Positions 1-64,000 of a stretch of DNA of 64,000 nt are shown here, piece after piece. The stretch spans positions 19,543,640 to 19,607,639 of the forward strand of contig NC_068989.1 of assembly GCF_001194135.2 (NCBI RefSeq), read 5' to 3'. The stretch comes from Octopus bimaculoides (lineage: Eukaryota). The notes beneath the pieces are model-generated. The model saw only the letters and a list, made by a program, of their open reading frames with translations. It searched no databases and had not been told where the DNA came from. Position 1 is the stretch's first letter; each line of letters starts with the position of its first letter. Position numbers and translations under genes: made by a program.

Positions 1-355
1 ACTGTACTCATTTCCAACCCTCACCTTACTGACAGCATCTCTGTACATGGCTCGCACAGCTCTCACTAACCATTCTTCTATCCCAAGTTTCCTCATTGAC
101 CACCAGATAAGGGATCAGGGGACCCTGTCAAAGGCTTTCTCCATGTCAACGAAGGCCAGGTACAGAGGTTTATCCTTGGCTAGATATTTCTCCTGCAGCT
201 GTCTCACTAGAAATATGGCATCAGTGGTGCTTTTACCTGGCACGAACCCAAACTGCATCTCATCTAAATTGATTCGCTCCCTAATTAGTTGGGCTATGAC
301 CCTCTCCGTAACTTTCATAACCTGATCTAACAGCTTGATGCCTCTAGGTAACAAA
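1..355 (-). mobile_element. RTE-clade LINE reverse transcriptase fragment (continues off left edge)
   Basis: ORF 115..354 reads QFGFVPGKSTTDAIFLVRQLQEKY...LAFVDMEKAFDRVP. After a frameshift it continues SLIWWSMRKLGIEEWLVRAVRAMYRDAVSKVRVG. These are non-LTR RT motifs. Confidence 0.9.
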
Positions 356-432
356 AGCTATCAACTACTTTGAGTGAGCTCAAGTTTCGGTGTGCTTGTA
401 TGAAGTGTTCCAATGCATCTAGATAAATATTA

Positions 433-710
433 GGGTGCCGCTGGACTGGCTCCTGTACAGGTGGCACATAAAAAACACCATTTGAGCGTGGCCGTTCCCA
501 GTACCGCCTGACTGGCCCTCGTACCGGTGGCACGTAAAAGCACCCACTACACTCTCGGAGTGGTTGGCGTTAGGAAGGGCATCCAGCTTTAGAAACTCTG
601 CCAGATCAGATTGGAGCTTGGTGCAGCCATCTGGTTCGCCAGTCCCCAGTCAAATTATCCAACCCATGCCAGCATGGAAAGCGAACGTTAAATGATGATG
701 ATGATGATAT
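433..710 (+). mobile_element. Abundant SINE-like retroposon with RTE-type 3' end and (GAT)n tail (representative copy)
   Basis: Core gagtggttggcgttaggaagggcatccagc...aacccatgccagcatggaaagcg..cgttaaatgatgatgat recurs more than 10 times in both orientations (about 2800-3110 -, 11690-12015 +, 21900-22410 +, 23115-23385 -, 23860-24045 +, 31210-31430 -, 42255-42462 +, 53945-54258 -). Confidence 0.85.
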
Positions 711-763
711 ACGATAAGAAATTCAGGAGTATATTTTGCTAAGTAACAGGATATAGAACATAC

Positions 764-847
764 CTGAGTACCTTGGTGGGACCAAGGAGTTTCCTCCAGG
801 TATTAATTGCATCATCACGAGCAAGAACATGAACACCAATTGGGCCA
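764..847 (-). CDS. NME6: NME6 coding exon 4 (84 nt): (S)GPIGVHVLARDDAINTWRKLLGPTKVL(R)
   Basis: Acceptor ttttccttcag and donor AG|GTATGT. Phase 2 start matches exon 3. Resembles NME6 SGPIRAYILAHKDAIQLWRTLMGPTRVFR. Confidence 0.95.
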
Positions 848-999
848 CTGAAGGAAAAGAAAGAAGAAAATGTTTATTCTTTAAGATGGAATACTATAAC
901 CAAAATCAAAATTTACAGGTATACATGAAGTAATAATTGTAAGAAAATTTTTTAGATTCATGACTGGAAAAAGAACATAGGCACTGCTGCTGTGGTTGA

Positions 1000-1135
1000 T
1001 GATGATGCCAATGATGATGATGCCAATGATGATGATGCCAATGATGATGATGCCAATGATGATGATGCCAATGATGATGGTAGTGGTGGTGGTGATGAAG
1101 ATGATAACAATGATGATGATAACGACGATGACAAT
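1000..1135. repeat. (GAT)n microsatellite with a 15-nt gccaatgatgatgat higher-order unit (about 5 copies)
   Basis: Read directly from the sequence; lies in NME6 intron 3. Confidence 0.9.
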
Positions 1136-3895
1136 GTAAGATATTTTATCAGTAACTTTACAGATTCCGCTATCAAATACCCTTGGAAGTAATAATTGTT
1201 TTAAACAAAGGCATAATACAAGAAATTTGAGGGGAGGGGGCTAGTTGATTAAAGTGACCCGGTACTTGAATGGTACTTTATTATATCGACATCAAAAGGA
1301 TGAAAGGTAAAATTGACCTTATCAGGATTTGAAACATGGTATTTAGATTTTGTTAAATACTCTTTCCCACAAATATTTATAAGTTATATATTTCCTGCTG
1401 TATCTTTTAGCTTTTACTTGTTTCGGTCATTTGATTGTGGCCATGCTGGGGCACTGCCTTAAGGAATTTTAGTCAAACAAATCAATCCCAGTCTATGTTC
1501 TTTTTTTTTAAGCTTGATACTTAGGAGTAGCTGTGTGGTAAGAAACTTGCTTACCAACCACATGGTTCTGGGTTCAGTCCCACTGGACTCAGAACCATGT
1601 GGTGGGAAGCAAACTCCTTACCACATAGCTATCCCTGTGCCTGTATGCTTATATTTATTTTCTATTTATTTCATGTCAGACTTCGTGAATAACAGTGTCG
1701 ATTGTTTCAGGTCTTCAATGGGTCAATCATTGGTCCACTGCATTTACAACAATGAGAGTGACGTGGAATTTCCTGTGTATTTTTGGGTAGAACAGTTAGG
1801 GATTGATGTTGTTAGCGTTGTCATCATCATCATCATTTAATGTCCATTTTCCATGCTGGCATGGGTTAGGTGGTTTGATTGGTGATGGTAAGCCAGAGAG
1901 CTGCGCTAGGCACAGTGTACTGGGTGCATTTTACATGTTACCAGCATGGTGACAATACAACAGTGTACTTCAGTTTGAAAGCACAAGTATACTGGTTTTC
2001 TCACTAATGTTGACAGCTTTCACCAATATATATTAGTGAAAAATGTGCACATACATACATAAAGATGATGCTCCAGCATGACTAACTGTAATACTAAAAC
2101 ACATTAATGAATATATACAACAGGTCTCTACACAGTTTCTGTTTACTCCAGCATGGTTTTAACAATGATGGCTAAAGCAAACTAAAGAACTATAAGGTAT
2201 TGTCCAACCCAAAGCTATGGTAGAAGATATTTTTACCAAGGTACTGTTCAGTGGGATTGAACCTAGAACCATGTGGTTGCAATACAAACTTCTTAACGAT
2301 TTTGCAGTATTTACTTTATAATCATTTTTCCTAAAGTAATGGAAAGGCAAGTTTTTGCAAACTTCAAACATTTGTACACTATAGGAGTAAGTATGTGAAA
2401 TTGCTAGCAACAGGAAGATTGCCTTTCATACAGTTAACCTTTCTACCTAAGGGTTAAATGGGAAAGGACAAAATAAAATTGCTGTAACAAAGGCCATCAG
2501 TAGATCTGGTTTTATAAAAACCTTATTGTTAGATACTAAAGAGGATGAGAGATTGAAGGTGATAGAGAAGCTTGTTGCTAATGGCTGTCTCTATAACTTT
2601 TGAGACGTTGGAAGAGCCAGAAGAAGTGCGGTTTTGGAGATTAGGTCAATTGTAGTGTTTCTAAAAATCAGGATATAATCAAGAAAGTGATATGCTTATT
2701 ATCCCAGGATAATAGCATAGAGATTGTGAGGGTTTATCACCTTCTTGGTTGGAAGTGACCAGAGGTACTTTGCAATTCAGCATGTATGTGTGCCTTCATC
2801 ATCATCATCATCATCATCGTTTAACGTCCGCTTTCCATGCTAGCATGGGTTGGACGATTTGACTGAGGACTGGTGAACCAGATGGCTACACCAGGCTCCA
2901 ATCTGATTTGGCAGAGTTTCTACAGCTGGATGCCCTTCCTAACGCCAACCACTCAGAGAGTGTAATGGGTGCTTTTATGTGTCACCCGCACGAAGGCCAG
3001 TCAGGCGGTACTGGCAACGGCCACGCTCAAAATGGTGTATTTTATGTGCCACCCGCACAAGAGCCAGTCCAGCGGCACTGGCAACGATCTCGCTCGAAAA
3101 TCCTTACACATGTCACGGGCACAGGCACGGGCCTTGTATAGTTGAAAGAGATAGTTTTAGTGGATAGTTAGTGTGTGTGTAGTGTGGCAAAGTATCTAAA
3201 TGGGCATAGAATGTAAAGACTATCTCTGTGAAGTACTGCTTATAGAATCATGGTTGAGAAGAAGTGAAATAAAAGAAGAATGTGGAAAATTCACAGCAAT
3301 CCTTTTGGCAAGGGACAGAAAAGATCAGCTGCAATTTAAGGGATGAGAGAGCTTGCAGATTGTGCAATGTATGGAGGCAACCTTTGTGGTATGGATGATG
3401 ATGATGATGCAAGAGTTACAGTGCTGGTAAAAGTCCAGTTTGAGTTTTAGTTGTGTGCAAGATATATAGGGACATGCCTGAGAGGTTTGTTTCACTCATC
3501 CACCGAGTTGTTTCTGACAGGTCAGGAATGAAGAACATGTGCTGCAAGGGATAATTAACATAGAACTGGTGGGGCCTTAACCAGTTAGTTGACTTGAAAT
3601 AACATAGGGTCCAGAAAGTTGTTGCACAGAATGTAGATATAATATAGGGAGTTTTAATAAGGTCGTGGTTGGATGACCTGACAGGTATAGAGATGGTGAT
3701 AGCTTGGTAGTGGTGTGGTTTGGTGGTGAGAAAGAAATTAAGGTTTTTTAGTGCCTTTGTATCAGACAAGGATAACTGAATTATAAAAATATGGGATTTA
3801 AAAAAAAAACCCCAAAAGCAACCATTCAGTGATAAACAACTATAGAGTTGACTGAAACACAATATGGTAGTATAACAAAAGTTGGTGTTACTCAC

Positions 3896-3935
3896 CTGCA
3901 CATGAAGGTCACCAATCGGTTATAGAAGAATTTTT
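3896..3935 (-). CDS. NME6: NME6 coding exon 3 (40 nt): (E)KFFYNRLVTFMC(S)
   Basis: Acceptor tttcatttcag and donor AG|GTGAGT. Phases 1 to 2 fit the neighbouring exons. Matches NME6 RFFYQRLVEFMAS. Confidence 0.95.
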
Positions 3936-4001
3936 CTGAAATGAAAAACCTAAAGTAAATAGGATGGAAATGGAAAGCTTCTCAAATAAATAAATGATAT
4001 A

Positions 4002-4186
4002 CCATATTTGATGGCATAAAAGATATACAGGCATTTTAGATGCATCCCAATTTCAGCAGTGCATATTCAAGGGAAAAAACTTTCTATGCATTAAAACATG
4101 TAGTATATGCCCAACTTCACAAATAGGAGTTTTTCAGACATTTTTTGTAGAAAAAGTAAGTGCATCTTATATGCTATCAAATAAGG
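4002..4186. mobile_element. pogo/Tigger-like MITE
   Basis: Imperfect 23-bp TIR (ccatatttgatggcataaaagat versus reverse complement ccttatttgatagcatataagat) flanked by TA on both sides. Confidence 0.7.
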
Positions 4187-4513
4187 TAAATATACTTTTA
4201 TATACCTAGAATATATAGATTTGGTGATGTAAACTGGAAAATGGCACTCAAAACACGAGTATAAGTATATTCTTTTATTAATACTCAGCAGAAGTTATTG
4301 AGTACTCAAGGGCTGAGAGTTTCATGCATTGACACTGATCAAAAGTATCTCAACCGTTACATATATATACTTTTGAGAACATTCTCTTCCAGATTTATAT
4401 AAAAAGGCATAAATTTTCTGTAAAAAATCATATCTCAGAAACAAATGGGATGAAAGCACTAATAAATGATTATCCAAAATTCTGATTACCTCCTTCTTCT
4501 TAATATATATATA

Positions 4514-4914
4514 GGCGTAGGAGTGGCTGTGTGGTAAGTGGCTTGCTTACCAACCACATGGTCCAGGGTTCAGTCCCACTGCGTGGCATCTTGGGCAAGT
4601 GTCTTCTACTATAGCCTCGGGCCGACCAAAGCCTTGTGAGTGGATTTGGTAGACGGAAACTGAAAGAAGCCCGTCGTATATATGTATATATATATATGTA
4701 TGTGTGTATGTGTATGTGTTTGTCCCTCCAACATCGCTTGACAACCGATGCTGGTGTGTTTATGTCCCCGTAAGTTAGCGGTTCGGCAAAAAAGATCGAT
4801 AGAATAAGTACTAGGCTTCTAAAGAATAAGTCCTGGGGTCGATTTGCTCGACTAAAGGCGGTGCTCCAGCATGGCCACAGTCAAAAGACTGAAACAAGTA
4901 AAAGAGTAAAAGAG

Positions 4915-4916
<2 letters not shown>
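4514..4916 (+). mobile_element. Full-length tRNA-derived SINE (ggcgtaggagtggctgtgtggtaag family) with internal (TA/TG)n
   Basis: tRNA-like head with A box tggctgtgtgg and B-box-like ggttcagtccc; ends in an aaagagt tail. Other copies at about 54272-54657 -, 47655-48010 +, 43690-43935 -, 62245-62910 - (gapped), plus many fragments. Confidence 0.85.
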
Positions 4917-4954
<38 letters not shown>

Positions 4955-5147
4955 TACACACTCACATACATACACATCAAGACAGCATCTAACTTGATGC
5001 CTCCCAGAAGTTTCAGAAAGGAATATTTTAACACACACACACGCATGCACCCATGCACATACAATTCTTTTAATACTAACTTAAAACTTGAGAAGTAAAT
5101 TTTCATTATAGAATGAAAGTAAATTAATAATATACTTTACTACTGAC

Positions 5148-5250
5148 CTTGATGCACACTATAAAATTGTTCAGCTTGTTCTCTGCTTAATTTCACCATT
5201 TTAGTACGGACAAGCCAAAATTCATTCTCAAGCATAATTCTTCGAATTTC
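5148..5250 (-). CDS. NME6: NME6 coding exon 2 (103 nt): EIRRIMLENEFWLVRTKMVKLSREQAEQFYSVHQ(E)
   Basis: Acceptor aaattgcag and donor AAG|GTCAGT. Phase 0 to 1. Contains the NDPK A.xFY.xH motif. Confidence 0.93.
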
Positions 5251-5479
5251 CTGCAATTTCAACATTCATTTTAGAAAAAAATAATCTGTCAACCAATATG
5301 AATTTACAAAAAAGTTTTAGATAGTCATGGGACCAAATTTCTCATTTCTAGTTGTTAGTTTATCACCATAGCTGAATGAAAGACCAAGTTTTTCTATTGT
5401 GATAAAATACCAGTAATATAATCACAGGGAAGAAACATGGATGAAACTTCATGCCTTATTTCAAACACTGGGTTATATC

Positions 5480-5647
5480 CAGTGGCATATGGTGGTTGTT
5501 GTACTGGGCGCACTACCACCAAATTTTAAGTAGGGGTATAACAAAAATTTTCCATTAAGATTTGTGATTAAATTAATGAGTGAGGTTAATATTTATAATG
5601 AATTTGCCATTTTCACACACCTAGCACACCCAGAATATATGCCCCTG
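5480..5647. mobile_element. hAT-type MITE (168 bp)
   Basis: TIR cagtggcatat / atatgcccctg (10/11) with a perfect 8-bp target-site duplication gttatatc at 5472-5479 and 5648-5655. Confidence 0.85.
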
Positions 5648-5741
5648 GTTATATCATAGAGCAAAACAACAACTATTTGCAGTTTCAATTCCAGACTAAC
5701 TACAATGGGGAATATCTATTACATTGAACTCAAGCCGATAA

Positions 5742-5789
<48 letters not shown>

Positions 5790-7929
5790 GACACACTCAA
5801 CCCTGGGAGGTTTAAAACAGCTGCTACTTAGCTTTGCTTTCCTATGGTTAAACAGATGAGAGATAAATTGTGCATTTGATAAAATGTCTATTTATTGCTG
5901 TAACATATCTAAAAATTCTTTCCCAACCCTGTTTACAACATTCATCTAACATATGTATCTGACCTCTTTCACCCCATGTCTATACCCACTTCACTCCTTC
6001 TTCACTCTTCTAACTTCACCCACTGCCCTCCCTGACACTTCTGCATCCTCTCCTCTATACATCTCTTGGACATGTGAACATGAGAATATGTTCTAACACC
6101 TCATCATCACTATATTTACTTCTTTTGAGCTTCACTCCAGCTTCCCCATCCACCCTGTAAAATACAAAGTAGCCTTGAATCTCCTCCACAAAGAATAACC
6201 TATTTCTGCTCCCCTCATTATACTTTAATCTCTCAATACCTTGCTTTTAAAGTATTTACTCTCTCTCTTTCTCCTATTCTTCCTCTCATTCAAGGAGGCT
6301 CTTCAATTTAGCAAGTTACAAGTTAACATAATTTTCCGTCTTATTGGATCCTGTCAAAATGCCCAACCCATGCTAGCATGGAAAGCAGGTGTGAAATGGT
6401 GATGATGATTTCCAATAGTTGAAGCATTGAAAAATTAAGTATCCAGGTCCATCTGAATAAAACTAAGCAAGAAAACATAAATCTGCAGGACAATTTTACC
6501 TCTTCAACATAATTGTCCACAGTTCAACCTAGATCCTACCCAGCAATGCCTACTAATACATAATCCACATAGCCGTTCTTTCTTAAAATACTAATCTCAC
6601 ATCTTCTGCCTTACTGATCTTTTTTCTCAAGACTATATACTCTGTATTCCAACTTTGCTCTGGAACACTATGCCTACACAAAGGTAGAAACCAATAACTG
6701 CATCATTTACTCTCTTTTCCAGATTTTAACACCAAAGATTTCCAGTTACTTTGGTTCAATGAACATCTTAAACACTTCTCTATAATTCATTTATTACCTC
6801 AACTACCTTTCAGATTCCTCTAACTATTAACAGTTGTTTGTGGCTGGACATGTTTAAAAGGTAGTTTTTTGACTTGCAATGAAGGCATCTGCTTCACTTC
6901 ATCCCTCTCTGAACTGAACACCTTTGATGATTTCAGAATTTTTTTTGATTTTTGTACATCTCTTATACCAATGCTGCTGACAGAGAGGGACCAAATCAAT
7001 CATTTGCTATTCTCAACTGTCTGCACCAATTAGTATTAACATCTATTTGAATACCTAAAAGACACACCAACACCTACTGATGCAGGTCTATTAACCAGAA
7101 ACTTCTGCTTTTCACACCATATTTAATCTCTAGGCACATGAGTCAGCAAATTGCTTTGTCAAACGGAGCACTTCACATCTTAATAATTCCTCTGGTTTTA
7201 GTCAAACAGCTACATAAAATTTCATTATTTTTGCAGGGCTAGCTGTCTAAGTTAACTTAGATTCAGAACATCTTACCTGCAAATATAAACAGAAAGACTT
7301 TTGCCTCTGTTCTTATTTTAGCTGGTGGTACATTAACTTATTGGGAACATGTGAGGTTGACAAGAAGAGCATCCAACTGTAGAAATCCATCTGACCCATA
7401 CAAGCATGGAAAAGTGGACATTAAATCATGATGGTGATGATGATTTATCCTTACCAGCCCTATTAAAGACCAGAGTGTAGGGCTCAGTTTTAATTACACA
7501 AGCAAGTATATATGTAATGTATATAAATAATTAATATTTCGTTTTTGGATTTGGTTTGCAAGATTCTTTATGTGTGTAACCTGATATGTATACAGACACA
7601 ACAAAATAATTTATAGTTTTATCAAAATAGAAATGTTCTCATACATGTGTATACACACATATTGAGACTTGCAAGTACACACAGTACTATGTTGGGTTTC
7701 TATTTTTAATTCATTATGAAAAATATTTAACTGTCAATATTGGTGTGTATTTCTAAAATATTCCTTACTTTAGTTAAGCTGTTTGCTCCCTATGGAGTAT
7801 AGGTCTTGGATGATATTTCTCCACTCTCAAGTCTAGACCATCTTTTCTGCTTTTTTCCAGTGAGATCCCTACTTTTTCAACTCTGTCTCAATATCCTTCC
7901 TCCAGCTATTTTTAGGGCATCTCTTCCCC

Positions 7930-8215
7930 CACCTCTTGTAGGATTGATATGTATGTTTTTTGGAAGGAAGGCCTTCCTCTCTCAGGTCTTGTTGGCTTTG
8001 AATTATCATCAATGCTTCTATTTTTCTAGGTAGGGGTGTTGGTCCCATACAAACTCATTTTTACCTTTGGGAAGAGATGGTTCATATTAGTCTGGTCTCT
8101 ATCCATTGACCTATCTGGCCTGGGAGACCATATCAGGAGCTTACACCCTGCTGGTATAGCTCTCAGGGTCACAGAAGCACACAAGCTACCACACTGCAAC
8201 AAGGACTGGACTTTG
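7930..8215 (-). mobile_element. RTE-like 5' UTR remnant (non-autonomous derivative)
   Basis: The minus strand starts ccttgttgcagtgtggtagcttgtgtgcttctgtgaccctgagagctat, which resembles RTE/Expander 5' ends as I recall them. No ORF. Confidence 0.4.
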
Positions 8216-9132
8216 TGGTGATTCTAAATATTCCACTCTCTATTTAAAGTGAGAGAGAATACAATTTGTGTAAAACTGGCTTTATATTGTTTATGTATTA
8301 CTTTTATTATATATCTTCATACATCACTATAGTATACACTGACAGACAGTTGCATCTTTGATTGTGGTTTTGTTGGACTGAGGGTGGACAACAACTATAA
8401 CCATTAATACTCATTACTAAAGCCATCATATTGAATAGTCATAGATATAACTATATCCTGCTAGCATGGTAGGCGGACGTTAAATGATGATGATGATGGT
8501 CAAAGCTGAAAATTTCTTTGATCATAGGTCTGCTGTATCAGAGTAATTTTAATCTAATGTTGTTTCAAGGGTGTATATTAAATTAACTCAAGTCTAGTCA
8601 ACATCCACACAAATTAGCAAATGTCTTGTTTGCTGAATTCTAAGCTCCAACTTAGCTCAAAAGACCCAGGGGTGTTTGTTACTGAAAAGGCCAAACCAAG
8701 CTGAAACACTTGTGTTTGACAATCTACTGACATCATTCTGAAAGAGCTTAGTGTTTTTAAAAGAAGTTTTCTGAGACAATATTACAGTTAGCCCTGTTCT
8801 ACATTTGTATACATATCAGGTTACACACATCATTATTATAATCTAATGCTGTTTTAATTCCATGTATTGATTTAACACAATCCTGGTTGGCTTCCTCACT
8901 AATCAGTAAATGTTTCATTTGTTGATTTCTGTATTGGAATGAAAGCCCCAACTTATCTCAGAATGACCAAGAATACTTGTCACTGAGGAGACTAAATCAA
9001 GTGGAAACACAAGTGTTTGACAGCCTGCTGATGTCATTCTCAATGAGTTCCATGCTTTTAACAAGAAATCTTTTAAGAGAAATTTCTCTCAGATAAAGTA
9101 TTACAGCTAGTACTGTCCTACATTTATATATA

Positions 9133-10345
9133 TTGGGTCATCCTATAAATAATGCAGGTTTTTTATACTTTTTTTACTTTTCAAAATTAAGATAGACTTG
9201 CAAGGCTCCTCTTCCAAAATTCACTTGTCTGTGACAAAAAATACTACTCCAGTACTGTTCTGACCTCGTCTACAGAATTAATATTTTTTCTAACCAAATG
9301 ATTTTGAAGACTGCAGAATAAATGATAATCAAATGGGGCAATATCCGACGAATATGGTGGGTGGGGCATTGTTTTCCATTCAAACTGCTCCAGCCTTTGG
9401 ACTGTCATCCTCACTTGATGTGGTCGAGCATTATCCTGATGGAAGAACACCTTTTGTCTTAAAACCAAAGATGGTTGTTTTTCTTCTAGCACTGACTTAA
9501 GCTGCTCAAGCTGCTTACAGTAGATCTCCTTTGTTATCATTTGGTTTGGGTTTAAAAGTTCAAAGTGGAATAAACCTTTCATACCCCACCAAACAGGTAA
9601 CATCTTATGTGAATGAAGATCTCTTTTAGCCTGGGGTGCCAGTGTTTCTCCTTTCCCTACCTACTGTCTTTGGCACTTGACATTTTTATAGAAAACCCAT
9701 TTCTCATTACCAGTCACTATTCGGTTAAAAAAAGGTTCATTTGTGAGACGTGACAGTAAAGAAGAGCACACATTCACTCTCTGCACATGATTAGACTCAA
9801 AAAGTTTATGAGGAACCCATTGACCCAATTTGCTGACTTTTCCGATGGCACACAGGTGTTGATGAATGTTTGAATGACCAAATCCAAGATTCTCTAGTAC
9901 TTCCTCAACAGTTACGATGGGATCTTGTTTCACTAGGGTATACAGAACTTCCTTATCAAGATCTACAGATCTCCCAAGACGAGGCTCATCTTCTAGGCTG
10001 TAGTTTCTGGCTCGGAATTTCTGGAACCACCATTGATGCTGCCTTACGCTTATTGTCTGATATCCATATACTGCATTAATATTCCTTGCACTTTCCATTG
10101 CATTGTTGCCTTTATTGAACTCATAAAGCAAAATATGCTGAACATGCTTTGTCACTTCTATTATAGCTTTGAAAAAATAACTGTTAAAATCAAACTGCAC
10201 TCTTCAAGACTTGCACTAAGAATAAAGACAAGGTAAAATTACTACATACTTTTATAGCAAGTTGATGCAAGTAGTTATCCCATTCCCCTCCGACTTTTAG
10301 CTCATGCAATTGAAAAAACTGCATTACTTATGGGAGCATTACTAA
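9133..10345 (-). mobile_element. Degenerate near-full-length mariner transposon (DD34D)
   Basis: ORFs 9661..10200 and 9244..9603 carry an HTH, IVTGNEKW (first D mutated to N), FHQDNARPH and YSSDIAPFDYHLF. TIR ttgggtcatcctataaataatgcagg follows a TA at 9131; the partner TIR near 10315-10345 is degenerate. Confidence 0.9.
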
Positions 10346-12242
10346 TGTTATTTCCAGTGTGTATATTGATCTAACTTTGTGGGGAGTGGGGGTGGAAAGA
10401 AATAACATAGTTAATCAATCTACAACTTTTCACAACAATCTGTTCCCCCCCCAAAAAAAACTCAAAAAATTCATTGTTATATGAAAAAAGACAAAAAAAT
10501 TCTTTTCTGAAAATAAATGCTAATCAGATTAAACTTAATCTAAATTATAACGTTCTACCTTGAAGTAATTCAAGCAAAAATGCTAATAAGAATACCACAA
10601 GATACTCTTAAAAACAAGATGGTAATAGACTGCATGCCTTTTTATGTCAGATAGACATATTACATATGTATTATATTTGTAGTGTTTGTAGTAGGACATA
10701 TGTGTTTATAAGTTAAGATTAGCTAAATATCATTAATATTTATTTATTTTAGAAGTAATAACATTCTAGAATGAAATCCAGTTTGGTAAACAAACCTTTA
10801 TAAATTGTCAGAACAGCAGGTTACCATGCTCTCTCCTCCCACTCCCTATCATGCCCAATACAGCCAGCCACCGTTATTACTTCATCAGTTACTGCATCTC
10901 ACCATTCTACTGGTTAAGTTCTTCTCCCCTTCCACTTTTAGAAATTCATGCCTTCCAACAACCTGCCCCCAACCCATTACTTCAATTACCACAATTTCCA
11001 CCAGTCAACTGTAAGGAGCTCCCATTCTTCTTATCTCTTCCAGGATGCAACCTGCTAGTATAATGTCAGCTCACCCACACTGCCTTTCATTTTTCAGAAC
11101 TCATACACTGTAAACAAAACTACAAGCTTACCATAACCTCTTGCTTCCTTCATTACCACCAGTCTGTTAGCATCCCTAGCAACATTATGGAAAGACAGGA
11201 GACATAATGAAGACAACCATTGACTATAAGAGCAGAAATTCTGAAAAATTTGCACAAGGGAGTCAAGAACTCCATAAGACACAGGGAAGCCAACTTGTCT
11301 GGGAGAGCAAATCTCTTCTTCCGTGTCTAATGTCTTCTGTCAGCTAGTCCCTTTTTCACTTCTAGAATTCTTGCACACCAAATAAACCACCTGCTTACAA
11401 CAAGCTGTCTCTTTCCTTAATGCCACTACACCCATGGCAGCATTATGGAGAGAAATGAGCCTTAATGAAGGTAACTTGACTCAGGGAAAGTAGAATGCCT
11501 GAAAATTCTGCATGGGGGGATGTGGACACTACAAGCCTCAGCGAAGGCAAACTAACTTGGAGAATAGCAACTCTGAATAACAAACATAGTGTGAAAGGAG
11601 TACTTTACTCCTGCTAGACAATCTTTCTAATGTAGTTGATATGATATATTGAATCCATGCTGTTATGTGATTTGTGAGCGTCACCTTCCTGGCACTTGTG
11701 CCGGTGGCACATGTAAAGACATTCAAGCGAGATTGTTGCCAGTGCCCCTGGACTGGCTCCTATGCAGGTGGCACGTAAAATACACCATTTTGAGTTTGGC
11801 CGTTGCCAGTACCACCTGACTGGCCTTTGTGCCAGTGGCACGTAAAAGCACCCACTACACTCTTGGAGTGGTTGGCATTAGGAAGGGCATCCAGCTGTAG
11901 AAACTCTGCCAGATTAGAGCCTGGTGTAGCCATCTGGTTCACCAGTCCTCAGTCAAATTGTCCAACCCATGCTAGCATGGAAAGCGGACGTTAAACGATG
12001 ATGATGATGATGATGAAAAGGCATCTTACTGGGAAAAACCCTGTAAATATGACTGTCAATTCAATGAAAAAACCCTAATTGGAAATGCAGGACAAACACT
12101 ATCATGTTAATAGTGTGTAGTAATCAAGTGGAAACATCTAGCCATGGGTAAAAACCTTTCATGACATCAAACAGTTGCACAAACTCTTTTCCTTTCATGT
12201 ATAGGAAACAGACATCAAGCAAATGACCCATCAATGCTGGTA

Positions 12243-12400
12243 CAATGAAAGGTAGGTCTAGTGAAATTGTAGAAATGCAAGAACAGAATAAATGTAGAGT
12301 GGATGTGTGCTGTGTACAAGGTGAGCCGGAGGGGAGGGGCTCAACCAGATTCTTCATGGGTAATACAATACACCACTACAAATACGTTTTTTTTTTCTGG
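12243..12400 (+). mobile_element. RTE APE-endonuclease N-terminal fragment
   Basis: MKGRSSEIVEMQE...VDVCCVQ; same family as the fragment at 41975-42235. Confidence 0.7.
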
Positions 12401-14199
12401 TGGTGGGGTAGATATATTGTTGGCAGTGAAATGGATAGATAAGGTGTTAGTATCTATTATAATAAGTTATTGAAACACAAATAAAATTTTAAGAAGTACA
12501 TGTTCTTGCAGTGGTTTGTATACACAAACTGAGATGCACAGCAGTATATAAACAGAAACTAAGTACTTTTGTCCTTTTGCAGTTTCTTTTTACAGTTTGA
12601 CATTTTAGTTCCAAAACATTTTGATGTGTTGGTAAATAGTAAACAAGCTTGAGTGATATGATCTCTGATGTGGGCATGCTTATGAAATATAATGAATGTT
12701 TAATGTATAATCACTATCATAGAAAAATGTAACATCTCCATAGTGATTAAAGCTCTACATTACATGTCAGTTAGACTGAACAAAAAATAATTTATGCCAT
12801 CCACATATCACCAGGCACTTGGAAACAAAACAAAATTGAAAACATTTAGTTCTCATGTTTAATGTATAACTTTTAGATTTAAGAATCCAGATACGAAGTG
12901 TGTATTATACACACACACACACACATGTATGCACACAAACACTCAACAGACTGGCTTCTGTACATTCCTGTACCAAATTTCACTTGCAAAACTTTGACTG
13001 ACACAAGGTTACAGTAGAGGACACTTGCTCAAGGTGTCATGCCATGAGACTGAACAGAGGCTAATAATTGCAAATCAGGCTTGTTAGCCATATCTGTGTA
13101 TCATATTACTGTAAGCAGTTAAATAAGTTCTTATTTTTTCTTACAACAGATTCACACTAACACATATATATATACATTATCATTCAACCACTAACGTGGT
13201 TAAATATATTCTTAAGTCCACCATTTCGTCAATTGCAGCAGCTTCCAAGCTTCACCACTAATTCAGTTCCCAACTAAATTGCAAACTGTTAATAGTTTTA
13301 AAGAGGACACCTCCTCAGCTACACTTTGGCATAAATAGTTTGAACTGTGAGGAGCTGAGCTAATCATGTATATTTCATTCCATAGTTTGAGATTTTAAAA
13401 TAATAGTATACTTTTCTTAGGCTTAAATGATAGAAAAATGCACGAGGAGCTGTTAATATAACCCTTATATGCAACTACATCTAAAATAGTGGACTTCTGT
13501 ACATGATCAAAGGCACCCAATATTTTTGTTTACATGTTGAAAAGAGAGAGAGAGAACTATTGTGTAGAGATTGGAGTGGGGGTTCATGTTTTCCTGTTCT
13601 AAGCTAGAAATGAGACTGAAGAATCAATCCATCTTTATTTGTCAATCAAATAGAGGAAGACAACAATGATGGCGGTGGTGATTTGTGATGGTGGTGATTG
13701 TTGTCACTGTGGTTGTGTAGTTCGATGATATCCCTGACTGAGATAACTTTTAAGTGGCTAACTTACAATTTTGCTTTGCTAAAAGAGAGAAAAAATTCTC
13801 AATCTATTGAAATTTGAAAAATGTAAAAGAAAAGGAAAACTAACAGTAATTATTAATGCTACTCATAGAAATTAATTTGCATATTTCAAGAGAAAATCTG
13901 AAATTTGTTTGCAGGTAAAGCGACAGCTATGGACATGTTTCAAAACCTCCCTTGCAGGTGAAATTTCACCTGTGTTAAAATTTGAAAGTGTCTTCTGACA
14001 AGGTGTCTAAAAACCAATGTAAAAAATTAAAAAAAAAACATTTTGGATATAAATAGTAGTAGGAATATGCATCTCGGTCTTGAGAAGCCATGGATCTGAG
14101 CCTGAAGAAATTATGTCAGTTGCTGATGGTGGTACAGCATCTAGTGTGGCTGTAGAGGCTCATATGGGAGTGGCTATCATGCATACAAGGACTGGACTG

Positions 14200-14365
14200 C
14201 ATTTGAAGGAGTCCTCTGCTGGTTACAAATGATCACCCACGCTGGAGACAAATACTGCAAAAGGAGATGAAGCAAGGGGAAGAAAAACAGGAACTTGCCA
14301 CTAAAGAAAAGTGCACTCGACAGAATGAAAAACCCAGTAGCACTAGCAGAGAGCTCCTTCAAATG
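14200..14365 (+). mobile_element. Degenerate RTE-like ORF 3' end
   Basis: DHPRWRQILQKEMKQGEEKQ...KEK resembles the DR..WR...GE.KR pattern at RTE C-termini; stops and frameshifts upstream. Confidence 0.4.
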
Positions 14366-14614
14366 CAGTCTATCTGTCTGTCTGTCCATCCATACATATA
14401 TATATGATGCTTATCTAACGTCTTTATAAATGATTTAATGCCATATAATTGCCTGTCTATCTCTTATCATATATATATCTTTATATATACATCATCTTTA
14501 TCATCATCATATCATATGTATATATATGTTTATATATTTATGGATAATTTAATTTGGTAGTTGTTCTGACTTGTATTCCTTTTAGCAAACTTTTTTTTTA
14601 CATTATTTACATCA

Positions 14615-14745
14615 TTTACATTCGACGGATATTTGTCCTCATCTTGTTTGTTGTTAACACAACGTTTCGGCTGATATACCCTCCAGCCTTCTTCAGGTGT
14701 CTTGGGGAAATTTCAAACTTGGGTTCTCATTCCTAAGGTATTTTC
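14615..14745 (-). mobile_element. Penelope-like element terminal remnant with hammerhead-like core
   Basis: Plus strand acaacgtttcggctgatataccctccagccttcttcagg reads CTGAAGA-a-ggctg..cagcc-GAAA on the minus strand, typical of Penelope termini. Confidence 0.55.
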
Positions 14746-15628
14746 AATGTTGTTGTTGTTATTATTATTATTATTATTAAAATTAAAAGAAGAGTGCCAT
14801 TTGCTATCTTGTGAACAATATTTCGACATCTCGCGTGTCTTCAATTGGTTCAAAAAATAAATTTGTCAATCTACTTCATTTTGGTTAATATAGAAAGGAT
14901 TGAGGTAACTCCTCCTGAAGACATAGAGTCAAAATTAAAAGAAGAGTGCCATTATTATTATTATTATTATTATTATATTTTAAAAAGGATTGCCGTAACT
15001 CTTCATGAAGGTAAATAGTCAAGACGAAGAGCAAGATTCGATTGTATAAATGTTTTATTTGTTGAACAATATTTTAATCACAATGAAGAAGATTTTCCCC
15101 AAGGTATACAAATGAGAATTCCTGCAGATGCAATAACAATGACCAGTGCAAAAATGCCAGGAGAAATAATTTATTAGAATTGAAATTATCAGCAATATCT
15201 GAATTTAGTAAAAAAAGTGGATAAAATATTGAATGTAGCAAATTTCCTTTAGGGTGTACATATTTTTGTAATGTTTGAAAATTAATATTCATAACTTTGA
15301 AAATGTTTATTTTGTGTTCCAAATTTGTATAATGTTTGCGTGTATAATATATTTTATTCAGTATAAATTTCATTTGATTTCCTTCAATGTTATCAGAGTA
15401 ATGGCAATTTTACTGAAATATTTTAGGGGTGTACATGCTTCTGTGAGATACTGTACACACACACACACACACATATATATGACACGCTTTCACATAGTTT
15501 CCATCTGTAAAATTCACTCACAGGGCATTGGTCATCCGAGGGCTATAGTAGAAAACACTTGCCCAAGGTGCCACACAGTGAGGTTGAACCTGGAAATACA
15601 TGGTGCAAAGCAAGTTTCTTACTTCTTT

Positions 15629-16138
15629 ATGGTTGCTAGTTAAATAGTATAGGTGAGTATTCATTTTCACACCTAAAAAAGAAAACGAAAAAATTATCCA
15701 AAATTCTGTTGATCAGTGCCAAGCAAACAACTTGCTGGTGAGATTCAGCAGTTCAGAATTTGGCTGTGAAGAATCGTATTTTCTGTTATTTAATCTCTAA
15801 CCATGGAAAAATTAAATAATTTACTTTATAAAAACTAAATAAATGAAATATCATATTTTACTTCATAAATTTGGAAATTATTCAAATAAATATTTATGAT
15901 GTAAAATACAAAGATATTTTATTATACCTTTTTTTTTTTTTCATGAAGTAAATTATTCAATTTTTTTCTTGGTTAGATGTGCTTAGAGATTAGCTAACAG
16001 AAACAAATTTAGTCGCAGCCAAATTCTGAATTGCTGAATCTCACCAGTGCTTGGCACTGATCAGTGAAATTTTAGCTAATTTTTTTTTTTTAAGGTGGAA
16101 AAATTAATACTCAATTCCACTGTTTAACTATCAACCAT
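15629..16138. mobile_element. Foldback / MITE-like long inverted repeat (about 510 bp)
   Basis: Ends match 18/20 (atggttgctagttaaatagt). Core arms 15710-15766 and 16016-16063 match 16/16 and 31/32 around a small indel. Confidence 0.85.
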
Positions 16139-17585
16139 GAAGAGCCAGAAAGTTTTCTCACTAGATGTCATTTCATAATCACTTACAATCCAACAAGGTT
16201 AAACTCAAAATTTCTGTTAAAATAAAAGAAATTACTCAATATCTTCAAATGGCCAAAGGTTAAAACAGAAAATAATTATGGTGCAGGTATAGTTGTGTGG
16301 TAAGAAGTTTGCTTACCAACCACATGGTTCCAAGTTTAGTCCCATTGTGTGGCACCTTGTGAGTAGATTTGGTAGACAGAAATTGAAAGAAGCCCATTGT
16401 TTTCTTCATTCTTCATCACTTAACATCCACACTGGCATGGGTTGGACAGTTTGACAGGAGCTGGCAAGGCCGGAAGCCATATCAGGTTCCATTGTCTGTT
16501 TTGGCATACTTTCTATGTTTGGATGCCCTTCCTAATGCCAACCATTTTACAGAGTGTACTGAGCAGCTTTTATGTGGCACCAGAACTAATGATTTTTACA
16601 TGGCACCATCACTGTGCATGTGTGTGTGCGTATGTTTGTCACCTTGTCTTGACCTTGTGTGATAGTTGTAAAATGGTTGTCACTGTAATACAAGCAGTGT
16701 CATTCAGTTCCACATTCCTGTGAGAGCATGTCTGGCTATGGGAAAATATTACCTTGTTTGGCAAGAGGAAGAGCATCCAGCCCTAGAAAAAAATTGTCCC
16801 AATAAACTCCATCCAACCCATACAAGCATGGAAAAGTGGATGTTAAAATGATGATGGTGATGGTGATGATTAAAATAAGAGAAATTAATTAAATTCTTTC
16901 CACAGCCAATAGAATTGTCTCATGATCACCTGTGGTGGTGCATATTCTAACCTCTAGCACATAGATGTATTGTCACTTCTTTGAGATTTTACCCAACAAC
17001 TAAGGTGGCTTCTACTCCTCAAAGTAGGCTGGTCTCATGCCACCTCCACTGGAGTAAAATGACTGAGTGCAGCTGTTTGGACAATGATGGTTTGGTATGG
17101 CTGACTGTACATTCAGCCTACTTTAGAGGCAACTTTTTAAGCAAAAACACACACACATTACAATTCAACATGCTTGACAAAAACACTTTCCCTCTCATAC
17201 AAATAAAGAGAAATATGCCGGCACACACAAACAGAGAGAAAGAGAAGGAGGGAGAGAACAAGAAAAACATTAAAATGTCTGATATCAAATAAGTCAGTAT
17301 TAAATCAATGACATCAACAGGTGGAGGCAAAACAACTGTGCCGAAATGTCTCATAACTTACCTCCTATCACATACTCTCGACTCATTCATCTCTCCTCTT
17401 TTCATTACCTACAGCCTAGTGCTAAGCTATTAACATTGTATCTGCATATTTACCCTGCAGTTGTCTACTTGACATAGTTGAAGTCAATCTCACTAATCTC
17501 ATAGAGCCTAGTTCTTTACAGCTGTTTTAGTGACTGGTTGATGTAATATGTGCCTTATATGTGTACAAGTCTGCATTCACAGTTA

Positions 17586-17636
<51 letters not shown>

Positions 17637-18110
17637 NNNNNNNNNNNNNNNNNNNNNNNNNNNNNNNNNNNNNNNNNNNNNNNNNNNNNNNNNNNNNNNN
17701 NNNNNNNNNNNNNNNNNNNNNNNNNNNNNNNNNNNNNNNNNNNNNNNNNNNNNNNNNNNNNNNNNNNNNNNNNNNNNNNNNNNNNNNNNNNNNNNNNNNN
17801 NNNNNNNNNNNNNNNNNNNNNNNNNNNNNNNNNNNNNNNNNNNNNNNNNNNNNNNNNNNNNNNNNNNNNNNNNNNNNATGTGTCTACGCTTGCGTGTCTT
17901 TCAATGTGTCTGTGTCTTTTGTAAGTGCATGTGTGTATGGGGAGTGTCTGTATCACCTATATACTCTGTTAATACGTGTTCGTTTGTATTTGTTTTTATT
18001 TATTTATTTGTTCATGTGTGTGTGTGTGTGTGTGTGTGTGTTTTTTTGTGTTTAATTAAATTTTGTTAACGTATGTAGTATTTAATTCCATTTGTTTATC
18101 TATGTATTTG

Positions 18111-18142
<32 letters not shown>

Positions 18143-20577
18143 TATATGGGAGAATTTATGAAAAAAACAACAACAGACGAGGACAGGTGGTGTAAACAAC
18201 AAAAGGATGTGTTAGTTTAACGCTCTGGAACAGAGAAAGTTTTTAACGTTTTGAAAGAATACGGAGAAGAACAAGGAGAAAAACACAGAGAAAAAAAATT
18301 TGAATGTTGTTGTATCATGGCGACTGCCGGACAGAAAGTTCACGCAGGAGAGCTATATATAGGTAATGAAAAATTATAGAAGTGAACTCTTTTCAAGAAA
18401 CAACAGTGTAGGGCTTAATTTATTGAGCGATTAGATTAATGTATTAATTTGAAAGAGACAAGTTCCAAAGTCAATAATACTCCTCATCAAAGCTTACACA
18501 TATCTAAACACAGAGGGTGTATATAAGCCATTATAAGCATGCAAACATATAACATACAAAACCATATATATACATATAATAGTGTAATTCCGTGCCCAAA
18601 TCAAAGTTGGATAAGTAATTGCATAAATACATACAGATAAATTAAGAAGTCCAAGCTGATGAAATAACAGTTCACAATAATTCAAAAGGGAGTCCTTAAA
18701 TGAATCTAATAAATAGAAAGAATCTTACGACCATTTCCAGGAATGTGCCAAGAAAAATGTAGGTAAAACTTTTTGGACTTCAGTAATCCATATTTCCTTC
18801 ATCAGAGAATATGTACGGATTTGGAATTTTTAAACAAAATCAGATATATTATCTGTAGAGTGGTTGGTGTTAAGATAATAGGAAGGGCATCCAGCTGTAG
18901 AAATCATGCCAAAGCAGACATTTAGAGCACAATGTAGTCATTGGACCAGTCAGATCCTATCAAGTTGTCCGACCCATACCAGCATGGAACATAGATATTA
19001 AATGATGATGAAGATGGTGTGTGTGTGTGTTTATCCAATCTACGGACATTGTTGTTGTTGTTTATTCCAAAGTTGGCTCTCATATAGCAGATCTATGGTT
19101 AAAGGTATTCCACTTGTGACCATCAATACTGTCCAATATGCTCTTCCTTTATTTACAATGACAAGGAGTGATATGAAGGAGATTTGGCTACTATTTCTAG
19201 CAGGCTGGTTGTGAGGGGCACAAACAAAAAGACACACACACACACAGTTTCTGTCTACCAAATTCACTCACAGCCCAGAGTTATAGAAAACACTTACCCA
19301 AAGTACCTTGCAGTGGGACTGAACCCAAAACTACATGGTTGCAAAGTGAGCTACTTAACTACAACAGTCATGCCTGCAACTTGTACAAAAAAAATCTCAA
19401 CAATTTTGTATTTAAGAATGCACCATTGTCATTATCAATGCAATAATCAGGACAAGCTAATGAGTGAACCTCTACATGAAGGTTAGGAAAAGTTCACTTG
19501 CAGGCACAATTTTACTTGTGATAAAATCTGAAAGTGTTTTCTGACAAGATCTCTAAAAACCTATGTAAAAAAACAAAACATTTTTGATACAAATACCAAA
19601 ACAGTAATTTAAGATGTTGTTTACCTATGAATCTTAAATTTAAATATAGCTTCTCAGCACAGATTCAGTCCATCTAGGTTCTTATGTACTTCCAATTTAT
19701 CTCTGAAACAGTAGCCAAATTTCCCTCAAAATTTACCTGATTATCATTTTATTAACCTTTGCTGCAACTGACTTCTTTGGCTTATGAGTTTATGGCGATG
19801 TTTACGTTTAGCATCCTAAATTTATTTACAGTGCAGGCTTGGTTGTGTGGTTAAGAAACTGACTTTGCAACCATGTGGTTTTGGATTCAGTCGCATGGCA
19901 CAGCATCTTAGGCGAGTGTCTTCTACTAGAGCTCCTGACCAACTAATGTCTTGAGAGTGAATTTGGTTGATGGAAACTGTATGGAAACCTGTCATATCTA
20001 CCTATTTATCTATCTATTTATGTCTGTCTGTCCCTTGCTGTCAATGAGCATAAGCCCGAAGCATCGAAGATTTTTCCATTCTTCCTAAGTGTTAAACTAA
20101 TTCACCAGCTTGTTGTTCCTTCACCTGAGAAATCACACACACACAAACACATCAGCATCAGATCATATATATTTCATTTTTCATTTTATCTAGTTTCAGC
20201 TCATGAGCTGTGGCCATATATAAGTATTTACATATATTTTTATATATAATTTTTTTTGATAGTTGCTCCAGTTTAAATTCCTTTTTGCAAACTTCTTTTA
20301 ATTCTTCATAATGGAATGAGATATGTAATATTAAATTTAGAAAGTTGAAATAGTTTCCAGGCACTTTAAAACAACACAAAGATTTTGAAACAATCTTGAT
20401 ACAGTAAACAAAATGATCATATCAGATTCTATAAGCGCTTTACGGAAGGAAGAACCTCAGATTGCATTTAACACCAAAATCAAAAATACCTTTTGTAAGT
20501 TTCCAGAAAGACAGTCAGAAAATTTCACCATTAAATACACACAGTGAATGCAATAAAAATGACAGAAATAGGCTTAC

Positions 20578-20693
20578 CTTGTATGAACTACAAAAGTAAG
20601 GAATGCGTATATTCCAGGATCAATTGATTTTGCCTTCTCTATGAAAAACATACTTAAGCTCATCAGTCAGACTTAACACTACAACATCTATTT
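20578..20693 (-). other. Exon-like 116-nt cassette, copy A (NME6 intron 1)
   Basis: atatttcag|AAATAG...ACAAG|GTAAGC; stop codons in all three frames; paralog 420 nt away. Confidence 0.5.
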
Positions 20694-20997
20694 CTGAAAT
20701 ATTCATCACATTACACCGTGTGCGTTCTTACATTTGTATGCCCCCATGACATTCAGAGCATACATAATGTGAGACAGGACAGTTTAAAGTTAAATAGGTA
20801 ACATTACCATTAATAATAATAATAATAATAATAATAAAGTGGCTAGGAAGTTTACACCTTTATAGTTAAAATATAAATAAAAATTCAGTAGGATATTAAA
20901 ATACCACTTGCTATAGATAGAGCTATCACTCTAAAACCACAAACTACTATTAAAATACACACGGTGAATGCAATAAACATAACAGAAATAGGCTCAC

Positions 20998-21113
20998 CTT
21001 GTATGAACTACAGAAGTAAGGAATGCATAGATTCCGGGATCAATTGATTTTACTTTCAGTATGAAAAATACACATAAGCTTGTCAGCCAGACTTAACACT
21101 AAAACATCTATTT
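20998..21113 (-). other. Exon-like 116-nt cassette, copy B (NME6 intron 1)
   Basis: atatttcag|AAATAG...ACAAG|GTGAGC; same length as copy A; roughly 85-90% identical by eye. Confidence 0.5.
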
Positions 21114-21601
21114 CTGAAATATTCATCACATTACACAGTAATAATGGTAATGATACCTATTTAGCTTCAAAATTATATATATACATATATACATACATAT
21201 ATATATATAAACAACCATGGGTGTATATAAACTTACATTAATTTTTTTTTTAGAAGTGTTGAATGTGTATTGTACGATATAGACAAAAAAGTGATATTTC
21301 AAACACAGCATCACCATTAAAACACCAGAAATATTGGGTATTACTTTTACAATGTGGAAGAAGTTGTCAACAAACAGCTATATACATATACATGTATAGT
21401 TATTTGTGAGGGATTATCAATCTGGGCAAAATACTTCTTAAGCTCTCTGTTAGTACACCAGACTAACAATATTGTTTAGATTAGTAAAGAAATCTAAGTA
21501 TTCTTGTGGCAGGGTCCGAGGTTATAGTTCATCACCATTCTATATTGCAAATCCATGATTGTGCTCCAGTTATACTGGATTTTAAACAGAGATATATAAA
21601 T

Positions 21602-21863
21602 AAATAATGATCACTACATATTCTTCCTTCATTGGAGTAAATTTAGCTTACAGCTGTTTCCAGTAATTATTACAGGTTCATTACTGATAAGCATAACCAG
21701 AAATGGCTCTGACAAAAGTAGCATTAATTTTTCAGGTTGTTCGACTTTTCTCAACTGATCAATAGACTAGTTGAGTAAACTTATCGGTAGTGGACCTATA
21801 AATACTGAAAACAACTGTAAACCAAATTTACTCCAATAAAGGAAAAATATATGACCATTATTT
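21602..21863. mobile_element. Foldback MITE with about 62-bp imperfect arms
   Basis: The arm 21602-21665 is the reverse complement of 21803-21863 (shared core ttggagtaaattt...ttacag..gttt.cagta). Confidence 0.75.
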
Positions 21864-22412
21864 ATACCTTGTGTCATATATATATATATATATAGGAAAT
21901 GTGCTGTGCGTGAGAAGACCCGGCAAGCCAAGTGAGATCGTTGCCAGGGCCCCTGGACTGGCTCTTGTGCGGGTGGCACATAAGATGTACCATCTTGAGC
22001 GTGACCGTTGCCAGTACCGCCTGACTGGCCTTGTAGGGTTTTCGAGCGAGATTGTTGCCAGTGCCCCTGGACTGGCTCTTGTGCGGATGGCACATAAAAG
22101 ACATCATTTCGAGCGTGGCCGTTTTCATGCAGGTGACACGTAAAAGCACCCACTACACTCTCTGAGTGGTTGGCGTTAGGAAGGGCATCCAGCTGTAGAA
22201 ACTCTGCCAAATTAGATTGGAGCCTGGTGTTGCCATCCGGTTTCACCAGTCCTCAGTCAAATCGTCCAACCCATGCTAGCATGGAANNNNNNNNNNNNNN
22301 NNNNNNNNNNNNNNNNNNNNNNNNNNNNNNNNNNNNNNNNNNNNNNNNNNNNNNNNNNNNNNNNNNNNNNNNNNATGGAAAGCGGACGTTAAACGATGAT
22401 GATGATGATATA

Positions 22413-22452
<40 letters not shown>

Positions 22453-22497
22453 AACGATGATGATGATATATATACACAATGGATTTTCAGTTTCTTA

Positions 22498-22712
22498 TTT
22501 CTTTACTGCCCACAAGGGGCTATACAAGGACAGACAAAGGGATTAAGTCGATTACATCGACCCCAGTGCGTAACTGGTACTTAATTTATCGACCCCGAAA
22601 GGATGAAAGGCAAAGTCGACCTCGGCGGAATTTGAACTCAGAACGTAAAGACAGACGAAATACTGCTAAGCATATTGCCCGGCATGCTAACGTTTCTGCC
22701 AGCTCGCCGCCT
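22498..22712 (-). mobile_element. tRNA-derived SINE with Meta-like central domain, young copy
   Basis: Head with gttctgagttcaaattcc B box and central gcctttcatcctttcggggtcgataaa. Flanked by a 15-bp near-TSD gga(t/c)tttcagtttct. Other copies at about 1215-1340, 45455-45630, 55995-56200, 59140-59335, 59365-59580, 59655-59885 and 60950-61130. The Meta-domain name is from memory. Confidence 0.8.
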
Positions 22713-25700
22713 TCGGACTTTCAGTTTCTGTCACCCAAATCCACTTAGAAGGCTGTGTGGGGGCTAAAGTAGAAGACATTTGCCCAAAGTGCCATGCAGT
22801 GGGGCTGAACCTGGAACCATGTGATTGCAAAGCAAAGGTCCTTACTACACAAGCCACAGATGTACCACTATTTCAGAAAACTGTTCCTAAATAGTTTGTA
22901 TGTCTATGTATAACTTCCACTTAAATTCATTATGTTTTCTATTAACTGTAGCAATGTGGTGTAAAGATAATAAACAATATCAAAGCATTTGTGCAGATAA
23001 CAGTGGAGATAAAAAAAATCAAAATGGAATATTTAACTTTAATAAATTTAACCCTTCACTTTTTGCTTTACATTGAAGATAAATACACTTGATAAGAAAG
23101 AAAAAAAAATCCTTCATCATCATCATCGTTTAACGTCCGCTTTCCATGCTAGCATGGGTTGGACGATTTGACTGAGGACTGGTGCAACCGGATGGCTACA
23201 CCAGGCTCCAATCTAAATTGGCAGAGTTTCTACAGCTGGATGCCCTTCCTAACGCCAACCACTCAGAGAGTGTAGTGGGTGCTTTTACGTGTCACCCGCA
23301 CAAAAACGGCCACGCTCGAAATGGTGTCTTTTATGTGCCACCCGCACAAGAGCCAGTCCAGGGGCACTGGCAACGATCTCGCTCCACAAATAAAATATAT
23401 CAACAACATAACTAATCTTCTGATATATCCTTCATGTAAATACAATTCAAAATATTAAGCTTTAGCTGGATTGGAACTTTCATAATATGCTTTACATTAA
23501 ACCATGGAGTGGAGATAGGCACAAAATGCAGGGCATATTCTGATCATAACTGCATCAACTACTTCTTTTTAATGTTCCAGTAGGAGCTCAGAAAATGTAA
23601 AGAAATGTTTATTATAACAACAATATATTCTATCTTTTACTTGTTTCAGCCATTGAACTGTGTACTGCCTCGAAGGGTTTCAGTTACAAATTGACTCCAG
23701 TACTTATTTTTTAATGTCTGGTACTTAGTCTATTGGATGCTTGCCAAACATCTATGTTACATGGATGACAACAAACCAACACCAGTTGTCATGCAGTGGG
23801 AATGGGGATCAGATGCAAACACATACACATGCACATCATAATTGTGGCTGATGCTGGTGTTTTGTAACTGGCACCCATGCCAGTGGCATGTAAAAAGCAC
23901 CCACTACACTCTTGGAGTAGTTGGCAATAGGAAGGGCATGCAGCTGTAGAAACTCTGCCAGATCAGATTGGAACCTGGTGCAGCTCCCCAGCTTGCTGGT
24001 TTTCAGTCAAACCGTCCAACCCATGCCAGCATGGAAAACGGACGTTAGACTGACTTCTCTCAGTTTCCATATACCAAATCCTCTCACAAGGCTTTGGTCT
24101 GTCTCGAGCTATAGTAGAACTGCCCAAGGTGTCGTGTAGTGGAACTGAACCTGTAAACATGTGGTTGGCAAGCAAACTTCTTACCACACACCCATGCCTA
24201 GAAAAAGATTTTACTGGATATCTCTTCTACAGATATAAACCTGATTCATGTTGGAAGATACATAGCTTGAATTAAACCTAAATATGAAAAAAAAACAAAA
24301 CAAAAAACCCTCTGTTATCATTTGAACGTATAACACATAAGTACACTTCACTAGCACATCTGCTACTCAAAACCCGCATCGTATCCTCCGATTGTATAGA
24401 GTTGTCGCTTGATCATGTGGCACTCTGTACTTAGTTTCAAATAACAAGTTAACATCATTGATTTCTTTAACTTCTGCCGCAAGTACTCAAGTCTAACACC
24501 TCCAACACTGCCAACCCTACTACATCATGCTAATACTCGTAATTTAGTAATTTAGCGACACCACCACGTAGAAAGAAGGTGCAGAATCGTGAAGAGAATT
24601 TGGAAAGCCACAGAGATTTAATTTAATGACAATCACGATTTAGTTTTTCCGTGGTTAGAGTAACGTTATATTTACATTAATCTATTATTAAGTAAACGTA
24701 TCCAGTCCTCTATCTATCTATCTATCTACCAGATCGATGAGATTATTGTTCGGCTAATTGCTGCTGCAGGTAGTTTGCATGCTTGCACGTGGTTGGAACT
24801 GTTTAAAATGATGACCAGTTCTAAGTCAGTTTCAGGTGTTGTTTGGACTGACGTTGAATAACTACAATATCTGGTTAAAATATCTGTCTCAAGTTTTTAG
24901 CTTTAACGGTGTGGACTCACGTATTTTTTAATAAACACGAACAATTTAGCGGATATTTTCATTAACGATTTCTTTCAAAACTGAAAATTCTCATACAATA
25001 GGTCATTCTCAAAAAGATTTTTGTTAAATGTCACCGATTAGATTACGTGATTTTAAAAAAATGGAATAGTCCCAATATGGAATAAACTTCCAGAACATCT
25101 GTTAATGACAATTTAACCATTTTCCATAAGGATTTAAGTAACACAAATTTTTTGAAAGGTGGGGATCGGTGCTAAGATGTTGGATATGCTTTTCCTTTTG
25201 ATGTTTTAATGTATATACACATATTGCAATCATAATGGTCACATTAAAAACAATGCAAATTTTTGGCTCCAGTTTTTTTGTATCATTTATATGTGAAAGG
25301 TTTTGTTATTTGTTTGGAATTTTCTTTCTTGTAATTTTTTTAATAAATTATGTAACAGTATTAAACGTAAATATTAAAATAAAATTCATTCAAAACTAAA
25401 AAAAAAAAAAATAATAGTGTGTGTACATGTGTGTATGTATTTGTTTACGCCAATGATGAACTTTCTATAAACAGAGAGAGAGAGAAAGAAAGAGAGAGAG
25501 AGAGAGAGAAATAGTGTGTGTGTGTGAAGGAGAGAAAGAGGAGAAAGAAAAATCAGACGGAAAGAAATAAAGTAAAGCAAGAGGGTGGTGAGTAAAAGAG
25601 AGGGGGAGAAAATCATCGCTTCATACCAATACGGTCATGTTTACAATATAACGAAGAAAAAAAACTATAATAATAAAAGGAAAGTAAATAAATAGAGGCG

Positions 25701-25800
25701 AGTCGGAGTAATGTCAACATTGGTTTTTTTCATAGATTTTAAAGCAAAAAAATAATAATAATAGCAAAAAAGTTAATGAAATAAGATAAATTATTCTTAC

Positions 25801-25881
25801 TGATATGATGTGCGGACAAGCCATGCAATCGGGCTTTAAAATTGCCAATGTCAGTTGGAGTTTGTTGGCAACCACGTGCAT
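25801..25881 (-). CDS. NME6: NME6 coding exon 1 (81 nt): MHVVANKLQLTLAILKPDCMACPHIIS
   Basis: LQLTLAILKPD matches the NME6 N-terminal LQLTLALIKPD. The ATG is in ccaaaATG context; donor TCA|GTAAGA, phase 0. Confidence 0.93.
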
Positions 25882-28800
25882 TTTGGTAGCACGTTGGAGC
25901 CACCATACAAACGATGAAATAACCTGAAGACTTGAAGAGTTCCTCCTTTTCTGAAGTGACAATAATATTTATAATTAGCTCCCTTGCAAGTCAAACCCAA
26001 AACATTTGTTGTCAAATTATAAATAAAACGAAGTTAGGAATTGGTGAAATACTGTTTGTTCCTTTTACAGCTCGAGCTGTAAAAGACGACGTCTGCTTAT
26101 CTCCAGGTCTGTTTTAACTATGCCACGAGTTAGGTTGTTGATTGTAGTGAGATACTGCCACAGAGGAATAAATACAAGATCTTCACAGCAGACGATTACT
26201 AAACTGAACAAGAGAAGACCTTGGAATATCACGTACAAGAAAGAGATAAATAATAAAAATTCTTTCAACACCTAAAAAAAACAAAATAAACCAACACTTA
26301 TTTTCTGTTTGTTGGCCTCAAATGCATTCACCTATCAAGACAAAGATAGATGCATATTTTCTTTTGTTTTCACTCAAAAACATCACATCTCTTCACCTCA
26401 CTATCGTCTTACTTTTCTCCTTGTTCTCTCCTTTCCCGTCTTTTACATTAACCAGTAGCATGCTTTTCTTTAAACAAAGCTAAGACGTGATCTCCCATAT
26501 TATGAATAGTTAATGGCAGCTGGTAAGAGTAAACAAATTTCTTATCCTTGATATCTCTAATCACCATCGCTGTGTAGATAAAATGCTTTAATTGAATAGC
26601 TCATGGATACTGAGTTCGATTCCTGTCTCACACGATATGCCGTTACTTCAAATAATTCTTGTCACTTTATTTGCCTTAAGTCAACATAACTAGTTGTATT
26701 ACGAGGCTGTCATCAAATGTAATTGAGGGCTAGTTGAGACATTAGATTTCTGAGTTTGAACGTTAGTACAAAGAACTTGACATACAAGAGGTTAATGTAT
26801 CTATAGTTATTGTTCAGGTAAATGATCTCAATTGAGGTATATGTATATAGTTTAATTATTCTATCTTAGAAGAATTGATAATAACAGAGTCGATAACCAA
26901 TATCGGGAGGTTTTTTTTTTTGTACTTTGTAAGTTTTAGACGTAAGCATGGCTGTGTTGTTAAGTTTGTTTCCCAACCACATGGTTCAGGGTGCTGTCCC
27001 ACAACGTGGCGAGTTGGACAAGTTTCTTCGACTACTGTTCGGGCCAACCAAAGCCTTATGAGTGATTAGAAAGACGGAAACTGAAAGAAGCCTGTCGTTT
27101 CTGCGTATGTTTCTTTATGCGAATTTGTAAACGAACGAGCAATCATACAAGCGTTGTTGTTCAAACATGTCCAGCCCTGAGGAAGAATGCCTTTATTGGA
27201 AACAGTTGAGGGTTGGCAACAGAAAGGACATCTGGCCAAAGAAAATCTGCCTCATCAAAATTCATCTGATGCAAGAATGTAAAAGGGGACATTAAAACTA
27301 TGATGACAATATATTTGTTAGTGTCTATTTTACTATGGAATATATTATGCATCGACTTTAAATTTCATTTATACCATTTCTAAACCCACAGCTTTTCCAT
27401 CACACCATTCCTACCTCAAACATTGCTCTGTTGATAGCATTGCGCAAAATGAAGTTGTCTCCTTGTTCTCGAGGCTTCACTTCTACTATTATACTCATTC
27501 CTTTGGCAAAATGGCTTGAAGCTCAGTTTCCCAAGTCCATGTTACTTACTTTGTACCTATACATATGATATTCCTGTATATCAAACTGCTCACCACTCCA
27601 TTTATTTATTATTTTTTTTTTGGTCTTCCACTTCTTACTTGTTTATATTTCAACAAAAGGGGATCCGGGGTTTTTAGTAGCTCTTGTTTATCTCCACAAC
27701 ATCAATGCCTTTACCTTACTTCCGATATACGCTTCAAAGGCAGATGCTTAAATCAGGTCAAGTTGATTACTTCTTCCATAGAATGCAGCAGTATCAAATG
27801 ATCTCAAAAGACCAAACTGTTTCAAATGCTGACTATGATACTGCAACCACATAAATCAATAAATATCACACCATCTTACAAAAAATCCATAAAGAAAACA
27901 CTACACCTTAAACTTTCCTAGCAGTTTTCCCTAATGAATAATGACTTTCAGTTACTGATCTGCCCAGGTTCATTATTGGTTATTTTCTTACTAAAGAGGA
28001 TAAAAATATAACACCAGCTATTTAGAAGCAAATTTATGCCTTTCTTCCACGAATGTCTTGGCTTTTAATTTTATTCTTGACCATGCAAATAAGTGGTCAT
28101 TTGAGGAGTTTGCATGCTGTGCTTCTAGCTTCACCATCGCAATAATATCTGAGCTTCCTGTTCTTTTGCCATAAATATTTCTACCAAACTAAACCAAAGT
28201 TATCTTAGCAACTTCCTTGATTCCATAGCTTAATTTCTTGTTATGATTTCTTTCTTTTGGTGTTGAGAAGGGGAAATGTTACCATACTTGGAAACAAGTG
28301 AGAGTTGCAACAAGGACATTGGGCTATAGAAAATCTGTTTCAACAAATTCTATTTGATTTGTGCCAGCATGGAAAAGTGGATATTAAAATTTTGATGATG
28401 AAATGGTGAAATCTTCACTCTCTTTAGTAATTTTCATAAAAATTTAACATAGAAGATATTAGCCTCAACAAATAACTGAAAAGAGGTACAAACTGAACAG
28501 ATTGATATATGGAAGTATAGATAATAGACTACTGTGCAAAATTAAATCATGTTTATCTTTTACTTGTTTTGGCCTTTAAACTGTGGCAGTGCTGGAGTAC
28601 TGCTTTGAAGGATCTAGTGAACAAGTTGATCCCATTACTTATTTCAAAACCTGGTACTTATGCTATTGGTCACTTTGGCCAAACTGCTAAGTTATAGAGA
28701 AACAGACCCTATCAAGCACTGGTGGGGTTCAACACACACACATACACAATGAGCTTCTTTCCAGTTTCTGTCTACAAAATCCACTCACAAACCTTTGGTC

Positions 28801-29029
28801 ATACCAGGATTACAGTAGAAAGCTATAGTAGTATGGTGCGCCTTGGACTGAACTCAAGACCACATGGTTGGGAAGCTTACTTTCCAACCACAGAACCAAT
28901 TTTTTTTTGCTTTTGTAAAACATGGAGATGACAGGGCATTTATACATCATTCTATGAAAGGAGCAACTGAGCTACAAAAGATCAAAAACCCTGCTATCTG
29001 AGATTGGGCTGAATATTTAATAGGCTGAC

Positions 29030-30610
29030 TATGAAGGCGTAATGCTAGACCAGTGAAATCTTGCATGCCTTAATTTCACCTCTTATTAATAACTGCATTG
29101 TTTTTTTCCAGGTAAACTAACATCTGACTGTTTAAAGAAGACTTCAAAAGTAACTAGTAGCAACTTCTCTTGAAAATAACACAACATTGTTGTGTTACCA
29201 AGTTGTTGTTGTTGGCACTCCGTCGCTTATGACGTCGAGGGTTCCAGTTGATCCGATCAACGGAACAGCCTGCTCGTGAAATCAATGTGCAAGTGGCTGA
29301 GCACTCCACAGACACGCGTACCCTTAACGTAGTTCTCGGGGATATTCAGCATGACACAGTGTGACAAGGCTGGCCCTTTTAATTACAGGCACAACAGAAA
29401 CAGGAAGTAAGAGTGAGAGAAAGTTGTGGTGGAAGAGTACAGCAAAGTTCGCCACCATCCCTTGCTGGAGCCTCGTGGAGCTTTAGGTGTTTTCGCTCAA
29501 TAAACACTCATAATGCCCGGTCTGGGAATCGAAACTGCGATCCTATGACCGCGAGTCCACTGCCCTAACCACTGGGCCATTGCGCCTCCACCGTGTTACC
29601 AAGTACCTACAGATAAAGTGCTTAGCCCTCAAAAACATTAATGCTGATATGGTTACAGCATTAGGTAATGATGCTCCATATTTATCAACAGTACAAAAGT
29701 GGGGAGCGCGAATTTAGGAAAGGAGGGGAGAGTCTTGAAGATAACCCAAGGTCTGGCCATCCTACAACTGTCACTATCAAGGAAAACATTGATCACGTTC
29801 ATCACATGGTGATGGATGACAGGCGATTGATTATAAATCAAATAGCTAATGCTATTAGTATATCCTGTGAGTGTTGAAAATATTCTGCACAATGATCTTG
29901 TTATGACAAAGGTTTCTGCTTAGTAGGTGCCACATCTCTCATCTGATTAAAAGCACACCAGACTAATAACATCACAGGGAAATCTGACATTGTTTGAGGT
30001 AGATCCTGTTTGTTTCCTTGAACGTTTCCTAACTCAGGATGAATGTTGGCTTCATCACTTTGTGCCAGAGGCAAAAAGACAATCCATGCAGTGGAAACAC
30101 CACTTCTCACCTGCTCCAAAGAAGGTCAAGGTTGTTTCATCTGCAGGGAAGGTGATAGCCTGTTTTGGGGGGATGCAAAACGCATTGTATTTATTGACTG
30201 TCTTAAAAAGGGCCACACCATCAATGGAGAGTGCTATGCCAACTTGCTGAGGCAGTTATGAAAGGCTATCAAGATCAAACACCCAGGAAAACTGATGAAA
30301 GGGGTTTTGTTTCATCAGGACAATGCTCCAGCACACAAGTCCTTGGTATCAATGGCTGCTGTTCATGATTGTGCCTTTGAACTGGTTGATCACCCTCTCT
30401 ATTCTTATTTGGCCCAATCTGACTATCATCTGTTCCCCAACATGAAAAACATTTGGTTGGGAACCAATATCACAGTGAAGATGATGTCATATCTACTGTT
30501 GATGACTTTTTTGACCAACAAGATGAAAGCTTCTTTACCAATGGGATCCAAGCCCTGAAACACAGATGGAAGACATGTGGACTGCAAAGGGGACTATCTT
30601 GAAAAATAAA
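29030..30610 (+). mobile_element. Degenerate mariner transposon interrupted by a SINE
   Basis: Fragments VTKYLQIK...STVQKW, EDNPRSGHP, FLTQDECWLHHF, FHQDNAPAH and YLAQSDYHLFPNMK, with frameshifts. The termini are not clearly resolved. Confidence 0.85.
29204..29592 (-). mobile_element. Full-length young tRNA-derived SINE with (CAA)n tail
   Basis: Head ggtggaggcgcaatggcccagtggttagggc (A box) and gtttcgattcc (B box). Perfect 12-bp TSD gtgttaccaagt at 29192-29203 and 29593-29604. Confidence 0.92.
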
Positions 30611-32558
30611 TCTCTAAAAAGATGAAAGTCAAAGTTGACTTCAGCAGAATGTGAACTCAGAATATATAGAGCTAGAAGAAATGACACAGAATATTTTGCC
30701 CAGCATGCTAGCAGCTCTGTCAGTTCTCCTCCTTTAATAATTCTTTCTACTATAGGCACAAAGCCAGAAATTTATGGGAAGAAGCTAATGCTCAACTAGT
30801 ACATTTTTCATCGACCCTGAAAAGATGAAAGGCAAAGTCACCCTTAACAGAATTTGAATGATGGACGAAATACTGCTAAGCATTTTATCCAGCATGGTAA
30901 CAATTCTGCCAGCTTGCTACCTTATTCACTGTATTTTAAAACAGATGGCATTACAATAGTTATTTGTACTCCCTTTACTCCATCCAGCCATCAACAAATT
31001 GGTTGTTCTTTCATTATTGTGTTTTTATCCAGCCTGCTCGTTTGAGTGTTTGCTCTAATATACTAGAATTTAGTTACAGCTAGGAATAACATCAGGTAAC
31101 TGAAAAATGCTTTTGAGGAATTTGCTTTCTCAGCATGCTATTTTGCTGAGTGAGTTATGGTTTATAAGAAAAAATGTTTATGCAAATGTGCAGTTATATT
31201 TTCTTTATATGTCATCATCATCATTTAACGTCTGCTTTCCATGCTGGCATGGGTTAGATGGTTTGACTGGAACTGGTAAGCTAAAGAGCTGCACCAGGTT
31301 CCAGTCTGATTTGGCATGGTTTCTATGGCTGAATGCTCTTCCTAATGCCAACCACTCCAAGAGTGTAATAGTTGCTTTTTATGCACCACCAGCACAGGTG
31401 CCATTTACATGACACCAGCAACAGCCACGACTATGATTGGGTGCCATTATTACAATAGAGTAATTGATGATAGACTCCCAAACAGGTCAATCATTAGTAC
31501 ATTGCATTTTTTATGGTAACAAGAGAATGTCTGAAACTCAGTGCATAGTACTTTGATGAGCATCAGGTTTTCAATGTTCTCATTGATACATCATGGACTT
31601 CTGCAATTCCCATCTACCAAAGTTCATTCACAAAGAATTGGTCAACCTGAGGCTATGATAAAAAGACATTTGTCCATAGTGTGTAACATTGAGATTGAAT
31701 CCAGAACCACATTTTGCAAAGTGGACTTCTTAACCACACAGCTGTCTGCATGGATTTGCAACAGACTTTCTTTTAGATATTTGTACAAAATATCCAGGAA
31801 AGCATAGTTCTTTTTGCCTTTATCTGCCAGCATTTTGATCAATATTTCTTGATTATGTAAAAGAATGAACAGCCAAAGTATTTTGTACTTTCCTAATGGC
31901 TACATCAACGACTCAATATCTCTGAAAAATCTGTCATTCTCTATTCAATCTTTGATCACCACTAACTTTATATAGTGGAGATTGACTTTATCATTTCACT
32001 TATCTGTACTCCAATTGTTACTTTTCTATTCTGCATGAGTAATATAAGACTTACAAACTCCAAAATTTGCCAAAGTATATTTTTAATAGGTAAAATATTT
32101 ATTTTAAATCATCCTCATCTATAGATTTGCAGTGAGCTCCATAGAGTAAGTGGTAATCTTAGTGATCTAATTCCAATTCCTAGTTTGAGCCATTTCATTT
32201 CACTTGACATGAAAATACTTCTCCATAAATTTAAGGCCTTTTTCTAAAGAAAACTCAGCAAGTTGACTGTCATCAATATTTATCAATATCCAAAATTTAT
32301 TTCAAAGTCAAACAACTGCTAAGTTATGAGGATATAAACAAACCAACACCAGTTGTTAAGCAGTGGGTGTGAGGGAACATACACACACACATATATATCA
32401 TCATTCTAATTAAATGCCTATTTTCCATGCAGGCAAGCAAAAGAGCTGCACCAGGTTCCAGTCTGATTTGGTTTGGTTTCTACAGCTAGATGCTCTTCCT
32501 AATGCCAACCATTTTAGAGTGTGCTGGGTACTTTTTATGTGGTACCAGCACATATGTA

Positions 32559-32599
<41 letters not shown>

Positions 32600-35229
32600 C
32601 AACAAAAGAGTTTTCCAGCCTGTACAAGTTACTTGGTTAGATTTACCTGTTTGTCTTTAAACCAGCCATATCTAACTCAAATATTCTACTTGTTTTATGT
32701 TCAAAATGGCCAGATTTGGCTTATCACATCTATCCTACAATGTCATTCTAAAAAATAAACAATCACATCAAAATCTTGAAGGTACAAGATAATGCATGAT
32801 TAATTCAAAACTGTGAATAAATAAGCATTACATTTGACAAAATAATCCAAATGCAAATGGGTTAAAGTTCTTTAAAAAAACTTGGAAAAATTATTCAATT
32901 TTGTTGTTTCAATCTGTTACTGGAAATGATTTGTCTTTACAGCCAGTATGACTGACTAAATATATATCACCATCAGATACAACTGTATTAAACTCAGTTT
33001 TTTTTTAACATTCACATTTCCATCTTTGTATGGATCAAATGTAATTCAGTGAGGGAGATTTTCTATAGCTGGATACCCTTCCCTTTGCCAATCTTTACAG
33101 GTCTCTAAGTAAAGTAACATTTACTCAGATATGTTTCAGCAGAAGACTGGAAACAATGCTTGTAAAATGGTGATGCTTGTTTTACAACAATGTCAAGATA
33201 AGACACATGCACAGACTTCTTTTAATTATTGTCTACCAAATTCACTCACAAGGATCTGGTTGGTCTGAGGCTATGGCAAAAGACATATGCTGTTGGGCAA
33301 GTTTCTGAGTCTGAAACCATATGATTGGAAAGTCACTTCTCATCTACACACCAATGTCTGTTCTTTAATAGAATATAGTAGAAATATACATAGAATTTAA
33401 GTGGAAGAAATTTCAAAGAATTGTCAAATATTTGCAATAATTAGATATGCTCTTTTCTTGTATTAGAACAAGATAACTATAATCATTTTATGTTTACTTT
33501 CCATGAGTGTGAAGACGAGTGACCTAGTGGTTAGGGTGTTGCACTCCCAAAATCATGGGTTTGGTTCCCAGACTGTGCAGTGCATTGTGTTCTTGAGCAA
33601 AGCATTTCAGTTCAACTGTAAATGAGTAACCTTATTAGCTGCTGGCAAATTTGTGGTCAAGCCTGTGGAGACATCTGGTATTCTTTGCCCCCAGACTAAA
33701 TCCATATCAGGGAAGAGATGGCTATCTATAAGTGTCTCCCTCACCATCTTCTGGGGCAACACCTTTTCCATTTTGTCCACTGGGATCACGAGGCAGACTA
33801 ACAAGTCCGATGCCCCTTATAAATAATATCCATTAACACAACATTCCACCCCCTACCAAATATATTGCTGCAATTGTGGATTGTCTCTTGCTTTGATTAA
33901 TATACTTGCAATAGATTGGCATCCTGCTAAAGAAATAAGTTTTAATCTCAGTCACTTATATTAGTGAGCCATGTCTTACTTGTACATTTCAGTTTTGGAT
34001 TGGTTTCCACAAGTGGATGCTCTTCCTGTCATCAACCACTTTCCAGTGGTGTGCATTTTGTTGAAACAACAGTTCATGCCCTTGGCAAGATTAGTGTCCT
34101 CTGAATGCAATTGCTTGTTTGCCAATTATACAAAGCATACTGGGTGCATATTTTGGCATCAGTACTAGTAAGATTGCTTTGTCTCATAAAACAAGAGTAC
34201 TCACTATGTGGACATGTTTCCAATAAACTGTATTTTAACTATTGTAGCTGCCATTGTTTATAATTGCAGTATTATTCCTCCTCTCACACCCACAACAGGC
34301 AAACAAACCTGAAGCATAGTATGTTAGTATTGTTTCATTTCCACCACCCTCTCTCTTCAAAATGCTTCTACACAAAGAAATCAATGTTTTATTTTTAACT
34401 AGGATATTTGGAATATGGCCAAAAGACAGAATCTCAGATTTACTGCTCTTACTGAGCTGGAACTAAGGTGTCTTGATAAGTTTTAAGCTAATAATTACTG
34501 GAATAGCCTTTTTTATTATCTAGATATGAAATTTTATTTCTAGTTTTGTTTTTTAAGTTATAAGCCTCATTGCAAAATGTAAACAAATATCTACGTATTT
34601 GTTGTAATAATGGCACTGTAATAGTTTATTTACTAATCTTTTAGTAAATAAAAACAGCAGTCAATAACAGGGCAAGTATTACAATTATTTCGTTTGTAGC
34701 ACTCGTCCTCTCAGAACAGGTAAACATATATCTGAAGAATTGTAGTAGTGACCCCTATCTCTTATACTTGATCAACTATGCTGCTTCCCTCTCCTCATAA
34801 CTATTCTTACCTCAGACTACCCCAATATTAGATTTGTATGTTTCCACATACTTTTTGCTAATATAATCATTAGTATTTATATATGTATTTCATTTGTATG
34901 AGAATAAGATATGTAAATTTTTTTTTGTCATAAATCTTATCTAGTATGCTGTAAGCAGTACCAACTTCAGTCTAGGAAACTACTCCCGTCTCCCCTCTGC
35001 AATACAGAAACAGTCTATCATAAGCTTCACGCTTTAGCAGAATTTTGGAAAAACACAAACGATAATGCAGCTAATGTGATTAAGAATGCACAAACTCAAT
35101 GAAAAACACACACAATAAAGGAGACGGATTCCCTTGTGCCAGTGGAATAAAATGTACAAAGATAATGCTGCAAAGTAGTTGGTGACAAGAAAAGCATAAA
35201 GCCAATAAAACACCACCACTACAATGCAC

Positions 35230-35750
35230 GTACAGGAGTGATACAACCCTGTTAGTGCTGTAGTCAAGTGGAAATGTCTGGCCATATAGGAAAACCCCAT
35301 TACCCAATTGTTAACAAATGAATGCACTAACTCCTTCAGGGCTGCCATCACAAAAAGTAGTACTGGGAAAATTGTTGAGGTGCTGGAACAAGGGGTTAGT
35401 CAATGCATGCCCTGTACAAGGAGTAAGCATCATCACAAGTTGTCAGAAAAATGGATAGTGAGGTAGTTAAAGCAATCATCTCTTTAGGTGAAATGGCAAA
35501 ACTCACAAAAGCCTAGTAAGAACAGGCAAACTAGTAACTTATTGAAGTCCAGACAAAGAAGAAATGGGAGTCTGTTGGGACACACCCAATGAAAACTGGC
35601 TTCCAATATTACAAGGACACCCCAAGAGAGAAGCATGGCAAATCAAGAACACGGAAACTGAAGCGCTGACAGGCAGCTATTCTTGGGAACAACTGCAATC
35701 CATTGCCAAAGACAGAGGGAAATCTCATTAGCAACCATGGAGTCAAATTA
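35230..35750 (+). mobile_element. Degenerate RTE-type LINE RT/C-terminal fragment
   Basis: Decayed LLGHT...QGHP..KHGKSRT...SWEQLQSIAKDRGK, matching the W.WIGH...G.R..GRP..TW...DR..W pattern. Confidence 0.55.
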
Positions 35751-36925
35751 ATACATCTGCACATTCTCCACATTCAGGACTGGAAAATGAGCAAAACGTC
35801 AGTTTTTGTGAATCCACCTGAGTGACAGCTATGTCTTCTATAGCTGCAGGTTAATAAAAAAAAGCCTAGAGTTGATTTGGAAGGGGGAAACTGCACGTAT
35901 TTTTGTCTCCTTGCCTTGATATTATACAACAGTCATCACCATACAATCCTGTAGAAATGTCTAGCCATGAAGAAATATCTTCTTTGCAAACGAGTGTTGG
36001 CAATAGGCAGGGTGTCTAGCCATGGAAAAATGTATCTCAGTGAGTTATTGCTGATCCATGCAAGCATGAAAAAGTAGATGTCAAAACTATGATGATGCAG
36101 TCTGATGGCTGCTATGAAAGCTACATGTATATCAGAAGAAATTATTGAAGAAAAACTCAACAATTAAGAGGTCTCAAAGTACAAGACAAAAATGTTTTAG
36201 CAAAGAAAGCAGATTTCTATTGCCATTATCAATATACAAAAATAGATAAGAATTCCATATGGTGTACCTGTTGTAAACTATAAACGTGCAAGGCATACTG
36301 GAATTACAGAAAAGGCTGAGAGAAAAGAAAAACCTTTTATGTGGTAGACGTAGAGGAATAGTTAGTAGTGAAAGCACAAATAAAATAAATTCTGTTAAAT
36401 GCTTAAAAGGATTATCTTTGAGTGTAAGTAAATCTTATGACATGAAATCTGATGTTGCATTACACCAAAACATGAACTTGCCATGATGCAGATACATTTT
36501 ACTAGATATGTAGTGTTGTTGTGCACGAATAATTAGAGTACAATGAAAGACTAGGCATAAGAAAAGATATAATAAAGGTAACTATTAGTGAAAACTTACA
36601 ATGTATATGGAAAGTGATAATTGGGTAAAGTACCAGTGATTTGAGTGGAAAGTAAAAACATAGGCTGTAACTGTGAAAGCCAAACTGATTTTCAGAAAGG
36701 AGTGACTGCAGCAACAGGTGGTGACGGGCTGTGCTGAAGATCCAAGCATTCTATGCAAGCACAGATCCTGTTACAAGAGGCAACAATGGAAGGGTTGTTT
36801 GAAATTGAAGAAATAGTCATGATTCATTTCATTATTTATAAGTGTATTAATAGTAAAGACAGGACAAGTGAAAATAAATAGAAACTCAAAAGACAAAAGA
36901 ACAAACACTAAATTTAGTTTATAAT

Positions 36926-36931
36926 TTTATT
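36926..36931 (-). terminator. RPS21: RPS21 polyadenylation signal AATAAA
   Basis: About 20 nt after the TGA at 36952. Confidence 0.7.
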
Positions 36932-36951
36932 TTCTATTTGGCAGGCCATAT

Positions 36952-36961
36952 TCAATAATTT
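36952..36961 (-). CDS. RPS21: RPS21 last coding exon (10 nt): (K)NY*
   Basis: Long polypyrimidine acceptor tttttttctttttctttcag, then A AAT TAT TGA. Completes an 83-aa protein; a poly(A) signal follows. Confidence 0.85.
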
Positions 36962-37803
36962 CTGAAAGAAAAAGAAAAAAAATTCTCATAAAACTGCAAT
37001 AGGTATTGAAATTAAGTTTTGAAAGACATGTAATATAATAGAAAATTAAATTCTATAAAGTTAAAATATTTCAATGTATTTGAATCAAGTTCCCACCGCA
37101 TTTACTATTAATTAATGCATTAGTGTAAGTATGGCTGCATGGTTAAGAAATTTGCAAGCACATAGTTCCGGTTTCAATCCTACTGATTAAGGTGAAATCT
37201 TCTAGCAATGCCCTGGGTTGACCAATTGCCACTGCACCCTACTGAAATTTAGTAGATAGAAATTGCAGAAGCCTGTTGCAAATAAATTAATATAATATAC
37301 AAAGGCCACTTATTTCCACCACCAAAAGTGCTAATTATCAATGAATGCCCTGCTGGAAACCAATATAACTAATAATATTGTGCACTAAACAATTCTTCTA
37401 AAAATAAATATTTTTAGAGTTAAGCATGTCTTTATATATGTATATCTTTATTCTTTACTTCTTTCAGTCATACTGGGGCACCATCTTGAAGGGGTTTTAG
37501 TTGAATGAATTGACCACAATACTGAATCTTTTTTTTCTTATAAGCCTGGGATTTATTCCATCGGTCCCTCATGTTGAACTGCTAAGTTACAGAGACATAA
37601 AGCAAACCAGTACCAATTGTCAAGTGGAAGTGAGAGGACAAACATGATAGGCTTCTTTTAGTCTCATCCACTCTGAAGGATTTGATTTACCTGGGGCTAT
37701 AGAAGAAGCCACATGAACCTGGAACCACGTAGAAAGGAAGCAAACTCTGACCACACAACCACCAAAAATACCAAGTCCAAACTAACAAACTTTCACAACT
37801 TAC

Positions 37804-37859
37804 TTTGCAATAATTCCATCCCTTTTTGCTAAACGGCAAATACTGTCATCAGATTCACC
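37804..37859 (-). CDS. RPS21: RPS21 coding exon (56 nt): GESDDSICRLAKRDGIIA(K)
   Basis: Acceptor ctttacag and donor AA|GTAAGT. Matches eS21 GESDDSILRLAKADGIVSK. Confidence 0.96.
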
Positions 37860-38091
37860 CTGTAAAGTGAGGAGAAAGGAGAAATAAATTAATGAAAAGG
37901 CACTGAAAAGAAATGAACAAATGTTACTATGAATCTAAGGCTGCATCTCCCTAAATATGAGGAACTTACTGAAGATGAAGTTAATTCAAAATATATTAGA
38001 ACCAAATCTGACAAACCTTTCATTTTGTAAAATTCTATATTTCAGTACCACCAATTAATAGTGATGCACACCATTATCTATGCAATGAAAA

Positions 38092-38221
38092 GAATGTCAG
38101 AGGTGCTTGTCCAGACAATTTTATATGGAAAATTATCTGAAAGTTTTCCTCTTTTTATTTTCCAAAGTTTTGGCCCCAGTCACAAAAATGAAGCATGAAC
38201 AGGAATTTGATGACTTTGGCT
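38092..38221 (-). ncRNA. Box H/ACA snoRNA, predicted guide for 18S Psi1238 (5' hairpin) and Psi36 (3' hairpin), copy 1
   Basis: Hairpin ccaaag/ctttgg, H box AAATAA, hairpin agagg/cctct with an 11-bp upper stem, then ACA + 3 nt. Both pockets sit 14 nt from their boxes. Sense-intronic in RPS21 intron 4. Confidence 0.85.
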
Positions 38222-38330
38222 TTATATACAAATAAAGATAGAATCACAACAGACTTCCTATATAATCTAGCAATTTTCCAATATTAACATTATAATAATG
38301 AGCCAAGTTGAAATATATCAAGGGTATTAC

Positions 38331-38402
38331 CATCTGTCGAATCTTCCCGCAAATAGCATATGTTTTGTTTGAACCTGTCATTCTGCCTGTAGTAACATCA
38401 AC
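38331..38402 (-). CDS. RPS21: RPS21 coding exon (72 nt): VDVTTGRMTGSNKTYAICGKIRQM
   Basis: Acceptor ccttttctcag and donor ATG|GTAATA. Matches eS21 [24 protein letters not shown]. Confidence 0.96.
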
Positions 38403-38537
38403 CTGAGAAAAGGGAGAAAGACTAGAAATAAAATCACATAAAAACCACATTCAATTCTGATGTGTGTGTGTGTATGCAAGCCATTTTAACTTGCAACACA
38501 AACTGCCAAAAGATAAAAAAACAAACAATATGGAAAC

Positions 38538-38669
38538 TAATGTCAGAGGTGCTTGTCCAGATAATTTTACGAGTAAAAAATTAGCTGAAAGTTTTCCTCA
38601 ATTTATATCCCAAAGACTAGGCTCTGTACACAGGGGTACTATGTGAACAGGAATTTGACAACTTTGGTG
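38538..38669 (-). ncRNA. Box H/ACA snoRNA, predicted guide for 18S Psi1238 and Psi36, copy 2
   Basis: Paralog of 38092-38221 in RPS21 intron 3. H box ATATAA and ACA-tta end. Pockets gtcaaatt/gcc and aaaacttt/gacaagca are retained while loops and flanks diverge. Confidence 0.85.
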
Positions 38670-39316
38670 ATACATTTTACATACAAGTTACACAACTCTT
38701 TTACAAAGGAAACCTAGAGTACCGGCAAGCATGGTGAATTGAAAACCACAAGAATGGCAGCAGTGAAGTAGATTGAAAGGTATATTTGTGTATGTATGTT
38801 TGAGAGTACGGGCATGTGTACACGTGTTTGTGTGCATGTAGGTAAAATTACTAGCAAGTCTATCACTGCCAGCAAGGGCTGTAGCATTGCTCTCCCCTTT
38901 TGAACACACATTTATGTTCATGGTTTTACTACTACATAACATTTTGTAATAACAATTACTCATTGAAGAAAACCATTGTCCAAATAGTAGTGACATCTGA
39001 TCTATTTAAGCCTGACTATGCCAAAACTTTTGAATGCCACCAACTCTTACAAGTAGTATAGAGAAAGAAATAAACTTTCTGCATAGGTTATACAAGATTT
39101 TTCATTTATATTGATATCACAACCACCACGTATATACAGTTGAGCAGAAACAAATATCAATGACAAAAGCAAAAAAATTTTGAACTTGTTTTACATGGTG
39201 ACTGATAAGGTCCAGAGGCAATTTGCTGTTGCATTTGATTGAACAGGCCCATGGTTCAAAAACTTTCAAGCTGTGATTATCCTGTCTTATGTAGTGCATG
39301 TAAAACTGTTACTTAA

Positions 39317-40738
39317 CCCTTTCGTTACCATATTTCTAACCAAATTACACCCCTTATGTGTTTCAATTAATTTCTAACATAATCATAAATTTAGGCTGGT
39401 TTCATTAAACAACTCTAACTTTTTTATTTATCAACATATTAATGTGATTTTTGGAAGATAAATTAACGAAAGGTTCTCAACCAATTCTATACCAAAATTT
39501 TTGTCACAAAGTGACTTTAATTACAGGTAAATTCAACAAAATATAAAATTATTTAAATTTTTGTTCAAACATCGCTATAGAAAATGGGTTATTAGCTAAT
39601 ATTCAATTGGGTATACAACAAAATATTATTATAGAAGAGTTGTGCACATTACTGGATTTATNNNNNNNNNNNNNNNNNNNNNNNNNNNNNNNNNNNNNNN
39701 NNNNNNNNNNNNNNNNNNNNNNNNNNNNNNNNNNNNNNNNNNNNNNNNNNNNNNNNNNNNNNNNNNNNNNNNNNNNNNNNNNNNNNNNNNNNNNNNNNNN
39801 NNNNNNNNNNNNNNNNNNNNNNNNNNNNNNNNNNNNNNNNNNNNNNNNNNNNNNNNNNNNNNNNNNNNNNNNNNNNNNNNNNNNNNNNNNNNNNNNNNNN
39901 NNNNNNNNNNNNNNNNNNNNNNNNNNNNNNNNNNNNNNNNNNNNNNNNNNNNNNNNNNNNNNNNNNNNNNNNNNNNNNNNNNNNNNNNNNNNNNNNNNNN
40001 NNNNNNNNNNNNNNNNNNNNNNNNNNNNNNNNNNNNNNNNNNNNNNNNNNNNNNNNNNNNNNNNNNNNNNNNNNNNNNNNNNNNNNNNNNNNNNNNNNNN
40101 NNNNNNNNNNNNNNNNNNNNNNNNNNNNNNNNNNNNNNNNNNNNNNNNNNNNNNNNNNNNNNNNNNNNNNNNNNNNNNNNNNNNNNNNNNNNNNNNNNNN
40201 NNNNNNNNNNNNNNNNNNNNNNNNNNNNNNNNNNNNNNNNNNNNNNNNNNNNNNNNNNNNNNNNNNNNNNNNNNNNNNNNNNNNNNNNNNNNNNNNNNNN
40301 NNNNNNNNNNNNNNNNNNNNNNNNNNNNNNNNNNNNNNNNNNNNNNNNNNNNNNNNNNNNNNNNNNNNNNNNNNNNNNNNNNNNNNNNNNNNNNNNNNNN
40401 NNNNNNNNNNNNNNNNNNNNNNNCGGAAAATCCTTCGAATTCTGACTCGCTGCTTGACAGAATAAAATTCGTATCCATTTTTTTTGTCAGGATTACAAAT
40501 TTTGAAAACACAACAGGAACAAATTTGGAAAAAAATCTCCCAAAATTCACAAAATTAAAAAAACATGTTGATCGTCGTACAAAACTATAGCTGAACTGTT
40601 TACACAAATAATCACGTGTTTTCACGAATGTACTAATGAGATTTGCTCAGATATTCTCATTTAAATATGAATAGGTGATAACGGGCGGCTTGGTCACATT
40701 AACCAAAATTTTTTTCGGGCGGTTTCGTAACGAAAGGG
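39317..40738 (-). mobile_element. piggyBac-superfamily element, probably non-autonomous (interior is an N gap)
   Basis: TTAA on both sides (39313-39316, 40739-40742) and a perfect 12-bp TIR ccctttcgttac/gtaacgaaaggg. An ATG at 40478 starts MDTNFILSSSESEFEGFS, a piggyBac-like acidic N-terminus. Confidence 0.85.
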
Positions 40739-40856
40739 TTAACATATGGTGAGATTAGAGATTTGACTGCTATTTCTTCCATGCTGTATGTTATAGTAAA
40801 CTTAAGAAATCCTATGTTCAATTCAATTCCCTCTCATTTTAGCACTCGCTATAATT

Positions 40857-41718
40857 ATTATCTCTGCCTTAGCGAAGGCAGAGGTATTGTTTTCAGTCGT
40901 GTTTGTTTGTCTGTGTTCAAGATATCCCAAGAACCATTGGATAGATTCAAATGAAACTTTCAGGGATGTTTGGCATGAACTGATTAGATCTTGGGATTGA
41001 TCCAGTACTGGACAAGGATTCAGGATTATTTACTATATTTACCTTACATGAAGTATTATGATCTTACACTCACTTCTCCCTTGAAAGTACATTCATGGTT
41101 TGCTGTTTCGTTTCTCTATTATTAATTTTATTCGCATCTCTATCCATAACCGATGGATAAAGAAATCAAACTACAGCAAAGTTGTTCAGAAACTAAACAC
41201 TAGCATATTCAGTAACAATAATAAATTAATCCCTGACAATTTTTACTTTTACCAATTATGAATATATCACTCCTGTTTAAAACCTCTTACCTACTTCACA
41301 ATTGCATTTCTCGCTCTGCCCTGAAGGAAGCTTTATTTCATGGACCCACGTCTTTGTGCGCAATGATGTTGTTAAACCAGTTAAAAATTTTTCACTCTAG
41401 ACCTTAAGGGTTGTAAAGACTATATCAGTGGATAGACAAAAAAAGGCCTTCATAGAGAAAACTGTCCCTGTCCCCACTGCAGACAACACACACACACAGC
41501 CATCTTCACATTCCATGACTAGCACTGGGATTGATCAGGTAACAGACAAGGATTCTGGATTATTTTTTTGTTTGACTTAATTTTTGAGAGTGGTTGGGTT
41601 CATTCTCATTCGTGAGAGTAGTTGAGTTTATTTCAGATATTTTCATTTTAAAAATAATCTGCTAATTGTTGAGAGGACGTTGGTGTTGCCCTGGTGGAGG
41701 TTTGCACTCACTGAAGTC
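40857..41718 (+). mobile_element. Helentron-associated non-autonomous element (HINE/DINE-1-like)
   Basis: 5' hairpin ctctgcctt-agcg-aaggcagag, then gtattgttttcagtcgtgtttgtttgtctgt. The 3' end gccctggtggaggtttgcactcactg matches the recalled HINE end motif. Confidence 0.6.
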
Positions 41719-41974
41719 TTTATCCCCTGACCTCTACCGGATGTCTTTTTCCTGAACACTTCCTACGACTAGCTATACAGAACGCTTTCCCCCACCTACC
41801 TTCTCCCTCCATCCCTACCTAGAGTCTATCTCCTGTTGAATGTAGTGATTATGTAGCAAATAAAATGATGGTATAGTGTATGCAGGTTGAAGGCTATTTA
41901 TATGTTTATGAGACCTGCCAAATGCAAGTGTTCTTTTCAGATGCATAATGCTGCTGTCTTCCATCCCAGACCTT

Positions 41975-42235
41975 CCACACCCTCAGAGTTGGCACATTGA
42001 AAGGTAGGTCTGGTGAGATTATTGAGATGCTTGAACAGAGACATGTAGATTTGTGCTGCACCCAAGGTGGAGAGGAAGTTTTGCTAGGTTCCTCACAGGC
42101 AAAGAACATAGGTATAAGATTTTCTGGGTAGGGAACACTGATGGGGTTGGGGGCATGGGTATACCCCTTGTGGAGAAATGGGTTGATAAGGTAAAAGAGG
42201 TAGTCAGAGTCTGTGATAGAATGTGCTGTGCTTCA
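41975..42235 (+). mobile_element. RTE APE-endonuclease fragment
   Basis: TLRVGTLKGRSGEIIEMLEQRHVDLCCTQ / RWRGSFARFLTGKEHRYKIFWVGNTDGVGGMGI.LVEKWVDKVKEVVRVCDR. Confidence 0.8.
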
Positions 42236-43039
42236 GAAGACCTGTTGAGTCAAGTGAAATTGTAGTCATGGCTGGTACCAGTGCTGCCTGACTGGCAAGT
42301 AAAACGCATCCACTACTCTTGGAGTGGTTGGCATTAGGAAGGGCATCCAGCTGCAGAAACAACGGCAGATCAGATTGGAGCCGGCTGCAGCCTCCTAGTT
42401 TGCCAGTCCTCAATCAAACCATCCCAGTATGGAAAGCGGATGTTAAACAATGATGATGATGACATTCTCTAAGTAAGAGCTTTCTCAAAACGAGCAGTAC
42501 TTCCTCTTGCAGGGGTGTGTGTGAAATAATGTTACTATAAGTACTGGGAACAGTGAAGCATGAGATATGCTTCTTAATTGCCTTTACTTTCAATTTTTAT
42601 CCTATGAGCAAATCATCTGCAGTCTGTCGTCCATGCTGGCATAAGTCGAATGGACTAGGGCTGGTAATCCGCACCAGACTCCAGTCTGATTTGGTATGGC
42701 TTTCTACAGCTGGATGCCTTTCCTAATGGCAACAACTCCCAAGTGTAATGCTTTTATGTGCTGACAGCACGAGTGTCATTTGCATGACTTGGGTCGTCTT
42801 CTCAAGCACAATATAATACCAAGGGCCTTGGTCATTGCTTCCATGAGGCCCAATGCTTGAAAGGAACATGGTTGTGCATTTAATTTTACTGTATTTTAGC
42901 AAGAGTTCAGGGTTAAGAAAGACGGAATGATAGTTTAAAAAAAAAGTTTGAGAAGCACTGGTCTAAAATTCACAGATGAAGACAAACATTTTGAAACCAA
43001 ATTTTAACTAAGAATATTGGTTAATTTTGTAATACTTAC

Positions 43040-43103
43040 TTCAGCAATGTTTATTTGTACAGAAGCATGATCTTTGGCAGCAATAATGCTGTTACTGGCT
43101 GAA
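43040..43103 (-). CDS. RPS21: RPS21 coding exon (64 nt): (C)SASNSIIAAKDHASVQINIAE
   Basis: Acceptor tttttgtgtctctag and donor GAA|GTAAGT. Matches eS21 [22 protein letters not shown]. Not in the ORF track. Confidence 0.96.
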
Positions 43104-43263
43104 CTAGAGACACAAAAAGAAAAAAATATGAAAGCAATGATTATGATCATGTAGATAATTATTTTAGTTTGGAAAGAAAAATTACCATTGCAATTATTAT
43201 ACTAAAAAAAAATTACTTGTAGATACTATTTTATAAACACCATTTAGTGTTTGGAAACAGTTC

Positions 43264-43394
43264 AGATGTATGAACCAGTTGAATATTCAGAAGATTAGAA
43301 ATCTGAGATACATTTTCAACAGTTCAACATTTTATATACCAAAGTTTTGACTCCACTCACAGGTTTTTACCATGAGTCGCAACACCCTTTGGAA
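43264..43394 (-). ncRNA. SNORA13: Box H/ACA snoRNA, SNORA13/snR35-like (18S Psi1248 guide), copy A
   Basis: 5' hairpin ccaaag-ggtgttgc...gtcaaaa-ctttgg, H box ATATAA, 3' hairpin, ACA-tct. The pocket pairs with 18S UUUGAC-Psi-C-AACAC. Confidence 0.85.
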
Positions 43395-44556
43395 AATGAT
43401 CACCATAACTCCAATATCGAAATATGCTAACATTATNNNNNNNNNNNNNNNNNNNNNNNNNNNNNNNNNNNNNNNNNNNNNTTCTTCGCCACATCACCAA
43501 ATGAAATATGCTTATTGGTCGTTGCACCAGAAAATAACGGGGTAATCTTTTGGAATACGTCTTATTATTATCGTCATTTTCCGTGAGCACGTCTTTTTAA
43601 TTGTAAACACTCCCGTTCTGTTTGACGTGTGGAAGAGGACGCTAATGGGTGTGTGTGTGCGAGTTGGTTTTATGTAACCATTTCTTTAAGTGTTATTCTT
43701 TTACTTGTTTCAATCATTTGACTGCGGCCATGTTGGAGCACTGCCTTTAGTCGAAAACATCGACCCCAGGACTTATTCTATCGATCTCTTTGCCGATTCG
43801 CTAAGTTAAGGGGACGTAAACACACCAACATCGATTGTCAAGCGATGGTGGCGGGACAAACAGATACATATAAAACGGGCTTCTTTCAGTTTCCGCCAAC
43901 CAAATCCACACACAAGTTTTAATTGACCGACTTTTTTTCCATGCATGCTGCAATATTTCGGCTCTTCGGTCATTAACAAAAAACCCCACATGGCTTTTTC
44001 GACGTTTATCTCGTTTTCTTCCTGGAAATTTACGGATTTTACATACAGAAATAAAGCAGGTAAGAACAAATATGGGCAATCTTTCGGAATACATCTCATT
44101 AACTTCGTCATTTTCCGTGAGCACGTTGACTTGTCAATTGTAAACATTCGTGTGCGTGCTTATTCTTGTTTGACGTGTTAAAGTGGAAGAGGAAGCTAAT
44201 GGGTGTACGTGTGTGTGTGGAGGAAGCTAATAAGTGTACATATTCCGGTCCTTTCCTCAGAATCATAGAAGTGGCATTAACAATTTCGATAATAATACAA
44301 GGGACGTAACTCTTAAAACAATAAGGAAGATAATATCGCCAAGAAAAATCACACAAAATCAAAATGTTAGAATTCAAGAGAATTCGTATTAGAATTTTGA
44401 AAGTGTGTTTCTAGCATCTCAGGTTTTCTGTTTAGATACTTTTTGCGTCTGTTATTGTGTAATGCTATACGTGCGTGAAACATTAGTAGAGTAAACACTT
44501 TTAATTTCACTTCTTGTCAAATGATGACTGTGGTACGAAGCTATTATATAAAGTGT

Positions 44557-44686
44557 AAATGTGTGAACCAGCAGAATAATCAGAACGTTGGAATTCTGAG
44601 ATTGTTTTCAGCAGTTCAACATTTTCTGTACCAAAGTTTTGACTCCACTCACAGGTTTTTACCATGAGTCGCAACACCCTTTGGAA
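44557..44686 (-). ncRNA. SNORA13: Box H/ACA snoRNA, SNORA13/snR35-like, copy B
   Basis: 5' hairpin identical to copy A, H box ACAGAA, ACA-ttt end. The 3' hairpin has diverged with a compensatory U-A to C-G change. Confidence 0.85.
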
Positions 44687-45985
44687 AACAATCACGAGGA
44701 AACAAAAGCGGCAGTACATCGAACTAGCTGTGCTATATACCTAATCAACCTAATTTTCGTTTTAACGTCCACTTTCCATGCCATATTTTTTTACGACCAG
44801 ATGCCCTCGCCAATCCTCACCTATTCCCAATTTAGGTATTTTCGGTCTACCATATTTTCTCATTGAAGTTTGGAAACGGAGGGTACGACTCCCATGACGT
44901 CCCCCCCCCCACCATTTTAAGGTCCGCCTGAGACTAGGGTGAAAGATACTCGCAGCAGGTGCCACGCAGTAGGACTGAAACCGAAACCACACAGCCTCTC
45001 TAGTTAAAACTAATTTTGTATCTTCTCATTACAGTAAATGTTTTGCTTTGAAGAATAACGATATCTAAAAATATGCAAACTTGTCTCCTGCGTGTTTTGA
45101 ATTCAGGCCTGTTCCAATCGAGCAAACCTATGTGATTAAAGACCTTATTTTTTCAATATTACAGATATCTACTACTACTTTATACAAGTTTTATTTGTAT
45201 TTAAAATGGTAGGGTGTGATTTGGGTACTATTTTTAGCAGATCTAGAGACCACACTTACAGGTCTCGGGGTGTGTCATCGCTGCTTTCTGAAGAAAAGTA
45301 TGAAGTGAGAGTAACTAGGGATCGAAAATTGTATGTGGAATAAAACCGAGCATTCCTGATGTGAAAGGGATAAAAGAATTAAGAGCAAAGTGATCATATT
45401 TTGACGCTTATTCAGTCGCCTTGTACATGAATGAAATAAATGTTTCTACTTTAAGGCACAAGGCCTGAAATTTTGGGGGAGGGGGCCATTCGATTACATC
45501 GACTCCAGTGCGAAACTGGTACTTGATTTATCGACTCCAGCGGCATTTGAACTCAGAACGTAAAGACAGATGAAATACCGATATGCATTTCGCCCGGCGT
45601 GCTAATGATTCTGCCAGTTCGCCGCAGAATGAAATAAGGGTAAGATAAAAACAAAAACACGAATAAAAATTGCAAATCTTCGTTTCTACATGAATGACAA
45701 ACTTTCCCGAGAAAAATAAATAGGATATGGTAACTTTTATGCTAGTTACAAAAAAAAAAAGTTAAAGAGCTTATGAAAAGCCTTAGCGATCTTTCGTTTA
45801 GAGAACCTTAAATTTAGGATTGTAAATGAAAGGAAACTAAGCCAAAAACGTAGTACAAGATCTCCCGTGTATAATACAGGACTATTACAAGATACACACC
45901 AGAGGTATATAATAAAGTAGGCAAAAATAATTTCAAAATATAATTGAGAAAAAGAAAACGTGTAAACCACGTGTGTGGAGCATAC

Positions 45986-46035
45986 CATTTCCTTGGGATA
46001 TACATATCCACGAATTCACCTGCTTCGTTCTGCAT
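45986..46035 (-). CDS. RPS21: RPS21 first coding exon (50 coding nt; exon starts at 46063): MQNEAGEFVDMYIPRK(C)
   Basis: Unmistakable eS21 N-terminus. Donor TG|GTATGC; upstream acceptor ttactattgcag at 46064-46065. Confidence 0.97.
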
Positions 46036-46169
46036 AATCCTTTCTTTATTCTAAGAAAATCTTCTGCAATAGTAAAGAAACAAAATGCGAGACTTAACAA
46101 ATCATTGTACATTTAAAACCCTCAGTAATTCCATTATTAGTTTTAAGAAGAATCACACCAACAACTTAC

Positions 46170-46201
46170 AGTTAAAATGGACGACCGTGAAAAGGAAGAG
46201 G
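46170..46201 (-). promoter_or_regulatory. RPS21: RPS21 non-coding exon 1 with TCT initiator / 5'TOP tract
   Basis: cCTCTTCCTTTTC fits YC+1TYTYY. Donor T|GTAAGT at 46169; TATAAT about 21-26 nt upstream; local CpG retention. Confidence 0.8.
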
Positions 46202-49200
46202 AACACGAGATTTCGGGTAAATTATAACGAGAATCACGTTGTCCTCTCGTTCAGTATTTTTTTTTACGGGGGAGAATAAAAAGAATTAAAAAGGTTTCCT
46301 TTCATAAATGTAATTTTAATTGTTAAAATAACTATTATTTCTAAATATGAATTAGCTTAACGATTAAATACATATGTTTATTTTATGAATTAAAAAAAAA
46401 TTCATACATCTGTAAGAGTGCAGACGCACACCTCTTCCTGTAATACCGCAAAAATAAAACCGGAGATCGTCTCATCTCGTTCCTTTCTAATTCTTCCAAA
46501 TCCCAAATCTGTTCAACCCCATGTCTTTGCGCCAATTATCTACAAATATTCTCGGTTGAGGATTTGTAATACAAACGAATAACCTCAGTCGCTAGTCACA
46601 GAACAAGGTGATTGCTTATAATAGTGCTTTAAACCTGTGCACATGGCCGTAAAGGCATACATATGCAATGTACATTTCCGACTTTGTTTCCTTTAACTTT
46701 GAATACTTTCTAATGAAATAATCACAAATTTATTTCTGTTGATGTAGATTACAGTTATATCAGAATTTGTTGTGAAAATTGTTTGGGAGGTGGGGATAAG
46801 AGTTTCGCATAATTCACACGCCTCACCCTTGATTTCTCATGTTTTGATGTAAACTGCAATCACGGAAAAAAATAAATTGAGGATTCTTTCTCCTTTTCCC
46901 TTTTGGAATTTGTTAAATGAATTATCAGTATCTCTACCGCCATTCATGCCAGTTTTCAAAATACAAGGTCAAATTTACCACAGAATAAGTTTCGTTGTAT
47001 AATACAGATGAAAATATTCCTAAATATGCTCAAGTTTAAATTATTCATGATTTAAATGACCAAATTAATATCAGAAATAGATTTCCCGCAAGAAAATTAG
47101 GCGGAGGTAAAGAATACGTACACCACCCGTTTTCGGCATAATCCTCACCCTAAACACCGGGTGTGCATATTCTTCGCCACATTACCAAATAAAATATGCT
47201 TATTAGTCGTTGCACCAGAAAATAACGGGCTAATCTTTTGGAATACGTCTCAGACTTATCTTCGTCATTTTCCCTAACACTAATTTAAATTATGTACTTT
47301 TGTTAATAAAATATAATTTAGATCAATAAATGATAGGTCATTCTAGTTTTCAATAAAATGAAATGTTTCAGCTGCTAATTTTTGTTTCCATAAATTATGC
47401 TGGTATCTCTGGAAAATTTCATATTATTAAAAAGATATTCATTTGACAAGTTCCAGGTGGAATACTCCTCAAAAGTATATATTATTCAACACTACTAGAA
47501 TCTACATCGCAAAAACATATGAAGAAACAAAGTCGGGATGCATGAAATATCTGCCCCTCTCCATTTTTTTTTCACATTAAATTTCGGTGTAACCTTAATG
47601 CACACTATCTGAAAGACATTTGTAGAAAATGAAAAACCGATTTTTCTGAAAGTTATGAGGTGGAGTCGAGGCTGTGGTAAGTTTGCTTCCCAACTACATG
47701 GTTCCGAGTTCAGTTCCTCTGTGTGATATGTTGAACGTGTTTTCTATAGCCTCCAACCAACCAAAGCTGTGTCAGTGGATTTGGTTGATGGAAACTGAAA
47801 GGAGCCTGTCATATACATGTCTATGATTGTGCCCCACCACTGCTTGACAACTGGTGTTGGTGTGTTTATGTCTTTGTAACAATGGTTTGGCAAAAGAGAC
47901 CAATAGAATAAGTACCAAGCTTAAAAAGATAAGTACTGGGGCCAATTTGTTCAACTAAAATTCTTCAAGGTGGTGCCCCAGCATGGCTTCAGCCTTTTGA
48001 CTAAAGCAATTGCAAAGATAAAGAAAATCGCAGCATGTGAATTATCCAAAAACTTATCTCAACACCTCCTGATGAAACAATTTTCACTAAATCCGATATA
48101 GTTGTAATCTATACCATGTGAAACTCGTATAAAATTTCATTAAAATAACATCCCCTTTTCAGAAAGTTTTGAGGAAACAAATTCAGGCAGGAGACACATT
48201 TGCATAGTTATAACTGCATGGAAATTAGGGGAAGGGGTTATATAGGCACCAGTGCTGAACTGGAACTCATTTTATTGACCCCGAAGGAATGAAGGGAAAA
48301 GTTGACCTTGGTGAGATTTGGTCTCAGAAAGTAAAAAGTTGGAATAAATACCATAAAGCATTTTGTTTGACAGTAATGTTTCAGTCAAGCCACCACTTTT
48401 ACTAATAATAACAGTTTCTTAATTAGGCACAAAGCCTACAATTTTGAAAGAGGGATCTTGATACAATTGATCCCAGTGCTTAAGTGGTACTTTTCTATTT
48501 CATTGATGCCGGAGGGGTTGTCCTTAGTGGAATTTCAATTCAAAATGTAAAGAGCTGGAACAATTATTGCATAGCATTTTTTTCCTAATGTTTTCACAAT
48601 TCTGCTCACTGCCTTAAAATAATTTCTAATTGAGGTATAAGGTCAACAATTTTGAGGGGAGATCTTGAAAGGAATGAAAGGCAGAGTTGACCTCAGCAAG
48701 ATTTTAATTCAGAATGCTACCTTAATAATAATTATGCACCAGTGACAGGTAAAAGGCACCTGTACTTGTGACACGTAAATGGGCACCAGTGTTGGTGATG
48801 TAAAAGACACCCAGTACACTGTAAAGTACTTGATGTTAGGAAGAGCATCCAGCTGTAGAAACCACGTCAAAGAAAATACAAGCCTGGTACAGCTCTAGTC
48901 AAACTGTCTACCCAGCATGGAAAATGGATATTAAATGATAATGATTTAAGGTTATGCACCAACACATAAGTGAGGGCTTGGTTGCAGTATAACTTGATTC
49001 ACCAACTACTGGCATGGGTTGTACGGTTTGACCAGAGCTGGCAAGCTGGGGAGTTGTTCCAGGTTCTAGTCCTATTTGGCTTGGTTTCTATGGCTGGATG
49101 CCACTTCTTAATGCCAACCACTTTACAGTGTGTACTGGGTGCTTTTAACATGGCACCACATGTGTGTTTTTACATGATACCAACATGAGTGCTTTTTATG

Positions 49201-49637
49201 TGGCACTGGCACATGACACTTGCAGGCCAATCCTCTTCACCACCAAGGGGAGTAACCTTAACACTTCTGCTGTGGAGGACAGGTCTTCTTGAGTAAAAAA
49301 AAAATAACTAAAACTATACCAACAACACTCTGCAAAGACATAGTGATCTTCTCAAATTCCATTAAACAGGTGATCATGTGGGAACTGACATTACTCTTAA
49401 AAGAACATGTGGAGTAAGTGCATGAGAGGATGCTTGTTGGGACAATAACATCCATCAAGACTTCCATGCATCCTGAAATTCACAATCAGTACATTCAATT
49501 CCCACACCCCCATTTTTTTTTTATCAATGACATATTCACTGTTGACTTCCTGTGTATATTCTATGTATTGTTCACTTTTTCTGATCAGTTATAGTGCACC
49601 TGAGCACTATATACAATAAGTTTATTTTATTATATGT

Positions 49638-49976
49638 GGTTAGGGCAGCGGACTCGCGGTTTCGATTCCCAGACCGGGCGTTGTGAGTGTTTATTGAGCG
49701 AAAACACCTAAAGCTCCACAAGGCTCTGGCAGGGGATGGTGGCGAACCCTGCTGTACTCTTTCACCACAACTTTCTCTCACTCTTCCTTCCTGTTTCTGT
49801 TGTGCCTGTAATTCAAAGGGTCGGCCTTGTCACACTGTCATGCTGAATATCCCTGAGAACTACGTTAAGGGTACACATGTCTGTGGAGTGCTCAGCCACT
49901 TGCACGAGCAGGCTGTTCCGTTGATCGGATCAACTGGAACCCTCGACGTCGTAAGCGACGGAGTGCCAACAACAAC
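49638..49976 (+). mobile_element. 5'-truncated copy of the (CAA)n-tailed tRNA SINE
   Basis: Close match to 29204-29592; 9-bp TSD attatatgt. Confidence 0.88.
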
Positions 49977-49986
49977 ATTATATGTC

Positions 49987-50340
49987 AGTGCCAGGTGCTG
50001 GTAGAGCAGTGCAAAGATCAGGGTTGGCAGACATGTTGTGAGGCAATAGAAGTGAGCTGTCGAGGGTTTGTGGGGGCGTTCATTTTGCAAAGCTCTGACT
50101 GCGTTTGGAGTTACTGGTGCAGGGAAGAGGAAGGCTATAAATTCCATCACTGAAGCTGCAGAGAATGCCACGAAGTGGCTTTGGATAAGGAAGGCAGACC
50201 AGTAGTTTGTTGCTATTGGGATGGAAACTGGGGCATGATCAACCCCAGCTAGGTCAACTGGATGAGGGGTCTGATGCTAAAAGACTCGAAACCCACCCAA
50301 AGTCCAGAAACATCACTGATGCTGCATTCCAGAACATTTG
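49987..50340 (+). mobile_element. Hero/R2-like (restriction-like endonuclease) non-LTR retrotransposon 3' fragment
   Basis: LVEQCKDQGWQTCCEAIEVSCRGFV...KALTAFGVTGAGKRKAINSITEAAENATKWLWIRK, followed by a 3' UTR tgatcaaccccagctaggtca...gactcgaaaccc. Confidence 0.7.
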
Positions 50341-53300
50341 CAAAATGCATTTAAAAAGAAAAAACCCCAAAAGGAACTAACAATGCAAGGACGATAACCC
50401 TATATTGAGTAATCTCCCTTTACTTTTAAAATTTCGTTTGTCGTCTGCTTTAACAGAAATTTGCAACGTAAATAGGATTAATAAAGTCCAAGAGCTTTCG
50501 GTAAAGGTTTTCTATTTCTCTCTCTTTTCCATTAAGGAATGTGAAAATAAACAGGCAGGAATTTCTTTTTCATTCTTTGCTGAAACGATAGCATATTTAG
50601 TAAAAAAAAATCAGTCCTTTTTTTTGATTATCAAGTTTAGTCTGAAGATTAATATTTCTAGAAGGATTTCTGCAGTGTGTGGGTGGAAGGATATATTGGT
50701 GGGAGGAGCGTGTAGGAGAGTATTGGGGGTAAGGTATGTCCGTGTGAAAGTGTGTGTAGGAGGAGTGTATAAGGGAGGAGTATGTATGTAAGGGAGGAAC
50801 ATGTGCTGAGGAAGAGTTCATGGGAGGTGTGTGTATGTGTGTGTGAGTAGGAATGTGTGTAGGCGAGGATGGTTTGTGTATGTCTAAAAAGATTGCACAG
50901 CGGAGGAGTATATATGTGTGTGGAGACTGTATGACGAACACATAGAAGGAGGAGTGTGTGCATGTGTAAGAGTGTGTTAGAGGAGTATGTATGTTGGAAC
51001 TGAGGTGCGAGTGTAGGGAGGAAGTTCTTGTCAAAGAGTCCTGTTGTCCTATGTGTGTCCATAAGAGAGAAGAATCAGTGTGTGTATGTGTGAGTGTGTT
51101 AGTTTCCTGTAAGTATGTGTGCTTGTTATTCATGTGTGTGGATATATGTATGGCTATATCTATATATACAGGTGCATTTGCTATGGGTGTGTATATGGGA
51201 TGAAGTGGTAAAGACAGATCTCAGGATGTTGGGCCTTATAGAGGAAATGACAATGGACTGAAATGTCTGGCGATATGAGGTTCTTGAGAAGACCCGCCCA
51301 CATCAGCAAAACTGAATTCTAGAAGCACTGTGTTCCACCCACACATAACAAGAAAATTTTCCTCACACCCTGCCCAAACAAACCAAACTACATCTCTACA
51401 TCTCTTCCACATGTTTCCTCTTACGTGCACTATGTTCACCTCTCACTCCCCAATCCTGTCCACACTACTCCGTTTCTCTGTATCATTGCCATCTGGTAGC
51501 CCCCCCACCCACCCTCAGGTTTTCCAAACTCACTGCATTCCCCTTTCCCACTCTCTACTCATGCTTCTTTGGGAATGTCCTATCACTTATATTATGACCT
51601 TTGAACCTCAAGGGTACTTCTCACCATCTATCTCTCTTCTTTTAGTTGACCATCCCATTTATATTCTGATCCCTGTCCCTTGTAAGTATGTCTGACACTT
51701 TGCCACCATCTCTCTCCTGCTGTCTCCCACTCTCTCTCTCTTTCTCCTGCTCTTCCCTCAGGTTGGGTAACCATGTATCTCCTTTACAGCAGTGTGCCTG
51801 TCTCTGTCCTCATTCCTGATATCTCTTTCTCTCTCTCTCTTGTCATATAATCTTGTACCTCCTTTACAGCATGACACCTGTTCTGTCTCTCTGTCTCACT
51901 ATAACCTTTCATCATCTGATATAAGATCACCTCTTCTAATGCCCCGCTTCCCTCTCAAAAGATTTTTGTCTTGCAAGTTACTCAGTGACCCTGTCAGTGC
52001 AGGTGCCACTTAAAAAACATTATGTCAGCACTGTAAAGTGGCTGGCATTTGGAAGGGCATCCAGCTGTAAAAACCATGCCAAAACTGACCTTGCCTGTAC
52101 TTGTACCACGTAAAAAGCTCTCAGTCCACTCTGCTAGGTGGTTGGTGTTAGGAAGGGCATCCTGCCATAAAAACCCTTCCAAAACAGACACAGAAGTCTG
52201 GTGCAGGCTTCCGCCTGGTTGGCTCCTGTCAATCCATCCCACCCATACCAGCATGGAAGGCAGACATTAAACAATGATGTTGATGTATGATGTGTAACTA
52301 CTTGTATTATGTAAGTTTGTCAGCATGTATGCATATGAAAAAAAACAATATGTTTGTGTTGGAGTACTTGTGTGTGTGTGAGAGAGAGAGAGAAATATAT
52401 ATAAATATATGTGTGTGTGTGTGATGAATATAAATGTATGTGCATGGATGTGTTTGAGATGTATACAAGTGCATTACATGGGAGTGTGTGTATGACTGTG
52501 TGAAAGAGTGCATTTATGAGTATGTGAGAGAGAGAGAGGATAAATATGGTGGTATGAACATGTGTGTGAGTATATGTAGCTATTTACAAGTTTTATCTCT
52601 TATTCCTCCATTTATTGTATTCTCTCTTCTCTCTGTCTACTTAAGAACTAATTAAGTTTGCTCTGCCAGATCTGAAATATTTGCAATATGCATAGCATAT
52701 ATGAATGGAGGATGTTTCACATCTCACATTTACTGCAAAGCACTTGAGCTAATGCAAGAGTCTAAATATGGTCACTCAACATACGGAAAACTACAGCCCA
52801 ATCTTCTTCAAACCAGACCCTACTGATTGGAAGACAAAACAAAAGCAACCCCCTCCCTAAAAAAAGAACAGAAAAACCTAAGATGCATTGCATAAAGTAG
52901 CCTGGGGCTACACTCTTCTTGATTAAAAAACAACAGTGCATATGAACGGCTATGTTTGCTTTGCCTAGGGATTCAATAATAATTTGCAAGTACAATTTGG
53001 TATCTGTAAAGCATACATATTTATGTGTGTGTGTGTGTGTGAGAGAGAGAGAGTGCGTGTGTGTGTTTGAGAGAGAGAGAGAGTGTGCGTGTGTGAGAGA
53101 GAGAGAGAGAGAGAGAGTGTGTGTGCGCATGCGTGTATGTGTATGCACATATTAAGGTTGTTAGTTTCCAATCTATGGAGAAATAGCTTAAGTTGTTCTG
53201 TTTACATATCTACTATATAGTTTATACACACACACACACACACATACACATACATACACACATGTGTATGTGTGTGTGTGTGTGTACATGTGTGTTATCA

Positions 53301-54656
53301 TCATCATCATCATCATGTAATGTCCATATCCCATGCTGGCATAAATTGGACAGTTTGACAGGATCCAATAGATCCAAGGACTGCATTATGCTCCACTGTC
53401 TACTTTGGCATGGTTTCTTCAGCTGGATGTTCTTCCTAATCCCAACCATTTTACAACATGTACTGAATGCTATTTCAGCTCAACCATCACTAGTGAGGTT
53501 GTCATGCAGCTTGCAAGACCATGAATCCTAAGAGATGAAAGATTAAATTATAAGAGAAGGGACCAGAGCAGAACAGTTTTCTTGATGTAAAGGAGCTACA
53601 TGGTTAATCACATTTTAGAAGACAGAGTTGGGGTGATCAGGATGGAGCTGGGAAGAGATAAAAAGCAGTAGTGAAGAGATGTCAGGGTGACTCTCAAGGA
53701 AGAAGGGGAGTAAAGTGAGGTGGGCCACATCAACATGTAAAATGTCACCAATTGATTAGAAGAATCACAGAGCTGACAGTGAAATATGAAATAATTAGAC
53801 TGAAGAATTTGGAAATCTACATAATGTATGATGTAATCTATTATGATTGGATTAAATAAAATTTCTAACAAAACAATTGTCACAAATTTAAACTCTATTT
53901 GTTCATTTCTTTATTATATATATACTATATATGTATGTATGTATCATCATCATCATCATTATCATCATCGTTTAACGTCCGCTTTCCATGCTAGCATGGG
54001 TTGGACGATTTGACTGAGGACTAGTGAAACCGGATGGCAACACCAAGCTCCAATCTAATTTGGCAGAGTTTCTACAGCTGGATGCCCTTCCTAACGCCAA
54101 CCACTCCAAGAGTGTAGTGGGTGCTTTTACGTGTCACCTGCACGAGGGCCAGTCAGGCGGTACTGGCAACGGCCATGCTCAAAATGGTGTCTTTTATGTA
54201 CCACCCGCACAAGAGCCAGTCCAGGGGCACTGGCAACGATCTCGCTCGAAAATCCTATGAAGGCCAGTCACTCTTTTACTTGTTTCAGTCATTTGCCTGT
54301 GGCCATGCTGGAGCACCGCCTTTTAGTCGAGCAAATCGACCCCAGGACTTATTCTTTGTAAGCCTAGTACTTATTGTATCAGTCTCTTTTGCCGAACCGC
54401 TAAGTTACGGGGGCATAAACACACCAGCATCGGTTGTCAAGTGATGTTGGAGGGGACACAGACACATACACATATAAATATATATACATATATACGACGG
54501 GCTTTTTTCAGCTTCTGTCTACCAAATCCACTCACAAGGCTTTGGTCAGCCTGAGGCTATAGTAGAAGACACTTGCCCAAGGTGCCACACAGTGGGACTG
54601 AATGTGGAACCATGTGGTTCATAAGCAAGCTACTTACCACACAGCCACTCCTATGC

Positions 54657-54722
<66 letters not shown>

Positions 54723-55039
54723 TTGTGTGTGTGTCTGTGTGTGTGTGTGTGCTGGTGCCATGTAAAAAACATCCAGACTACACTGTATTTGGAAGGGCAT
54801 CCAGCTGTTAAAAACCACTCTAAAATTGACCTCACTTGTGCTGATACCACATAAAAAGCACCCAGTCCACTCTGCAGGGTGGTTCGTGTTAGGAAGGGCT
54901 TCCAACTGTAGAAACCATGCCAAACATTGAAGCTTGGTGCAATTTTCTACCTAGCCAACTCCTGTCAAACCGTCCAGCCCATGCCAGCATAGAAAGCAGA
55001 TGTTAAATGATGATGTTGATGGTGAGGATGAGGATAATG

Positions 55040-55475
55040 GTGATGGTGGGACATCATTAATTTTCAAAAGTAGACTGTTAAATCATTTGAGTTCATTTAA
55101 AGACAAAAATAAAAGGTTCCAAACGAATCTTAGCAAATTAATCTGGTCTTTTAAGGACAGTAACAAAGACTATACTATTAAATGGGAATTATTGGGTTGT
55201 CCGGAAAGTTCGTGCCGATTTATAGTAACTTACCTTTCGACTTATTTGCCATGAAACCACCTCAGTTCTGGGAAGAGGGTATTTTCAAGTTAGAGGAAAG
55301 ATGGAGACGCATTGTGCAACAAAATGGTTCATATTTGGTTGATTAAAAATGTAATGGCAAGTATTTATTGACCTTTTTCTTTCCTTTAAAAATCAACATG
55401 AACTTTCCGAACAACCCAATAATTTACACCGCAAAACCATACAGACCTGGAACCAATAGATGTGACCTATTTTAC
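55040..55475 (+). mobile_element. Penelope GIY-YIG endonuclease remnant, split by a mariner MITE
   Basis: FKSRLLNHLSSFKDKNKRFQTNLSKLIWSFKDSNKDYTIKWEL / IYTAKPYRPGTNRCDL matches the PLE FK.R..NH..SF...T.LSK.IW..K...W....PY...C.L pattern. Confidence 0.75.
55192..55419 (+). mobile_element. Internally deleted mariner (MITE, 228 bp)
   Basis: 30-bp TIR with 4 mismatches (ttgggttgtccggaaagttcgtgccgattt) and TA TSD. Retains the transposase C-terminus FWEEGIFKLEERWRRIVQQNGSY. Confidence 0.9.
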
Positions 55476-55919
55476 TGGATTTTCACATCCAAAGGTTATG
55501 TAGTAAATTCTAGACAGGAACAAGATGGGAACAAGCACTGAGATGCTTGCACATGAGGAAATTCACATTTGCCAAATATAAATGAATAATTATCATTTAA
55601 ACTATACAGGGTTTTGAAATGATGGACTAAAAAGGATTATCTAATGGAGATTGTTTGCATCTTAACTTAATGGACAGCTTGATATCATACAATGCAGAGT
55701 AGATAAAAGAAAATCTTTAAACAGCCAAATTAAAGGATATCAAGTAAAGACTCTGAAGAAACTGCGCCAGTTTTATAGTAGGGTTGCAATTGCTATGGTT
55801 ACTAATTGGTGCAATTGAAACATGTGTTGGTTTATGTAAGGTGGTATATAAATTAAAGAATTAAAGGTAATGCTATGCAACTTCATAGTAATCGTTATTA
55901 TTAACACACACACACACAC

Positions 55920-56360
55920 ACAGAGGATGGACCAAAAGTCACGCACCAAAATATTTGATTGCTTTGTTTATATTACGCTAGTATTATTATGGTAGCAAGC
56001 TGGCAGCACTGTTAACATGTTGGGCAAAATGCTTAGCAGCATTTTGTCCATCCTTATGTTCTGAGTTCAAATTCAGCCATGATTGACTTTGCCTTTCATC
56101 CTTTCCGGGTCAATGAAATAGGTACCAGTTATGCACTGAACTTGATGTAGTTGACTAACCGCCTCTCCCAAAATTTCAGGCCTTGTGCCTATAATAGAAA
56201 GGATTATTGTTATTCATTTTATTCATTATGTACAAATATGTAATAGTCATCATTATTTTATTTATTTCATTCAATTTTAGGAAATTTGAAGCATGCCTTT
56301 GGCAATTCCAGAGCATATTGAACTTATTTTATGTGTGACTTTTGGCCCCCACCCTGTATA
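55920..56360. mobile_element. Tc1-like MITE carrying a SINE insertion
   Basis: TIR cagaggatggaccaaaagtcacgca versus reverse complement cagggtggggccaaaagtcacaca; SINE at about 55995-56200 inside. Confidence 0.6.
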
Positions 56361-56880
56361 CACATGCATGCATACAGACAGACAGACAGACAAACAAACC
56401 AACAATAGGCTTCTTTCAGTTTCTACCCTCCAAATCCACTCATAAGTCTATGGCCAGCCCAAGACTGTAAAAGAAAACACTTGCTGAAGGTACCATGCAG
56501 TGGGACTGAACTTTAAACCATGTGGTTGGGAAGATAACTACTTCATCACACTTGATCAGTAATTTGAAATAAATACTATGCAACTGGTTTTATTTAATCT
56601 AATGAAATATACTTTCTCATGGTCACTTGTAGGAGTTGGATGGGTCGGTCTGTTTAGGGTTAAAATCTTAGCCAAGGTCGAAGTGTATTGCCAAGATCAC
56701 AGTGCATTGGCAAGGTAACATTATGCTTCCTGGGTCAGAGTGTACTGCCAAGGTTGCAGTATACTGCTGTATGGATGCCAGGCAAACCTAGTGATTGAAT
56801 CAGTTGGTAGCGATAGCTTTTTTGTTTCTTTAAGTAAAGATTTTAAAACACCAGCTGCTGCAGCTACTGATGATGATATG

Positions 56881-56911
<31 letters not shown>

Positions 56912-58104
56912 CGACGATGTAGCTGATGATCTGATTGCTAAATCTTACAGCTAACTGTTGAAATCATACATCAGTAGGTGTAATTGAACACTGATATTAT
57001 CTGTGAAGTCTACCATAACCATTGACTCATTATCAGCAGCATTCCTGTGATATATATCTATCTATCTTCAGGCTTGTGATTCTGCAGTGCAACAGGAGAT
57101 CCACTTACATTGCTAATACCCTCAAAATAGACATGAATATTTTAACCTCCCATTTCTACCTTCTGCAAGAAAAAAAAGTTGTTGTTTTTTTTAGCTCCAG
57201 GTCAGCCTTAATACAACAGCTCTATATCATCAAAAACATTGCAGCTGTGACCTTCCCAATCATTTTAGGGATATCTAGGACTATTATCCAATATAACCTT
57301 ATCTTTTGAAAGACAAAAGGGTGTGATTTGAGGGATATTTTGGTCGTTATTTCTAGCAGGTTGAGTGATTGCATAGAGACTTCTTTGTCCTGTACAAATA
57401 ACTGAAAGCTGTATTATATGTTAATAATAGCAAGAACAGTATTTTACCATAAAAATTTCAAATCCTGTTGTGATTGATTTCACTTGTTGGGACTTATTTT
57501 CATGATTGTAAAACAAACTCTTGAAGGTGTGAGGTATCATTAATTGAACTCCAAAATATTACTGGTACTTATTTACTGCATGTGGAGGCACATGGCTTAG
57601 TGGTTAGGGTGTTGGACACATGATTGTAAGATTGTGGTTCTGATTCCTGGACTGGGCAATGCATTGTATTCTTGAGCAAAACACTTCATTTCATGTTGCT
57701 CCAGTCCACTCAGCTGGTAAAAATGAAGAATCCTGCGATGGCCCAGTGTCCCATCCAGGTGGGAACACTTACACCATTGAAACTGGGAAACCAGTCCTAT
57801 ACTCCTTATGAAGTAATGTGGATTAATTCTAAACTTACTGCCTTACCCAGGAGAGTAGCAAAACAAAGTAGGTTCCAATGCCTTTCAGCCAGAGTCAACA
57901 AGAGAGTTAGTAATGCAATTATTCAATATGCTAGAAATAGCAGCCAAATCTTTCTCAGATCACATCCTACTACCTTAAAAAGAAGACAGAGAAAAGGTAG
58001 GTTATGTAGTGTAGCCTAAGGTTCACTATGTCAGACAATATAAAGCAAACAAAACAAAACAATACTCATGTCTTGAATGCCTTTGGTCATAACTGACTGG
58101 GAGG

Positions 58105-58162
58105 CTAAACTGCTGCTGCTGTTGCTACAACAACAACAACAACAGCAGCAGCAGCAGCAGCA

Positions 58163-58216
<54 letters not shown>

Positions 58217-58228
58217 GCTACTACTATA
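58105..58228. repeat. Compound trinucleotide microsatellite (CTG)/(CAA)/(CAG)/(CTA)n
   Basis: Read directly from the sequence. Confidence 0.9.
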
Positions 58229-61200
58229 GAATAATTTGGTATTCATTTTGAAAACAAGTCTTAAGAGTTGCTTTCACTTTTCCTCCCCACCTCTCCCTTT
58301 CATCTGTCTGTCTATCTGTTTCAGTTCTTCCAATCCTTTCCAGTACTCTAGTATATTACTGGTATTTGGTTAGTCAGCCCTTGACAGGTGGTGGTCTTTG
58401 AAATTTAAATTGAAGATGTAGATTGTTTATTGTATAACACCACATAGAATTGTGTAATGTCTGCCCCTCACCTCCATCACTACCAATATATACTAAATGA
58501 TCTAGTCCTTTGTAGAACTAGACTGCTATCTAAGAATGTCATTATTTGTCAACTGTGAGTCAGAATCAATATTGATATTTATGACTCAGATAGTAGTTCT
58601 AATGCGACAGTATTTTCAATATGGAATCATATTCTAAATGGAATGCAAACTGTTAAATCAAACTTGCCTGAGACACAGTCTTCATGAAGAAATTCTCTCT
58701 GGAAGTTTCAAATCTCAAGAGTATTTGAACTGAAGCCATTCTGTCACTTTAACTGGAATTGTAACATTGAACCTTTTATTGAGGATAATTGCCACAACAT
58801 AACATGGCAAATACTATAGAGAAAATATTTTGCTAACAATCATCTATGACTTTGTTTTGTAGACATTTCACTTCTCTTGTATTATTTCTCAGGGCTGTGA
58901 GAAAAATCTGATCAACGTCTAATAATCTCGTTTCCTCTACTTCCAAGTAAATCTGACACTTTGAGCCATTATAAGAAATCAATATTGGTGACTCATGTAG
59001 ACAATAGTATTGATTGTTTGGAGTTGGTGGAATTAGAAGAAATGGTGGAGCACCAGACTACTTATTCCTTTTATTATTCAACTTCACTGTTCTAATTCTG
59101 AGTTCAAATCCTGCCATTATTGGTTTCAAGTTTTGGTACAAGGCTAGTGATTTCAGGGGAGGGGGTTAAGTTGATTACATTGATCCCAGTTTTCAAATGG
59201 TGCTAATTTTATCAACCTTGAAAGGATGAAAGGCTAAGTTGACTTTGGTGGCTCTTGAACTCAGAACATAAAAAAGGGATGAAATACTACTAAGCATTTT
59301 TGCCAGCATGCTAACGATTCTGCTGGCTTACTGCCTTAAATCATGCCATTATTGACTTTGGTAAGGTGGTGAGCTGGCAGAATTGTTAACATGCTGGGTA
59401 AAACGCTTAGCAGCATTTTGTCTGTCTTTATGTTCTGAGTTCAAATTCCACCAAGGTCACCTTTGCCTTTCATCCTGTTGGGGTCAATAAAATAAGAACC
59501 AATTGAATACTGGGGTCAATGTAATTGACTAGTTTCCTCCCACCAAATTTCAGGCCTTGTACCTGAAATTAGGAAGGATTATTGACTTTGGTTTCTATCT
59601 ATTCAGGGCCAATAAGATAAATTCTAGTGATATAATAAGTGATATAATAATAGGGTGGTGAGATGGCAGAATCATTAGCACGCCAGATGACACGCTAAGC
59701 GCTATTTTGTCTTCCGTTACGTTCTGAGTTCAAATTCCGCTGAGGTCGACTTTGCCTTTCATCCTTTCAGGGTCGATTAAATAAGTACCAGTTACGCACT
59801 GGGGTCGATGTGATCGACTTAATCCCTTTGTCTGTCCTTGTTTGTCCCCTCTATGTTTAGCCCCCAGTGGACAATAAAGAAATAGATATAATAAGTAAAG
59901 TCAATAGATTGTTCCCTCCTTTGTAACAGTTGGCCTGATATTCTAGTCACCTGAAATGAAACATGTTTTAAAGGAGACAAGGAAAAATCTGAAGTGATAA
60001 GATTGGGTCAAGACTAGATGACTAGATAGAACATTTAATTCCAAAGGGCAGCTAATCACATATTTAAGTAATTAAAGAGTGGTTTTGAATATTTCAAATG
60101 TTTTCAACGTTAAAGATAGCCTAATTATATCATTGAGCCTAATTATATCATTGAAACCTACAATGGTTATTTGTGGTGAACTGCTATTTATAATTAAATT
60201 ATCAATTAATATAACTTCTTGTTCCACTTAATGTTTTTAATGAACATTCTATGAAAGCATTAGTTCTTGTCCAGTTACCATAGTTAAGCAACATTGAGCC
60301 TAGCTAGAACTTAGATTGGTGCCTACTTGGGAAATGTAGGTACTGTAAGAAAAACTGTTAGTTACTGGTGGTGCTGTCTGGATGAAATCAATAATAGATG
60401 ATAAAATAAGATAATAAATTCTTAATTTAGTTGCTATAGGGCCAGTAAGCAAATGCTAAGATTTTATTCTACTTATCTTCATCATCATTTAACGTCCACT
60501 TTCTATGCTGGCAATGGACTGAATGGTTTGACAGGAGCTGGTAAACCAGAGAACAGCACCAAGCTATACTGTCTGTTTTAGAGATGGAGGTTAATAAAGC
60601 GTAAACATCTAGAGTTTTTCACCATGCTTGCTTGACTAATAATGTTAGCTAATGTATAATATTTTTCTTTATTACCTGATTTAATCATACTACAGTTATT
60701 ATTTCTAATTAACTAATTATTGAAAATTATCAGTCATGTTTTACTGGTTAGAACATTATCTGGCAAGAAAAATATTTTAAGGAGGAGGGAAAATGATAAA
60801 TTGTAATACTGACTGGATTTGATGGTGCTTAAACATTACCTTGACTGAAACATGTTTTAAAGGGTCAGGAGAAACGACTCTTTAAAGGGTTAAGGAAATG
60901 CTGTAATATTGATTCCTAATACTGATACAAGGTCATGTATGTCGAAGGAGGGCTATAATCAATAAAATCTATCTTAGTACTTGACTGGTATTTTATTTCA
61001 TCAGCCCTGAAAGGATAAAGGGCAAAGTCACCCTCAGCAGGATTTGAACTCAGAATGTAAAGTGTCATAACTAAATACTGTAATTAATATTTTCTCCAAG
61101 ATACTAAAGATTCTACCAATCCACCATGCTTCAAAATGCTAGATTGGAGAGAAGAACATTAACTGAAAATAACATGTTTTCATAGAGAGAAGAATGTGAA

Positions 61201-61500
61201 GTAGCATTATCCATAGTGCTTTAGTAACAACATGCATGGAATAAAATGGTTTCAAGTGAAAAATTAAAATAGGTCAAGGATTTAAATTACAAATGATATT
61301 AATTTTTCTTAACAATGTTTGTTGTGTATAGAAAAATAATAAATAATTGGTGACTTGTTACTATGTATCTTTGTCAATTTCACCAATATAATTGTTTTAA
61401 TTAGTGCATAGAGAAAATACATAAATAGATGAATAAAAAGATCACAATAAAGGTTATATATTCATTTATGTGTATGTGTGTGTCTGCAATGCCAGCAAAT

Positions 61501-61577
<77 letters not shown>

Positions 61578-61711
61578 NNNNNNNNNNNNNNNNNNNNNNN
61601 NNNNNNNNNNNNNNNNNNNNNNNNNNNNNNNNNNNNNNNNNNNNNNNNNNNNNNNNNNNNNNNNNNNNNNNNNNNNNNNNNNNNNNNNNNNNNNNNNNNN
61701 NNNNNNNNNNN

Positions 61712-61782
<71 letters not shown>

Positions 61783-61799
61783 TATACACACACACATAT

Positions 61800-62125
61800 T
61801 GGCTGTATATACCTGTCTCCTAGTCTCCCTTCTGACTACCTGGTACAGTTCCCTGCTACTCCCACTCTTCCAGGTTTTGCAGATTATTGCTGTCTCCCCA
61901 TGTACTCCCATCAACCATCATCAGCTCCAAACGTCCATCCATGACCCCTTAGGTGGCTTTTAAGTCCAGCATTAGATTTGCAGGGTCTGCAGCAAACGTG
62001 ACAGACAAAAGATGAGCCCTCTATTGGATTTATAGGGTCAGCTTGTGGGATGCCATCATTATGTACTTTCATATGCCTTTTAAGACAAGATATTGATTTG
62101 CAGATCTTTTTGCACACCACACATG
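61800..62125 (-). mobile_element. RTE-type LINE 3' end with C-terminal zinc-finger motifs
   Basis: CKKICKSISCLKRHMKVH and CHVCCRPCKSNAGLKSHLRGH (the C..C...C.S..GL.SH.R.H LINE pattern), abutting microsatellites, with no splice context. Confidence 0.6.
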
Positions 62126-62143
62126 CATGCATGCAGGCATGCA

Positions 62144-62247
<104 letters not shown>

Positions 62248-64000
62248 CTCTTTTACTCTTTAACTTGTTTCAGTCATTTGACTGCAGCCATGCTGGAGCA
62301 CCGCCTTTAGTCGAGCAAATAGACCCCAGGACTTATTCTTTGTAAGCCTAGNNNNNNNNNNNNNNNNNNNNNNNNNNNNNNNNNNNNNNNNNNNNNNNNN
62401 NNNNNNNNNNNNNNNNNNNNNNNNNNNNNNNNNNNNNNNNNNNNNNNNNNNNNNNNNNNNNNNNNNNNNNNNNNNNNNNNNNNNNNNNNNNNNNNNNNNN
62501 NNNNNNNNNNNNNNNNNNNNNNNNNNNNNNNNNNNNNNNNNNNNNNNNNNNNNNNNNNNNNNNNNNNNNNNNNNNNNNNNNNNNNNNNNNNNNNNNNNNN
62601 NNNNNNNNNNNNNNNNNNNNNNNNNNNNNNNNNNNNNNNNNNNNNNNNNNNNNNNNNNNNNNNNNNNNNNNNNNNNNNNNNNNNNNNNNNNNNNNNNNNN
62701 NNNNNNNNNNNNNNNNNNNNNNNNNNNNNNNNNNNNNNNNNNNNNNNNNNNNNNNNNNNNNNNNNNNNNNNNNNNNNNNNNNNNNNNNNNNNNNNNNNNA
62801 TACATATATACAATGGGTTTCTTTCAGTTTCCGTCTACCAAATCCACTCACAAGGCTTTGGTCGGCCCGAGGCTATAGTAGAAGACACTTGCCCAAGGTG
62901 CCACGCAGTATATAAAATATACACACACACAATTGAGCTTCACACAGCTTCTGTTTAATAAAATCCTTTCATAAGTCATTATATGTTGATGATGATGATG
63001 ATGACAATGACAATGATGATGATAATTATGATGATTGCATACATCTCATCTCAAGGGCATACATATGTATGTCTGAGTGTGTATTTGTCTGTATGCGTGC
63101 GAATGCATATAGGATAAAATGTTATAATGGGTACACCCAATGCTGTTGTTTAACTCTGAGTTACATAGTGTTAAGTAGATGCGAGATGAAAACAGGATGT
63201 CAGAATGTCACAGGTAACATTTCTGGAAGATCTGCTACATATGCCACGCAATGAGGTATGTACAATGAAGTTCAGGACATATATACACACTGATATATAC
63301 ATATGTATGTATGTATGTATGTATATGCATGTACACACACATACACACATGTAGAAAAGAGCATACGCAAATGCACAAACTTTAAAAAACGTATATATTC
63401 AGAAACATACAATTGACAACACATATCCACATACATACACACATACAAATGAGAGCACACATACTCAGAAAGATACACACACATATACACATATCCTCAT
63501 CCAATACACACACACACACACACACACACTCACACACCAACACAGAAAAAAAAAAAAAAAAAAAAAAAATTAAAAACATACACACACCCACATGCAAATG
63601 CACATGTACAAATACACACACACAAACACACATGAGAACACTCACCCACACACTGATGAAAAGACACACATACTGAAACAGAGATACTCAGCCACTCTAA
63701 CAGTTATGTCTCTATACACATACATACACATTTCAGCCACGCACATGCAAGTTGTCTACTCCAATCTGAAAACTCTATCTAGGAGTTAACCTTTCACTCT
63801 AACTAGTACTTGAGTTCAGATATAGTGTCCTTATCTGATATAAGTCAAATATGTGGTGGTGGGGGTGATGGAGAGGATGGTGGCAGCAATGGGGTTATCT
63901 GCATGGTCATGTGATATATGGTATCCCTAATGTACTGCAAGTTAAGTCACTGGGGCTATATTGCTTTATAATAGTGCTTCTCATAGAATGATGCAGGCCT

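What the first reader, a model, noticed from the sequence alone, without database searches (positions are those of the whole stretch)
43264..44686. Two SNORA13/snR35-like snoRNAs in one RPS21 intron, guiding the m1acp3-Psi site of 18S
Seen: the copies are about 1.29 kb apart in intron 2. The 54-nt 5' hairpin is identical while the 3' hairpin diverges, with a compensatory change. H boxes are ATATAA and ACAGAA, and both end ACA+3. Pocket gtgtt / gtcaaa pairs UUUGAC-Psi-C-AACAC at 14 nt from the H box. Established knowledge: this uridine (human 1248, yeast 1191) becomes m1acp3-Psi near the P site, guided by SNORA13/snR35. As I recall, the human host is a lncRNA rather than RPS21. Inference: host switch plus duplication, with selection concentrated on the 5' hairpin.
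Basis: partly seen in the sequence, partly recalled or inferred. Interest (0 to 1): 0.7.

Follow-up and report, generated by a model that had tools for sequence, protein, structure and literature searches.

The report
Two SNORA13-like snoRNAs in octopus RPS21
Intron 2 of the Octopus bimaculoides ribosomal protein S21 gene holds two conserved copies of a small guide RNA whose pocket matches the 18S rRNA uridine that becomes the hypermodified base at the ribosome's P site. This is a sound but ordinary unannotated member of a well-known RNA class.

Summary
The window is Octopus bimaculoides and RPS21 lies on the minus strand. Intron 2 (45985-43104) holds two box H/ACA units: copy B at 44686-44557 and copy A at 43394-43264.

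- **Conservation:** the 54-nt 5' hairpin is identical in both copies and in their orthologues in O. sinensis and O. vulgaris. The paralogues differ at 0 of 56 positions there, against 15 of 73 in the rest.
- **3' hairpin:** it diverges in sequence but keeps its pairing, with three pairs changed on both sides.
- **Guide:** GUGUU and GUCAAA flank U-C of the 18S sequence UUUGAC-U-C-AACAC, and GUCAAA starts 14 nt before the H box. This is the geometry of the Rfam SNORA13 and TtnuHACA21 consensus sequences.
- **Rfam:** scores are far below threshold (SNORA13 19.9 against 53 bits). I therefore call the pair a functional equivalent and likely orthologue, not a member by Rfam's cut-off.
- **Assembly gap:** the N gap is intronic, 42 nt upstream of copy A, and its flanks are collinear with both other species.
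- **Host:** no such snoRNA was found in RPS21 of four other molluscs, and the human host is the lncRNA EPB41L4A-AS1, so host relocation is supported.
- **Extra finding:** introns 3 and 4 each carry a copy of a second, snR85-like H/ACA snoRNA aimed at the uridine 10 nt upstream.

Expression and genome-wide copy number could not be tested. This is a new member of a known kind, of modest interest.

The parts
44557..44686 (-). Copy B (upstream in the intron), a SNORA13/snR35-like box H/ACA snoRNA of about 130 nt
   Evidence: It folds as hairpin, hinge, hairpin, tail with MFE -36.4 kcal/mol and z = -3.2. Rfam gives TtnuHACA21 25.0 bits and SNORA13 19.9 bits, both full-length. Orthologues are L002:11358-11490 and L003:11423-11555.
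43264..43394 (-). Copy A (downstream in the intron), a SNORA13/snR35-like box H/ACA snoRNA of about 131 nt
   Evidence: It folds the same way with MFE -36.6 kcal/mol and z = -4.6. Rfam gives TtnuHACA21 24.4 bits. Orthologues are L002:12843-12974 and L003:13003-13134.
44631..44684 (-). 5' hairpin of copy B. It has lower stem CCAAAG/CUUUGG, a pseudouridylation pocket, and a 9-bp upper stem.
   Evidence: It is identical in all six sequences. Guide elements GUGUU (44677-44673) and GUCAAA (44643-44638) lie in the pocket.
43339..43392 (-). 5' hairpin of copy A, with guide elements GUGUU (43385-43381) and GUCAAA (43351-43346)
   Evidence: It is identical to copy B and to the orthologues. GUCAAA starts 14 nt before the H box.
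44624..44629 (-). H box ACAGAA of copy B (fits ANANNA)
   Evidence: Read directly from the sequence. It is conserved in the B orthologues.
43332..43337 (-). H box AUAUAA of copy A (fits ANANNA)
   Evidence: Read directly from the sequence. It is conserved in the A orthologues.
43271..43326 (-). 3' hairpin of copy A, a nearly continuous stem without a canonical two-sided pocket
   Evidence: Fold. Pairs at alignment columns 71/128, 78/120 and 87/113 changed on both sides and kept pairing.
44564..44618 (-). 3' hairpin of copy B
   Evidence: Same structure as in copy A, with copy-specific compensatory changes.
43267..43269 (-). ACA box of copy A. The predicted 3' end is 3 nt downstream, at 43264.
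   Evidence: Sequence. Similarity between the paralogues ends here.
44560..44562 (-). ACA box of copy B. The predicted 3' end is at 44557.
   Evidence: Sequence. Similarity between the paralogues ends here.
43104..45985 (-). RPS21 intron 2, which hosts both copies. It is 2882 nt as written, including 45 N.
   Evidence: Exon 2 is 46063-45986 with donor GTATGC. Exon 3 is 43103-43040, preceded by ...TCTCTAG. The spliced protein is 100% identical to Octopus eS21 (P0001).
43437..43481 (.). Assembly gap inside the intron, between the copies and 42 nt upstream of copy A
   Evidence: Located. Its flanks are collinear with O. sinensis and O. vulgaris, and the missing stretch is the continuation of a dispersed repeat.

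Best explanation
These are two paralogous box H/ACA snoRNA genes. They are the octopus functional equivalent, and probably the orthologue, of human SNORA13 (ACA13) and yeast snR35.

**Shown by the sequence**
- Both lie in sense orientation in intron 2 of the TOP-promoter gene RPS21.
- Each has the hairpin, H box, hairpin, ACA layout.
- The 5' hairpin carries a pocket whose strands, GUGUU and GUCAAA, can pair with 18S 5'-UUUGAC-3' and 5'-AACAC-3'. This leaves U-C unpaired at the top of the pocket, 14 nt from the H box.

**Inferred from established H/ACA biology**
- Dyskerin, NHP2, NOP10 and NAF1 (later GAR1) would assemble on each unit as the intron is transcribed.
- After splicing and debranching the intron would be trimmed to the two RNPs.
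- In the nucleolus, dyskerin would convert the helix-31 loop uridine (human U1248, yeast U1191) to pseudouridine.

The 3' hairpin has no usable pocket. It most likely serves only as the second protein-binding module, which explains why its pairing is kept while its sequence drifts.

The duplication happened at the DNA level and is older than the split of O. bimaculoides from O. vulgaris and O. sinensis. Both copies have stayed under purifying selection. Releasing two snoRNAs from one intron needs either a cut between them or some transcripts yielding only one.
For: **Architecture and stability**
- Both copies fold into hairpin, hinge, hairpin, tail with z-scores of -4.6 and -3.2. No shuffle of 200 folds as well.

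**Structure under selection**
- 99% of cells pair, three pairs changed on both sides, and no pair survives sliding the partner by 1 to 3 columns.

**Purifying selection on the guide hairpin**
- Only 1 of 56 columns of the 5' hairpin region varies across six sequences, and that column lies just outside the stem. In the rest, 23 of 75 columns vary (p = 7e-6).
- Orthologues show 0 or 1 change in 56 nt there against 7 or 8 in 73-75 nt in the rest.
- The surrounding intron is about 80-90% identical over long stretches between species.
- Similarity between the paralogues starts about 10 nt before the first stem and stops at the ACA box. The flanks are unrelated.

**Guide**
- The same GUGUUGC ... GUCAAA(A) elements, in the same positions, appear in the Rfam SNORA13 and TtnuHACA21 consensus sequences. 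Both are aligned full-length to the copies.
- The target oligonucleotide GACUCAACACG and the roles of snR35 and ACA13 are given in PMC3045603.
- SNORA13 as homologue of snR35, guiding position 1248, is stated in PMC12975130.

**Host**
- The spliced product is 100% identical over the 81 residues spliced to the 83-aa Octopus eS21, P0001.
- The window is 100% identical to the O. bimaculoides locus L001.

**Not a local repeat**
- Only these two copies occur in the 64-kb window and in about 28 kb around RPS21 in each of two other species.
Against: - No Rfam family reaches its gathering score.
- In E-value mode the hits are weak: SNORA13 19.9 bits against 53 with E = 2.5, for copy B only, and TtnuHACA21 about 25 bits against 100 with E of 0.3 to 0.4.
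- The 5' hairpin never varies, so it offers no covariation. Its structure rests on thermodynamics and on analogy.
- Only three closely related species could be compared.
- No expression data, no pseudouridine mapping and no octopus 18S sequence were available.
- The full target string UUUGACUCAACAC is partly from my own knowledge. The paper quoted gives GACUCAACACG.
- Guide pairing is only 6 + 5 bp.
- Genome-wide copy number is unknown.
Confidence: 0.8

Rival explanations
1. Only one copy is a working snoRNA gene. The other is a redundant duplicate that is not processed or is on its way to decay.
For: - The two copies carry the same guide, so one would be enough.
- In vertebrates an intron usually yields one snoRNA.
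- The hinge and 3' hairpin differ at 15 of 73 positions.
- The MFE stem of copy B's 3' hairpin has more mismatches and a weaker z-score, -2.8 against -4.1.
Against: - In all three species both copies keep an invariant 5' hairpin, an intact ANANNA H box and an ACA box.
- Each copy has its own compensatory change in the 3' hairpin.
- The intron around them is only about 80-90% identical between species. A dead copy should have picked up about 5 changes in the 56-nt hairpin.
Confidence: 0.1
2. The main stable product is a single RNA of about 1.4 kb capped at both ends by the two H/ACA RNPs. This would be an H/ACA-ended sno-lncRNA like human SLERT, in place of or alongside two free snoRNAs.
For: - Two H/ACA units sit in one intron in the same orientation, about 1.16 kb apart.
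- From my own knowledge, this is the arrangement that yields sno-lncRNAs and SLERT in human cells, because exonucleases stop at the two RNPs.
Against: - The spacer is not specially conserved.
- It varies in length between species (copy start-to-start spacing 1292, 1485 and 1580 nt).
- It is largely made of dispersed-repeat fragments.
- No expression data are available.
Confidence: 0.1
3. The identity of the two 5' hairpins comes from gene conversion between the copies, not from selection on each one.
For: A 60-nt run is identical between paralogues whose other halves differ by about 20%.
Against: - Orthologue comparisons also show 0 or 1 change in 56 nt in the 5' hairpin, for both A and B, across species whose introns differ by 10-20%. 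This needs purifying selection whether or not conversion also occurs.
- In the 3' half each copy groups with its own orthologues, so there has been no recent conversion there.
Confidence: 0.1
4. The blocks are not snoRNAs. They are a conserved intronic structure acting in cis on RPS21 splicing, or fragments of a mobile element.
For: - Rfam scores are below threshold.
- The intron does hold several dispersed repeats.
Against: - The complete H/ACA layout, with boxes at the right distances, occurs twice.
- The guide matches a site known to be pseudouridylated by this class.
- There are no further copies in about 120 kb examined.
- The same gene carries a second, unrelated H/ACA family in introns 3 and 4.
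Confidence: 0.03

Closest known systems
Human SNORA13 (ACA13; Rfam RF00396)
   Same: - It is a box H/ACA snoRNA of about 130 nt.
- The guide lies in the 5' hairpin, with pocket strands GUGUUGC and GUCAAA(A).
- GUCAAA starts 14 nt before the H box (consensus).
- Its target is the 18S uridine that becomes m1acp3-Psi.
   Different: - The Rfam score is 19.9 bits against a gathering score of 53, and the stems are unrelated in sequence.
- The human host is intron 1 of the lncRNA EPB41L4A-AS1. Here it is intron 2 of the protein-coding gene RPS21.
- Human SNORA13 is one snoRNA in its host intron. Here two copies share one intron.
Yeast snR35
   Same: It is the H/ACA guide for Psi1191, the first step of the m1acp3-Psi pathway (PMC3045603).
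   Different: - From my own knowledge, snR35 is an independently transcribed, longer gene, not an intronic one.
- No separate Rfam hit to snR35 was listed here.
Tetrahymena TtnuHACA21 (Rfam RF02328)
   Same: - It is the best-scoring Rfam family for both copies, at 25.0 and 24.4 bits, full length.
- Its consensus carries the same pocket elements, GUGUUGCC and GGAGUCAAAC.
   Different: - The scores are far below the gathering score of 100.
- It comes from a ciliate, so the match reflects the shared target and architecture, not close descent.
- No paper naming this RNA was found.
Several snoRNAs in one intron (intronic clusters in Drosophila and plants; human SLERT with SNORA5A and SNORA5C)
   Same: More than one H/ACA unit sits in a single intron of a Pol II host gene.
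   Different: - Whether octopus releases two snoRNAs, one snoRNA, or a snoRNA-capped long RNA is unknown.
- The comparison rests on my own knowledge, not on a tool result.

Membership tests
Box H/ACA snoRNA (class) | Hairpin, hinge, hairpin, tail secondary structure | tested here: met
   MFE and centroid folds of both copies show it, with z = -4.6 and -3.2. The consensus fold of six sequences agrees. 99% of cells pair.
Box H/ACA snoRNA (class) | H box ANANNA in the single-stranded hinge | tested here: met
   AUAUAA in copy A and ACAGAA in copy B. Each is conserved in its orthologues.
Box H/ACA snoRNA (class) | ACA box 3 nt from the mature 3' end | tested here: inconclusive
   ACA follows the 3' hairpin directly in all six sequences, and similarity between the paralogues ends there. 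The mature 3' end cannot be determined without RNA data.
Box H/ACA snoRNA (class) | Pocket with two-part complementarity to a target, leaving U-N unpaired 14-16 nt from the H or ACA box | tested here: met
   GUGUU and GUCAAA pair with AACAC and UUUGAC, leaving U-C unpaired. GUCAAA starts 14 nt before the H box. The target sequence comes from PMC3045603 and from general knowledge. The octopus 18S itself was not examined.
Box H/ACA snoRNA (class) | Stable RNA bound by dyskerin, NHP2, NOP10 and GAR1 | not testable with these tools
   No expression or RNP data are available.
SNORA13 (Rfam RF00396, clan CL00028) | Covariance-model score at or above the curated gathering score of 53 bits | tested here: not met
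   No hit at gathering. Copy B scores 19.9 bits with E = 2.5, and copy A is not listed for this family.
SNORA13 (Rfam RF00396, clan CL00028) | 5'-hairpin guide for 18S U1248 (yeast U1191), with the family's pocket sequences and spacing | tested here: met
   The alignment to the SNORA13 consensus puts GUGUUGC and GUCAAAA on the same model positions. The spacing to the H box is 14 nt in both.
SNORA13 (Rfam RF00396, clan CL00028) | Descent from the same ancestral gene (orthology) | tested here: inconclusive
   Outside the guide, no sequence similarity supports or contradicts it. The host gene differs from the human one. No intermediate taxa could be reached.
H/ACA-ended sno-lncRNA (SLERT-like) | Two snoRNA units in one intron | tested here: met
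   Both copies lie in RPS21 intron 2 in the same orientation.
H/ACA-ended sno-lncRNA (SLERT-like) | Accumulation of the RNA between the two units | not testable with these tools
   No RNA data. The spacer is poorly conserved and rich in repeats.

The most novel reading that the evidence does not exclude
Because the two H/ACA units share one intron, RPS21 intron 2 may give rise to a stable nucleolar RNA of about 1.4 kb, capped by an H/ACA RNP at each end like human SLERT. That would tie a snoRNA-ended long RNA to the output of a ribosomal protein gene in a cephalopod. More broadly, octopus RPS21 would be a single transcription unit supplying four H/ACA guides for two uridines 10 nt apart in the P-site loop of 18S rRNA.
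Probability: 0.1. Interest if true: 0.55.

Novelty: new member of a known kind. Interest (0 to 1): 0.3.

Why it matters
The m1acp3-Psi residue sits beside the P-site tRNA and is the most elaborate rRNA modification in eukaryotes. Its guide is known in yeast and in vertebrates. I found no paper describing snoRNAs of cephalopods, and Rfam at its curated thresholds reports nothing in this window, so threshold-based annotation would miss these genes.

The locus gives a clean example of several known behaviours of snoRNAs:
- A guide changes host gene while keeping its pocket exactly.
- A duplicate is kept in the same intron.
- The guide hairpin is frozen while the second hairpin evolves by compensatory change.

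It also provides copy-specific sequences for testing how two snoRNAs are released from one intron in a lophotrochozoan. None of this overturns current understanding.

Tried and rejected
- **Rfam at gathering thresholds, whole window:** nothing found.
- **Metagenome scan for close relatives:** a 30-base pattern covering the lower stem and pocket gave 0 hits.
- **Looser metagenome scan:** a 21-base pocket plus H-box pattern gave 7 loci. Only one (L011, 13.8 bits, E = 0.5) looks like an H/ACA unit, and its organism is unknown. It adds nothing about cephalopods.
- **RPS21 loci of Babylonia, Haliotis, Pecten and Liolophura:** neither model R1 nor the pocket patterns found a counterpart. A pattern match at Haliotis L005:11018-11106 was rejected. 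It lies in a short tandem repeat 2.4 kb past the gene, has no second hairpin or ACA, and has no Rfam support.
- **Repeat at 43482-43664 and 44010-44230:** it has weak snoR12 hits and I considered it as a C/D snoRNA. I rejected this because its boxes deviate (UGACGA, CUGG). A third copy lies upstream of the RPS21 promoter at 47170-47273, so it is a dispersed repeat.
- **Conservation profile of the intron:** the three octopus species are too close for it to single out the snoRNAs on its own. Background identity is about 80-95%.
- **Literature:** no paper was found on cephalopod snoRNAs or on TtnuHACA21.
- **Other cephalopods:** squid, cuttlefish and Nautilus genomes could not be reached with the collections on hand.
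Full report
**Where the window comes from and what the host gene is**

A tblastn of human RPS21 finds four coding segments on the minus strand. Reading the splice sites gives these features:
- exon 2 at 46063-45986, with the ATG at 46035;
- exon 3 at 43103-43040;
- later coding exons ending at 38331 and 37803;
- a non-coding exon 1 at about 46201-46170. It starts with the pyrimidine tract CCTCTTCCTTTTC and ends at a GTAAGT donor.

The spliced product of 81 residues is 100% identical to the 83-aa eS21 protein of Octopus, P0001. The protein's genomic loci were fetched from three assemblies. The window is 100% identical to L001, which is O. bimaculoides GCA_001194135.2. The intron in question runs from 45985 to 43104 and is indeed intron 2.

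**Checking the observation**

Both units are on the minus strand, which is the sense strand of RPS21. Copy B is at 44686-44557 and copy A at 43394-43264.

A 42-nt core of the 5' hairpin occurs exactly twice in the window, with none expected by chance. The repeat finder reports a 91-nt pair at 95% identity, 1292 nt apart.

The 54-nt 5' hairpin is identical in the two copies. The H boxes are AUAUAA and ACAGAA, and an ACA follows each 3' hairpin. GUCAAA begins 14 nt before the H box in both.

**The assembly gap**

The N run 43437-43481 lies in the intron, 42 nt upstream of the first base of copy A. It touches neither copy. Its flanks align collinearly with O. sinensis and O. vulgaris. In O. vulgaris the missing stretch is about 72 nt and continues a dispersed repeat that also occurs at 47170-47273.

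The gap therefore affects only the exact spacing. The spacing is 1292 nt as written, against 1485 nt in O. sinensis and 1580 nt in O. vulgaris. Most of that difference comes from indels elsewhere in the spacer.

**Is it a structured RNA under selection?**

Each copy folds into two hairpins separated by a hinge. The free energies are -36.6 and -36.4 kcal/mol, z-scores are -4.6 and -3.2, and no shuffle of 200 does as well.

Both copies sit at orthologous positions in O. sinensis (L002) and O. vulgaris (L003), so the duplication predates the split of these species.

Across the six sequences, only 1 of 56 columns of the 5' hairpin region varies, and that column lies just outside the stem. In the hinge, 3' hairpin and tail, 23 of 75 columns vary (p = 7e-6). 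Within O. bimaculoides the paralogues differ at 0 of 56 against 15 of 73 positions (p = 1.3e-4).

Orthologue pairs show the same contrast: 0 or 1 change in 56 nt against 7 or 8 in 73-75 nt. The surrounding intron is only about 80-90% identical over long stretches between species. Purifying selection on the 5' hairpin is therefore needed even if gene conversion also occurs.

On a structure that leaves out pairs inside the pocket and pairs involving the ACA box, 99% of cells pair. Three pairs of the 3' hairpin changed on both sides: U-A to C-G twice, independently, and U-A to A-U. Sliding the partners by 1 to 3 columns removes all of this signal.

Similarity between the paralogues starts about 10 nt before the first stem and ends at the ACA box. 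The flanks are unrelated. The conserved unit is thus exactly the predicted RNA.

**What it guides**

The pocket of the 5' hairpin has GGUGUUGC on its 5' strand and GGAGUCAAAA on its 3' strand. GUCAAA pairs with 5'-UUUGAC-3' and GUGUU pairs with 5'-AACAC-3'. This leaves U-C unpaired at the top of the pocket.

That is the helix-31 loop of 18S rRNA, called loop 35 in the yeast papers. PMC3045603 uses the oligonucleotide GACUCAACACG for this site. It states that pseudouridylation of U1191 needs snR35 in yeast and ACA13 in humans, and that N1-methylation and acp addition follow. PMC12975130 confirms that SNORA13 is the snR35 homologue guiding position 1248.

In E-value mode, Rfam aligns both copies full-length to Tetrahymena TtnuHACA21 (25.0 and 24.4 bits). 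It aligns copy B to SNORA13 (19.9 bits). In each alignment the matched letters are the guide elements GUGUUGC and GUCAAA(A), at the same model positions. In the SNORA13 consensus GUCAAA also starts 14 nt before the H box.

These scores are far below the curated thresholds of 100 and 53, and nothing passes at gathering. I therefore keep two claims apart. 'Works like SNORA13/snR35' is well supported. 'Is a member of RF00396' fails Rfam's own threshold test.

**The 3' hairpin**

It is an almost continuous stem with a small asymmetric internal loop. I see no two-sided pocket at the right distance from the ACA box. It probably serves only as the second protein-binding module. That fits its pattern of drifting sequence with preserved pairing.

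**Host relocation**

The human gene sits in intron 1 of the lncRNA EPB41L4A-AS1. I fetched the RPS21 loci of four other molluscs:
- a neogastropod, Babylonia;
- an abalone, Haliotis;
- a scallop, Pecten;
- a chiton, Liolophura.

I searched them with a covariance model built from the six octopus sequences (model R1) and with pocket patterns. No counterpart was found. One pattern match in Haliotis was a chance hit inside a tandem repeat.

The RPS21 association is therefore not general to molluscs. How far back it goes within cephalopods could not be determined, because no squid or Nautilus sequence could be reached and two metagenome scans gave nothing useful.

**How it most likely works**

The sequence shows two sense-oriented H/ACA units in an intron of a TOP-promoter ribosomal protein gene, each with the m1acp3-Psi-site guide.

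The remaining steps are inferred from established H/ACA biology:
- co-transcriptional RNP assembly;
- release by splicing, debranching and trimming;
- isomerisation of the loop uridine by dyskerin in the nucleolus;
- N1-methylation by EMG1/Nep1 and acp addition by TSR3.

Two units in one intron require either a cut in the 1.16-kb spacer or a snoRNA-capped long RNA as a by-product. The spacer is repeat-rich, varies in length and is not specially conserved. This argues against a sequence-specific role for it.

**Something else in the same gene**

A k-mer scan for runs identical in all three species and a weak BLAST hit led to two more H/ACA units. One is in intron 3 at about 38669-38538. The other is in intron 4 at about 38221-38092.

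They are paralogues of each other, at 82% identity, with nearly identical 3' hairpins and ACA tails. The intron-3 copy folds as a textbook H/ACA RNA.

The 5' pocket of the intron-3 copy carries UUGUCAAAUUCC and AGCC. GUCAAAUU pairs with 18S AAUUUGAC and GCC pairs with GGC. This leaves U-U unpaired, with the target uridine 10 nt upstream of the m1acp3-Psi site. GCC starts 14 nt before the H box.

The Rfam snR85 consensus carries the same elements, UAUGUCAAAUUCC and GAGCC. It gives a weak hit on the intron-4 copy, 17.9 bits against a gathering score of 37. From memory, snR85 guides yeast Psi1181, equivalent to human Psi1238.

Octopus RPS21 thus appears to host four H/ACA units aimed at two uridines 10 nt apart in the same rRNA segment.

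**Verdict**

It is an unannotated octopus counterpart of a well-known guide RNA. Its features are all known from other lineages: a ribosomal protein host, a lineage-specific host change, duplication, and more than one unit per intron. It is a new member of a known kind, and interest is modest.

Noticed in passing
window 38669-38538 (-) in RPS21 intron 3, and 38221-38092 (-) in intron 4: A second pair of paralogous box H/ACA snoRNA candidates, one per intron. The 5' pocket of the intron-3 copy (UUGUCAAAUUCC / AGCC) matches the Rfam snR85 consensus pocket. The intron-4 copy gives a weak snR85 hit of 17.9 bits. The predicted target is the 18S uridine 10 nt upstream of the m1acp3-Psi site. In O. 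bimaculoides the intron-4 copy has GUCAAAUU changed to AUCAAAUU. The target of their well-formed 3' pocket (AAAACU / CAAGCA) was not identified.
   Followed up: partly
window 38223-38119 (-): The 5' hairpin of the intron-4 unit shares the lower stem CCAAAG/CUUUGG and part of the 3' pocket strand with the SNORA13-like copies. It scores 18-19 bits with model R1 in all three species. This may be deep paralogy among all four units or it may be chance.
   Followed up: partly
window 43482-43664, 44010-44230 and 47170-47273: A low-copy dispersed repeat with core GGAAAATGACGA...GTATTCCAAAAGATTA...TTTTCTGGTGCAACGAC occurs twice between the two snoRNA copies and once upstream of the RPS21 promoter. The assembly gap interrupts one copy. 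Weak snoR12 (C/D) hits fall on it, but its boxes are not canonical.
   Followed up: partly
window 43693-43916: A dispersed repeat inside intron 2 has at least seven related copies elsewhere in the window, for example at 4633-4909, 54272-54538 and 62253-62339. It is probably a transposable-element fragment.
   Followed up: no
window 46241-46161: An 81-nt block is identical in three Octopus species. It covers the RPS21 core promoter, the predicted 5'TOP start (CCTCTTCCTTTTC) and the exon 1 donor site.
   Followed up: no
window 616-539, 2896-2973, 22222-22145, 23970-23896, 54048-54125: Five copies of a short translated motif (LQSDLAEFLQLDALPNANHSESVVGA and variants) appeared as spurious tblastn hits. 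They probably mark a dispersed repeat family with a remnant ORF.
   Followed up: no
L002:24767-28299 and L003:21061-28286; also L003:9030-9374: In O. sinensis and O. vulgaris a gene with a nucleoside-diphosphate-kinase domain follows RPS21. In O. vulgaris a small Pif1-2B-domain ORF lies just upstream, probably a Helitron-type remnant.
   Followed up: no
window 44979-45036 (-): A weak snoZ157 C/D-box hit (22.7 bits against a gathering score of 55) lies in intron 2, upstream of copy B. It has no convincing C or D boxes and is probably chance.
   Followed up: no
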